From Podarcis gaigeae (lineage: Eukaryota): a stretch of DNA of 64,000 bases. This document shows, piece by piece, positions 1-64,000 of this stretch. The notes under the pieces were generated by a model. It had not been told where the DNA came from. It saw nothing but the letters and a program-made list of their open reading frames with translations, and searched no databases. The stretch lies in NCBI GenBank assembly GCA_964106915.2, contig OZ066922.1. One strand, given 5' to 3'. The translations under genes and the position numbers were made by a program. The first letter of the stretch is position 1. Each line of letters opens with the position of its first letter.

Positions 1-505
1 GTTTTTTTTCTGTGTGTGTAGAGTGTGTCCTCTACTGAGATGTAAAAAAAGCAGCATACAAATATTTTGTTGTTAAAAAAAGAAATCAAAACAGAAGAAT
101 GTGCTTTCCCTGGTGTGCATAACTCCTTCCGCTTGGCTTTGACAAATATTATAATTGGAGTGTGGTCAGTAAAAACCAGGCAGAAGTGATTCTTGAATAT
201 TCAGTGCAGGAATCCTTGGACTAGCAATTTGTCCACCTTCAGAGACTTGGCATCAGGACAAATAATTAGACTTTCAGCAACTGCAAACTCTTATTAATTT
301 GCTTGACAGGATGAAGGATGTGGAGGAAAAATGAAATGAGGAAGGGCAGATTCATATAAATTCCTAATCTAATTCCTAATCCTAATCATATAAATTCCTC
401 GAGCTCACCCCCCCTCCACACACACACACATGTGGGTCACTTGGAAATTGCTGGGCATCTTGCAAGACAATATAATAAACTTTTTATCTTCAGCACCAGT
501 CTCAC

Positions 506-810
506 TGGCCACATTCACAGCATGCATTTAAAACACTATGGTACCACTTTAAGAAGTCATGTTTTCCCCCAAAGAATTCTGGGAGTTGTAGTTTGTTCCA
601 TATGCTGAGATGTGTTAGTAGGAGACCCTTATTCCCCAGAGTGCTTTAGCATTCAATCCCTATTCACTGGGAACTCTGAGAATTGTAGCTCCTTGTGGAA
701 TAGGGAGTCTCCTACAATTCTCATCACCCTTAACAAACTTCAGCTCCCATAATTCATGACTGTTCAAAGTGGTATCATAGTGCTTGAAGTTTATGGTATG
801 AATGTAGCCA
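506..810. mobile_element. Palindromic non-autonomous DNA transposon (MITE-like)
   Basis: Ends TGGCCACATTCA / TGAATGTAGCCA are inverted, and the internal arms are complementary (GGGAGTTGTAGTTTGTT vs AACAAACTTCAGCTCCC). A related copy lies at 47523-47843. Confidence 0.65.
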
Positions 811-3800
811 TTGTCAAAGCTAGTCCTGTGTTATGAAAATCCCAGGCTCTAGGCCAGGCTGCTGCCAAGGGCCATTTTAGACCATCCCAGCACCATATTA
901 TGAAAACCATGGACCCTGGAATAGGGCCTTGTGTTGGACAGTCAAAATGACCATGATCTCCATTGTTGGTGGGCGGACTCTCTCTCTCAAGTGCAGGGCA
1001 AAGTACAGAGTTTCTTGACTATTCCACAACCTCTTTGTGGACCACCTAAATGGAGGTTGATGTTTATTGTTTGAAAACCTCCAGGGTCTCAAAGGCTGCT
1101 GTTGCTTGCCCATCAAATGCCTACTGGACTCCTTGTAAACTGCCTTATGTGAATCCTGGAGACAGGGAAGGACTTTGGTCTTCCAAATTTCAGTGCTGCC
1201 CTGTGTGAGGCCCAAATTTGGTTTCCATTCTGCTCAATTCAACATGTCGTAGTTGTGGCACCCCTCAGCTCAGGGCCCAGTGTGGTGGAATCAGTCACAC
1301 TGCCCTAAATCTGCCTCTGCTAGAGATCACTTTAATATTTCCTAAAAACTGCACTGTAGCTGACTGTAGCTCAGCTCCTCTTTTTTCCTAGCATCATACA
1401 CAGAAGGAAAAGACAATAAACCTGTGAGAAAATCAATTCATCTTATTAATATTCACCAAACACTTCAAGCTTCCCCATCTAGGCTAGCCCCCAGGAGAAA
1501 GTTCTGCATGGAACATATAGCTCCTACTGGCTTCTTTTCTTTTACTAATCTTTGCCCCCACCTCCATTTTTGCTTCTCTTTTTCATTTTTCCTCCTCCTC
1601 CTCCTTTCAAAGAGTAGTTCACCTTACAGATGACATCAGAACCAAGACTCAAACTCTTTGTTCTTTGGAAACATAAAGTGGCATGTGAAAATAGGAATAC
1701 TTTCCCTGTACTGCGTGTAAGTTAATTAGATAGAATACTTGTATTACAGTTATTAACTGCATCTAAAATAAACATTCGGATTTGTAATTCACCGACTTCT
1801 GAGTTAGTGAAATTGTGTGACTGCAGAAAACCTGTAATTTCTCCTGCCCATGAAGTCAATTCAAGTTTTTATATAGATTGATTTTCTTCCTTTGCTTTTT
1901 TCTCATTTTGAAGAAGCAGGTCAGCAGCAGGAATGCCAACTTGAATAAAAAATTGTGGGGCTCAGGTAAGCCCCACCATCTGTAATAAATCACATGATGC
2001 AGTGCACACAAACTATTTGAATGGGAGTGCCCATCAACTTTGTGGGGGCCAATTCCCCTCAAATATTTTATTCTGAAGTCCCCACAACCCCTAGGAATTG
2101 GCTCCTATGCTTAATGTGCTCTTATTGCAAACCACAACATTGGAAACAGACAAGGTCCTTGCGATGATCTGGCCAGCAACATGTCTCCTTGCCCCTTGCC
2201 CTGCTCAGGTTATAAAAATTTGCAGAGGGGCTACGATCAAGCAGATTCAGAGGGTGTTCAATGCATCCTTGTAGAAGGGAATGATCCTGGCTGTGTTGAA
2301 AGATGTACACCACCATTTGCCAGCAACAATGATGCAAGACAGCAGGGTGCAGGTGAACGCACATGCTGCTGTCATCTTCTGCGACTACTAAGTAATGTGT
2401 TCGCACCTTGCTGGGCAGAAAAGTCTTTCTGTGAAGTGCATTGATTAAAAGAGATGGAAGTTAGGATTTCCAGACTCCAGGAAACATGCCTATATATTCA
2501 GGGGAAAATGTTGATGTTGGCCTGCATACCTGAATTGGGTTATTTTTGGATTTCGGCAGCATTCCCAGCATTCCGAACAACAGCATTCCGAACATTGTCC
2601 AGCAGCTATGGGAGAAAGGAAACCACAGTCATCAGGCATGCAGCTACTGGAGGATGAATAGGCTTTGCTAATTTGCAGCACAAAATAGAGAGCACATTCA
2701 TTTACTGTGTGTCTTTAATGGCTGAGGCTGCTATCCTAACCATATTTACTCAGAAGTTGTGCAATAATTTTTAGGTTGCTATTAATATTTCTAGTTCAGC
2801 AGCATGTTTTGAGGAAGCTCTCTCAAACCATTCATGAGCTATGCAACAATATCACTGCTAAGAAATATATCTTATTTCAGCTGCTGGATGGGGGGGGGGG
2901 GAGAGCATACCGTATCCTGAACACTGGACCTTCTTTCTGCAAAGCAAATGAAAAGAAGTCGTCTTGGATTAAGAAGTGTTGAGTATCAACACCTTCATTT
3001 GAACTCAATAGCAGCTACAGTTGCCCAGCATCTCTGAAAACTAAACCAATATTATTTAAAACAACCATTGATTTTGGATGGCCTTCTTAAAATGCTGTTA
3101 CAGAGCTTGTTTTCTCAGATTGTAAGCACTCAGCAGTTTTTGAAAGACAGACCCTAATTCAGTGTCTCAGGCTTGGCAGCCAGAAACAGAGCAGTTACTT
3201 TTCCAAAGGTTGACCCATCCGCCACCAATTGCAAAGTTTGAGCTGGCAGTCAGCAGTCAGAGTTTAATTTTGGTTTACTGTCTGTGTAAATTGAGTATTC
3301 TGATTTTAGTGCATCTTTGTCCTCAAACTGGTACAACTGAGGGTGCAATTGGATACCCTGTGGGTTTTAAAGGGTCAATACAAAACCAATCCAAATCTCT
3401 CCTGGAGCTGTTATAGGCGTCATGGGTACCAATATGTTCTGCCATGGGGCAAACTACAACTCATCGGGATCCAGGGATGCTCAGCCTTGTTGTAGGTTCT
3501 CTGTGCAATTGCGGGGCAGGGGCAGAAACTGCAGTGTTTGTTCCTGACATTGGGCAATTGGGACAGATTAGGTTTGTTGCCTGCCACACTGGTCAGCAGT
3601 CTCCCTGACTGAGCTGAGAGAGCTGGTCTCAGAGGTTGTGTTGAGCATGCTGCAGGGTGTGTTGACATCACTGGTGTATGCCACGGGGTGTGCTGATGTG
3701 TCATGCAGATCCTCCACAGCTAGTGCATGTTCAATCATTCATTTCCAGAAATGTCGTCGGCTTCTGTGCTGAGTTTTTGCTGCTTGTTTCTTGAAGGTGG

Positions 3801-4476
3801 ACTTTTGCCCAGGAACTTGAAGCTCATTAACCAAGAATATTACTGGAAGCTGGGTATTAGGAAAGAAATATGTTCTCTAAAAATGTTTGGGAATTGTATC
3901 CCGAATACAAACATCCTACATTAACCAGACTACTCGAAACAAAACGTGAGGATGAAATTAATATCATACCCTAATTGGAGCTGGGGTCTAAATACAGCAT
4001 TTTCAAATGCATTACCTTTCACTAAGTTGTCCCAGCATGAAAGACAAAAATAGAAGTTATTCAAAATAAGTGTTCCTTGGCTGATACTGTGATGTGGTCA
4101 TCAGGATCATTTGATGTCAAACCATAATTTACTATGAAATATGGGGTCTAATCCCCCCCAAACACATCATGATTCCACAAGATTTGTCAAAGGACTAAAT
4201 AAGAAAGCCAAAGTGCTATGGTGGATTGAATTGGATTTGGCCAGGACCATGTGGATTTAAACTTCCCTCCATCAATGAAGAACCCTGGATAATTTTGGAC
4301 AAATCACTCATCTCCCCGCATAACTTCCCTCCTGGGATGGCTTGAGAATAAGTGAAGCGACCCCATCAATTTCATAAGTATGCAAAATGGCACCCAAACT
4401 TTTAAAAGTTAAACCACAAATCTAAATGCATGCATTAGAATCAACCTTAATCCATACTGTTTTACAAAATACATTT

Positions 4477-4507
<31 letters not shown>

Positions 4508-4930
4508 TTTTAAAAAAGAAGGATTAAAATATTAAAATGATGTTTTAATTATACCTTTTGTCTAGGGTCAGGCTTGTTTTACCCAATACTTATTGTTAAA
4601 AATTCTTTTATTCCTAAATCCCCCAGGATGCAGTCACAAAGTGGCAGTGTTATGAACTCCTGACCAGAGGAACAAAGGCAATCACACAGTGCCTGCGTAT
4701 TTATGATCTGTTTTCACAGCATGGAACTTATTTCAAAACCACCTCTCTCGTTGAGTTGTGCAGTGAAGTTTTCCTTCCCCTGGGCACAAGTCTTCTGTCT
4801 CACTGGCTTCAATAAGTAACTTTTTATTGTGTCTAATCATGTGCAAATGTGTTAAAATTGGTAGTTTTTAGCAAACAGTTATGGAACATATTACCGTAAG
4901 GCATTTGTTCATGGCGTGACAATTATTGGC

Positions 4931-5094
4931 NNNNNNNNNNNNNNNNNNNNNNNNNNNNNNNNNNNNNNNNNNNNNNNNNNNNNNNNNNNNNNNNNNNNNN
5001 NNNNNNNNNNNNNNNNNNNNNNNNNNNNNNNNNNNNNNNNNNNNNNNNNNNNNNNNNNNNNNNNNNNNNNNNNNNNNNNNNNNNNNNNNNNNNN
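4931..5094. other. Assembly gap (run of N)
   Basis: Ns in the sequence. Confidence 0.99.
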
Positions 5095-5354
5095 GAGCTT
5101 TTTGCAGGATGTTAATTTAATATACTGGCATATTTCATGCATACTTTTTATATTTTGTATGCTTGAAGCTACCTCGACAGTGACCACCCAGAAATAAGAG
5201 ACTTCTTTTCAAGATCCCGAACTTAGGAGCACAAAAAAGCTGTCCATGAAATGTCGTGACTCTAATCTAAGGTGATACTTGCCAACCTAAGGGGCTGAAT
5301 TACAGTATAATGTTTCAGCTGACCCCACAACATATCTATGTATACCATAAAAAC

Positions 5355-5356
<2 letters not shown>

Positions 5357-5434
<78 letters not shown>
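5357..5434. repeat. Compound microsatellite (GA)n-(GACA)n
   Basis: Directly visible. Confidence 0.95.
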
Positions 5435-5435
<1 letters not shown>

Positions 5436-6591
5436 CGGGGGGGGGGGCAGGCATGACAAACTCTCTAAGCTTAGATTTCCTATGAAATAGACTTCCATGA
5501 CAATCCCATTTTCAATAAGCAACTTGGGCTTCTGTCTTGAATTGCATACAACTCTGTAGAACAATTTCTAGTTGTTGGTTTTTCTTTTGTTTTTTGAAGT
5601 GAAGGGACCCGTTTTATCCAAAAAGAGACTCCAGCTCCACTTTGTATACCGTGGGTCACATTGCCATGAAAACTCTAATGGACTTGAATTACATCAGATA
5701 TTTACACTGCATTTTACCAATTTGGACCAACATTTCTTCCAATGTAATTTTGATTTACCCTTCTAGTATGTTGCCAGAGAGAATGAAGGTCATTCTCCCT
5801 CCCTTATCAAGATCTTTATTCACTACTGCCAGGTTTGCAGATGCTGTCAGCTGCACTACTATGGGGTGGCCACCACAGGAGGCCCAGCTAACAGCATTCT
5901 CAAACCTGGCAGTAGTGAATAAAGAACTTGATAAGAAATATTATAAAATATAATGGGAATGCTGCTTTACCTCAAATGTTCGCAAAGGCAAGGACACGAA
6001 GGCACTGGTCACACTTTTTTGTCAAAATGTTAAATAAATGGTGTCCTTACCTTTGCAAACATTCATTTTGTTTGTTTTTTCAAAAAGCTGAAGAGTTTAA
6101 GGGATATTCCCAGCAAAATGTGATGTGTTTGATATGACACACAGACACACACACACAAAGCTGAGGCATAGCTAGAAACATGCAAGCAAATTAGATCAAA
6201 GCAACAATAATCCTAACAGCAAAATGAAAAGATATATTTCTTCTGGGCAGCTTTGTGTCAGTGGGATCTGTGACTTCCTGTCCTTGAGAACATTGGCTGC
6301 TTTGAAGGATCTGCCTGTCTTTCTGCCATTTTTATGGACTGAGAAGGAAGAGAAAGAACATTTCCCCCTTTCCCATTTCACACAATCAGGTGCCAGCCCA
6401 CCCATGAGATGGGGTGAAGCAGCTATTTTGGGTGCCTTGTCTGCTATGGCACCTCAACTATTGGTGGAGAAACAGAAGCAGTGGAGAAGCTGCACTGACA
6501 TAAGCACCAAATTCTGGCAAGATCTGCCTGAGATCTCATTGGAACCTGCACTACCACATAACCTAGATATGGGAGTCTTCAGTGGGGGTGG

Positions 6592-6990
6592 TAATAATAA
6601 TAATTTAATAATTTATTATTTATACCCCATCCATCTGGCTGCGTTTTCCCAGCCACTCTGGGCAGCTTCCAACTGAATATTAAAAACAATACAGCATCAG
6701 ACATTAAAAACTTCCCTAAACAGGGCCAACTTCAGTTGTCTTTTAAAGTGAAATAGTTGTTTATTTCCTTGACATCTGATGGGAGGGCGTTCCACAGGGC
6801 AGGCGCCACTACCGAGAAGGCCCTCTGCCTGGTTCCCTCACTTCTCACAGCGAGGGAACTGCCAGAAGGTCTTCGGCACTGGACCTCAGTGTCTGGGCTG
6901 GATGATGGGGGTGGAAATGCTCCTTCAGGTATACTGGGCCAAGGCCGTTTAGGGCTTTAAAGGTCAGCACCAACACTTTGAATTGGTGTG
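6592..6990 (-). mobile_element. L2-like LINE 3' fragment
   Basis: The minus strand resembles the L2 RT C-terminus (FKVLVLTFKALNGLGPVYLKEH) and ends in an (ATT)n-type tail. Same family as 11422-11835 and 38003-38297. Confidence 0.75.
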
Positions 6991-8121
6991 GTATGGCAGT
7001 GGCGGGGGGGGGGGGGGACAGTACTTCCTGATTCACCTCAGGTGACAAAAGATGATGCACTACCCCTGTGCCCAGTTATCACCCAATTGCTGGATCATCA
7101 CAAATGAATTCTAAGCACACATTTACTGTGTTTCCACTAGCATTTATTTGTATCCACTCCCAATTTTTTCCCACTTTTCAGGTCACACACACAAAAATTA
7201 CACCTTAAGGAGAATCAGGCATAAGTAGCCATCCTACTCACTGCTGTAGTGTGGGCACATGAAGGCTAAGTTGGAAGTGAGTCCAAGATGTAGGGAGTGT
7301 TTAAAGTCTGCACGGCACAAAAGTTAAGATGGGAACCTTAATCTATAATTTCTAGACTTTTCAATGCATGAGCGGCTCTTTAAATGCCTTACCCCTTCAA
7401 TCACACCAAAGGGTTTTTGATCCTAGAACATACATTCTTCAGAGAGATACAATGGCCTCACTTGTTCCTACTTCTCCCTGTGCCAAATCTCTCATCTGCA
7501 GCGCAACCCACTTCTTATTACGTTACCATGCAAGTTGAAAATCTTACAGTAGGCCAAAACAGAGAGAAAGGGGATGAATGAGAGAAACTAACATAGTTTG
7601 TCTTTCAAAATGCTCCCTGAGTGGTGGGGAAGGACCCTCCATTTATGTTTCTTTTAAATAAACACAGATATAACTAAATATATATTGGCAGCAGTATTTA
7701 TAGACTCGGGATATCCAATATTTCTGGAGGAACAACTTGCCAGGAGCGCAACAGCTGCATCTAATTTCCATAAAATGGAGCAGATTGTTTCAGCTGCCCT
7801 TTCATATGAAGGCAAGGCCCACTGAGTATATCCAGTATTTGATGGTCCCTTCTGATCCAAGTATTTTGCTCTGTGCAAGGTAGCTGGTACCTGTATCTTG
7901 ATGCCCCATGCATACCCCTGGAAGAATTAATATATTGCCATTCTCTCTCACGCACTTCCCATTCCATGGGCTGGAAGCACAACTGAGCAGCGTGGCGAGG
8001 TCTGGGGGGCATGGCCAAATTCTAAGGGGATGCAACGAGGCATCCCCACACAGGCACCAGCTTCTGCGAGGATCCCCACTCCACCCTGGTGAAGGCAGCA
8101 GAGCAGTCCATTGGTGGGCTG

Positions 8122-8543
8122 TGTCAGGAGTGCGTGCAGGAGCCAGACCCTGTGACCAGTAGGATTTTGCAGGACTGCGGCCTTCCTAAGTTTGTTCTGG
8201 AGAGGCAAGGCATGGCTGCACAGGTGAGGCCACTTGGTAACTCACTGCACCTGGTGGCAAGAGCCAGGAAGGGATATAAGGTCAGCATTTCCCTTCGGCT
8301 CTTTGCCACAGCAACACGTTCCCTGCCTTGCTGCATTTGGCGCCTTGCTTCTTGATCCTTGGACCCTTGACTCCTTGCTTCCTGACCCTCAGACCCTTGG
8401 CTTCTTGACTCCTGGCTCTCTGGCCCTCGGACTCTTGGCCTCCTGGCTTCTGGACTCCCGTTCCTGCTCCCACCCTGCCATCTTGCCCCCAGTCCCGAGG
8501 TCCCCAGCCAGGACTTCAATCGCCTATGAACCAGACCGTCACA
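8122..8543 (+). mobile_element. Solo LTR (probably Ty3/gypsy), 422 bp
   Basis: TGT...ACA termini; perfect 5-bp TSD GGCTG at 8117-8121 and 8544-8548; TATA-like GATATAAGG near 8273; internal ~21-bp degenerate repeats (CCTTGG/ACTCCTTGCTTCCTG). Confidence 0.8.
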
Positions 8544-10023
8544 GGCTGCTGCTGCCCAGGCACATCCTGGTGGGTCCCATCTTCTGCTCCCCACCCTTCC
8601 CTGCCTGCCTGCCTGCCTCTGGGGGTCTCTGCGCCCTGGAGCCCAGTGTGGCCTTGCTGCCACTTCCCCGGCAGAGGCTGGCAACTGCGGAGGCTCTGTG
8701 CAGGCCAAGCAGAGGGTTCCATCTATCTTCCTTGTGCTCGTAAGGACAAATTATTGAGGCCAGGCTTCTCTTCAGTGTACAGGCTAGTAGGGGGGGTCAC
8801 TCAGGCAGCATTAGTGGCTCCCCCTGGCTACAACCTACACTACACTGCTGCAACTGAGACTATTTGGAAAGCAGCAAATTTGAGTATCAGCTGTTTATAC
8901 ACAGAAAGATTTTGCAAAGATTCTCTTTGCTATGCATATGCACCAGACACATGGAGAAGCTTTGAAGGATCACAGAATTGTAGAGTTGGAAAGGCTCTCA
9001 GGGGTCATCTAGTCCAACCCCCTGCAAAGCAGGAATCTTGTCTACATGACAGATGGCCATCCACCATGTTCCCTGGGATCAAGGAGCAGGTTTGGCTACA
9101 ACTGGATGCCACAGTGAATCAAGGCGATGGCATGAACATTTCAAAACTGCACTGATTATTTTTAGCTTCTTAGAATTCCCAAGCAACTCCAGGTACCAGT
9201 CACAAATGAAGCTGATCAGCATGCCAAAAACAATACATTAAAAAGGGAAGTGTCAGAGATGCGGCAGTCTCTATATGCACACAGACTTCCCCGAGTCCAG
9301 GAATTCAGCAGGATCAAGGTTTCAGTAATGTGTGGATGGCCAGTGTGATTGGAGCTGTCCTCCACGAGAGACTGGGCCACAAGACCTAAAACTGCATGAA
9401 ACACATTCCATTTAAAACAAATCTATCTTCTGTCCATCTGACAACTGATTTCTCAGCTGCCTCTGGATAAAATAGAAGTGCATGCTTGGTTTGCCCTGTT
9501 GTTGCAACACCTTTGGTTCTTCACAAAGAACAAATTCCCAAGGCTTCCTTACACAAAGGCCCACCTTTTCCATGAAGCCTTTGGTACAACTATTTTACCC
9601 CACGTAAGTAAGCCCAGGTAAATGTATCTGTCATGAAGTATATTCTTCCCTAGATACTGCTTCCTAGTCCTCCTCCCTCCCATTGCTGTTGTTTCCTCTG
9701 GGTCGGGCTTCAGAGGGTAAGTTCCCCAGGCCAGGGGCTATTCCCTTTAACACTCTGTAAAGTGCCATGCATATTAATGGTGTGATATATTATTTTTTTA
9801 TTTACTGGACTTAGATGCTGCCCTTTTCCCCAAGAAGCTCCTCATTTAATCCCCACAACAACCCTGTGAGGAAGGTTAGGCTAAGAGGCAGTGACTGGCC
9901 ACCCAGTGATAAGCATAGAGGTCTGGGCTGTAGCATCTTCTTGCCATGTGCTGCCAGGTCTGGCTGGCCTTCAGTTCCAGGGTTCTACAAGTCATCACTG
10001 TTGCTGTGAAAGGCTCCTTGGGT

Positions 10024-10084
10024 TTCCTTCCTTCCTTCCTTCCTTCCTTCCTTCCTTCCTTCCTTCCTTCCTTCCTTCCTTCCT
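10024..10084. repeat. (CTTC)n microsatellite
   Basis: Directly visible. Confidence 0.95.
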
Positions 10085-10122
10085 TTCTGCTTATGTCCTT
10101 CTGCACAGCGCCATGTTCATTC

Positions 10123-10240
10123 AATAATAATTTTATTATTTATACCCCGCCCATCTGGCTGGGTTTCCCCAGCCACTCTGGGCAGCTTCCAGTAAAATAT
10201 AAAAAATAATAAAATGTCAAATATTAAAAACTTCCTGATA
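10123..10240 (-). mobile_element. Short L2-like LINE 3' tail
   Basis: TTATACCCCGCCCATCTGGCTGGGTTTCCCCAGCCACTCTGGGCAGCTTCC is shared with 6620-6670. Confidence 0.7.
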
Positions 10241-11124
10241 CATTCATAGTGCAAGGCAAATAAAATAGATATTGTATAAATGAATGAATGAATGAATAAT
10301 ATAGTATGAACACATATAGTAAATGGGGCTTTGCATTGCAATATTGTTTGATGTCCAAGCCAGCCTGTGATGTTCTCCTCTTCCGCTTTCCATGCTTCTA
10401 AGCAGCCATCGTCCCCAATATTTGATAGAGCAGGTTGATATTTAATATCATAGATTGCATAACAGGTCAAATGTGCAGATCAGAGGAATTATGGAGCGCA
10501 TATTATCTGGGATTCACTTTTACATGCCTACAAAGTATTATTTATTGTTCCGTGACTGCTACCAGTTGGCTGATGATGTCACACTTGGCTTTTTCCACAT
10601 CTTTTTCTGTCACCCTGGTTTCAACCGAGGGAAACTCTACACTGTGGCAAAAAAGCAGGAAGATGTCAGAAAGCATGTGCTCTGATTTATCACACCCCAA
10701 ACATTCCGAGAACACAGACAGTATGTAATGCCTGATAGAGTGCTTTTGCATAAGCATATCAGCAGTTCTCTCCCCCTTTGTCAGTAGTACTAGATAAACG
10801 GGAGAGTTCCTGTTCTCTGGTGTCTCAGTCAGAAGACCTGTCAGCAGCTCTGTGATGACCATCTGGGGGAATCAGACTCTTGGCCCAAAGCAAGGTGACG
10901 TAATACTCAAGGAGCTTTGGCAAGGACACGGTGGATTAGGTTAAAAACCTATCATATTTGTTAGCTAACTGGATGACAGCATTGGAGCGCACAATAAAAT
11001 GCTTTCATTGATGCTTAGTAAATCCCCTGAGTTCACCACACTTGTGTACATGTTGAGCTCATCTTCTAGGCTGGGATGAAGCTCAGAAAAAGCTAGTTCC
11101 CCTTTTGTCCAAGAATAAAATGTC

Positions 11125-11125
<1 letters not shown>

Positions 11126-11172
<47 letters not shown>
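11126..11172. repeat. (TCTG)n-(TCTA)n microsatellite
   Basis: Directly visible. Confidence 0.95.
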
Positions 11173-11421
11173 CGGCATAATCACAACCCAAGTTTTATTA
11201 GGAGAGTTAAACATGGGCGTGGCCAGCAGTCAGGGATGATGGGAGTTGTAGTCAAGCAACATCTGGAGGGTCAAAGGCTTTCCACCCCTGATTCATTCCA
11301 TTAATATCTTTGGCAGCAAATCTTGCACTTCAGTGAATTTATTTATTTTTAACCAAATAACAGATCTCCAAAACGAAAGCTTTTAACAGAGCTCCAAAAC
11401 GAAAGCACAACTCTATCTTTT

Positions 11422-11850
11422 AGGATCTTCACTGGCTCTCAGTACGTTTCTGACCACAATTCAAAGTGTTGGTGCTGATCTTTAAAGCCCTAAATGGCCT
11501 CGTCCCAGTATACCTGAAGGAGCATCTCCACCTCCAATGCTTAGCCTGGACACTGAGGTCCTCCTTCGAGGGGCTTCTGCTGGTTCCCTCACTGCGAGAA
11601 GTGAAGTTACAGGGAACCAGGTAGAGGGCATTCTCGGTAGTGGCTCCCTCCCTGTGGAATGCCCTCCCTTCAGGTGTCAAGGAGATAAAGAATTACACAA
11701 CGTTTAGAAGACATCTGAAGGCAGTGCTGTATTGGGAGGTTTTTAATGTTTGGTGTTCTTATTACGTTTTTAGATATGCTGTAAGCTGCCCAGAGTGGCT
11801 GGGGAAACCCAGCCAAATGGGCAGGGTATAAATAATAAAATTGTTGTTGT
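11422..11850 (+). mobile_element. L2-like LINE 3' fragment
   Basis: Encodes degenerate L2 C-terminal motifs (LHWL...FKVLVLIFKAL, RAFSVVAPSLWNALP, FRRHLK), followed by the family 3' tail. Confidence 0.8.
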
Positions 11851-12071
11851 TGTTGTTTTGTTATTGTTGTTCTTTCTTTCTCCCATCTTTGCTTCCATGA
11901 AACAATCATAGGAACTATAGTTCATTAAGCGTGTTGGGAATTGTAGCTCTGTGAGGGGTAAACTATATTATTGAGTGTGACCATATGCATACATACTTGG
12001 GGGTAAGTTTTATTGAACTTAATGGGGAAGGGATATAGAGGAGGAGGAGGATGATGATGATGATGATGATT

Positions 12072-12126
12072 TCCATCTAACTGGGTTGCCCCAACCACTC
12101 TCAATGGCTTCCAACAAATTAGAAAA

Positions 12127-12165
<39 letters not shown>

Positions 12166-12353
12166 AAACATTGAAAACTTCCCTATACAGGGCTGCCTTC
12201 AGATGTCTTCTAAGTCAGATAGTTTTTTATTTCCTTGACATCTGAGGGGAGGGCATTCCACAAGGTTGGGTACAGCTACTGAGAAGACCCTCTGCCTGGT
12301 TCCCTGTAATCTCACTTCTTGCTGAATGATAGGGGTGGAGACACTTCTTCTGG
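12072..12353 (-). mobile_element. L2-like LINE 3' fragment interrupted by (CA)n
   Basis: Same family as 6592-6990; (CA)n at ~12129-12164; ends where the MITE begins. Confidence 0.7.
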
Positions 12354-12355
12354 TA

Positions 12356-12581
12356 CTGTGATACCTCGGGTTAAGAACTTAATTTGTTCTGGAGGTCTTT
12401 TCTTAGCCTGAAACTGTTCTTAACCTGAAGCACCACTTTAGCTGATGGAGCCTCCTGCTGCCGCTGCGCCACTGCTGCACGATTTCTGTTCTCATCCTGA
12501 AGCAAAGTTCTTAACCCAAGGTAATATTTCTGGGTTAGCAGAGTCTGTAACCTGAAGCGTATGTAACCTGAGGTACCACTG
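12356..12581. mobile_element. Tc1/mariner-type MITE
   Basis: TA-C(T/A)GTG(A/G)TACCTC...GAGGTACCACTG-TA, i.e. terminal inverted repeats with a TA target duplication; one of four copies in the window. Confidence 0.85.
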
Positions 12582-12820
12582 TACTCAGTATAAGGCACAA
12601 ATGGGGAACCTGTAGCTTTCCAGATAGAACAGGACTAAAAACCATCCCTAACCATTGGCCAAGCTGCCTGGGTAATGGGATTTAGAACTGAACAACCTCT
12701 GGATAGCCACGGGGTCCCTATCCCTCTTGCAAGGCAATGTCATAAGTTCCAGTATAAGCCTTGAATCAGCACATGAAGGATTCAGTGGCATGTGCATTTA
12801 TGTCGTAGCCCTGTTCCTGT

Positions 12821-13076
12821 AGAGCCAGTGTGGTGTAGTGGTTAAGAACAGTAGTCTCGTAATCTACTGGTGAGCCAGGTTCGCTTCCCCGCTCCTCCAC
12901 ATGCAGCTGCTGGGTGACCTTGGGCTAGTCACACTTCTCTGAAGTCTCTCAGCCCCACTCACCTCACAGAGTGTTTGTTGTGAGGGAGGAAGGGAAAGGA
13001 GAATGTTAGCTGCTTTGAGACTCCTTCGGTTAGTGATAAAGCGGGATATCAAATCCAAACTCCTCTTCTTCTTCCT
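12821..13076 (+). mobile_element. tRNA-derived CORE-type SINE (Squam3-like)
   Basis: tRNA-like head with A box (TGGTGTAGTGG) and B box-like GGTTCGCTTCC; CORE-like GCTGGGTGACCTTGGGC; (CTT)n tail; second copy at 53628-53876. Confidence 0.8.
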
Positions 13077-14177
13077 CATACTGAGAATGGTGTGCAGTGG
13101 ATCATGGTTAGGATATTGTCATGCACCATCAGTTTTTGAAACCTCTCCATTTCCAAAGAGGTTTGCCATGTGGAGTGTGGGATGGGGATGTTATTTGAGA
13201 ACTACAAGTCCAAAGCCTTCTTGGGATCCTGGCCAGTGTTTGCTTTTGTATTTATTTGTAAGACTTCCTGCCAAGTTGCCACAAGCAGGCAGTTCTCCCA
13301 GCTGAGCTCCGTTGCACTCTGCCAACCTCTCTGAAGCTGACACACATCTGCAAGGCTGGCTTGTGTCTTCCCAGCAGAGTAGTGCTACTTTCCAAGCAGT
13401 GGAGTATCCTTGCTTCACTCCACAAACCCAAGACCTGCCTTTTAAAGCAGTCTGGAGCTTTTGACCCAGGAACCGAAGCCAGCCAGACCTGGCAGCCCAT
13501 GGCAAGAAGATGCTACAGCCCATTCTTCTAATACCTGAAATGCTATGTCACAAAGACACAGAAATGTCAAGAGAAAAAACAAACAAATAATTTTTAAACA
13601 TCAGTATTTTTCATCAGAAAATAGATCACGTACTTCCTGCCAATATATCAGACAGGAAAAAATATCAAACATCACCAAAAAAGGATTGACAGAGAGAGAA
13701 AATATACACACAACACACACACAAACACACCAAAAAATATACAAAGCTTAAAACATATAAAAAAGCAATGAATCCAGTACTAAAAGCCTACACACACCAT
13801 AAAATTAACAAAATATAAATTGGAGTTTACTGTGTGTACAGTTTATATTTACAGTTAACCTAAAACTACATCAAAACTAAATCAAACCAGAACTAATGAT
13901 CATTACATTAATTAGAAATCTTTTAAACACTGTATATATGTGAATAGTGGAACAGAATTTAGGAAGTAACTTTTTCAGCTAAGCTCACACATTCATAGAA
14001 GAATCAGAGAAGGCTGAGAGACCAATAAGCTTCTTGGTAGGTGAAGCCTTTTTGTAAATTATTGGAATACACACATTCCAAGACAGTGTGCAATCTTACA
14101 CTTTATTTTCACTCTGTAAGCTGCCCAGAGTGGCTGGGGAAACCCAGGAAGATGGGCAGGATATAAATAATAAAAGT

Positions 14178-14200
14178 ATTATTATTATTATTATTATTAT

Positions 14201-14232
<32 letters not shown>
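14178..14232. repeat. (ATT)n-(ACT)n microsatellite at the tail of a short L2-like fragment (~14110-14175)
   Basis: Directly visible. Confidence 0.9.
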
Positions 14233-14551
14233 TGTGCCTCCCCCACCATCTTCTTTCTGCTATACCGGTCTTCATATTCCTCTTGTTTATATATACTGTT
14301 TGCCTTGAGGATTATTGTAACTAAGGCTGCATGCACTATATATTTAAAGCGCGCGCGCACACACACACACACCAGAATCCTGGAAACTAGTTTGTTAGAA
14401 GGTGCTTGGAACTGTAGCTCTATGAGGGATAAACTCTGGTCCCCAGGATTCTTGGGGTGGGTGTGCTTTAAATGTATGGTGTGTACAAAGCCTTAGATAC
14501 ATTAATTATAACACCCCATGACAATAAGGTTATAAGCTTAAGTATGAATAG

Positions 14552-14682
14552 TTCAGCCAGTACAGCACAAGACTCTTAATCTCAGAGGTTGTGGGTTCAA
14601 GCCCCATGTTGGGCAAAAGATTCCTGCATTGCAGTTGGACTAAATGACTTTTGTGGTCCCTTCCAAGTCTACAGTTCTATGA
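14552..14682 (+). mobile_element. tRNA(Lys)-like head + CR1-tail SINE
   Basis: GACTCTTAATCTCAGAGGTTGTGGGTTCAAGCCCCA (anticodon and T arms) followed by a CR1-like tail (GGTCCCTTCCAA...TTCTATGA); related copies on the minus strand at 61612-61742 and ~62911-63035. Confidence 0.7.
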
Positions 14683-16104
14683 ATTTTCCAGAGAATAGCA
14701 TATCACTTGTCTCTCCCCCCCCCATTCTTTTTTGCCCCACTTTTCTAAACAAACAATGGGCTGGGGGGGGAACCCAGGGGTCAGCCCCACCCTTGGGCCA
14801 CCCACAACAACATCCCTGCCTCTTCCTTAAGACAAGTGGTGGTATAGCTTTGGGTTGCAAAGGATGGACGCTATAACTGAAAAAAGGTTTGTTCCGTGTT
14901 GCCACAAGCTTGTGGCCAGCACTGATGGCTACATTGCTCAAAGGATAGCCAGGTTGCAGAGGTTTGTGAGTGCTGAGCAGGACACTAAAAGAGAATCAGA
15001 TTTAGTTACATTTTCAGCATTGGAAGAAAGCAGAACTCTAAAACACATTCTGAAAAGTTAATTAGAGGCCTTATTTGTTCCACATGCTTGTTAGCTTGTT
15101 ATTGAAACAGATTTTCTTTTATTTGAACATTTGGGTAAGTATAATTGACTTTAAAAGCAGTCCTGCTGAGCTGCATTTGCATAGCCTAATTAGTTTAACA
15201 TGTTCAATTTTAGCTAATACATTTTTCAAATACATCCTTGAAAGGGGTGGGTGGAGAGACAAATCTAGAAAAGTCTAACATCTGTGGCTTTAAGGTCACC
15301 AAAAAAGAGAGAGGAGGATAAGAAGTATTTATGCATGCTGACTAAGGAGAAAAAATGCAGTTTCAGGGTGTGGTAAAGAATGCATACTTGGTTCCTTCAG
15401 TGCAATGGAGAGAGTCAATCAATGTTCAAGGAATTAGGCAGCTTTAGGGTCAGATTGTAAAAATCCATAACCCGAATAATTTGAATGGGAGGGTGAGATG
15501 CAAAAAACAAAAAGTTCATAAAAGTCAATAGTACTACATGAATTCATTAGAACAAACATGGCAGGGGACCGGGCAGGATATGTGATAAAAAAAAGAGGCA
15601 CAAACTTCTAGGAAAAACAAAGAAAAGCGTGAATAAAATTTGTGGCTAAACCAAATTTCCCCTTTGGGAATTTTTTTTTGGGGGGGGGGCTGAAATAATG
15701 ACTTCTATCCAACTAAGTTCTACTCAGAGTAGACCCACTGAAAGGAATAAACCAATGTAAATAATGTCCTTTAATTTCATTGAGTCTACTCTGGTGTGTC
15801 TAACACTGTCTATAACTCAATTGCTGTAAATAAAGTAGAAATACAATACATCCCACAATATTGGGGAGAACTGTAGCCAGATGACTCGCACATCTGCTTA
15901 GTTTGCTGTCCAGATATTAAGTGTTGGTTGGCAGCTTCAAGGTCTCTCCTGTCCCCTAAGAAAATCAGATTTGAAATGGGTGCCCTTTAAACCCAGGGCC
16001 CCTTCAAATGGAGAGCTGTCCTTTGTAATGAAACAGAAAAGTAAGATTAGCACTCATGCTGAGGATAACATGCTTCTAGACACTGAGATACACAGAACAG
16101 GACC

Positions 16105-16285
16105 CAGAAAGCTGCCTTCTACAGAGTTGTAACATTGGTCCATCTCAGTATTGTGGACACTGACAGGGAATATCTTTCCAGGGTCTTGAACAAATAATAT
16201 TTCCAATCTTATCTGAAGAGGCCCGGTTTGAAGATGCCAAGATTTGAAGCATTCAAATCACTCTGCCACTGCAGTACGGTCCTTC
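16105..16285 (-). mobile_element. Degenerate tRNA-derived SINE
   Basis: Shares GAAGCTGCCTT...CATTGGTCCATCT with 42455-42635 and 56604-56760. Confidence 0.55.
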
Positions 16286-16859
16286 TCCATTTCCTGAACT
16301 AGCTTTTGTGCAATATACAAGCAAAAATCACCCATATTTGGAACACCATTTATCTGAGCTACTACTCTGGACCTTTTCAGAGGCAACCAATATATATGTA
16401 TATACGTTTAAAATGGACTACGTGGAGTATCGTGGTGCCCACCAAAATAGACCCTAAGTAGGATGGGCGCAAGAGCTGACATTTCCGTAGAAAAGAATTG
16501 GCCAGCTGTTGAGTGTGGATTACTCAAGAATAAGCACCAATAAGCAGCGTTAAAGTGGAGAATTCACTATCAATAATCACACAAAAGCATGTGGAGTCTC
16601 CATAAGGCCCTCTGTTATTTACTTAGGGGGTCATCATGCTGGAAAAGGGAAAGGGCTTTTGCTTAAAAGCAAACAGGAAAACAAACAAACAAACCCACCA
16701 ATTCATGGGGCTGTCAAATAAAATGAAATGGAATGTGAAAGTGCAAAAGTCCTTCAGCATTATAATATGGAGACAGTCTTCTAAAGCACCATCACAGCCT
16801 CACCAGGGATTTTGACACCTCCACTTGACTGAAGTTTTAATCACATCTGAATGTCATTA

Positions 16860-16873
16860 AACACACACACACA

Positions 16874-16905
<32 letters not shown>
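16860..16905. repeat. (CA)n microsatellite
   Basis: Directly visible. Confidence 0.95.
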
Positions 16906-16906
<1 letters not shown>

Positions 16907-17244
16907 CTACTGATCAGGCAATATTAGAATCAGATTTATTCATTCATTTTCAATATGTATATCCCTCTCAATAACAAAAGTTGTCTGGGCAGGTTGTAGA
17001 TGATTTAGATCATTTTCTAGCATTTCTTCAGTGTTGTGGGAGATGCTGAACCACTCGGGTAATGTAAAAATTGGAAGCCATTTAGGAGGAACAGATGATG
17101 CCAAACTTCTCATTCCATCGCTAGCTTTTAAGGCTTCCTACATTACCAGGGCAACTTTCAAACAATGCTTTATTAACCTTCCATTGTTGTAGAATTCAGC
17201 AGCTCACCAGGCAAGACAGTTTGAGCAAATAATCCTGACCTGAC

Positions 17245-17535
17245 TGCATTGACTGCCAATTAGTTTCTGGGCCCAATTCAAAGTGTTAGTTTTGACCTAT
17301 AAATCCTTAAATGGCTCAGGACCCCCAGTACCTCAAGGACTCCCTCTCCCCATATGAATCCATCCAGACCCTGCAGTCATCATCTGAGGTTGAGAGAAGA
17401 ACAACACAAGAACGGGCCTTTTCTGTCGTGGCTCCCCATTTGTGGAATGCTGTCTCCAGGGAGGTTCGCCTGACACCTTCATTACATAGCTTTAAGCACT
17501 AGGCAAAAGCTTTCGTCTATAACCAGGCATTTGGC
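17245..17535 (+). mobile_element. L2-like LINE 3' fragment (older subfamily)
   Basis: Degenerate LH(W)LPISFWAQFKVLVLTYK and RAFSVVAPHLWNA motifs. Confidence 0.7.
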
Positions 17536-17631
17536 CTTTAACTACCTGTGGCTTTTTAGAAGTGGATGGGATGTTGTTTATTTGTTTGTAGTCGCTTTGG
17601 GTCACCCTGAGCAAGACAAAGTAACTAACAA

Positions 17632-17633
<2 letters not shown>

Positions 17634-17683
<50 letters not shown>
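17634..17683. repeat. (AAT)n microsatellite
   Basis: Directly visible. Confidence 0.95.
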
Positions 17684-17684
<1 letters not shown>

Positions 17685-18966
17685 TGTCCCTTTCTCTAGG
17701 TTCTCTAGTGAAAGGAGTCTGAAGGTTGGTTAAACATTTTCTTCCCAGGTTTCAAAAGGTGCTAGTCCAACTGATACTTCTGTGATTACACATTTTAATG
17801 CTTTGCATTTGAAAGGCAAGATACCAAAAAACTTACTCTGAATACTTGGGTGCACACTAAAACCATCACCTAAAGTTTAAGTGATTCATTGAGAACCTTG
17901 TGTTAGATGGAGTTAAGTTGTTATGCAACTGTAGTTGTTCATTTAACTATCACCCAGCCTAAGCTGAAAACTTTCGAGATGCAAATTAGGCTCTGAAGCT
18001 TTTCCTCATCCTTGATCACTCCAGGTGGGAGGGAATGGTAGTAAACAGAGCAGCAGGGTACCAAAATTAAATTATCATCTCTTAAGGGAAGCTCTCTGAA
18101 GATCCTGCATATGTGTTTACATATATATGCACACCATCTCTTTGCAAAACACATTATAGTGGTCTCCCTGCTGTCCATGAAACGAGTGCAGGGTCACTCT
18201 GCTATAAGAGGTTAGAGAACTGCAAACCAGAGATTTCTATCTACTTCCCAACATCTGTATATGAAACATGCACAAAACCCTCTACGTGAAATGATAGCAT
18301 AGCAAATGCAGTTACTAAGATTGAAATCTGGTCAATTTTTTTATATGCAAAAGTCTTCAGATGAAACAAAAGGCAATTCCAAATAAATGCTGTGATTTCT
18401 CTAACGTTTGAAAGATGGCCCCTTCTAAGGATTTATATAAAGAAAGATTAAAATACATGGATTAAAAACATTTCACTAAGTCATTTTCTGCACATGATGC
18501 CAAATTCATAGTATCAGAAGATTACCCTTAAATATTACAGTTTTTATTTTGCAAATTAGGAAGGAATTTTTAAATTTGATGTAAGGTAAAAGAACCAGAC
18601 TTTTAAATAATGCAGTGAATTATTATGTATTCACCTGTGCCAGTGATGTGTGTTTTGCTTTATCTCCATGCTAATGATTAAAAGGCATGTAAATACCTTC
18701 AATCAAAGGAGTAAAAAAAAATATATTTTTTTTAAAAAATGGATTTCATTTTGCCAGTCTCTTTGGTCTCTTTTTAAAGCAACATAAGACTGCAATCTCA
18801 TATTCCTTTACCTGGGAGTAAACCCCATTGGACTTGCATAATAGTTCACCTGCATGGGATTACACTGCAATTGCTTTAGATTTGGGACAGACATAAAGTG
18901 AGCAACAGCAGACATTTCCAAGGCCGTTTCCAAGTGCCAAACAGACTGAGGAGTGCAATCCCTAAA

Positions 18967-19179
18967 GCGTGTTCTCATAAAAGAAAGAGCACGTGTTGCG
19001 GATGGGGCCGAACAAAACCCCATTTAGTTGCCAGGCCATTGATGGCAATGGGCCTGGAGCAGATTGGTTGATGTTGTTACTGGGGTAAATTTGATGTTGC
19101 CAAATTAGGGGTGGGATTAACGGCTATATAAACAGGGTCCACAGCTTTCTCTTTCTCTTTCGCTGTGGACATCGGATCT
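18967..19179 (+). repeat. Split direct repeat A1 (213 bp)
   Basis: GCGTGTTCTC...GGACATCGGATCT, identical by eye to 25721-25933. Confidence 0.96.
19061..19165 (+). promoter_or_regulatory. Putative Pol II promoter in A1
   Basis: ATTGG (reverse CCAAT) ~19063; GGGGTGGG GC/GT box ~19108; TATATAAA 19125-19132; pyrimidine initiator-like TCTCTTTC about 30 nt downstream. Confidence 0.65.
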
Positions 19180-19359
19180 TCTGTACCGGAGTGAAACAGC
19201 GAGAGAAAATTTGGTCGTATTAATCTCAGATTTTGCCTTTCTTTCCTTCCCACTTTTAATTTCTCCCCAAGCGATCTTGGTTTAAGTTAGTTACGAATTT
19301 TAGTATTGTTATTATTTAATTATCTTTCCTTCATATTGTCCTCACTTTTCTCCTTTCAG

Positions 19360-20290
19360 GGGGGGGGGCGATCGCCCGGTCCCGGCTGGCTACGGCCCGC
19401 TCTCGGCCGAGCCGCCGGTCCGGGCTGGGAAGGTTCTGCCCCCTGATCCGCGGCCTGCCGCTTCAGGGGCCTACCGCTGCAGTTGCTGCCGTATCCGCGC
19501 GCGGCAGCGGCGCAAAAGACCCCCCCCCATTTCGCTGCTGCGGTTCGTCTGTTACCCCCCTTTCTTTCCCCCCCCACCCCCTCTTTTGCTCACCCAGCGC
19601 CGCCCGAGGCCGGGCGTTTCCCCCTGGGCCTCGCTGCTGCCGCCGCTGTTGCGGGCGGCCTGCCGGGGGAGCGCCTTGATCGCCGGCCGTTTCCCCCTGG
19701 GCCGCGCTGCTGCCGCCGCTGTTGTGTGCGGCCTACTGGGGGGAGCGCCTTGATCGCCCGCGGCTGGGTTGGGCCCGGCCGGGCCTGCCGCGCCGCGCCG
19801 TAGGCGGTGCCGGCGGCGCGGGGATTGGCCCGCGGCCCGTTTCGGCGCGGTTGAGGCCTGGCGCGGCCTTGACCGCCTTCTCGTCGTGGGGCCTGTGGGT
19901 TCCCAGGGCTTGCGGCTGCGGCTGCTGCCGCACGCAGCCCGTTAGGGCCGCCTCGATCGCCCGCGCTCGGGTCGGATCCGGCCGGGCCTGCCGCGCCGTG
20001 GGCTACTTCCGGCGGCGCGGGGATCATCTGTGGGTGCCTTTAGGCTTGCGGCCCGGGGAGCGAATTTCACCCCTCCCCTCCCTCTCCCTTTCACCCCCCC
20101 CGTTCCCCTTTGGGGCCTTTGGGGGTGCCAGAGAGGGGCCGCGCAAGCCGTGAACCTTTTACCTGCCCCGCTGGGCCTTCTTACCCGGCGCTTGGGTGAA
20201 TTGAACCCTGGTTGCTGACCCAGCCTCAGTATTTGGGTGGTGATCCTCCATTTTAGGGGCAATTTTGGCGGGAGCGCCATCTTGCCCCTT
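19360..20290 (+). other. CpG-island-like GC-rich 5' leader of the element with internal degenerate repeats
   Basis: Very high GC and CpG; 73-bp tandem pair at 19615-19684 / 19688-19758; second pair at ~19752-19826 / ~19955-20025. Confidence 0.8.
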
Positions 20291-20637
20291 GTTTTAACAG
20301 TTAATAGAGGCCTCTGCTGGCCACCCTGGTAACTGGTGGCCTCTAGTGGCCGCTTTGGTATTGCAGTTTTTTTTTTTTTTTTTTTTGAATGTTACCTGCT
20401 TAGGTCTTGCTGTTATTTCCTGTTGCTTATACCATTGACCGGGCCTCAGAATACGTTAGTGGCGTTGGGTTATTCTGGTACCTGCTGGTTGTCTTAATTA
20501 TTTTTTAATTATCCGTTATTTTCGTATTGTTATTACCTTATTATTTTTACTATTATTTAGTTTTATTTAATCTTGACTTAATTTCGATTTGATTTTATCT
20601 CCTTTTGTTTGATTCTTTGTTTAAGCCAGCGGCAGGG

Positions 20638-22164
20638 ATGGCTCCAAAGAAGGCAACAAGGAAGTCGGCTCCTGCCCTCACTGCTAAGCGGCCCATAAAA
20701 GGCCCATCTCAGGCTCTGCGTTCTCCTCAACCTGGCCAGTCGTTACAACGCATTCGATCCATGGTCTCCAGTTTGGCTGGTGACCCAGTGGCCCTGGCAA
20801 GGGTAGAGGCCGAGATGGATGGGTGGATGCACCGCTCTTCAACCCCGTCGTCCTCATCTGCTATGATGAGTCCTGCCTTGGGCGCCTTGTCCCCGGTGGC
20901 ATCTTCTAGCGAAGATGATGGAGAGATATTGTTAGCCGGCGGCTCATTGCCTGATATTCAATCCGCACACCCTCCTGTCCTTCCTGTGTCGCAGGTTACG
21001 GTGGAGAGAGGTCGTGGCCATACCAGGGCTGGGGCCAGGAGGAGGGATCCAGCTCAGGAACGGGTTGTGCAGGGTTCACCTGCGCAGTCTTCTGTAGCGG
21101 GGGGTCTGGCGCCGGGTCATTCACGGTCAGTTTCTTTTCAGTCACGCCCAGGTGCGGTGCAGCAGGGTGAGGTATCAGAATCCTCAGTGGAGGACAGCCT
21201 CCCTCTTCCTCCGAAGACCTCTTCGGGGGGTCATCGCCGACGCAAGAAGAGCTCCAGGAGGCGTGCCAAGAGGAGACGTAGAGACACCTCGTCTTCTTCA
21301 TCAGGTGCGTCTACCCAGAGTTCTAGTAGTGACGAGGAAGCGCCCCTTAAGTTATACTGGGGTTTCGGGGAAACCTCGGGGCTCCCAAAATGGGTTTGGG
21401 AGCGGAGGGCGAATTCCCATAGGGCTAGGTATGGGGCGGTGCAAGACTGCCTCAAAGGGGCCCTGGTGCCTGACGTAAAGGTCTCCACCAACTCAGCCAG
21501 GGATATTATTCCGGGGGCTCACCTGTCTGCTAAATTGCGGTCCAGAATTTTGGATGGCCGTTATGTTGATATATTCAGCCTAGCCCCCCCGCTTGAAGGC
21601 CAGGAGCCCCTGGATAGGGGCCAGCCTGTACCGAAGAAACGGTCGTTCATACCAAAGTCGGATAGGACTTTTGAGCGATGGTTAGATAGTTTCCAGGTTT
21701 TTGCTGGAGTAGTGGCTGCAGCTTATCCCAGGAGATCCTTGCATCTCTGGGTGTATCTATCTATAGTCCGTTCTGCCTTCACAATGGCTGGAGAAATTGC
21801 TGCGCTAGCCTACGACCAGAATTTTAGGCGTAGGGCTGCTAAGATCCCCACGGCCCGCTGGGATCGGAAGGACTTAGACGTCTGGACCACTTATGTGGCC
21901 CCCCGCATTGATAAGAAGGCCCCTGATACACGGAAATTCAAGGTTGCCCCGACACGGTTAGGCCGTAAGCCGTTTTGCTGGGATTTTAATAAGGGCGCTT
22001 GCCCGCGGCAATCCTGCAAATACGCACATGTGTGCGAAAAGTGTTCAGGGAACCATTCGGCGTCCACGTGTTTGGGGGGCCGTCCCCCCTTTCGGAAAGG
22101 AGGGGGCTCTCAGCAGCCCCCAAAAGTCGCTGCCCAAGTCCCTGCCGCAGGAGCGGGAAAGTAG
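20638..22164 (+). CDS. Gag-like ORF1 of the Ngaro element (508 aa from ATG 20638)
   Basis: ATG in strong Kozak context (GGGATGG); the ORF-track start at 20605 is TTG. Ser/Arg-rich N-terminal half with the basic cluster HRRRKKSSRRRAKRRRR; DIRS-gag-like core (RYVDIFSL, FERWLDSF, AYDQNFRRR); C-terminal Cys/His fingers CWDFNKGACPRQSCKYAH and CEKCSGNHSASTC. Confidence 0.9.
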   Translation: MAPKKATRKSAPALTAKRPIKGPSQALRSPQPGQSLQRIRSMVSSLAGDPVALARVEAEMDGWMHRSSTPSSSSAMMSPALGALSPVASSSEDDGEILLAGGSLPDIQSAHPPVLPVSQVTVERGRGHTRAGARRRDPAQERVVQGSPAQSSVAGGLAPGHSRSVSFQSRPGAVQQGEVSESSVEDSLPLPPKTSSGGHRRRKKSSRRRAKRRRRDTSSSSSGASTQSSSSDEEAPLKLYWGFGETSGLPKWVWERRANSHRARYGAVQDCLKGALVPDVKVSTNSARDIIPGAHLSAKLRSRILDGRYVDIFSLAPPLEGQEPLDRGQPVPKKRSFIPKSDRTFERWLDSFQVFAGVVAAAYPRRSLHLWVYLSIVRSAFTMAGEIAALAYDQNFRRRAAKIPTARWDRKDLDVWTTYVAPRIDKKAPDTRKFKVAPTRLGRKPFCWDFNKGACPRQSCKYAHVCEKCSGNHSASTCLGGRPPFRKGGGSQQPPKVAAQVPAAGAGK

Positions 22165-23770
22165 CACACTATCCTCCTTAGCTTACACCCCGGTAAGGTT
22201 ACAACCGTTACTAGCATTGTTAGAGTCATATCCTGATACCAAATCGGCCTCTTATTTGCGCGAAGGTTTTTCTTTAGGTTTTAGAATCCCAGTAGTTTCC
22301 GCCCCAGTGGCTGGGAACCCTGCAAACCAAAAATCGATCAAGGATATGCCAGAGGTGGCGCGCAAGAAAATTGGAAAAGAATTGGCTTTGCGTCGCATGG
22401 CCGGTCCTTTTGCCGCCCCCCCTTTTCCCAATTTGCACATTTCACCTTTGGGTATAGTTCCCAAAAAAGCTCCGGGGGAATTCCGCTTAATCCATAACCT
22501 TTCTCATCCTATAGGCACGTCAGTAAATGACATGATTCCCCCGGAGCTTTGCTCGGTGAAATATGCTTCCCTTGATCACGCGATCAAGATGATTCGGAAA
22601 TTTGGGCCGGGCGCCTTACTGGCAAAATGCGACATCGAATCTGCATTTCGGCTGCTTCCAATTCATCCCGATGATTTTTGGTTGCTGGGATTTCAGTTCG
22701 AAGGTGGATTCTATTTTGATAAGGCTATGCCCATGGGCTGCTCAGTTGCCTGTGCGGCTTTTGAGTGTTTCAGTTCATTTTTGGAGTGGGCCTTGCGTGA
22801 AAAGACCGGACTGGGCGGAGTCACGCATTATCTCGATGATTTTTTGGTCGCCTCGGCAGGCAATACAGGGGACTGCGTGGCGTTATTGCAGGCCTTTGCT
22901 TCCTTAACGGAAGATCTGGGTGTCCCTTTAGCGGCTGGAAAGACCGAGGGTCCTTCTACGCAGCTGACCTATTTGGGTATCTTATTAGATACCGTGGCCC
23001 AAACCTCTAGCTTGCCGCCTGAGAAGATAATCAATTTGAGGAAGGTTATCAAGGATCTGGTGCCTTTAAAGAAGGTTACCTTGCGGCAGCTTCAGTCGTT
23101 GCTGGGCCACTTGAATTTTGCGTGCAGGGTGGTCTCCCCCGGGCGACCATTTTGCTCCCGCTTGGCTAAACTTACCTCGGGCTTACAAGCCCCGCATCAC
23201 AGGGTACGCCTTCCTAGTCAGGTGCGGGCTGACCTTGATATTTGGTTGGAGTTCCTGGAGGACTTCAATGGGGTGTCGTTGTGGCAGGACATTCTGAACC
23301 TACGCAACGACTTCCAGGTGCATTCTGACGCGGCCGGGTCCTTGGGGTTTGGATTGTTTTGGGACGGCAGGTGGTGTGCTGAGCGCTGGCCGCCCGCTTG
23401 GCAGGGGCAGGCTATTACTCGGGATCTAACATTTCTTGAGTTTTTTCCCATTGTAGTGGCAGTGCACTTGTGGGTCGAGCATTTCAGGGATCATCGCGTT
23501 TGTTTCTGGACTGATAACCAGGCGGTGGTGAAGGTACTGGCCAAGCAGTCTTCACGATCCCCTAGGGTATCTGCCCTTCTGCGGGCCTTCGTTCTGCATT
23601 GCTTGCGTTTTAATATTGTGTTCTCTGCTCGTTTTGTTCCGGGAATTTCTAATGAGATTGCCGATGCTCTGTCCCGTTTTCAGATGGAGCGATTCAGGTC
23701 CCTGGTGCCAGTGGCTCGAGACCGTCCGGAAATTTTCCCGGATCATCTCTGGAACCTTGGCAGAACTTAG
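22028..23770 (+). CDS. Reverse transcriptase / RNase H (ORF2)
   Basis: RT motifs ISPLGIVPKK, FRLIHNLS, KCDIESAFRLLP, MPMG, HYLDDF, YLGILLD; RNase H acidic residues in HSDAA, FLEFFP, WTDNQ, NEIADALSR; no frameshift or stop. Confidence 0.96.
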   Translation: MCAKSVQGTIRRPRVWGAVPPFGKEGALSSPQKSLPKSLPQERESSTLSSLAYTPVRLQPLLALLESYPDTKSASYLREGFSLGFRIPVVSAPVAGNPANQKSIKDMPEVARKKIGKELALRRMAGPFAAPPFPNLHISPLGIVPKKAPGEFRLIHNLSHPIGTSVNDMIPPELCSVKYASLDHAIKMIRKFGPGALLAKCDIESAFRLLPIHPDDFWLLGFQFEGGFYFDKAMPMGCSVACAAFECFSSFLEWALREKTGLGGVTHYLDDFLVASAGNTGDCVALLQAFASLTEDLGVPLAAGKTEGPSTQLTYLGILLDTVAQTSSLPPEKIINLRKVIKDLVPLKKVTLRQLQSLLGHLNFACRVVSPGRPFCSRLAKLTSGLQAPHHRVRLPSQVRADLDIWLEFLEDFNGVSLWQDILNLRNDFQVHSDAAGSLGFGLFWDGRWCAERWPPAWQGQAITRDLTFLEFFPIVVAVHLWVEHFRDHRVCFWTDNQAVVKVLAKQSSRSPRVSALLRAFVLHCLRFNIVFSARFVPGISNEIADALSRFQMERFRSLVPVARDRPEIFPDHLWNLGRT

Positions 23771-24654
23771 TTTTACAGGGAGTAGCTGCATCTGTTGCAC
23801 CCTCTACATTGAGGTCTTATGAAAAGGCCTGGTCGGATTTTTTATTATTTATTGGACAGTCTAGTGCGGAAGTTACCACCTCCCATTCCACCTCTCAGGT
23901 GCTCCGGTATTTGGCACATTTATTCCAGATGCGTCGGGCGGTTAGGACCCTACGACTGCACTCTGCAGCAATTTCCTTTTTTAACAGGGCATATTTTGAT
24001 AAAGATCCGTGTCGGAAATTTGTGGTCCGTAGGGCCTTGGAAGGATGGGGTCGACTCACTCCTTCCAGGCCCATCCCCAGACGCCCCATTACCTTTGAAT
24101 TGCTGGCACAGATGCGGTCTAAACTGCGGGGCATCTGTTGGTCCAAATTTGAGGCTCGGCTATTTTCTGCAGCCTTTTCATTAGCTTTCTTTGGGGCCCT
24201 GAGAGTCGGAGAGGTGGTCCTTGAGTCCAAACGGGATGGAGGTTCGAGGGGTTTACTGTTGCAGGACGTTACTGTGTCTGCAAGGGTCCTGCAGGTTAAT
24301 ATCAGGAATTCAAAGACGGACCAACTAGGCAGGGGCGCTGTGCTTACGCTCCCTGCGACTTGTGGAAATGGCCCTTGTCCGGTAAAAGACCTTACGAAGT
24401 ATTTAGCTTTGCGTCCCGGCGGTGAAGGGCCCCTGTTCATTCATGAGAATGGCCGCCCGCTAGTGCGACACCAGTTTACTAGTGTGTTGCGGAAAGCTGT
24501 GGCGGCTTGTGGCCTTCCGGCTCCTGAGTTTGCCCCTCACTCATTTAGGATTGGAGCTGCTACAACTGCCGCTCATTGGGGTTTATCAGTAAAGAGGATA
24601 AAGGACCTGGGACGGTGGAAATCGGATGCATTCAAAGTCTACGTACGGAAATAA
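23656..24654 (+). CDS. Tyrosine recombinase (ORF3), lacking an in-frame ATG upstream of the conserved N-terminus
   Basis: Catalytic R (GALRVGE), K (NSKTDQ), HxxR (HSFRIGAAT), W (LGRWKS) and Y (FKVYVR). The frame is open from 23656 (after TAA TGA), overlaps the RT end, and includes the DIRS-like N-terminal ASVAPSTLRSY. The ORF-track start at 23809 is TTG. Confidence 0.95.
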   Translation, partial: DCRCSVPFSDGAIQVPGASGSRPSGNFPGSSLEPWQNLVLQGVAASVAPSTLRSYEKAWSDFLLFIGQSSAEVTTSHSTSQVLRYLAHLFQMRRAVRTLRLHSAAISFFNRAYFDKDPCRKFVVRRALEGWGRLTPSRPIPRRPITFELLAQMRSKLRGICWSKFEARLFSAAFSLAFFGALRVGEVVLESKRDGGSRGLLLQDVTVSARVLQVNIRNSKTDQLGRGAVLTLPATCGNGPCPVKDLTKYLALRPGGEGPLFIHENGRPLVRHQFTSVLRKAVAACGLPAPEFAPHSFRIGAATTAAHWGLSVKRIKDLGRWKSDAFKVYVRK

Positions 24655-25268
24655 TGTGTTGTCTGTACTTACATATGTGTGTTTTAACCCTAGGTCGGGC
24701 TGCTATCCGTATCTGGATAGTAGGGCACAGTATTGTGCATTGGGCTGCGGACAGAGCTCGCCAGTCTGGACTGGGTGATGGCCTGGGATTCCCGCAGCAC
24801 GTACAGGTGTCCTGGATCTGCAGAAGGGGGATGCTGTGGTGGGAATTCTTACCTCTCATGCGAAGGCGTGTCCGCCAGTTTGGCCCTCCTTCGGCGATCG
24901 TAGTGCAGCTCGGGGAGAATGATTTGGTTTCATCTTCCTGCTTCGGGCTGCGTGCTGCTATGTTACAGGACCTTCGGGAGCTGGCGGCACTGGTGCCGAC
25001 AGCTAAGTTATTTTGGTCACAGTTACTTCAACGCCGCATCTGGCGGGGTAGTCCTTGCCCAGCTGCCACCGAACGTATGAGGAAGCGGATTAATTCTGCG
25101 GCAAGCAAGCTGGTGGTGAATTTGGGCGGGTGTGTGGTCCCTCATCCTCTTATTTCTTTTAAGGCGGTTGAATTTTACAGGGATGACGGGGTTCATCTCT
25201 CCCCAGTTGGGAATGATGTGTGGTTGGATGCTTTGGTGTCCAGGTTGAGGGTGTGGTTTGAATTGTGA
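24654..25268 (+). CDS. SGNH/GDSL-family hydrolase (ORF4)
   Basis: Block I WIVGHS, block II RRGM, block III QLGEND, block V DGVHLS; the first ATG (24654) overlaps the YR stop (TAATG). Confidence 0.88.
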   Translation: MCCLYLHMCVLTLGRAAIRIWIVGHSIVHWAADRARQSGLGDGLGFPQHVQVSWICRRGMLWWEFLPLMRRRVRQFGPPSAIVVQLGENDLVSSSCFGLRAAMLQDLRELAALVPTAKLFWSQLLQRRIWRGSPCPAATERMRKRINSAASKLVVNLGGCVVPHPLISFKAVEFYRDDGVHLSPVGNDVWLDALVSRLRVWFEL

Positions 25269-25296
25269 GTGGTTGGCGGCGAGCGTAAGGGCTCGA

Positions 25297-25717
25297 TTGG
25301 CGGTTAGGCATTGGTTAAAATTGGTTGGTGGAGGGGTATGGATTGGCTGTGCCTGCCCCTCCAATGCTGCTGCTGACGGGTATTCCGTTAAAGGAATTCT
25401 GAAGCTTACCATCCCCTTCGTCCAAACCCTGACGGCAGGGTGCGGGCCGCGTAAGCTTCAAGGAACATGCGCGGAGTAGCTGAGGGCCTGTATCGCAGCT
25501 CCAGCTGACTCTGACCTTGTTCCTCCGGGACTGACTAAGGAGTCAGTGCTGTCCCCCAAGGCGGGGGGAGACAGCTAGTCATAACCAATGCCTAAGCAAC
25601 CACTCTCAATTTGTATGAAAATAAAGTTGTGGCCAAAAATTATGCCAAAAACCTTAAACAAAAATTATGTGTGATGTTTGAGTTATTGGGGAGGGGTTTT
25701 GGGGGACCTCAGCACGC
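25297..25717 (+). repeat. Split direct repeat B1 (421 bp)
   Basis: TTGGCGGTTAGG...CAGCACGC, identical by eye to 26098-26518. Confidence 0.96.
25620..25685 (+). terminator. Poly(A) signal in B1 (AATAAA plus downstream GU-rich element); duplicated in B2 at 26421
   Basis: AATAAA at 25620-25625 followed ~45 nt later by TGTGTGATGTTTGAGTT. Confidence 0.65.
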
Positions 25718-25720
25718 AAA

Positions 25721-25933
25721 GCGTGTTCTCATAAAAGAAAGAGCACGTGTTGCGGATGGGGCCGAACAAAACCCCATTTAGTTGCCAGGCCATTGATGGC
25801 AATGGGCCTGGAGCAGATTGGTTGATGTTGTTACTGGGGTAAATTTGATGTTGCCAAATTAGGGGTGGGATTAACGGCTATATAAACAGGGTCCACAGCT
25901 TTCTCTTTCTCTTTCGCTGTGGACATCGGATCT
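25721..25933 (+). repeat. Split direct repeat A2 (213 bp)
   Basis: Copy of A1 including TATATAAA at 25879-25886. Confidence 0.96.
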
Positions 25934-26097
25934 CCCGCCCGCCCTCCCTTGTCTGGGCTTTCGCTTGACCTTGCTTTGCCTGTCATGGGGTCGCTCGCAT
26001 TGTTGCGTGGGCCCAGTAGGAATTTTCCCAATTGGCTGATTAGTGCGTGCCTTTTGGGTTTTGCCTACTGCTTAGCAAATCGTCACAACTTGTAAGG

Positions 26098-26518
26098 TTG
26101 GCGGTTAGGCATTGGTTAAAATTGGTTGGTGGAGGGGTATGGATTGGCTGTGCCTGCCCCTCCAATGCTGCTGCTGACGGGTATTCCGTTAAAGGAATTC
26201 TGAAGCTTACCATCCCCTTCGTCCAAACCCTGACGGCAGGGTGCGGGCCGCGTAAGCTTCAAGGAACATGCGCGGAGTAGCTGAGGGCCTGTATCGCAGC
26301 TCCAGCTGACTCTGACCTTGTTCCTCCGGGACTGACTAAGGAGTCAGTGCTGTCCCCCAAGGCGGGGGGAGACAGCTAGTCATAACCAATGCCTAAGCAA
26401 CCACTCTCAATTTGTATGAAAATAAAGTTGTGGCCAAAAATTATGCCAAAAACCTTAAACAAAAATTATGTGTGATGTTTGAGTTATTGGGGAGGGGTTT
26501 TGGGGGACCTCAGCACGC
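26098..26518 (+). repeat. Split direct repeat B2 (421 bp)
   Basis: Copy of B1; marks the element's 3' end and is followed by AAA. Confidence 0.96.
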
Positions 26519-27363
26519 AAAATAAAACAGAAGTTTATGTAGATAATTATTCAACACCCAGCCTTGGCCCTGTGAATAAAAAACACTTGGGGCTTAAAAT
26601 TAATTTGGCCAGGCACACAGTCCATTTAGTTAAAATAATTACTCATTCAGATTAATTGCACACCTGATTCTAAAATAAACCTCACAGCTTAAAACATTAT
26701 GCAAAGGCTAGGATGTTAAGACACTGGTGGTAAGTACAATCAGAAAGATACAATTATTTGTTCACCATAGACTTGATAGGAATGCTTATAGCAACTATGC
26801 CTGGCCTCTAGGGGTTTTGGAAATCAGATGCCATTCATTGCGGGAGAGAGAAACTCTACTCCTAGTCTGGCAATCAGTGAAATAAAAGGCTGGAGCTGGA
26901 GGGATGGGTGGGAAGGAGATACACAGAAGTATGGCATTCCAAGAGTATGGCAGGATTTCAAATCTTTACTTGATCCTGAGATTTCTCTTGAAGAAGGTTG
27001 TGTGCTTGATGATGCCCTCGTGTACCCCTATACATTCCCCTCCTCATGGGAAGGGAGAACTCAGTACAGACACCCCATTTCCCAATCCCACAGATTCTTA
27101 ATGTTCATATTTATTCCTCTTCTGGACATCTGGGCTGGGATGGCTCTGGTGTTGTTGTTTTTGGCAAAGTGAATTAACTGTGCACTGTCCCCTCAAGGGC
27201 ACTTAACAGTCTTGCTGGTGAGTTCTACATGACCTTGTCTGATAACCCTGACAGTTACCAGCACATGTATGGAAACTAAATCTAGTAGTTGAGGTTCAAC
27301 ACACAAGCTTGGGAAGGAATAGTTTATACGAATTGATTAAGCACTATCTTTAACTTAGAATGT

Positions 27364-27714
27364 GGGGCACGGGTGGTGCTGTGGGTTAAACCACAGAGCC
27401 TAGGACTTGCTGATCAGAAGGTCGGCGGTTTGAATCCCCACAACAGGGTGAGCTCCCGTAGCTCGGTCCCTGGTCCTTCCAACCTAGCAGTTCGAAAGCA
27501 CATCAAAGTGCAAGTAGATAAATAGGTACTGCTCCAGCGGGAAGGTAAACAGCGTTTTCATGTGCTGCTCTGGTTTGCCAGAAGCGGCTTAGTCATGCTG
27601 GCCACATGACCCAGAAGCTGTAAGCCGACTCCCTCGGCCAATAAAGGGAGATGAGCACCGCAACCCCAGAGTCGGTCACGACTGAACCTAATGGTCAGGG
27701 GTCCCTTTACCTTT
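27364..27714 (+). mobile_element. Sauria SINE, full length
   Basis: GGGTGGTGCTGTGGGTTAAACCACAGAGCCTAGG head, GCAGTTCGAAAGCAC...AAATAGGTAC body, CCTTTACCTTT tail; imperfect TSD TTTAACTTAGAATG / TTTAACTTATAATG. Confidence 0.88.
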
Positions 27715-30559
27715 TAACTTATAATGCCCCATTTGAGAGGAGGTCTTCTTGTTGTTACTATTTTATGTATTTTTGTGTTTTGTATTGTAAATCGCTCTGT
27801 GCTCCTCAAATGATGGGTGGTACAGAAATTTAATAAATAATAATAGAAATAATAATGGGCAAACCTTGAAGAGGAATCCTACTGAGCTAGATGGACCAAT
27901 GGCCTGACTCAGGTCTGTGTGTTCAGTGCATTTACCTTTGATTTCACCAGTCTCTCCAGGGATATGCTTCAAATGATATATGCACATTCAACTAAACTAC
28001 TTTATAAAACGAGATTGGTTTGTGTCTGGTGCAAAGCACAGCAGCCATGATGGCTATACTTTGCCTCCATAGTCAGAGGCAATATCACTTCTGAATATCA
28101 GCTGTTGGTAACTGTAGGAGCAGACGGTGCTCTTGTGCTTGGATCCCGTTTGTGGGTTTCCTGCAATGTGAGAACAGGGTGCTGGACTAGATGGAACATG
28201 GCATTGGTCCAGAAGGAGCTTATGTTCTCTCCTTAAAAAGAAAGAAAACACAGAATAGGAGACACTGAGCAATAATGCCTGAAGATCTGAAGACAATAGG
28301 TTAAGCAGAAATCAATATTCAGGGAGTTTACTCTCCCCACCCCCACCCAACTAGAGAGCATATAAAAATGTCTCCCCCAACGAAGCTTGAGGTGGTAAAG
28401 TTTTACTGTTTGATTCTGCTGATTGTATAATTTGTTCTTTATCAGGTATAGATAACAGCTCAGTACTGAAGTCAATCTCATTACCATTGCAGAAGGTCAA
28501 GGAAGTACAGGATCTTATAGTTGATGAAGTGGTGGTCTGTGTACATGAGCCTAACATTGATCTTTTATCTCATCAATAACCCTTATAGATACCAAATCTG
28601 TAAGTATTTTGAATAATAACTACATCATGATTATAACTGTCAGCATTTGTCCTTCATTCTTTTAAAACGCTTTAATACGCTCCCCATTATCTTGCTGGGG
28701 GTGGTGAGTCACACAAACCCGGATGACCTAATATTATAGCCTGCAAACCACAGAGATGGTGATGTGCTAATTCCAATAATCGAGGCCAAGATGAACTCAC
28801 TGGTCAAGGCATGACTCCCATCAAAAGCCAACTCAGGTTTTCTCAAATTGCCAGTGACCAATTCTAGGGGGGGAAATTGTATTATTTTTTTTGTGTGTGT
28901 GTTTTTACTTTGTCAACACCAACTACTTTTCATGAGTTCTGATCCTGATATGCACATGAGGATGGGGTTCAGTCTGTACCACATGTCATGTTCTGTCATT
29001 ATGTTCCACTTCTTGGTTGTTTCCAAAAATGTTATTTATATCACTACAGGATATTGCTGCAAGAGGTGAGGACTTCAATATTATGTACATTATTCTCCCA
29101 TTCATCTTTGCAACATCCCTGTTAAGTAGTCCAGGCTAATTTAATCAGCAGTTCTTGCCAACATATTGTGAGGGAAATGCAGGGCTCCCAATGCACATAT
29201 AGTATACCTGATCCAGGAAATCTTGCTAGGATCCCTGCAGACCTGTTACTCCAAAGCAAAGCTTTTCCAGCTGACCAAATGATCGATGCTGTCAACTTGT
29301 GTTTGGGAAAGTTGGGGGAAGGGAGTGTCTGGGTTCAGCCCCACCAAAATGTGATTGAGGCACCCACTTCCCAAACACAGACATCAAAGAGAAGAGAAGC
29401 CCTGTTCCCATGCACAGATCGCCTTAGGTGGATCAGAAAGCCTGCCTTCAGATTTGATAATGTGCATGTAACATCTCTGGGACAGAGTTAACCATGTGGC
29501 TTACATGCAGCCCTCTGCGTAGAGCCCCAAAGACAAATCTCACATATCGAGCAAATCTCTGGTTTATAATTCAGTTGAACAAAAATAAATTACAACTTTA
29601 TTCTAGCATTAAAGCTGCCAACTTATTTGGGACTTAACCCTTTCTACAATCAGCCCCCATGAAATTGCTATCTCCCTATTACCTTGCTCAAAGCATTTGT
29701 CTCTCTATTACTCATAATTATTCCAGCATGCCCCTTCCATGCCCTTTTATTTCCACTAAGTCAGCTATAATTACTAAGCAGTTCTTGTATTAGACATCAC
29801 TGTATCACAAAGAGCAATAGACTATCATCGGGCTGTATCGTTAATCTTACCCATAATGACAAAACTTATAATAAATATTCTAACATCAAATCCATTTTAC
29901 AGCTCATTTTACAGCTCCGGGGTTAGTTGTAACACTGACAGCTCCTGTGAGATGAGATTAATATATCTTTAACGAAATATGTAAAACACTTGTTCCACTA
30001 AGTTTTACAAGTGATTTGAATAGCACATGCTACTTCAGCCAATGTTTTGCCTAAGCTGTGGTCTGTATCACATTCATAACATTATAATTAACTCTTCAAA
30101 TTGATAAACCTTATTTTTAAATAAATAAGCAGCTAGATCAACAGTTAAATAAATGAAAAGTGGCTCATGCAGGCTGTTGGCAGATTTAAAAAGTCATTAT
30201 GCAGGTTTGAGTTTTAATTCTTCCTAAATCTGATCTACAAATGAGAAGAATCCTTATTGATTTCCCGACAACTTAATTGCCTGTTGTGTTTAAAATTATT
30301 TCTTTTTCCTTATTAGCCAGGGAGAGAGGGAAACAAAGTACCATCATTAAGGAACCTGGTGAGAAAACACTAAAAGGGCATTGCCCTTTTATTTATGTGT
30401 ACCTTGTTGTGTTCTGAAGGCTCGGAGCATATGACACATCGCATATGAAACCTATGTAGGTATTTTTAGTAACTGCCTACCTCTATATAGCTTGCCATTA
30501 AAAGCCAGCTGAAGATCTGACATTCTTGCTGAAGAATGTTGGACCTGGCCAGGACAGTT

Positions 30560-31080
30560 TTATCAGTATGGGCTGGTATGCTAACTGTAGCCCTTTTTGG
30601 AAATGGCAGACTTAGTCACAGCAATGCAGGCTCTTGTGATGTGGGCCAGACTAGACTACTGCAATGCATTCTGCATGGGGCTGCCTTTAAAGACAGTCCA
30701 GAAACTTCACCTGGTTCAAAATGCAACCACCAGTGTCTTGAAGGTTTCAATAACTTCTCTTTTAAACCACCTTCACTGGCTTCCACTGCATTTCCAGGCC
30801 AAATCTGAAGTGCTGATTTGAACCTTGAAAGTTTTAAGTGGGTTTATACCTGTACCAATACCACCCCACCAGCACACTGAGATCTCAATCAGAGGACCTC
30901 TTGTTGTGTCCACTTCCTTGGTCTATGAACTGGGCATCCACAAGAGAGAGAGAAAGAGAGACTGTACTGTGCTGGCTCCACATTTTTGGAACTCCCTTCC
31001 AGTAATACTGCAGTGTCCAGCCACACTTCTGGCTTTTTAGAAGGTGTTAAAGACTCACCTGTTTCAAGTGGCCTTCCGGG
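30560..31080 (+). mobile_element. Old L2-like LINE RT 3' fragment
   Basis: DLVTAMQALV..RLDYCNAFCMGLPLKTVQKLHLVQNA, LHWLP, APHFWNSLP, LKTHLF motifs with frameshifts. Confidence 0.8.
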
Positions 31081-32274
31081 AGTAATTTTTTTGCCCCTGT
31101 TTGCTAGATAGAAGCTGCAATCATATTAATTCTGAGCTTGTCTTTAACTTTGTGAATCTGTTTTATTATCAGTGTTAGTAATAGCATACCTGCTAAGTGC
31201 CCCGGAAAAAATTGGGACATTCCGTTTGTTCACGTGAGATTGTGGCAGCCATTTTGGATGCTGCGAGCTCTCTTGCTGTGCTCTCTCGCTGCTCTCCCAC
31301 TCTGAAAAAAGAGCCGTCCAAACATAAAGAAAAAACAATCAGGCAAAGGGACAGAGAAACCACCTTCCAAAATATATAGTGGATTTAAAAAACAACAACA
31401 AACCTTTGGAATGCAGCCATATTAGAGTTAGCTCTGAATAGGTAAGAGTCTGAGATATTTATATTTAGCTTATTACTACTGAAAAAGGCTGGAGCTTTTA
31501 CAGGAAGGAGGAACTAAACAAACAAACTTGCAGCAGAAAAGTGATGCTCTTTAGCTATCAATAAGATGGAAGAAACACTTTTCTTATGCATTTTTTATTT
31601 CTATTCAATAGGGTAACATTTGTTAAATCACATCTCTTGCCTACTGTAATTAGAAGACATGCAGTCTCAAACTGCTTTGGGAATATAATCAATAGGAGTT
31701 TTCACATTGACTTCAGCTAATTAGGATTTTACACTAAATCTGCAATTCTAGTCAATCATGTAAAATACGTGTGTTTTGAATACATCCGGAATCTGACTTT
31801 TATAGAAATGCTAATGGTTTGTGTCATCAGTTGACAAGCTATCCTCACAACAGTATATTTCTGTTTGTTGTATTTATTTATTTTGGAACATTTATAAATT
31901 GCTTAATAAAAGAAAACCCTTTAAGCAATTTAATAAAACAGTAAATAAAACACAGCTGAAATTCACAAAAACCTAACAAACATTTATATGTGAAATAATT
32001 ATCCTGATAGCACAAATAAAATCAGCAAAACTTTTAAAATGAATATGGGTAAGTGAATTGTGTCTAATTAGGCTTGCTGAAATAAAAAGGTTTTCAGTGG
32101 CTGTCTAAAACAATTGTCTAACATTTAGAAATTTCTAAATGTTCACAGTTGCATATTGTTTCTTTAATTTTGTTATCTTGACAATGACTACCCTGGTTTG
32201 CTTTAGAGAAGAGCACATTACCTTTCTGTTTAAGTGTCACATTTTAATTTCCCAAAATTGGTTGATTCTTCAGG

Positions 32275-32276
<2 letters not shown>

Positions 32277-32307
<31 letters not shown>
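32277..32307. repeat. (TG)n microsatellite
   Basis: Directly visible. Confidence 0.95.
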
Positions 32308-32311
<4 letters not shown>

Positions 32312-32714
32312 GAATACTCTGGAATGTCCACATTGAAGGTCCACTGGTTAACCAGGCCACAGTTTAAACCCAATGGATTGGCACTGTATGATTATCCCCC
32401 TACTTGGCTAATGCATTTGTAATGTATAAATTCAGAAAGAGTGACATGTTGCCTGTTCTTTCAAAGTCTCCATTTTGACTCCAAGAATCAGAGCCGTCAA
32501 CATGTTCCATTACAAAGGGAGAGGGCACAAAGGTGTACTGTAGGAGATCAGAAAGAATCACAGGATCCAAGCTGAGAAGCTCTAAGGGGATAAGAAAAAG
32601 ACATGTAACCTTGTGGTAAGTTCAGATGAACTCAGCAATGCTTACTTGTAAGTATCAATGTGTAGGATTGTGCTGTTAAATGCATTATTCTTTGTGAGAA
32701 ACTGGGTAGAATAA

Positions 32715-33250
32715 TGCATTCTATTTTGCCTTGGTCAGACAACATCTGGACTACGGTGTCCAGTTCTGGATGCCACAGTGTAAGAAGAAGAAGGGCAGGC
32801 TGGAATGTGGAACAGAGGATGGGCAACCAAGATGATAAAGGGTCTGGAAACAAGGGCTTATGAGGAATGGTTGAGGGAGCTGGTATGTTTACACTGGTAA
32901 AGAAGATACTGAGAGGAGATATGATAGCCATCTTCAAATATCTGACGGGTTGTCACATAGAAGGTGGAGCTAGCTTATTTCTCCTGCTCCAGATGGTAGG
33001 ACCTGAATAAATGGATTCAAGTTATAAGAAAGGAGATATTCTGATTAAACATCAGGGAGAACTTTCTGGTGGTAAGAGCTATTTGATAGTGGAATGGACT
33101 CCCTTGGAAGGTGGTGGACTCACCTTCACTGGAGGTTTTTAGCAGAGTTTGGATGGCCATCTATCATGGATGCCTTAGTTGAGATTCCTGCATTGTGGGG
33201 GGTTGAACTAGATGACCCTCAGGGTCCCATCCAACTATAATTCTATGATG
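32715..33250 (+). mobile_element. CR1 LINE 3' fragment
   Basis: Degenerate ALVRxHLDYxVQFW and LRGDMIAIFKYL motifs; CR1 3' end GGTCCCATCCAAC...TTCTATGAT. Confidence 0.85.
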
Positions 33251-33427
33251 CTACGATCCCTGCACACTTTTTCTAATATCTTTGAAAATGGCCCAGAAAC
33301 TGCCGTTAATCAAAAATATCAATTTTCTAGATTCTTATCAGCCATGCTTAGAATATTGGAGAATCTTCCTCAAACAGGATACAATGCACAGTTATTATCT
33401 AGAGTCCAGCCTCATTTTTTTTTCATA

Positions 33428-33642
33428 CAGTGGTACCTTGGGTTAAGAACTTAATTCGTTCTGGAGGTCCGTTCTTAACCTGAAACTGTTCTTAACCTGA
33501 GGTACCACTTTAGCTAATGGGGCCTCCCGCTGCCACCACACAATTTCTGTTCTCATCCTGAAGCAAAGTTCTTAACCCAAGGTACTATTTCTGGGTTAGC
33601 GGAGTCTGTAACCTAAAGCGTCTGTAACCCAAGGTACCACTG
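33428..33642. mobile_element. Tc1/mariner-type MITE
   Basis: TA-CAGTGGTACCTTGGGTTA...TAACCCAAGGTACCACTG-TA. Confidence 0.9.
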
Positions 33643-36600
33643 TATTTGACTTTTCAGCCTGACACAAAAATCCTCTTACCCAGATTTGAGCACGTGCACA
33701 TAAAAAAATCACCAGAAGCTAAAACCTCCACTCCAATCTGAAATTTTGCTCAGATTGGCACCAAAAACATACAATTTAATTTCTGACATTGAGATATTTG
33801 CATTTCTATAACCACTTGAATCCAAAATCTGAAAAAATTGCATGCACCTAAAATAATGTTAGCTTTAGAAAGCATGTTTTTTCATACCTTAAAATTTCAG
33901 CAACATTCTGTGGATGTATCATATTGCTTCATCTTTGTAGAAAATAATTTCATAATTATATAGGTAGGCTGTCTTTAAAATGCAACCCAAACTATCACTT
34001 ACTTGAAAAACTATTGCTAACAAGCAAATTAGCTACAGAACTGAATGACAGCAGATCAATACTGACAGTAAAACTACAGAGATCTTGCTGATCGCATATT
34101 GTCTGTAAATGCAAACTGTAAAAGAGGCCCCCACAGACCTCACAACAATAACCTAAAGAAGAATGAGACACAAAGGGTTTTGAGCTTAAAGATGCTTCAA
34201 TTTCCCTAGACAGTTAGCCCTTGTCACATCAAACCACCTATTAGTCACAAACTCGTACAACTAAGAATTTTCAGGCCTCTTGAGGTCTCCTGTCATCTTG
34301 AAAGAAGCAATACCAATGAAAGACACTGTCTCCTCTTGTAACATGTTCAGTTTATTGTTTTTCAATGGCTCAAGCAATTTATGATGTCGTGCTGGACTCA
34401 CCATGACAGATAAATAAGTTTGGATGGCCTTTCCCCAGGAATGGATTAATGCGTCCATTGCTGATTTCTGAATGTTCAGAGTTAATGCAAGCAAAGGAAC
34501 ATGATACACTGAAAAGAGAAATATAGTGGCTAAACGATACAGTTCCTGATGCATCTTCTTCCAATCTAGTCTGATATGCCTGCCCGCTCACTATAAATGC
34601 ACTGAAGAGAACTAATTAGAGATACAGTATTCTTCTGACTAGGGATGAATGGATAGGTCTATTCAACTCCAAATCCATTTTACACATATTCTTTTCTAAA
34701 TCCAGTCTGTCAAAGCTCTGTGTGAAAATTCACTTGCAAATATGTTTTTATATACAGTATATCGCCCACACTAGACTTAAGAATTGGAGGTTGATAATGA
34801 ATTCCCTTGAATGTCATAATCCCTGGGGTAAGATTCCCCTTCTTCTGGTCAGAAGAGGAACTGCATAGGGGGCAAGCCCCAGAATCACTTCCACAAGAGT
34901 AGACCACAGTGCCAGGGGCCCTCTGGCCTGAGGATATCTCACTGCCATGCTCTGATTCAGTGGACTCCATCTCAGAAGCCCCAGTACAATGAGAGTCTCC
35001 TCTGCTCTGTCAAAGGAAAAGACTCCTGGTCTGGTCTGGGCCCTAATAATCGAACAGTCACTTTCCAATGAAGGAGGAGCTTACAATTATCAACAATGTG
35101 CTGATCCTAGATAGGGTTCAGTTTTAGCTTGACTGTTGCTGACTATGAGCCTGTACATCCCCTCCCAAAGCAGGTCATCCACATAATTCCCAGACACAAA
35201 AAGCACCTGCCCCACAGCACTCATTTCTTACTAGGCTTCAGACATAGTCTATTGGCTCCCATCCAGCTCCACTTTTTTTAGGCACCAGTCCAACACCTGC
35301 AGACCTCTCTTGATTCAGATGGAATGGAGAGATACAGCTGTGTGTCACTGGCTTGCTGAAGGCACTATATTCCAGATTCCTAGATGGCCACTCCCAACTG
35401 TTTTATATGGATGTCAAATGGTAAAGGAGAACATATGGACTCCTGAAGGACACACAGTCTAAAATCCATGTGGTCCATTCACAAAAAATGAGGATCTTTC
35501 CCTTGAATATTGTGTGGTTTAAGAACCATGTATTGTCTAGCATCATTCTCAAACAAAATGGATTCCTTTTCAGCTTCCACTATCCCACTATATATTCTAT
35601 GACAATCTTTGGCAACCAGGTGCCCTCAAGGTATTTGAGACAACAGCTTCCATCAACCCCCAGCCACTGCAAGCTGGGCCTGACTGGAATTGTAGTTCAA
35701 AACACTTGGAGAGCACCAGACTGGGTGAGGCTGTTCTAAGACAATGTCCAAAATATGTTGCTCTCCATTTGTCCCTTGAGAATGCGAATGAAGGGAAATT
35801 CACACAGATCTCATGTGCCTCAGTAATGTCTAAAAGGTAATTTAACAGACCAGCAACAGATGCTCTAATCAGAATGTTGTACATAAGAGGCAGCCACGTT
35901 TCCCACAAGGTTACCCTGTAATTACTGCGGGTGGTGGGAATTGATTTTAAAATACATTGCTAGATTGTTGGCCAGTTCCCCTCGCCTTCTCTTTTTAAAA
36001 CTGCTGCAACTATTTCTGAAAAGTGGAATGAAAAATTGACACAGGGTTTTCAAACCAAACATTCAGCTCTTTACTGAAAAAATTAGCAGGCAAACCTCAC
36101 AATGGAACTTTTAATTTATGCTATGGAATTTGGTTTTACAACTCATTCGCAAGATTTGTGATATTGCTGATGTATACCTTCCCTTTCTTCCAAACTGCTG
36201 TCACCTATGTTTCCTAAACAATAAATTCACCAACAGTATATTTTCTACAGGCACAAGAATACGTCTGGTTGAGAAGAAAAATGGTTTTGCTTTTGCCTGA
36301 CCCTCTGATGATTGATCAGATCATTGTCTGAGATGCTTTGCTACAACTCACTCTGATTTAAACCCTCAGCCCTCTATTAAAAAGTTAAAGTACATTTAAC
36401 CAGACAGTGTGTAGACGATACCCAGTTGCAGGTGAGGCCATTATCCTTTCTAATACTGGGTGTGACGAAAATGCCCCAGAGTTCCATAGAATCCCCTGGA
36501 AAAGACAGGGCTTCTCCCTTTGAACAATTCAATATGAAACTAAATTTATTTACCCAGTAAGTTTCTAAGAAGTACATACTTCTCTGTCTTATTTCCCACT

Positions 36601-38002
36601 GATGTGTGGGTTTTGATATAGGTAGCGAAAGTAACCTAATCCCTCAGTTTCCTGATTACTGTTGAAGTTTGTTGGGAGAGATGATCACAGGCAAATGAGT
36701 CGTCGGTAAACATACACACAATTTTCTATGTAAATAATTTTCCCCGGTGCAACTGAAAAATGAATGTACATGCTTATACTTCCCTACTAAAATAGCTGCT
36801 ACACCTCCACACCAAAGGGGAACCTGCCTGGAATCTTAGACTGTGTGCACACTGTATTTTCAAAGCACATTCATCATGCATTCTCTCTTTCTCAAAGCAT
36901 TCTGGGGACTGTGGTTTACCCCTCACAGAGTTACAAGTCACCTGGAGGAAACTACTTAGATGTTGAAACAGCAGATGGAGAAACAGTTGAATATGCCCAT
37001 CGCCTACCACTCCGCTACTCCCAATCCACGAGGAGCAGCTTTTCCTGATCTGAATGCATCATTGGAAGTCATTGCAAATGTTTGCATATTGTTTGAGCCT
37101 CAGTAAGGTCAGTATGGTAATGAAACTCTCTAATGGCTGAAAGAATTAATCATACAAATGCAGAGAAAATCCCAGTTAATGTATTATATGGGAGATTCAG
37201 GATCTTACACCAGCTGAAGAAACCTGATGGATATATGTGGGTTTAGAACCTTTACTCCTTGCAACAAAGAGCTTTTTCTTTATAAGTATGCAATTGAGAG
37301 TCCTTCCTATGAGTAGCGTCTAAAGGCAGAGAGTGTATAGACCAGCCTCTGCCAACCTGATCCCTCCAAATGTTTTGGACCACATTTTCCATCAGTCCTA
37401 GTCAAAATAGCTGAAGGGAGTTCTGGTCAGGTCCAGCAAAAGCAGTTTGTCAGGTCAGGCATCAGCTCAGGGGCCCAAACTCAGAAGGACCTTCACTTGC
37501 CATTCTTTCACTCACTGCTGGGACCAGCTCCTGTTCACAGTGGCTGGCGATCTGGCTGTTTCTAACTTCCATCTCTCTGCCTCAACTGAGCCCTAATAAA
37601 AGGTCAAATGAGTCTTTCTTCTCAGAAACTGGTATTCTGGACGGTATTCTGCCTTGGCAGCTAGAAAGTCCTTTTATACAAGGACATTGTCCTCCATCCT
37701 TGCTTTCTTCAAACTTCTGCCTTTGTTTTAAACCACTACTTTTTCTGCTCAAAGGCTTCCCACCATTGCTATACTCAAACTTCTTCCATTGTGTGAAACT
37801 ACCACTTTTGCCCTCTCAGTTGAGAACCTGTCGTACAAAGAGATCCCTTTCTTCCTCCCCACCCGGGTCTTCCCTTAACCGCACAACCTGCTTGATGCAG
37901 AATATATTAATTCAACTCTCTAAAGGTGGACAGTGGAAGATAGTTCAAGTGTATCATTTATCTGGAGGGTTCTGCCTTTGCATCCCTCTTAGGAATTTAC
38001 CA

Positions 38003-38297
38003 TAATAATAATAATAATAATAATTTATATCCCACCCATCTAACAGAATATTAAAAACATGATAAAACATCAGACATTAAAAACTTCTCTAAACAGGGCT
38101 GCCTTCAGATGTCTTCTGAAAGTCAGATAGTTGTTTATTTCCTTGACATCTGATGGGAGGGTGTTCTACAGTGCAGGCGCCACTACTGAGAAGGCCCTCT
38201 GCCTGGTTCCCTGTAACCTCACTTCTCACAGGGAGGGAACCGCCAGACGGCCCTCAGTGCTGGACCTCAGTGTCCAGACTGAATGATGGGGGTGGAG
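38003..38297 (-). mobile_element. L2-like LINE 3' fragment
   Basis: Same family as 6592-6990, with the (AAT)n tail at the left end. Confidence 0.78.
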
Positions 38298-41200
38298 AAT
38301 ATGAGTAAAATATGAGAGTTTTGCAGCTTGACAAGTGATCACTGTTTGAACATTCACATTGCCAGAGGATTAGCATGCTATATTGTGTGTAAAAGACCCA
38401 TAGCAGCAGCAGCCCAGAATATTTCCACTGTTTTATTTGTCTAATTTTATATTTCCTTGTCGTGTTACATAATGGTCTAGATTCGCTGTGGAATTTTTTT
38501 CCAGCTTTGTATTGAGAAAAATATATATTCAAACTGTGCTGGCTGCTGCAATGCAGTTCAGTTCATTGCCAGGGCTTGTGAACAAAAAGAAGGCAGTGTT
38601 TAAAAAATTTTCAAAGAGCAAAAGGTGAAGATTAACCGGCAAAAGCACAAGTGGAGATTAATTTTATGGTGGAATGTCACCACAATAAATGAGCAGCAAG
38701 TTCCTGTGGCTAAATGAATTTATATTGAGGCTGTCTTATAAATGGCATTTTAATCTAGTGGTGGAAAGAGAGGAGGGGAGAGAAAAGGAGAAAACCCTTA
38801 GCTATTAAACCTTCCCAATAAGGGGAATGCATTTTGCAAGGAATCAGATGTGTTTATTTCTGGCATTCTGTTTTGAAGCTAAGTGCTTGGGGAAACCAAA
38901 TCAGCATAAACATCAGAACATGGGTAGCAGTGTTTCACTTTTTGCCCCAGTTAGCAAACCAAATTAATGCACATCAAAATGCCCTTTTCATGTTGGGAGA
39001 GGAGGAAGGTTGTCCAAAAAAGCATCATGACAAGCTACCATAGGGAGACATCCCACAATAATCAATCGTCAATCAGTCATGGAAACTGCTTATTCTGCTT
39101 TTATGCAGCACTCTTCATTACTCCCCTTGTATAGTTCTCAAGAGGGAAGAGATAAAGGTTTCTTTCAATGAATAAAGCAATAGCTTCCTTGCTGTGAAAA
39201 ACAAATCAACCAGCCCAAACATTTTATTCTGTCCTGAGAAAGGTCCCATATAACACAAACTGAAGCAAAAGTGAAGTTCTCCTGCTGGAAAAAGAGGGGA
39301 AAATAACCTTCTAGTGGAGGAAATAACATTCCCCTCTGCATCAAAAAGTAGTCGACAAAAAATATTCTTTTACTCACTATTTGTTTATTCAATTTATTTC
39401 TCAGTCACCTTTCAGGTCTAAGCCCTCACAAAGCAGCCTGCAGAGAGAAAGAAAAGCAGTAGAAAGAGATAAAGAGTTGTACGAGAGACTGAGATCACCA
39501 AAATTCTCTATGGTGAAAAGATTTGATTTAAAGGCTTCCTCCAGCACCAAAACTGAAGGGGCCAAGTGAGAGATTTCTACAACTACAGGGCCACCACTGA
39601 GAAGGCTCAGTCCTCGCCAAGTTAATTGATTTTACCACTGGCCACACAAGCAGGATCTCGGCTACAGATCTTAGATTACAGCAGGATCCTATGGGTGGAG
39701 AAAGGCCTTACATACTGTCCTCGGCCAGATGTAAAAAAATGTCTCAGTCAAATGTATGACCTTTTAAAGTCAGAAAAGACTTGTGATGAGAAAATGCATC
39801 TAAGTTTATTAAAAGGTTAATAACACCATTACCCAAAGGTAAAGGTTAGGTAACTAAATTAAAAATGCTATGCTTCCCAAAAGTAAATGCAACATAAATG
39901 GCTTGAATTTACAGTTTTCCTCCTTAATATTATAATTCATTCCTCTCGGGGACCTGAACAGACTAATATTAGACCTTGCCAGAAGAGGGGAGAAAGCCAC
40001 GGCTTGTCTCCTTTGCTGTTTATTTTTGAATCATATGCATTTTCTTTCCTCTAAGTGAGCCGACCACCAATTTGGCACCCAATCGGCACCACTAAATAAC
40101 AACTGGATGCTGATGCTCTTTGCAAGGGAAGGAGAGAGATTTTGAATTTATTTTCATAGTGGAAAAATAGGTTTGCCAAAATAGCTTCAGTTTATGGAAA
40201 GGGAGGAACAGCTGTATTTGGTTTATAATAAATCTTTGACAAATCAGTAAAAGCAAATAGACAGCACAACTGTAACCCATAAAAGTGGAAAATATTAAAC
40301 AACAGGCAGTGAAGTTGTTAAACTTTCCCACAGATGCTGCTGGTAAAAGCCTTTGCAAAACATCAACGTGAAACATTCAGGAGGAGAGGAATCTGGGAGC
40401 AAAGGGGCATGAGAAGGAGATGAAATTCCTTCTTATTAGAGGAATATCCCGTTAATGTGACAACTCTAGGTATGAGGACGAAGGTCTCTCAAGCATTTCT
40501 GGGCCCCCTCCTATTACTGAATGTTGGTGCAGAATAATTACTTGCTCTCAAAAAAAAAGAAGAAGAAGAAGAAGGAAAAAAATGACAGGACATTGACACT
40601 GCAGACTTATTGAATTTGTATTGCTTGCCTCCAGGCCATATCGGGGGTTATTCAATTTTGCCTGAGGAGGACAACCTATTATGAGAGATGAGTCAAGAAG
40701 GCATCTCCTCTGATTGCCCACCAAAACCATTATCGCAGCACTGAGAGGGCAGCAGCAGCGAGTGGACAGACAAGACAACGCTGATCTCGATTACCTAGGG
40801 ACAAGATACAATTTACATTACTTGAAGCAATAGGACAGAGGGCAATCAGCCTAGGGAATAGGCCTGCAGATCAGGAGTGCAGTGCAGGTATTAACAGTAC
40901 TGGAGAAACTGAGCTAATTGCTTATGCTGGGCCTGATGACCTCTAGCCTTACACGATATTAACTGATTGGCTTGATCTGTAATTAGATGAACCGACTCTA
41001 CATTGCCAAGACCTGAAGTTTTCACTGATCAGGCAGTTTGGAGTGTGTGCATGGACTCGTTCCTTTCTTTTCACAGTGGAAAAATAAGTTTGCCTAAATA
41101 TCGTACATTGTTATATATTCTGCACACATTACATATTGTTATATGATACACACTCATTGTGTGTTGCTGTACCTTATATACTGATGTCTCTTATTTAAGG

Positions 41201-42454
41201 AAGCAGGTGTCCTGTCAAGTTTAGCTCATTGTCTCAGTTTTGTGATGTTCTCATTGCATTGCAGAACCTGGCACAGAAGGAAATGCAAAATTTTACCCAC
41301 AATGTTTCATGAATAAAATACAGCTGTCGCTCAATACTTTTCTGCATGTAAGTGAAATAATCTTAATAGCTGTGGGGATGGAACTGGATTTGCAACCCAA
41401 GGTACAGCAGGCACATGCAATTTCTAAATTAGTTCAGCATAACAGTCATATTTAGGTATGTTAAGCATGTGATGAGGGGAGATAGGAAATGAGAAACATT
41501 CAGTGTTATAACCAGCCAAGCTGTTTCAGAATATTCAGTTCTATTCCTCTTCTTTTAGTTTTCTGTTCTCCTTTCATAACGGCCTGCCTACATCCCTGCT
41601 GAGCATACTCAGTCATCATTGGGTTGTTTGGTGGCAGGGTTTTCTTGCAGTTCTTTTCTTTCTTTCTTTTTTTAAAAAAGTCTGTAGCTGAGTTTTCTCA
41701 AGCTTGCAGATATCTGACTCTTCTCTGTGAGTCAGAAATGGCTTGCCAGGTGGGGCAGAGCCACAACACTAACTTCCTGGCAGAAGGGCTACTGTTGCTT
41801 ACCAGGAATGTAAAGTGGAGGTGTGAGGCTTAGGGGAGTCAGCAAGGTGCTACCCACCTTCCCACCCTTCTCTCTCTCAGAAAACAGCAATAACCCATCT
41901 GCCAGAAACTTACATTAGTGGCTCCCCGTTGAGAGAATGAGTTCAATGCTAGCATGCAGAATTGTTCTAGATAAGATTCCCAGAAGAGAGCCTCTGCCAA
42001 AGACTTTGAGGGTCCACGGCAGTGATGGACCCTCCACTAACCTCCATTAATCCCAACAAATAGCCAGGAAGGGCTCAGATGGTCCTGAGCCTTCCTCCCT
42101 TGGAGTTCTGTCCCATTATCCACATAAATACTTTTAATGATATTCATCTTTAGCATTCAGTGAATTGATGTCTCTTTACATTGGCCATAGCTCTTTGATA
42201 CCATCACTGTTTGGCTTGCGTTTAGTTTTTGCCAGTCTCCCTAGGACCCTGCCACCTCCTGCTCTCACTCAGGATGTACTGAGTGATGACCTGGGCTATC
42301 ATAGTGATCCCTCTTCTCCGGGGTTGTATACAGTGCCTCCTCCAACAAGCAGCCCTCGCCATATGTTACAGAATATGTCCTTTTCATACTCAGAGGTGAT
42401 CCCAGCAGTCCCAGGAGCAGTGGGATACTTTGGATCTTGTTCTCCAAGATCAAA

Positions 42455-42635
42455 GGAAGCTGCCTTACACTGAGACAGACATTTGGTCCATCTAGTTTGG
42501 TATTGTCTACACTGATTGGCAGTACTTATCCAGGTTTCCAGACAATGTTCCCTCACATCCTTACCTGTAGATGGCAGGGATTGAACCTGGGACCTACTTC
42601 ACACAAAGTAATGTGTCTGCCACTGAGCTACAACC
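42455..42635 (-). mobile_element. tRNA-derived SINE (Ala-like head)
   Basis: Reverse complement reads GTAGCTCAGTGGCAGA...GGTCCCAGGTTCAATCCC; tail shared with 56604-56760. Confidence 0.7.
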
Positions 42636-45600
42636 TTTCCTTAATTGCACAAAGGAGAGAAACTCCAACTATGGATGGGGAGATCCAATGTTTGGTTTCC
42701 CTTCCCCACCACTGCAGAAACTCCCTTGGCCCTGGTCTTATAGATATCATTGCTCCAACATTTGAAGGGTCAAGAAGATAGATGTTTGGAGCAATTTAGG
42801 AGCAGGACAGGGTCTTCCCATGTTCCCAGTTCTCCAACACACCCTGAAGCCAAGGCTGAATTATGCCAGCCTCAGGAACTGGCATGGCTCAATCCCATTT
42901 ATTTCCACCCCATTGTGAGGATGCTCCTCTGCCCTCAGTTCTGCCCTGCTGTCTCTGTATTGGAAAAGTGTACTTTTTTGTAACATACAAGTGAGATGCC
43001 ACTCCAAAGAACCCTGGAGAAGGGGCATTCGATCAGGTGGAAGAACTGCCTTTGGTTCCCCCGCTGATCTGTAGGATTGCAGCCTAAAAATCTTATGCAG
43101 AGAAGCCCAGAAATCAAAATGTAAAGCTAGTGTTACTGCTTCAAGTATATAGCACTGTTTTAAAGCTCTAGATTTGTGGCTCAAGAAGACAATTTCATGG
43201 TGATAATGCAAATATGGAAGAACACCAGTCTTACTTATGCCATGATTTGAATGTTAGTTAAAACCTTAATATCCTGAGCTTACAATGCTAGATCTTTATA
43301 TCCTCAGTAAAGCAACTTGCTAAATTTAAAAAAAGTCTCATATTTTATTTCCATTACTTGATCTACGCTACTACATTTTTTAAGGAGCAGAATTTAAATT
43401 TTAAAAATTAAAAATGTTATCCGTAGATTACAAAGGCCAAGAAGCAGGCAAAGAATATATAAATACAATGGTATATAGTCAGTGTGGGATATCGAATTAT
43501 ATGCTAGTATTCTTAAGTTTTGTGAATGGAAAGACAGGAAGTACTTTGGTTCATCAAGTGGCTACAGCCCTTTTCATTATGGTGGGTTATGGAAAGGGAA
43601 GTTGGAGGACACGACTAGATTTGCAGAGAAGGCAACTCTAGCATCAGCTACAACATTCATAGCTTGTGCTTTACGAGATGGAAAACAAATCATTGTGAAA
43701 AACAGTGATTTGATTAAAAAAACTCATGACACTGATGAGAAATGGTTTAAGTTTAGTTGAGTTCAATAGGATGTACTTCTGCACTGTGAAATTCTGAGTT
43801 TTCTCCCCTTGCAATTGTATTGTAGGAAATGGCTTTTACACTGTAGTGGGGGCAAAGGGAGGGATACAGTCCCCCTTCTGTTCCCATCAGTGACCATATC
43901 CAGATCAAGGAGCCCATGCCTATTGACTTTTTTTTAAAAAAAAATAAAAAAATGCCATTGCTAGCAATGTCAAGTTTAGTTTGGCCTACATGCACTGGAT
44001 TGCACTGTTAATTTAATTCAGCTGTATATTTGGTGCTTCATCCTGTCAGATGCTCAGTTTGAAGGCATGTGGGTATCTTCTACCCCACTAATTCACCCTT
44101 TTATGCAACTGGCATCTGAAATAGTAAAAAAATAGTAAAGTAAACATGTGGAATATTAATCCAAACATCACTGCTTAACTTACCTCCTATTGTCATTACA
44201 CTGTTCTGTCTTTGGCATTCCAGTTGGTTGAACTTTGACTGCAGGCTGAGGGGGGCATTCTTCCCTGCTACTACTTCTGGATGTCTTATTAACATTCAGC
44301 ACTGTGGACCGTCACATTTTGCTCTGGTGCTGAGAATGGCTGGTGGGCATTAGTAGTTTTCCTCTTGAGAAGATGCAGTTCCATCTGGAGTTATCAGAGA
44401 GATGAGCTCAGCATCCTTGAATCAGGTCACAAGGGCCAGCATTTTGTTATCTTTGTTGTTTGACACCTATATGAAGCCTTTAGATGAGACTGCCCTGAGT
44501 TTTGGAGTTGGGTATCACCAGTATGCTGGATAATACCTAGTTTTGTGTTATTTGAACAAGTAGCAGGAGTGAAGTTTCTGCCTCAATATTAAATCAGAGT
44601 TTGGAGATGATGATCTAGTTGAACACACAGAGACTAGATCCAGAGCAGAGGTGACATTGCTGGAGTTGGGGCCAATGGTGAGTGTTCTGTTCCAAGCAAT
44701 GGCCTCAGTATAACAGGGGTTCTGACCCAAGGCAAAAGTCTAAATTCTGAAAAGCAGAGCAAGGAGAACTGAAGCAGGACAATGTCTGGGTGCAGGAGAG
44801 AAGTGAAGCAAGAGTTACAGGATTCAGTGGCACCCTGGACAGCGCCACAGAGGACTCAGGTTGGACACTCTGTAAGAGTAGAGCTCAAATGCTGTTTCAG
44901 CACTAGTCAACCTCTGACTGAGACTTACATATACACCTCTGAGTAGGGAGAGGAGACTCCTCATTTAAAGGGGCCCACCATAGCTGTCAGCTCTAATGAA
45001 GCAGGGGCGTTTGCAGGTGAACTCGGAGTCCTGAACAGGAATCAGAGGAAGGCAACATAACCTTCCCAAGCTAGAGAGGAACTGACACAATGGAGTCCTC
45101 TGTTAGCAGTGCTTACAAAATAGTACAGCTGGATTTGAGATCAGTTTCTTCTCCCAATCTAAATACCTGACTTCATCTCCCAAAAGTGAGGAGTCTGACT
45201 TAAGAGTGAAATTTTATTGTAGTTGATTGGGTTGCCTAACTGTAATATGTTTGTACCTGGAACAGTTCCTGGACTTGGTGGTGCAGGTGGCAATTGTGGT
45301 CAAAGGTGCAGTCCATCACATATGTTACATAGCCCCTGTCCTTTCTTGTAGAAGATGGATCTTGTTAACTTCATGTGTGGTGTTGAAAGCTGACTCTTCC
45401 AGCTCCTAAATGAGATATACTGGTTTGGGAAAAGTAAATCACACCCTTGCTAAGTGCACCCCCCTTGCTAATTCTAACAGCATCTCTCAGCAATTTATGT
45501 GATCAATCTCACAGGGCAGTATTCCTTTAATCTGACCCAACAATATACCTTCATTGAATTCAATCCATTGTTTTAGAGAGCTAACCTCTTCCTGGTTCTG

Positions 45601-47522
45601 GAAGCCAATGGAACTCAATCAGCACCTCATTTGGGAAAAAATTGACTTGAAACATTGATTCTCAAGGCGCTGGCTTAAGGTACCAAATTGATCCCATTTG
45701 TAGATTAGTGTCACAGCCTCTGTTTTATATGAACCTTCTTTTAAAATTAGTCCTTTTGGGCCATTTCCTAATATGGTAAAATGTTCTTCAGTCAGGTCAT
45801 TGAAGTTTATGTGTAAATTCTGATAACTACTGAACACATTTTGGTATTTAAGTTATTTTTTCTATTAAATGCAGTGACTTAACTATATTTAAACCATACT
45901 TGATGAGATCCCACAGCTTATCTAGGAAATATTTCATCAAATTTATCCTATGCCATGGTAAACATCGTATGGAATCATAGAATTGTAGAGTTGATGGGGA
46001 CACCAATGGACATCTAGCACAATCCCCTGAAATACAGGAATCTCAACACGTGGTGCTCCAACAATTTGAAACCATACCATACTTATCTTTTGCAAATGTG
46101 CTAGCAGCTTTATTTCTGCATTGGATGGGTTGGGGTGGGTACATGGAAGACAAATTCTTACAAGCCCTTCCTTTCTCAAACCTTGGCAAACTCTACTGAA
46201 AGAACTTTGACCACTTGTATTTGGGATCACCTAGACAAATGTCTTCTTTCTCAACTGGATAAAGTGGCCTGGATCTTGAATGAGATCAGAGGAAAGGAAG
46301 TAATGAACTATGGGATCACAAAACCAAGGGACAATTATAGCTATAATTGTACCTAATGTGTTCCCTTGACGATGGTCATGAAAATTGGCTTGACTAAGCC
46401 CACCAAGTGCCTTCTGTTAATTTCTACATCGTATTGAACTTTCATGCAATGTAAAAACCACTTCCCAAAACACGGTGGAATATAGCGCCAGTTTAGCACT
46501 CCTCTCTATGTTAATTGCAAACTGGATTCCCCCTGCCCCGAAAGCAAATAACATGGAAAGGAGTGCTAAGCTTGTGCTATATTTCTGGGAATGGCTTTTC
46601 CATCGTGTGAAAGCTCAAATGTGATATGGAAATCAACCACTAGTCAGGGAAAGTCAGGAAAAGGGAAGAAAAGGCCGTGTGAAAGGCCTGTGTCACTTGA
46701 CTGACTTTCCGTCCCCAAATGCCAGCAGAAGAAACCACAGCCCTGCCCACAGAAACTGTCCAATTACAGAGCAGCACAACAATGAATAAAGATCTCTCTG
46801 TAACTCAGTGGACTGTGTATTCTGACTACAGTGCTGAGCCTTTCCACTTGGCTGCTCTCATTAACAGGCCTTACATGACTAATGCGACTAAACATGATCT
46901 CATTCACTGGTTGGCAGATAAACCTATTAAACACTGGCAAGAACCTCATTTCAAGAATAGGATCATCATCTCTCTGCCCAGGGAGGAGGACTTATTTAGA
47001 TAAAGACTTAGGAATTCAGCCCCCCCCTTCCTGGCCAAAAAGTTGGCAGTTGTCTGTACAATGCAGAGCATTTTAAAATGTAGAGGTCCATAATGGGTCT
47101 GGCAGGGTTGCTGTCAATAGTCTTGATGAGATCTGTGTCAAGAGCTGAAGATGTCGGGATTTCTACCATTTAAACCTTGCTGCTCATGGTGCTTGCAAAC
47201 TGTTGCAGGCACTTCACTTTTGAGTCTTCTATTTGCTCTGAAAAATAAAGAATGTTTACAACGGAAGCATATTCAGGTCAAATAAATTCCACTGAGATCC
47301 ATAGGACTTACTCTCAGGCAAGCAGGTATAGGGTTGCAGATAAAATGAGCAGAAAGCGTGCAAAAAAGAAGAATGGGGCTGTATACACGCTACATCTTTA
47401 AAGCACATTCGAAGCACATGCTTTCCCTCAGAGTTCTGGGAACTGTAGTTCTCAAGGGTTGCTGGGAATTGTAACTCTGTGAGGGGTAAACTACAGCACC
47501 CAGAATTCTTTGGGAAAAAGAA

Positions 47523-47843
47523 TAGCCACATTCACAACCGTACGTTCAAAGCACTGTGATTCTATTTTGGGGCTTCCCCTCAAAAATCCTAAGTGCTGTA
47601 TTTTGTTAAGAGTGCTGAGAGTTGTCAGGAATATCTCTATTCCCCTCATAGGGATACAGCTCCTAGCAATTTGGGGCAGAGGGATTGATTATTAAACCAC
47701 TCTGAGAATTGCAGCTCTGGAAGGGGAATTGGGGCCTCCTAATAACTTTCAGCACCCTTTACAAACTACAGCTCCCAGAATTCTTTGAGGGAAGCCATGC
47801 CTGTTTAAAGTGTTATCATAAATGTATGGTGTGAATGTGGCCA
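47523..47843. mobile_element. Palindromic non-autonomous DNA transposon (same family as 506-810)
   Basis: TAGCCACATTCACA / TGTGAATGTGGCCA inverted ends. Confidence 0.65.
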
Positions 47844-50800
47844 ATGTATGCAATCTGAGTTGGTGGGTGGGCAGAGATTAACCTCTTTCTATCCTAATCT
47901 CTCATCAAGAGTGGAATTGTGGTTCCTATTTGACCTGAAAGGATGTGGGTCTTTAAGAGACTTGGCATATCTCTTAGAGTTTGTCATTTTGAAAGTCAGG
48001 AATGGAAGAATGCCCCTCCTGGTACGTAAATGAGCACAGCATCTGGTGAGGCACCAGGAACTCATGCCAGGTCCAAGCTCTGCCCTTCTACCAAGGACTG
48101 ATATGCTTTCCACTTTGGAAATTAAAAAAAAAATCTTTTTTGGCCTGAGGCCCTTGACCTTTCACTGAAAGACAGATGCTTCTATGTATTTGTCATGCCT
48201 TATTACGAGTATTACAAGCAGGCAAATGATTCCTGGGTATTATATGCTTTCATACCCCTCTCTCTTTCATCTTTGCCTATCAAAATCCCTCGCTCTCTTT
48301 TATGAACATTCTCTCCCCCCTGCCCCCGCCCCCCCCCCAAATCCAGCCTCCACATGCTTTCTGAACTCACCCGAGCTTCTGGGCTTTTATTTTGATTTAC
48401 TGACGTTGCTCCTATGCTTTTAATGGCAAACTGAAACACAAAAATGGGGGGAGGTATTGTGATGGCAAAAGATGCTCAACTTTGAGGCAATGCTAAAGGG
48501 ACAAGGGCATCGCCGCAGGCGTGTGGGTGGCCACTTTATACATTAGAGATGCTTTTTAAAAAATAAATGTCAAACAATAAAATTCTGGGTACCCTCCAGC
48601 CCCTGCCCACACCCACCCACCAATACAAGGTGCTCATTTCTTTAAACAGCATACCTGAACGCACATCTGATAAGGCTTGTGAATGACGCATTTGGGTACC
48701 ATTTGGCATTTTTGATTAAAGAGTGAGATTGTAGGATTTAAGAGTCCTCCTTTGCAGATAACATGCATAGTTGCCACTGATCTATTGAACTGATATATTT
48801 AGAAAGATCATTTGAAGGAAGATCTCACAGCCTATTGAGTTTGAAGCTGTTCCAGACATTCAGTTTTTTTCCCCTCCCTGCAGCCAAATTCTCCAAGGTA
48901 AACGGGCTAAAATATTTTGCTGGAGGGGATACTTTCCTTTCAAGGTTCATTCCTTTGCATAAGAAATATACTAAAGGAGTGATGAGGGTTGGGCGGGGGA
49001 GAGAATCAAAGACAAAACAGAAAAATCAAATATTCTTAAAGGCTTTGGGATTTTGTTTTGCTTTTACCAATTGTGCAAGCCCCCCTCCCCCGCAAAATAC
49101 TAGGCATATGTGAGTAATATAATAGCATTCACATTTAACTTATTTTTTAAAATATTCACTCGCATCCCTGATGTTATATGATTGGATGAAAAGACCCTTT
49201 GCAACTTATTTCAGATATCTGCTACAGACAAGTCATCTGCTAATTATCCTGACAGAAGCAATATGCATATAAGCCTCTGAGAGCAGGGTTTCAGAAATGG
49301 ATGGCACAGAGGGAAATATCCTGCTACTCTTTGTATCATGAATATGTTTCATATTTATATTATCTATCTTTTGCTAATAATTTCTTGTAAATAACCTGTC
49401 CACATTTATATGTGTGTGTGTATGCGTGTGTGTGTGTGTAAACACAAATAAATGTACACAATACACACATATAGTGCTTTCTTTTGTGTCTATGCTAATT
49501 ATACTGGGATTGCTTATATTGCTGAAACCAGGCTGGATAACAACTTTTTTTTAGTATCTCCCCGTCTGTCTTGGTGTGTAGGGCTAAGGGGCACATAATC
49601 ATTATGCAAGATGCCACTCTAGAACAGATTTTCCTGTTTCACCTCATCCATTTCATTTTTCTCCCCAGCGCCGCTTAGTATCTCCTTTTGCCCTGAACAA
49701 TTCTATTGCAAAATAAGCAGCGCCTGCTATTATTAAAAGGGATTCTTGCCAGGAGGTAAAGCAAACAAATAAAATCAAGGGGAAATTTGCTCCAAGAAGA
49801 TTTGCTTACTTATTCTGCGGACTGGAGATAGTATAGTCTTACACTCACTGAAATTGTCTTCCCCCCTTTCTTTCCTCCCGGGTTCTAAGAAAATGTGCCT
49901 AAAGCTATTATCGTATCTATCGACTCTGTGGGATTTAACTGACGTGGCTCCTTTTCCCCAAGTGGCGAAAAAATGACCTCTGTGAGGCAAAGTTCAAGCT
50001 GAGCAAAAGCTCCGAGAGCGACATTAGAGACCTGTCAGTTGCTTGGTAGGATAAAAGTGTAAAATTATATGTGATGCACAGTTCAGTCACATCAAACAGC
50101 AAAGAAATGTTTACTGAATGAACTACACAGTTGCTAATTACACTTTCCCCTTAAGTATGCACATTATGATGGGTAACAAATACCAAGAGATTCTGGATAG
50201 GGAAAGCTTCTAATAAGTATGCAACATTTGCATCAGGCATGTTTTTGCACCTTAATTTCTTTTGGTACTTATTTATACTGCAGAGACAAATTTGGCTTGT
50301 CATCATGTGCACTATGTTTATCTGTTGACCTCCCATGCAATACCCATTTTTTAAAAAATATATATAAAAAAAATAAGAGATCTCCCCTCTATCTTTCATG
50401 CAAATGAGCAAACAAGGGGGGGGGGATAGAAATTTGCACCATGTAAGGCATACACAGAACCTTTCAGTAATTAAGTGACTCAGTAATCAAGCTACTCATG
50501 TGATGAGATCTAATAATAACCATGGAGACATTCAAATGATACCACAAAAAGGGACAGGATGCTGGTATTTCACCCAGTCCATTCCTTTCCTATTTCTCAC
50601 ATTAGCTGGATGATATCACCTAGTCCTGGTGACTGACAAATCTGTCAGTTTTACTTTCTCCCTGTTACTCATTTTCAGTCTTAAATGCAGCAATCTTTCT
50701 TATTTATTTATACCTCGTGAAATTTCATCAACATTTTAGTGCAAATTCTCCTAATGCACAAATTTTTGCACACCATTTTAATGAATATTTTTTTAATGTT

Positions 50801-52774
50801 TAAATTTCCCTAATATAATGCATTTTTATGCATGCTTTCCCCGGCTACATGCATTTTTGTACACATTGTTTGATCAGAGAACATTGCTGCAAAATTTGGA
50901 GAAATGTGATTTCAAAGGATAGTGACATATTACCGTACTTTGCATGTTGGTTCACGAAGTGCAAAGTAGGTAGTTTTGCAATAAAATGCAAACAGAATCC
51001 CACTTCTCCCCATCCCTACCTAGTCCTTTCCTTTCCCATGAGTTAGTTCTGTCTTGTGTGCACACCTCAATAATTCTGGCTTAACTAGGGAAATTGTATG
51101 TAGTGAGCTGTCTAAAGAACAATGTTATGGATGGCCTAGATGAATGCTGCAGATAAATAAATACATTTCTCAAATTAACCATAGATTGGTGCTTGCACTT
51201 TCTGCCACAGCTTCCATTTGCTTGAATATTCTTTTTCCTCTAAGTTACCTATCCCTTCATAGTACACACACATAACCAAAAGGGAAAAGCAAACTTGATG
51301 ACGTGACCAAGGATTCTTTTTTCAATTACTGATGAGCACCAGTGCTTCTAAACATTAGGGAAACACTGCACAAAAAGAATTGTGGTGCAGCCTCATAAAT
51401 AGCCACATCACTTTTGCTTTTCAGATTATTTTAGCAAAGTGTATACATACATCCGAAACACTTTGAACAATGAGAACCTTGATACAATCATGTCAGTGAG
51501 GTTCCTTCACGTTTTTGCAGTGTTTCATCAATGCACATACATATGCCACACGGGGGTTGGGGGGGAGATGAAGGAAATAGGAAGCTTCAGTAAACTGAAC
51601 TCTGTACAAAATTTGGATTTAAAAAACAAAAACAAAGCATGTGTACTATGTTGCAATGGCCCTATTATATCCCTTCCAGTTTTGAAACGAGACCAATGAA
51701 CTCCTAAATCCAGGGAGAAATTTAAATGTGGAATATTATGAACACATTCTTAAAAGTACAATCCATTTATCTACAGAAGTATCCAGGCAGAGCAAAAGAT
51801 ACATTTGTGGTTCAGATACGTAATCTGTGCCAGCGATCTGAAGAACTACTTACGCTTGTCTAGCAGTCAGTAATGGGATGTTCCCCACTAATTTATTTTC
51901 TTTGAGCAGCAAGCTACAATGCTACATCAATAACTTTTGAAACTCCATATGGTCAATGGTGGCTGAGGGGAAGGTTCATAAGAACATAAGACGAGCATTC
52001 TGGATCAGACCAAGGGCCCATCTTGCCCAGTATCCTGTTCCAACACTAGGCAGTCAGATGCCTGTGGGAAGTCTGTAAGTTGGACATGAGCACAACAGGA
52101 ATCTGCTCAGCTGTGATTCCTAGAAGCTGGTATTCAGAGGAATCCTGACAGGGGAGCTAGAACATAGCCATTTACAGCCTTGCCCTCCATAAATTTGTAT
52201 AATGCTATTTTTAAGCCATCCAAGATGGTGGTCATTACTGTCTCTCTTAGTTGCAACCACCCAGAAAAGTTCTTCAGATGATCTGCTCAGCACACAGGGA
52301 GACTGATGTGAAAGCAGGCATTCCATTAGTAATGTTGATGAGTTTTCCTTGCTTCTATATAGAGGTTCTCCGGAGGATCTGAGGCCCTATGCACATGTCC
52401 ATGAACCATATCACCACCACCATCATCACCACCTCCATGAGTGCATGTCATTTGAGTACAAGGGGACACCTCAGCCAAAGTTAGCACTTAATGTATATGA
52501 GAGACAAGAAGCAGCACTGATCAACTGAATCCAGACAAGAAAATTGGGCTGTGAGAGGATTCACTGGAGCTTGGGGGGGGGGTATAGACAAAATTCTTAC
52601 CAACAACTGTGTTTATAAAGTGGGTATGTATGTAATACTCTTTAATGGTTACCTGTACGAGTCCTTTCTCCTCTAGTGATCTACTCAGTCACTATGATCA
52701 GTTGATAACGCTCTAGGAAGGATTGTTCAGTGCCAGTTGTTTAGTGTGGTGGCTCCCACTCTGTGAAATCATCT

Positions 52775-53040
52775 CCCTGGACAGTTAAGTCCATTCAAAT
52801 TTGACTATCGGATGCAGCGTTTATCTCTGCTTTTAGGCTGAGGGAACAGGGGTTTGTCTGCAGACAGTTTTTCTGGATCATGTGGACAGCATGACTTTTC
52901 CGGGTCTTTCTGGCACACGGGATATTATGATGAGTGCCAGAGTGCACAGAAACGCTGTTTACCTTCCCGCTGCAGCAGTATCTATTTATCTACTTGCACT
53001 GGTGGGCTTTCGAACAGCTAGGTTGGCAGCAGCTGGGACA
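52775..53040 (-). mobile_element. Degenerate Sauria SINE
   Basis: Reverse complement of the Sauria body (GTTTACCTTCCCGCTG, TATTTATCTACTTGCAC, TTCGAACAGCTAGGTTGGC). Confidence 0.75.
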
Positions 53041-53627
53041 AAGCATATTACATCTGTTGGACAGAGATGTGTCCTTTTTACAGAACTTCATAGCAACCAG
53101 GATGTTTGGACTGTATGTATACCAAATTCCAGCTTTCTATCTGTTGTGGAAACGTCTTATAATTTATAGCCAGTTAGTGTATTCACCAGTGTCATGGTTT
53201 TAATTGTTTAAAACATTTTGACATGGTAAATTTTATCAAGTTACGGGTATGCTATTATTATTTTATTTATATACTGTTTTACGCCAAAATGACTTCCAAA
53301 CAGTTTACAAAGACCCATTATACCATGCATTAAAATATAAACATCCATTGTGAAAATACACAATAAAGCAATCTCATTGAAACAATACAGTGATTGAAAT
53401 GGGAGACTCGGGTCAAGCCATCAATGGTAAGCCTGTGTAAACAGGTGCATCTTTAAAAACAGATGGAATGCCAATACAGACCGGGGCCTTCACCATCCAG
53501 CAAGGAAAACACTCCATAGCATCAGTGCCTTCTATGAAAAGGCCCACCTCTATGTTACCATAAGCTGATAAGCATTAAGCCATTGTAGGACTAACCAGGT
53601 TCCATCTGCTGAAATCAATGCCTTTGC

Positions 53628-53876
53628 TGAAGAAGAAGAAGAAGAGTTTGGATTTGATATCCCGCCTTTCACTCCCCTTCAGGAGTCTCAAAGCGGCTAA
53701 CAATCTCCTTTCCCTTCCTCCCCCACAACAAACACTCTGTGAGGTGAGTGGGGCTGAGAGACTTCAAAGAAGTGTGACTGGCCCAAGGTCACCCAGCAGC
53801 TGCATGTGGAGGAGCGGAGACACGAACCCGGTTCACCAGATTACGTGACTACCACTCTTAACCACTACACCACACT
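53628..53876 (-). mobile_element. Squam3-like SINE
   Basis: Reverse copy of 12821-13076 with (GAA)n at the left end. Confidence 0.8.
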
Positions 53877-56603
53877 GCTGAGAACCAGAGGGGAAATTGG
53901 TCTTTCTGGTAAACTGATCCAGAGTTTTCCAGGACTTTATAACGATATACTTCACCTATCCCACCTTTGGTCTTTTCTTCTCTTACTTTTGCAACAAATA
54001 TGCAGGACACACAAGACCAAGTAGAAGTCAGCCTCGGTCTTTTATTTACATCAGGGATTAGGAACAACCTTCAGATGTTCATGGAATCATAGAATTGTAA
54101 TGTTGGAAGGGACCCCAAGGTTTATCCAGTCCAACCTCATGCAATGTAGGAATCTAAACTGAAGTGATCTAAACTAAAGATTACTTGGACTCCCAGCTGT
54201 TATCAGTTCCAGCCAGCTTGGCCAACGGTCAGAGTTGATGGGCACTGTAGTCCAGCAATATCCCCTACCTAATCCCCATGGTGAAATTCACCACAGCCTG
54301 TTGTTGGGCATCTCTTCATAGAGTGCCTCTTTCCAAGTCCAAAGAATGGTTATCTATTCTTGTGACAAAATGCACTTGTATACACGACTTAACCAGTCAT
54401 GGGAACAGTGCACATTTTAATTACTAAGCATTTTCAACAACATTGAATTGTTCTTGGTTTTTTAATTGTGGAGCTTCCTCAATTCTCTCTTTTATTTGTC
54501 ATTAATTTTGATTCGCTTCTACAAAGTTTAGACAGAAGTTAGATCATGTCCAGTCTTTATAGAGCATTTCTTCTTATTTGTTTGCAGAGCGATGATACAT
54601 CAATGAACATTCACCCTGAATTCATCTGGATTTGCTTCCCTTGTGGTTATACATCTTCTCGCGAGTCGTTCATTCATCCCACACTTTTCAGTGCTTTTCC
54701 CTGTCACTTTCCTAACTGCAAAATGTTCGGGATTTTTGTGTGCGTTTGCTGTACCAGGGTTACAGAGCAGTTCAATCCACTTTAATTGTGCAAACCTAAA
54801 TTTCCAATATGCACTCGAATCCCACCTGCAAAATCCTGGCAATCTAAGAGCAACCAAAGCTGCACCAGGTAGCTTAAAGTTAAGGCTGTATAACCCCTGC
54901 AGAATACTAACTGGTTCTATGTACAAGCACACACCTATCCTCCTCAAGCAACATATTATGACAATGACACACCATGCCAAGACATGCTGGTCCTGAGAAA
55001 TTGTTTGATTAGCTTGTGTATTGTAAAACATCTTTCTCTTGGCAAGTACTTAAGCCCGCAAGAGCTGCCAAGCTGGAGGCACTATGGCTCACACTATAAG
55101 TCTTCCTGCAGTCCTCTGGGCCACTCTGTAACAAGAGCTACCATTTTGCTGTCACTGTCGCTTCACATATTCAGTCTCTAAAGCTCTGTTTGTTGTTTCA
55201 TTCGCTTCTATGTCTCCCTTAGGAACTTCTTCATTTTAATATAAATAGAGCGCTTTATCATGCAGTGGCAAAGCATCATGGAAGACACAACTCTCAATAT
55301 TACTGGAGATGATGCATACAGATGAATCTGGTGGCAGGTCACAAACAAAGGAACATAATGAAAGAAAACTCTTCTCTGGTGATAGAGAGACAGATACGAC
55401 TGGACGTGATATATGGTTATAAGGCACTAAATATAGCTATATTTTATATGAATAGGTGTTTTACGCTTCGTATTTATCATTTAGGAAAAGTTTATGAAAA
55501 ATAAAAAAGGAGGGGATATAAAGGGTTCTGGTCACACCAATAACTCTCTCTTTCTTTTAATGGCATTTACAAAGATCAGAATTATGGCATACTTAGTGAA
55601 GCTTTTTCTGACAAGGGCCTGCAAGGCAGAAAAACTGTTCTTCTCCTGATAAACAAGAGCAAAGGCCTCCCCTCTGACAGATAGGTTTGTGTTGTACAAG
55701 GAGATTTTGACATTGGGGCAGTTTCAAACCAATGCCTGCCTGTCCCATCCCCCTGCCCAATCGGTGATACAATCTCACAGTTTGGTGTTTTAATTTAGCC
55801 AGCTTGCAATGCTCAGCTCTGTTATCAAGCGCAATTTTCCCAAAAAGTGCTTTTCTAGCATGGAAGGTTGAAAGAGATTCTATGTGCATGTGGCATCTGC
55901 ATTCAGCAGACTGGGCGCCTGAAGTCAGCTTCTTCCTGACACAGGTGCAGAATCTTGACAAGAGTCTGTATTTTATTGCGGTGAAACATTGTGAACTATA
56001 AGGCCAGCTGCACTGAAATGGGTGCTTGCGCAATGTTATCTTAATCTTAACGTACTACAATTTCCAGGGGGCATTAGGATGATATGTGTGGCACCATCAG
56101 CACACCTGTCAACCTTGGAGCCAGGAGGCAGCTCTTGCAATGTTCACTGAGAGGCCTTGTAAACATTGACACCATGCCAAACCAAACTGTGCCCCATCCT
56201 GACTGTTGACATTCCTTGTGTTCACGTGTTTCCTTTTTAGTATTCCTCTGACCCAAGCTGTAGTTTTCCTATTCCCTTCACCAACATGATTCATTTTCGT
56301 ACCTGCAATGGGATCTGCCTTCGAGAGTACCCACATTTTGTCATCAGTATTTCACAACTTCTAACACTTCTTCCCAGTTCCTTTCACAGAACTGGGCACA
56401 CCAGTTCACGCCAGTTTCACAGAACTGGGCACACCAAAGTACATATGCCTATGGCCTCCATCCCTCCTCTCTCTGCCTTGCCTTTCAAACTTTTTAGACT
56501 TTGAATAATAGGGCTAGCCACCAATTAAATGAATCTTAGCAATAGGTAGATCGATCAATTAAACTCTATATAGATATGCATTTGAGAAAAAGCATATGAA
56601 GAA

Positions 56604-56760
56604 GGGACTCTGCCTTATTCCAAGTCAGATCATTGGTCCATCTAGTTCAGTTCTGTCTCCAGGTTTTCAAGGCAGGGTCCTTTCTCAGTCTCACCTGAGG
56701 GTTTGAACCTGGAGCCACCTGCATGCAAAGTGGATGCTCTACCACTGAGCTATGGCCCTT
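56604..56760 (-). mobile_element. tRNA-derived SINE (Ala-like head)
   Basis: Reverse complement GGGCCATAGCTCAGTGGTAGAGCATCCACTTTGCATGC...CCAGGTTCAAACCC. Confidence 0.72.
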
Positions 56761-58835
56761 ATGACCTTAGTCCTAAAAAGAAATGCATTTGCTTTTATGT
56801 GATTTGGGACAACACACCCTGAGGGTCACTTTTATCTACATTGACCTGCCTGAACATTAAGGTCAACACCAGAAGATCTTCTCCAGGTTCCCTGCCAAAC
56901 GAGGAATGAAAGCAACTGAGGTGGACCACAAAATGGTGCACCCACACATGCAGACTCCACCAGGGAGAAGGGGTTAGTGATGAACTACATCAAGAACACA
57001 GAGGCAATAAATATCCACATCAAGAACAAGAGTGTGAGGAGACCAGCAGCACCTCCTCTTCACCAACAGGCCATTGTAGGGCAGCATGGGATGTGTGCTA
57101 CTCAGGAGGTGACAGATCCAGCCTCCAAAGAGTGTGCTGCAGTGGTTGCTGTGACAGCAGCAGGTTATGCTTTCCTTGGAGGCTGGATCTGCTGTCCCTG
57201 TGGATCCTGCCCCCCCCGAGGTGGTCGCCTCATCTTGCCTCATGGGTGGGCTGGCCCTGGTGGTACCCTCCCCTTTGGAATTCTCTCTCCACCTCGTAAC
57301 TTCTCTGTTATCTTTTCAGTAGCAGGCAAATATTTTTGCATTTTCCCCAGGCATCTTAAAAGCAAAGAAATTAGCTGCTCCGAATTGTAGCTGTTTTAAG
57401 GTTGTTTCCTTTTTATTTTGGTATTCTACAATGTTTAAATCTGGAGTTGTCAATTTAATTGTGAGGAGCAGGAGTATAAATCTATAAATAAGTATGTTAG
57501 TATGAAAAACAAAAAGACCTGCTCAGAGGTTTATAAATTAAATATTATTTCCCTCTTGCATGGGGCTAAGCCTGAGAGAACAGTGTTTTGCCTAATACAA
57601 AACACTGATTTAATTTAATTAGATTGAAGTTGAAATCTTATAACTGAGAGTAAGCACTGTTGAAGCAAGTTCTTCTAAGCAGGCATGTATATTATAGTAC
57701 TGAAACTCTTTCTTAAAAAATAGGACCCAATTCTTTGCTCTGTAAACTACTAATACACTGAGATGGCATTATTACAGATAAATTCCTGTAAAGAGCCATT
57801 ACTAGTTGTTAATCAGTGATCAGACCTCTCTGATCATAAATATTTTCATCTTCTAATACTTGAAGCAGTTGTGATGCTTTTACCTGTATAAACGGACATA
57901 CAATACCATTAAATAATGCCATTTGTAAGGGACGAATATAAAAAACTGCACAACTGGTTAAAACAAATGCAAACTAATTTGTGCTAATTTAAAAACAGAA
58001 GATAAAGTTACACTGCACATCACATCCTGAACACTGTGTGTGTGTTCCAGATATTTGGAAAATGTCGAGATCCAGTTACAAATTCAAAAGTAGAAAATAT
58101 GAGACCATGAAATTCGGTCGTTAGAATGCAGAACATTTGTACATTGTAAATACCACAAGACTTCTTATATTGCATGAACAGAATTGGCAAGCAGCTATTT
58201 CTTTAGTTTTATGTTGCTTTTAATCTCTGTTTATTTATTTAATCTTATACCTACCACCATTCTTGAGAACAGAATGGCTAACAACACATACAGATTTATA
58301 TTTCTTTTTTTCTTTTTCTTTTTCTTTAAAAAAAGCCTATTAAAAATAGTTTATTAAATTAAAATCCAAATTAGTCACTAGTGCAGAGAGAGACTAAAGC
58401 TCAACAGTCACAAAACTGTTATAAAACAGCAGCAGTAATTAAAACTTCAGCCTGTAAAAGCATGCTGGAACAACTAAATATCATAATTGTATGTTTTTTA
58501 TTGCCGTTGAATGTGTGCCTGCTGCTACTACCGATTGGTTTAGTGAGGTCCTTGGATCATCCCCACTGGGGTCAGCCAGAACCCTGGTAGAGCACTGAGA
58601 AGACAGTCAAACTTGACTATCTAGAGGAAATAAGAGCTAAACAAGGTTTTTGTAGATTAACCAGGCCTTTGGCTGATCAACATTCTATGGCCTTTTAATT
58701 GTTTTTGTGGGAGCAGGGTTATTGGTTTGTTTTTGTGTTATGTAATTTGGGTACTCATTTTGTATTTTCATATTGTGAACTACCCTGTGATCTTCAGACG
58801 AAGGCGGTATACAAATTTAATTAATAAATAAAGTA

Positions 58836-59050
58836 CAGCGGTACCTCGGGTTACAGACGCTTCAGGTTATAGACTCTGCTAACCCCGAAATAGTACCTCG
58901 GGTTAAGAACTTTGCTTCAGGATGAGAACAGAAATCGTGCTGCAGCAGCGGGAGGCCCCATTAGCTAAAGCGGTGTCTCAGGTTAAGAATAGTTTCAGGT
59001 TAAGAACGGACCTCCAGAATGAATTAAGTTCTTAACCCGAGGTACCACTG
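58836..59050. mobile_element. Tc1/mariner-type MITE (opposite orientation)
   Basis: TA-CAGCGGTACCTCGGGTTA...TAACCCGAGGTACCACTG-TA. Confidence 0.9.
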
Positions 59051-59398
59051 TAAACAAACAATGCCTTTAAAAAGTAAGAGCAGTGGCACAAAAGTCTTCG
59101 CTGTGTATTATTCCATGTACCCAGGCCCAGATTCAACAAACCACGCATGCTAGTGGAAGCCCTCCCACTAGTACAAACGGGCTTCACCCTTCCTCTTGAT
59201 GTGCAGTCCCTACATCTCCCCCTAATTCACTCTTGAGGTTCAGGAGAACCCCCCCCCCCAGAACAGCGCATGGGAGAAGAAGAGCCTCTGGCAAGCGGAA
59301 ATGTTTGTTCTGATGGAATGATCAGTAGAACACAACAGTGAATTACTTCTCATGGTTGCTTTCATGTACTAAGATTACTTTTGAGTCTTTGAGGTCTG

Positions 59399-59725
59399 CT
59401 TAGGGCTTGCCGATCGGAAGGTTGGTGGTTCGAATCCCCGCAACGGGGTGAGCTCCCATTGCTCGGTCCCTGCTCATGTCAACTTAGCAGTTCGAAAGCA
59501 CGTCAAAGTGCAAGTAGATAAATAGGAACCACTCCAGTGAGAAGGTAAACGGCGTTTCTGTGTGCTGTTCTGGTTTGCCAGAAGGGGTTAGTCATGCTGG
59601 CCACATGACCCGGAACCTGTCTGCGGACAAACGCCAGCTCCCTTGGCCAGTAAAGCGAGATGAGTGCTGCAACCCCAGAGTGGTCCACGACTGGACCTAA
59701 TGGTCAGGGGTTCCTTTACCTTTAC
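59399..59725 (+). mobile_element. Sauria SINE, 5'-truncated
   Basis: Collinear with 27398-27714; ends CCTTTACCTTTAC. Confidence 0.85.
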
Positions 59726-61611
59726 TGTCTCTGTGCACCAGGGTCAACTCCTGTTTACTTGTACCTGTCCCTGACAGCTCATTGTCCCTGTTTTTGCTTT
59801 TGAGGGAGATTCTTGGCAGGGGCAGAAATGCACCTTAACCTTTTGATTATTGTTTGTAAATGAAGTAAAACGAATGCTTGCAGATACCATTCTATGCCCA
59901 GTCACCTGGGAGTAAATCCCACTGTACATACTGGAAAGTACTCTTGGGTAGACATGCACGGGGGATGTGCTGCAACTTATGCACATTTAAATGATTTCTT
60001 CATGTATGAGTCACCCTTTTCTCTGGGAAATCTTGATGTGTGATACTTTAAGAAAGCACAAATCTGTCTTGGCAGCAGGAATAAATAAAATAAAACCTTA
60101 CAGCCTGATTTTCTCAGTGTCAGGAATGCCATCACTGAATAGGATCAGATACAATAGCCCTAATTCTTTGGATTTAGATTCGTTGGGGGGGGGGAGTGCA
60201 ATGTTTGTATACTATGAAATAATTACTTTCTTAGGCAATGGTTCAGTAGCTTAACCTTCCTTTTGCTTTGTGCTCTAAGGTTTTTCTTCACCTGTGTAGA
60301 AACTTCACCACCACACAGCTGTTAATTTCAGCAGAGTGGCGCCCTGAGCTATTTCTGTGGTCAGCTCCATATGACATCTGACATTGTATAGTACAATTTT
60401 CTATTCTGGAGCCTTCTCCATCCTGAAAGTTTACATAAATATCTTTCCCTGATGCTTTAATCTGTAGGCACAAGTATTTATATATAATCAACTGTGCTTT
60501 ATAGGAATAGTACTGCACCGACAATGTCAGGAGACTTTTGCATGCCTAAAATCAGCCTAATGTTGGCCTAGTCGGGGGCCAATTTCATGATGGGTTTGTT
60601 TGGTTGACTTAACACATGGGATAAATATTACAAAAGGCATGGTTTCATTGCAAAGTGTATTATTTAGCACGTTACACTGTGCCGATTCTGCAAACTGCTA
60701 GAGGATGCACCTGCCCCGCACAGGTTTGTTCAAATTGTTGCCTATTGGCCATGATAGTTATGCTCTTCCTGCATGATTGGTGGTAATAATGATTCTGAAT
60801 ACCAGTTGCTGGAAGCCACAGAAGGGGAGAGAGTTCCTGCACTCAGTCCTGCTTGCCAGTTTCCCATAGGCAACAGGTTGGCCCTTAAATGTAAGTTTTC
60901 CTTGTTTGACTGCCGCTATTGCATCGCTGCAACCAATAATGGTACCTTGAGAAAATGTGTGGGCATCATGTTGAGATAAGGCTTCTTTGTTTGATGGAAG
61001 CATCTAAACACATTTAAACTAATCTGGGCTTTGTGGAGAAGAAGAAAAATCAGGAATCTGAAATTACAGCTCATGCAAATGTTAGAAATGAAAGCACTTG
61101 GAACAAATTGCAACAATAGTTGTTCTTAGTAAAACACATTATTGACTTGGGTGAGCATGATGCTAAGCAAGGACTAACTAGCTCAGGATCTGGCCACATG
61201 TCAGCACCTCAAACTTTGTACCTGCGGGAGGCATTTAAGCGTGCAGAAGAGAGTGGAGTGAGATGTGCAGAGACAGAATGAAGCAGGCCATAATTTTGAT
61301 TGACAAAGCTTCCGGAAAGTAATTGTGTGGCATGCAGACAAATATCCAAAGTCAGACAATTTGCTTATTTTCTGTAATGTACCAAGCAGCCCACCTGCTT
61401 TAGTGAATGCTGGGAGGAGTAGCGTGCAGGCAATCTGCAACAGAAACCAATCCAATAAAAACATCATATCATCATTACAGTAGGCAAAGATTGTGCAGCT
61501 GAAAGCATTCATTCATAAGGAATGCAACCCTGTTCACAACTGGCATGCTTCCCAATTCCTGGAGCCAGGAGCCACTCACCTACAGGGCCATCACTGATTA
61601 TTGAGAACCAC

Positions 61612-61742
61612 CACAGAATTGTAGTTGGACCACAAAGGTCATGTGATCCAATCTCCTGCAATGCATGAAACCTTTGCCCAATGTGGGGCTCAAACCCAAG
61701 ACCCTGAGATTAAGAGCCTCATGCTCTATCCACTGAGCTATC
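61612..61742 (-). mobile_element. tRNA(Lys)-like head + CR1-tail SINE
   Basis: Reverse complement GATAGCTCAGTGGATAGAGCATGAGGCTCTTAATCTCAGGGTCTTGGGTTTGAGCCCCA. Confidence 0.72.
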
Positions 61743-62375
61743 TGTCTTCTCCTTTGTTGTGTAAGGCTGGATTTTATCATCCCTATTGGTTTAAAGCCTA
61801 TGTATAATAGGCAAAGTTATCTGAAAACTCTTTCTCTTGGGCTAAAGTAGGCCTTCCAACCAATGTAAGCAGTGAAGCACTTAAAAGGGGGCTAATTAGC
61901 TATTTGCTGTACTTGACAGACAAAAGATGTATGCAAGCACAGGGGAAAGACTGCAAATAGAGATATCCCTGATTATGTTATTGTCCAACATTTTAATTAA
62001 TTCCTTATGCTATCTGTATAATTTAAATGGTTTCTTTTTTTAAAGAGGGGGAAAGATTTAATAATAACAGGACCATAGTGTTACTTTAACTAATCACTAT
62101 CACTGCAGGGTGCTGCAAAAAAATTATGCAGCATTTCTGAGATACGCTCAAACCATCTAAGGAGAATTACGTCTGCTTCTTACTAGCCTTAATTTCTCCT
62201 TTGTTTGCAGAGCTGTGCTGAAAAAGATGTGTGACTTGATTCAGCTGATGTACTGCCCCAGAAAGGGCTTCATTTTGGAATCTGCCTTAGGTTAAAGTAC
62301 TGGGGAGGTCACTTAAAAGCTAGGACAGAGGACACCTCAAGTCTCCACTGCTCTGGCATGAAATCTGTACACACC

Positions 62376-62829
62376 TGTGGTGGATGACCCTTGCTCCAAA
62401 AAGCGTGATCAAAATTAAAGGGTTCAGGAACTCAGACCAGACCAAATTTCCTAAAATTATACATAGACTTTACTTAAACAAAACTCTACAAAAGAGAAAA
62501 ACTCCAAATGATGACACAGATTAAAATAGCTCAGAAGGTAAAAAAAAACAACACTAACTTATCCAGCTAATTAACATAAACGCTTACACTTAAATCTCAG
62601 TAGGCTGAGCAACAGAACAAGATGCTGTCAAAAGCCCAAATGGACGCTGACCTTGGCTGGCTGGTTGCTGAGAGCTCCCACCAGTCCTGGTTTTTAGACC
62701 ATGGGTGTTCACCTCTTCCAGCCAATTACCTTGTGACAATGGCCTTGAAGCCTTAACAGGAGACAACTCATTATTTCTGAGGTTCTAACCCATTCTGATA
62801 AAAAGTCTTAAAAAGGTGATATCATCACA
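62376..62829 (-). mobile_element. Solo LTR, 454 bp
   Basis: TGTGGTG...CATCACA termini (6/7 inverted) with perfect 5-bp TSD ACACC (62371-62375, 62830-62834); orientation inferred from AGTAAA and TATA-like motifs on the minus strand. Confidence 0.68.
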
Positions 62830-63206
62830 ACACCTTTGCCGGAAACTTAAAGTGCCAGATCTCTTTTATCTGATGTCAGAAGATAGAGAACAAAAGGAGA
62901 GCTGCATATGCATAGAATCATAGAATTGTAGAGTTGGAAGGGACCACAAAGGTCATCTAGAACAACCCACTGCTATGCAGCAATATTTTGTCAGTGAATC
63001 CCTGAAATTAAGAATCTCCTGCTCTACCAACTCTACCAATCCATAACTTGAAGTATGCACTTTAAAAGCCAGGAGGATACACAATGGTGTACCTGTTGCT
63101 AAACTGCACCTACTTCAGGGGAATGAAAGTTTGGGTACTCCCCTACGAAAAGTATACTCTATGCCATAACATGGTAGGAGTGTTCCCATGTTACATTCAG
63201 TGAGTA

Positions 63207-63440
63207 CAGTGGTACCTCGGGTTGCAAACACTTTGGGTTACAAACACTTTGGGTTACAGCCTCCGCTAACCCGGAAGTAATACCTTGGGTTAAGAACTTT
63301 ACGTCAGGATGAGAACAGAAATCACGCACCAGCAACAGCAGGAGGCCCCATTAGCTAAAGTGGTACCTCAGGTTAAGAACAGTTTAAGGTTAAGAACGGA
63401 CGTCCAGAACAAATTAAGTTCGTAACCAGAGGTACCACTG
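63207..63440. mobile_element. Tc1/mariner-type MITE (opposite orientation) with a short internal tandem duplication
   Basis: TA-CAGTGGTACCTC...GAGGTACCACTG-TA; CAAACACTTTGGGTTA is repeated twice. Confidence 0.9.
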
Positions 63441-64000
63441 TATATGGTCTGTGCACACAAACAGTTGAACTGTATATGTCAACAGTAATCCACATTGAAT
63501 ATTCAATGAGTGCGCAGTCGATGCGCCTGACAGAGGCCACATTTGCACCATGCATTAAAGCCCTATGATAGCACTTTTAAAAGTCGACCATCCATGGTGT
63601 GTGAGGTGGCAGTCTTGGCATTTTTAATACACTTCTGGAGTTGTATAACATCTATTACTATCCAGGTACTGGAGAGTACATTGACTGAGACAGATGGGCC
63701 CATCATTCTGTCCCACATAGGACAGGTTCCATACCCTGTCACCAGTTCAAACTAAGAGCACATATTCAGTGCTTTCCACTGCTTAAGCAAATACATGAAT
63801 TTACATTTAGAGAAATTAGGCTATCATCTTATGTGAGCTTACTTCTAAGTAAACATGCAAAAACTTGGGCTGCAAGGTCATGTTAGGAATGGGCATGCAT
63901 GCGCAAGCACCTATATGCATTAAAACCTGCTAATAGCGAAAAGGTGGCCGTATTAAAGCCGCAGACAATTTGTCTGAGAACAGATTGATATCTGATGGGC

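Follow-up and report, generated by a model that had tools for sequence, protein, structure and literature searches.

Organization of the element

The window, a stretch of 64,000 nucleotides of Podarcis gaigeae DNA, contains an intact and recently inserted Ngaro tyrosine-recombinase retrotransposon, all features of which lie on the plus strand. Pfam matches comprised RVT_1 (E = 2e-12) and Phage_integrase (E = 1.6e-6) with Phage_int_SAM_4, as well as weak matches of the SGNH ORF to Lipase_GDSL and Lipase_GDSL_2; no methyltransferase domain was among them. A tyrosine recombinase (YR), for which homologues were found, is present in place of a DDE integrase. The full Gag ORF (20638-22164, with the ATG at 20638 and the stop codon at 22162-22164) encodes a 508-aa protein whose C-terminal part resembles a CCCH zinc finger, and it has the full-length homologues P0003 and P0004. 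The RT/RNase H frame (22182-23770, stop codon 23768-23770), which is +1 relative to Gag and whose ORF has its first ATG at 22028, carries the RVT_1 domain and the RNase H-end motif ADALSR and has hundreds of Ngaro-type homologues. It is followed by a YR exon at 23684-24654, supported by Pfam and in frame -1 relative to RT, and by an SGNH hydrolase exon at 24694-25268, for which 772 related proteins were found at E <= 1e-10.

These ORFs are bounded by split direct repeats in the order A1 ... B1 A2 B2, with 216 nt in A1/A2 and 424 nt in B1/B2, the members of each pair being 100% identical. A1 (18964-19179) contains a TATA-like box near 19122-19132 and probably provides the promoter and the transcript start. 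The long 5' leader (19180-20637) consists of an AT-rich part and a GC-rich part with internal repeats (19360-20150), contains a T run at about 20367-20387, and is partly common to a Podarcis muralis copy (L001). The 3' repeat block (25297-26521) includes B1 (25297-25720), A2 (25718-25933), and B2 (26098-26521), with AATAAA at 25621-25626 in B1 and at 26422-26427 in B2; the 164-nt spacer separating A2 from B2 is an extra feature compared with the Ngaro layout.

Candidate splice sites and the proposed shared first exon

An earlier note on this DNA had suggested that one Gag exon is spliced in frame to RT, YR, or SGNH. The 5' splice site CAG/GTGCGT (21302-21310) would be cut after 21304, and since the exon would end there on codon position 1, the intron is of phase 1. 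Exon 1 (20638-21304) thus comprises Gag codons 1-222 and the first base of codon 223. It stops at the same point as exon 1 of the mapped gene models, 7 codons past the basic run HRRRKKSSRRRAKRRRR, and its translation is 69% identical to residues 1-222 of P0001. Homologues of the donor were kept in 8/8 loci, as CAG/GT in seven and as AGG/GTAAGT in the gecko locus L006.

According to a rough 5' splice-site matrix, which is not that of MaxEntScan, the donor 21304/21305 ranked first among the 283 GT sites in 20638-25268. When AGs were crudely filtered for a YAG with 9 or more pyrimidines out of 12 and with no AG in the preceding 12 bases, 19 of 281 remained, among them all three proposed acceptors (ending at 22181, 23683, and 24693). 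The sites thus exceed what chance would give, and all the motifs quoted for them earlier were found at the coordinates given, in phase 1. Two additional donors from the same proposal, 21166 and 21151, are likewise of phase 1 and ranked 3rd and 5th; despite these good scores, they were used by no model seen and were judged to be chance matches. P0001 reads QQGD where the window reads QQGE, which implies that the 21166 donor is altered in L001.

Proposed junction of the first exon with YR

The YR 3' splice region (23646-23683) consists of a branch-like TTCTAAT (23646-23652), a pyrimidine tract, and a CAG cut after 23683. The G of this acceptor, ...cccgttttcag, forms the first base of a YR codon, and the site lies inside the conserved RNase H-end motif ADALSRFQ/MERFR. 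In the form YnCAG/ATGGA, it was kept in 8/8 loci, again with the G at YR codon position 1, and it is the acceptor used in models P0044, P0028, and P0112. The YR frame of the window is open only from 23656 and contains no ATG ahead of the SAM-like N-terminal domain, which bears out the earlier statement that YR lacks a start codon before its conserved N-terminus. In the P. muralis models P0044 and P0265 (499 and 544 aa), the junction is the same as that from 21304 to 23684. When the exons of the window were compared with the model exons separately, one by one, the YR exon was 65% identical to exon 2 of P0265 and collinear with it from the first residue. The predicted product of exon 1 and the YR exon would be about 545 aa long.

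A -1 frameshift for Ngaro YR was proposed in the review of Poulter and Butler (2015), as quoted in section 3.4 of PMC13003380, and the -1 RT/YR overlap invoked in that section is present here as well. The overlap is 115 nt long (23656-23770) and contains an in-frame X XXY YYZ heptamer, T TTC CCG at 23734, which is kept in L001, L003, and L004. Programmed frameshifting at this place would yield an RT-YR polyprotein with no splicing. However, the heptamer is just a Phe codon and a Pro codon and is missing in L005, L006, and L008, while the YR acceptor was kept in all eight loci; no slippery heptamer conserved beyond the window's own family was found. A repeated C in the A site (CCC) is a poor shifter. 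The minimum free energy of the 90 nt downstream, folded without pseudoknots, was -20.6 kcal/mol, whereas shuffled sequences averaged -21.7 kcal/mol (z = +0.32). In contrast to what the frameshift model implies, no conserved slippery site or downstream fold was found, and the overlap has a conserved splice acceptor. Frameshifting would also leave SGNH, which is placed after the YR stop codon, unexplained, and models joining the N-terminal part of Gag (Gag-N) to YR exist, as does the joined contig L009 described below. We therefore consider frameshifting an unlikely substitute for splicing, although it could coexist with it, because in the window's family the two frames overlap at -1 and T TTC CCG lies in frame there.

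Proposed junction of the first exon with SGNH

The SGNH 3' splice region (24655-24693) lies in the short spacer after the YR stop codon and ends in ...tgtgttttaaccctag, with the cut after 24693, the same acceptor as in P0001 and P0007. That the spacer is non-coding is shown by L001, where it carries a 1-nt indel. In the acceptor ...ttaaccctag, the G of AG is codon position 1 of the SGNH frame, and both position and phase were kept in 7/7 loci with an SGNH block. The junction from 21304 to 24694 is the same as in the P. muralis models P0001, P0002, P0007, P0015, P0018, and P0264 (412-414 aa), and also in P0268 and P0322 of P. lilfordi, which come from a different, non-NCBI annotation pipeline. 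The gecko acceptor was predicted from the L006 DNA and afterwards found to be the junction of P0401. The SGNH exon of the window is 89% identical to exon 2 of P0001 (413 aa), gap-free and collinear from residue 1, and with exon 1 it would give a predicted product of 413 aa.

SGNH could instead be translated by termination-reinitiation, because in the window and in L004 an ATG in its frame (at 24655 in the window) overlaps the YR stop codon (TAATG). In L001, however, the 1-nt indel throws the TAATG start out of frame, and no ATG occurs between the upstream stop codon and the GHS block in L005, L006, and L008, which represent three families. Ribosomes would, in addition, still have to reach the fourth ORF. 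Reinitiation is therefore very improbable as the source of SGNH.

Possible junction of the first exon with RT

For RT, two candidate acceptors were identified. The one named in the earlier note, ctatcctccttag (22169-22181), passed the acceptor filter and is of phase 1: it ends as ...tcctccttag at 22181, where the G forms the first base of an RT codon. It is used by no model, and its TAG is confined to the window, L001, and L004, being absent from L002, L005, and L006. The acceptors for YR (8/8) and SGNH (7/7) were conserved across families; the one at 22181 was not. The second candidate, ...ccgttactag (22203-22214), is also of phase 1 and lies 33 nt (11 codons) downstream of 22181. Alignment and the exon mapping of P0144 on L002 showed it to be homologous to the acceptor of the Zootoca models P0144 and P0266 (775 aa), the sole models that join Gag-N to RT; its pyrimidine tract is weak, and it is missing in L001 and L004. 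RT/RNase H may be expressed from the same donor with the acceptor 22181 or 22214.

The chance is about even that RT does not derive from the Gag-N exon. It would then be made either as an extended Gag-RT fusion, by way of a short intron or of a +1 shift where the two frames overlap, or by initiation within the ORF, at ATG 22028. The RT frame has more than 130 nt in common with the end of Gag; in P0149 on L008, a 181-nt GT..AG intron separates Gag residue 417 from RT; and the acceptor at 22181 lacks conservation across families. In other models, full-length Gag is linked to RT in ways that do not agree with one another. However, the analogous donor in the window, 21964, scored poorly (37th of 283), and P0144 and P0266 do connect Gag-N with RT. 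RT-only models begin at internal Met residues, in favour of this alternative, but these may be merely the longest ORF on unspliced RNA.

Gene models in related species and the joined contig

Across the eight loci, which belong to about five families and include the gecko, neither the donor nor the YR acceptor has changed in position or phase. This holds equally for L002 and L008, whose annotation was for RT only and which were unselected for these junctions. The same junctions were observed in models from about five diverged families and more than eight species, and the YR and SGNH junctions recur in two P. muralis annotation releases. At LOC118082278 of Zootoca vivipara, the isoforms X1 (YR) and X2 (SGNH) have an identical first exon. 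At six loci, GT..AG borders were mapped on DNA; the introns, 2.3-3.4 kb long, contain the remaining Gag and RT and, in the SGNH models, YR also. Models with a long N-terminal extension before the SGNH or YR domain occur in Eublepharis, Paroedura, Hemicordylus, Elgaria, and Rhineura and, outside squamates, in Bombina, Ranitomeya, Rhinatrema, and Protopterus; we read these models, most of them without exon mapping, as fusions of the same type. By gene span alone, one amphibian model extends over 4.65 kb and encodes 522 aa; another, encoding 377 aa, extends over 4.96 kb and has an RVT_1 gene within its intron.

With the exception of the Logan contig L009, the junction evidence consists of computed gene models, and the junctions could be artefacts of software that strings together open frames and GT and AG sites that look strong, with no splicing in vivo. 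Some of the models are artefacts, because Gnomon, the NCBI gene-prediction pipeline, also yields mutually inconsistent Gag-RT joins with small introns and odd YR-SGNH joins (P0062 and P0105). Against a general artefact, the junctions recur in both P. muralis releases, in the P. lilfordi pipeline, and in about five families; single loci are annotated with alternative isoforms; and the unselected loci keep position, phase, and missing ATGs. An intronless joined form exists as well. L009 (1,677 nt, from a related family and a run without stated type) contains, uninterrupted, a Gag-N-like part, the 15 nt following the window's YR acceptor, and SGNH. By blastn, it had no matches to the loci, and its similarity was seen at the protein level only; a literature search for the accession SRR6291285 found nothing. 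We consequently regard a purely computational origin of the junctions as quite improbable. The common Gag-N exon of the earlier proposal is supported for YR and SGNH by the models, the DNA borders, the unselected loci, and L009, whereas for RT it is a candidate only.

Another Logan contig, L007 (P0021), was rejected as a transcript and proved to be a chimera of two Ngaro families. Among sequencing runs, no RNA run was found to contain this stretch. Two runs (X1 and X2) were DNA-like, with contigs totalling about 1.3-1.4 Gb and similar depth (about 120-145) on the contigs along the leader, Gag, and YR. Their four joints on this stretch were all non-GT..AG, and as the runs are DNA-like, they have no bearing on RNA splicing.

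Proposed expression strategy

The sites, with their phase, their conservation, and their use in models of relatives, make it likely that the Ngaro element of the window is expressed by alternative splicing of the Gag-N exon to YR or SGNH, and the RNA of the window copy itself is presumably spliced. The full-length transcript would serve as both genomic RNA and Gag mRNA, the unspliced RNA being read as full Gag. The strong donor in Gag codon 223 (after 21304), just past the basic NLS-like run, would be joined alternatively to 23683/23684 or 24693/24694, and because phase 1 is common to all the sites, YR or SGNH would be fused in frame to residues 1-222 of Gag and would use its AUG. Across families, both of these ORFs lack a start codon that they could use themselves. 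Splicing would therefore solve how ORFs three and four of a eukaryotic mRNA are translated, together with the Gag:enzyme ratio. Each enzyme would also receive an identical N-terminal module, which, we infer, acts in import into the nucleus, in the binding of nucleic acids, or in joint assembly with Gag.

More tentatively, and with somewhat less than an even chance, donor-in-gag splicing may be the ancestral and general strategy of vertebrate Ngaro elements (lungfish, amphibians, and squamates), replacing frameshifting. Every enzyme would then be fused to Gag-N and carried by it into the nucleus or particle. Spliced RNAs in which the repeat blocks of both ends are retained could themselves be copied and would in this way seed hydrolase-only non-autonomous elements.

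Comparison with known systems

To our knowledge, expression of the downstream ORFs has never been shown for YR retrotransposons; frameshifting is the standing guess for Ngaro YR, and we know of no explanation for the SGNH ORF. Ngaro elements with an SGNH hydrolase ORF were reportedly described by Goodwin and Poulter in 2004. Among published SGNH-bearing Ngaro elements are DIRS-53_XT and DIRS-54_XT of Xenopus (Gazolla et al., 2022; PMC9210276). Such elements resemble the present one in their four overlapping ORFs (gag-like, RT/RH, YR, and SGNH) and A1...B1-A2-B2 repeats. Their published descriptions treat the ORFs as translated separately or by frameshifting and do not mention splicing, which is proposed here. 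The literature search found no published account of this scheme, and the earlier note likewise knew of none for YR retrotransposons.

We read the scheme as a new variant, in Ngaro, of retroviral-type subgenomic splicing, in which one 5' splice site is likewise used with alternative in-frame 3' splice sites before downstream genes. For env of avian leukosis and sarcoma viruses, the donor lies just inside gag, and the gag AUG with the first codons is spliced in frame downstream. Gag is there also made from unspliced RNA, and the in-gag donor passes on the AUG and codons. However, the leukosis virus donates 6 gag codons to one main acceptor, whereas here at least two different enzymes would receive 222 codons including the basic module. 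Unlike these viruses, the element also relies on a tyrosine recombinase. Foamy viruses have a spliced pol mRNA, and copia and plant Ty1/copia elements have a spliced gag RNA; in these, too, the balance of Gag and enzyme is set by splicing, not by frameshifting. Foamy virus Pol has no Gag part, unlike the fusions proposed here, and copia splicing takes out pol for more Gag, the reverse of the present arrangement.

A shared Gag-N exon would explain the translation of ORFs that lack a start codon, the control of Gag and enzyme dosage, and the occurrence of a basic module just ahead of a conserved Gly (GGT) codon in otherwise fast-evolving Gag proteins. The scheme predicts Gag-N-tagged enzymes, and the question of expression is directly testable using existing RNA-seq. 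For annotators, it gives reason to reread hundreds of reptile and amphibian models named "uncharacterized protein" or "xerD homolog" as retrotransposon isoforms.

Structure and age of the Ngaro element

The window carries a complete Ngaro element on the plus strand (18964–26521), which is in itself of a known kind. The element begins with the split direct repeat A1 (18964–19179), containing a TATA-like box, and a 1.46 kb leader separates A1 from a Gag frame of 508 aa (20638–22164) with a weak CCCH finger match. These are followed by an RT/RNase H frame with an RVT_1 domain (ending at 23770), an open tyrosine recombinase (YR) frame with Phage_integrase and SAM-like domains (23656–24654), an SGNH hydrolase frame (ending at 25268), and the repeats B1 (25297–25720), A2 (25718–25933), and B2 (26098–26521). 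Both repeat pairs were 100% identical within the pair and every frame was open; therefore, the copy is very young. The 164-nt spacer between A2 and B2 (25934–26097) is unique sequence and differs from that following A1; thus, the repeat layout is A1 ... B1-A2-spacer-B2, unlike the textbook B1-A2-B2. The leader includes a very GC-rich block of ~800 nt (19360–20150) with internal direct repeats, namely units of 61–77 nt at 19609/19682 and of ~80 nt at 19746/19949. Since this block is partly common to L001, a Podarcis muralis copy, it is part of the element, and it may represent a CpG-island-like promoter or regulatory region.

Candidate splice sites

An earlier note had proposed that a common exon encoding Gag residues 1–222 (Gag-N) is spliced in frame to RT, YR, or SGNH. 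All the motifs it quoted were found in place, and its phase arithmetic was correct: positions 21304, 21166, and 21151 all fall on codon position 1 of Gag, and the G of the acceptor AG at 22181, 23683, and 24693 is the first codon base in the frames of RT, YR, and SGNH, respectively. YR indeed has no ATG until deep in the SAM-like domain, and its frame opens just 28 nt upstream of the acceptor. Donor 21304 ranked first among the 283 GT sites of the coding body on a rough 5' splice-site matrix based on textbook frequencies, and a crude acceptor filter passed 19 of 281 AGs, including all three acceptors. By themselves, the motifs, phases, and site scores of the window are suggestive of splicing but not decisive. 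Two contig sets covering the element contained no GT..AG joint; their size (~1.3–1.4 Gb each) and similar contig depth over the leader, Gag, and YR indicate that both are genomic DNA.

Predicted splicing of Gag-N to SGNH and YR

A protein search scoring Gag residues 1–222 alone, with target proteins of 280–889 aa allowed, yielded P. muralis NCBI models of 412–414 aa from two annotation releases, in which Gag-N extends to ...DTSSSSSG and continues directly into RAAIRIWIVGHS... and the SGNH domain. A junction from 21304 to 24694 predicts 667 + 575 nt, i.e., 413 aa, in exact agreement with these models. The SGNH junction was identical in P. lilfordi, which was annotated by a different pipeline. 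The window SGNH translation after the acceptor shared 89% identity with exon 2 of the models over 190 aa and was collinear from the first residue; identity in exon 1 was 69%. Over 6.1 kb, L001 and the window shared 87% identity, and the L001 gene has the same span as window 20638–25268, 4,631 nt.

The YR search retrieved models P0044 (499 aa) and P0265 (544 aa), in which Gag-N is followed by DGVVQVPG... at the position of window 23684; other lacertid families and one gecko also had models joining Gag-N to YR. The window YR translation after the acceptor was 65% identical to model exon 2 over 321 aa, again collinear from the first residue. At Zootoca vivipara LOC118082278, isoform X1 (533 aa) joins Gag-N to YR and isoform X2 (397 aa) joins it to SGNH, and the two have an identical first exon; this is the proposed scheme as annotated at a single locus.

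Conservation of the junctions

At six loci, the proteins were mapped to DNA exon by exon through prefix and suffix matches, with no joining. The SGNH junctions were bordered by CAG|GTGCGT and ...aaccctag| in L001 and by CAG|GTACTT and ...taccctag| in L004 (both P. muralis), and the YR junctions by CAG|GTACGT and ...cgttttcag| in L003 (P. muralis), CAG|GTACTT and ...cgtttccag| in L005 (Zootoca), and AGG|GTAAGT and ...cgccagcag| in L006 (gecko). For RT, the borders were CAG|GTTCGT and ...ccttctag| in L002 (Zootoca).

The window was then compared with seven loci, representing about five families in all; L002 and L008 were not selected for their YR or SGNH sites, since they are annotated for RT only. 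A phase-1 AG|GT donor followed the Gag basic run in all eight, and in 8/8 the YR acceptor lay within conserved ADALSR(F/Q)Q|ME, its G being the first base of a YR codon. Where an SGNH block was present (seven loci), a phase-1 pyrimidine-rich acceptor always lay a few codons upstream of (I/V)W(I/L)xGHS. In the window, SGNH could be translated from an ATG of its own, at a TAATG start. However, a 1-nt indel in the L001 spacer shifts this start out of frame, and in L005, L006, and L008 the sequence from the upstream stop to the GHS block contains no ATG, which counts against this route. The gecko SGNH acceptor, first read from L006 DNA, coincided with the junction of the Eublepharis model P0401, annotated at several loci. 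A wider survey (exhaustive profile search with the P. muralis Gag-N to SGNH model P0001, then cluster look-ups) revealed a long N-terminal extension before the SGNH block in models from geckos, a cordylid, an anguid, an amphisbaenian, frogs, a caecilian, and a lungfish; many carry isoform names, and most are seen as an extension without mapped junctions.

Thus, gene models with the same junctions, their DNA borders, and conservation strongly support, at the sequence level, predicted splicing of the common Gag-N exon to YR and SGNH, and we infer that RNA of the window copy is spliced likewise. For RT, where the acceptors were inconsistent, a junction with Gag-N remains a candidate.

Candidate RT junctions

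The acceptor TAG at 22181 was retained in the window and, among the other loci, in L001 and L004 alone. Gag-N to RT models were limited to P0144 and P0266 of Zootoca (775 aa), whose acceptor lies 11 codons further on; its window counterpart, TACTAG| at 22214, is in phase 1 with a poor pyrimidine tract, and no homologous acceptor was present in L001 or L004. Other models joined full-length Gag to RT through a 181-nt intron or in other ways that differed between copies. This disagreement shows that some gene models are products of the prediction software. Those covering RT alone may just reflect the longest ORF on the unspliced RNA.

In L008 (3740–3935), from another P. muralis Ngaro family, the model excises a 181-nt GT..AG intron with the zinc finger and stop codon of Gag inside it, so that Gag and RT are fused. 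In the window, the phase-1 C|GTAAGC at 21964 could do likewise with acceptor 22181, although 21964 scores poorly. A strong donor-like CCG|GTAAGG at 22192, 11 nt past acceptor 22181 and 22 nt before 22214, is probably a by-product of conserved TPVRL codons and would disturb exon definition at 22182–22214.

Frameshifting and previous descriptions

The review of Poulter and Butler (2015), as quoted in PMC13003380, describes the Ngaro YR ORF as overlapping RT in the -1 frame and regards frameshifting as its probable mode of expression. An in-frame T TTC CCG heptamer does occur in the RT/YR overlap at window 23734; however, it merely encodes Phe-Pro and is absent from three families, and the 90-nt stretch that follows folded no better than shuffles. 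As for splicing, no description for Ngaro or DIRS elements was found in the literature searched; Gazolla et al. (2022; PMC9210276) list four overlapping ORFs and term the hydrolase function unproven. As far as we found, the splicing scheme is undescribed, yet latent in public annotations. We class it with retroviral-type subgenomic splicing, as a new variant.

Joined contig and possible doubly spliced forms

An intronless coding sequence for a protein of 394 aa was present on Logan contig SRR6291285_43862 (L009; 1,677 nt). Its first part, a relative of gecko Gag-N (E = 3e-12), leads straight into ATGGAGCGATTCAGG, which matches exactly the first 15 nt following the YR acceptor of the window, while the ADALSR-coding sequence upstream is missing; a short stretch and then SGNH follow. 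Whether the source run is RNA or DNA, the contig is most simply read as a trace of spliced RNA.

A short middle exon beginning at the YR acceptor was observed in some Gag-N to SGNH forms (L009 and frog models P0400 and P0383). Such forms point to an additional donor, either where RT and YR overlap or near the start of YR, and thereby to RNAs that are spliced twice. Another Logan contig, ERR14127400_309573, combines two Ngaro families: the last part of YR and the beginning of SGNH from one are joined, at about window 23766, to the YR region of the window family. It arose by nested insertion, recombination, or chimeric assembly.

Other features of the window

A ~320-nt repeat pair, unrelated to the Ngaro element, lies at 27398–27714 and 59398–59723 (84% identity), and a piece of it matches 52937–53039 in reverse. 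Positions 4931–5094 are a run of 164 N.
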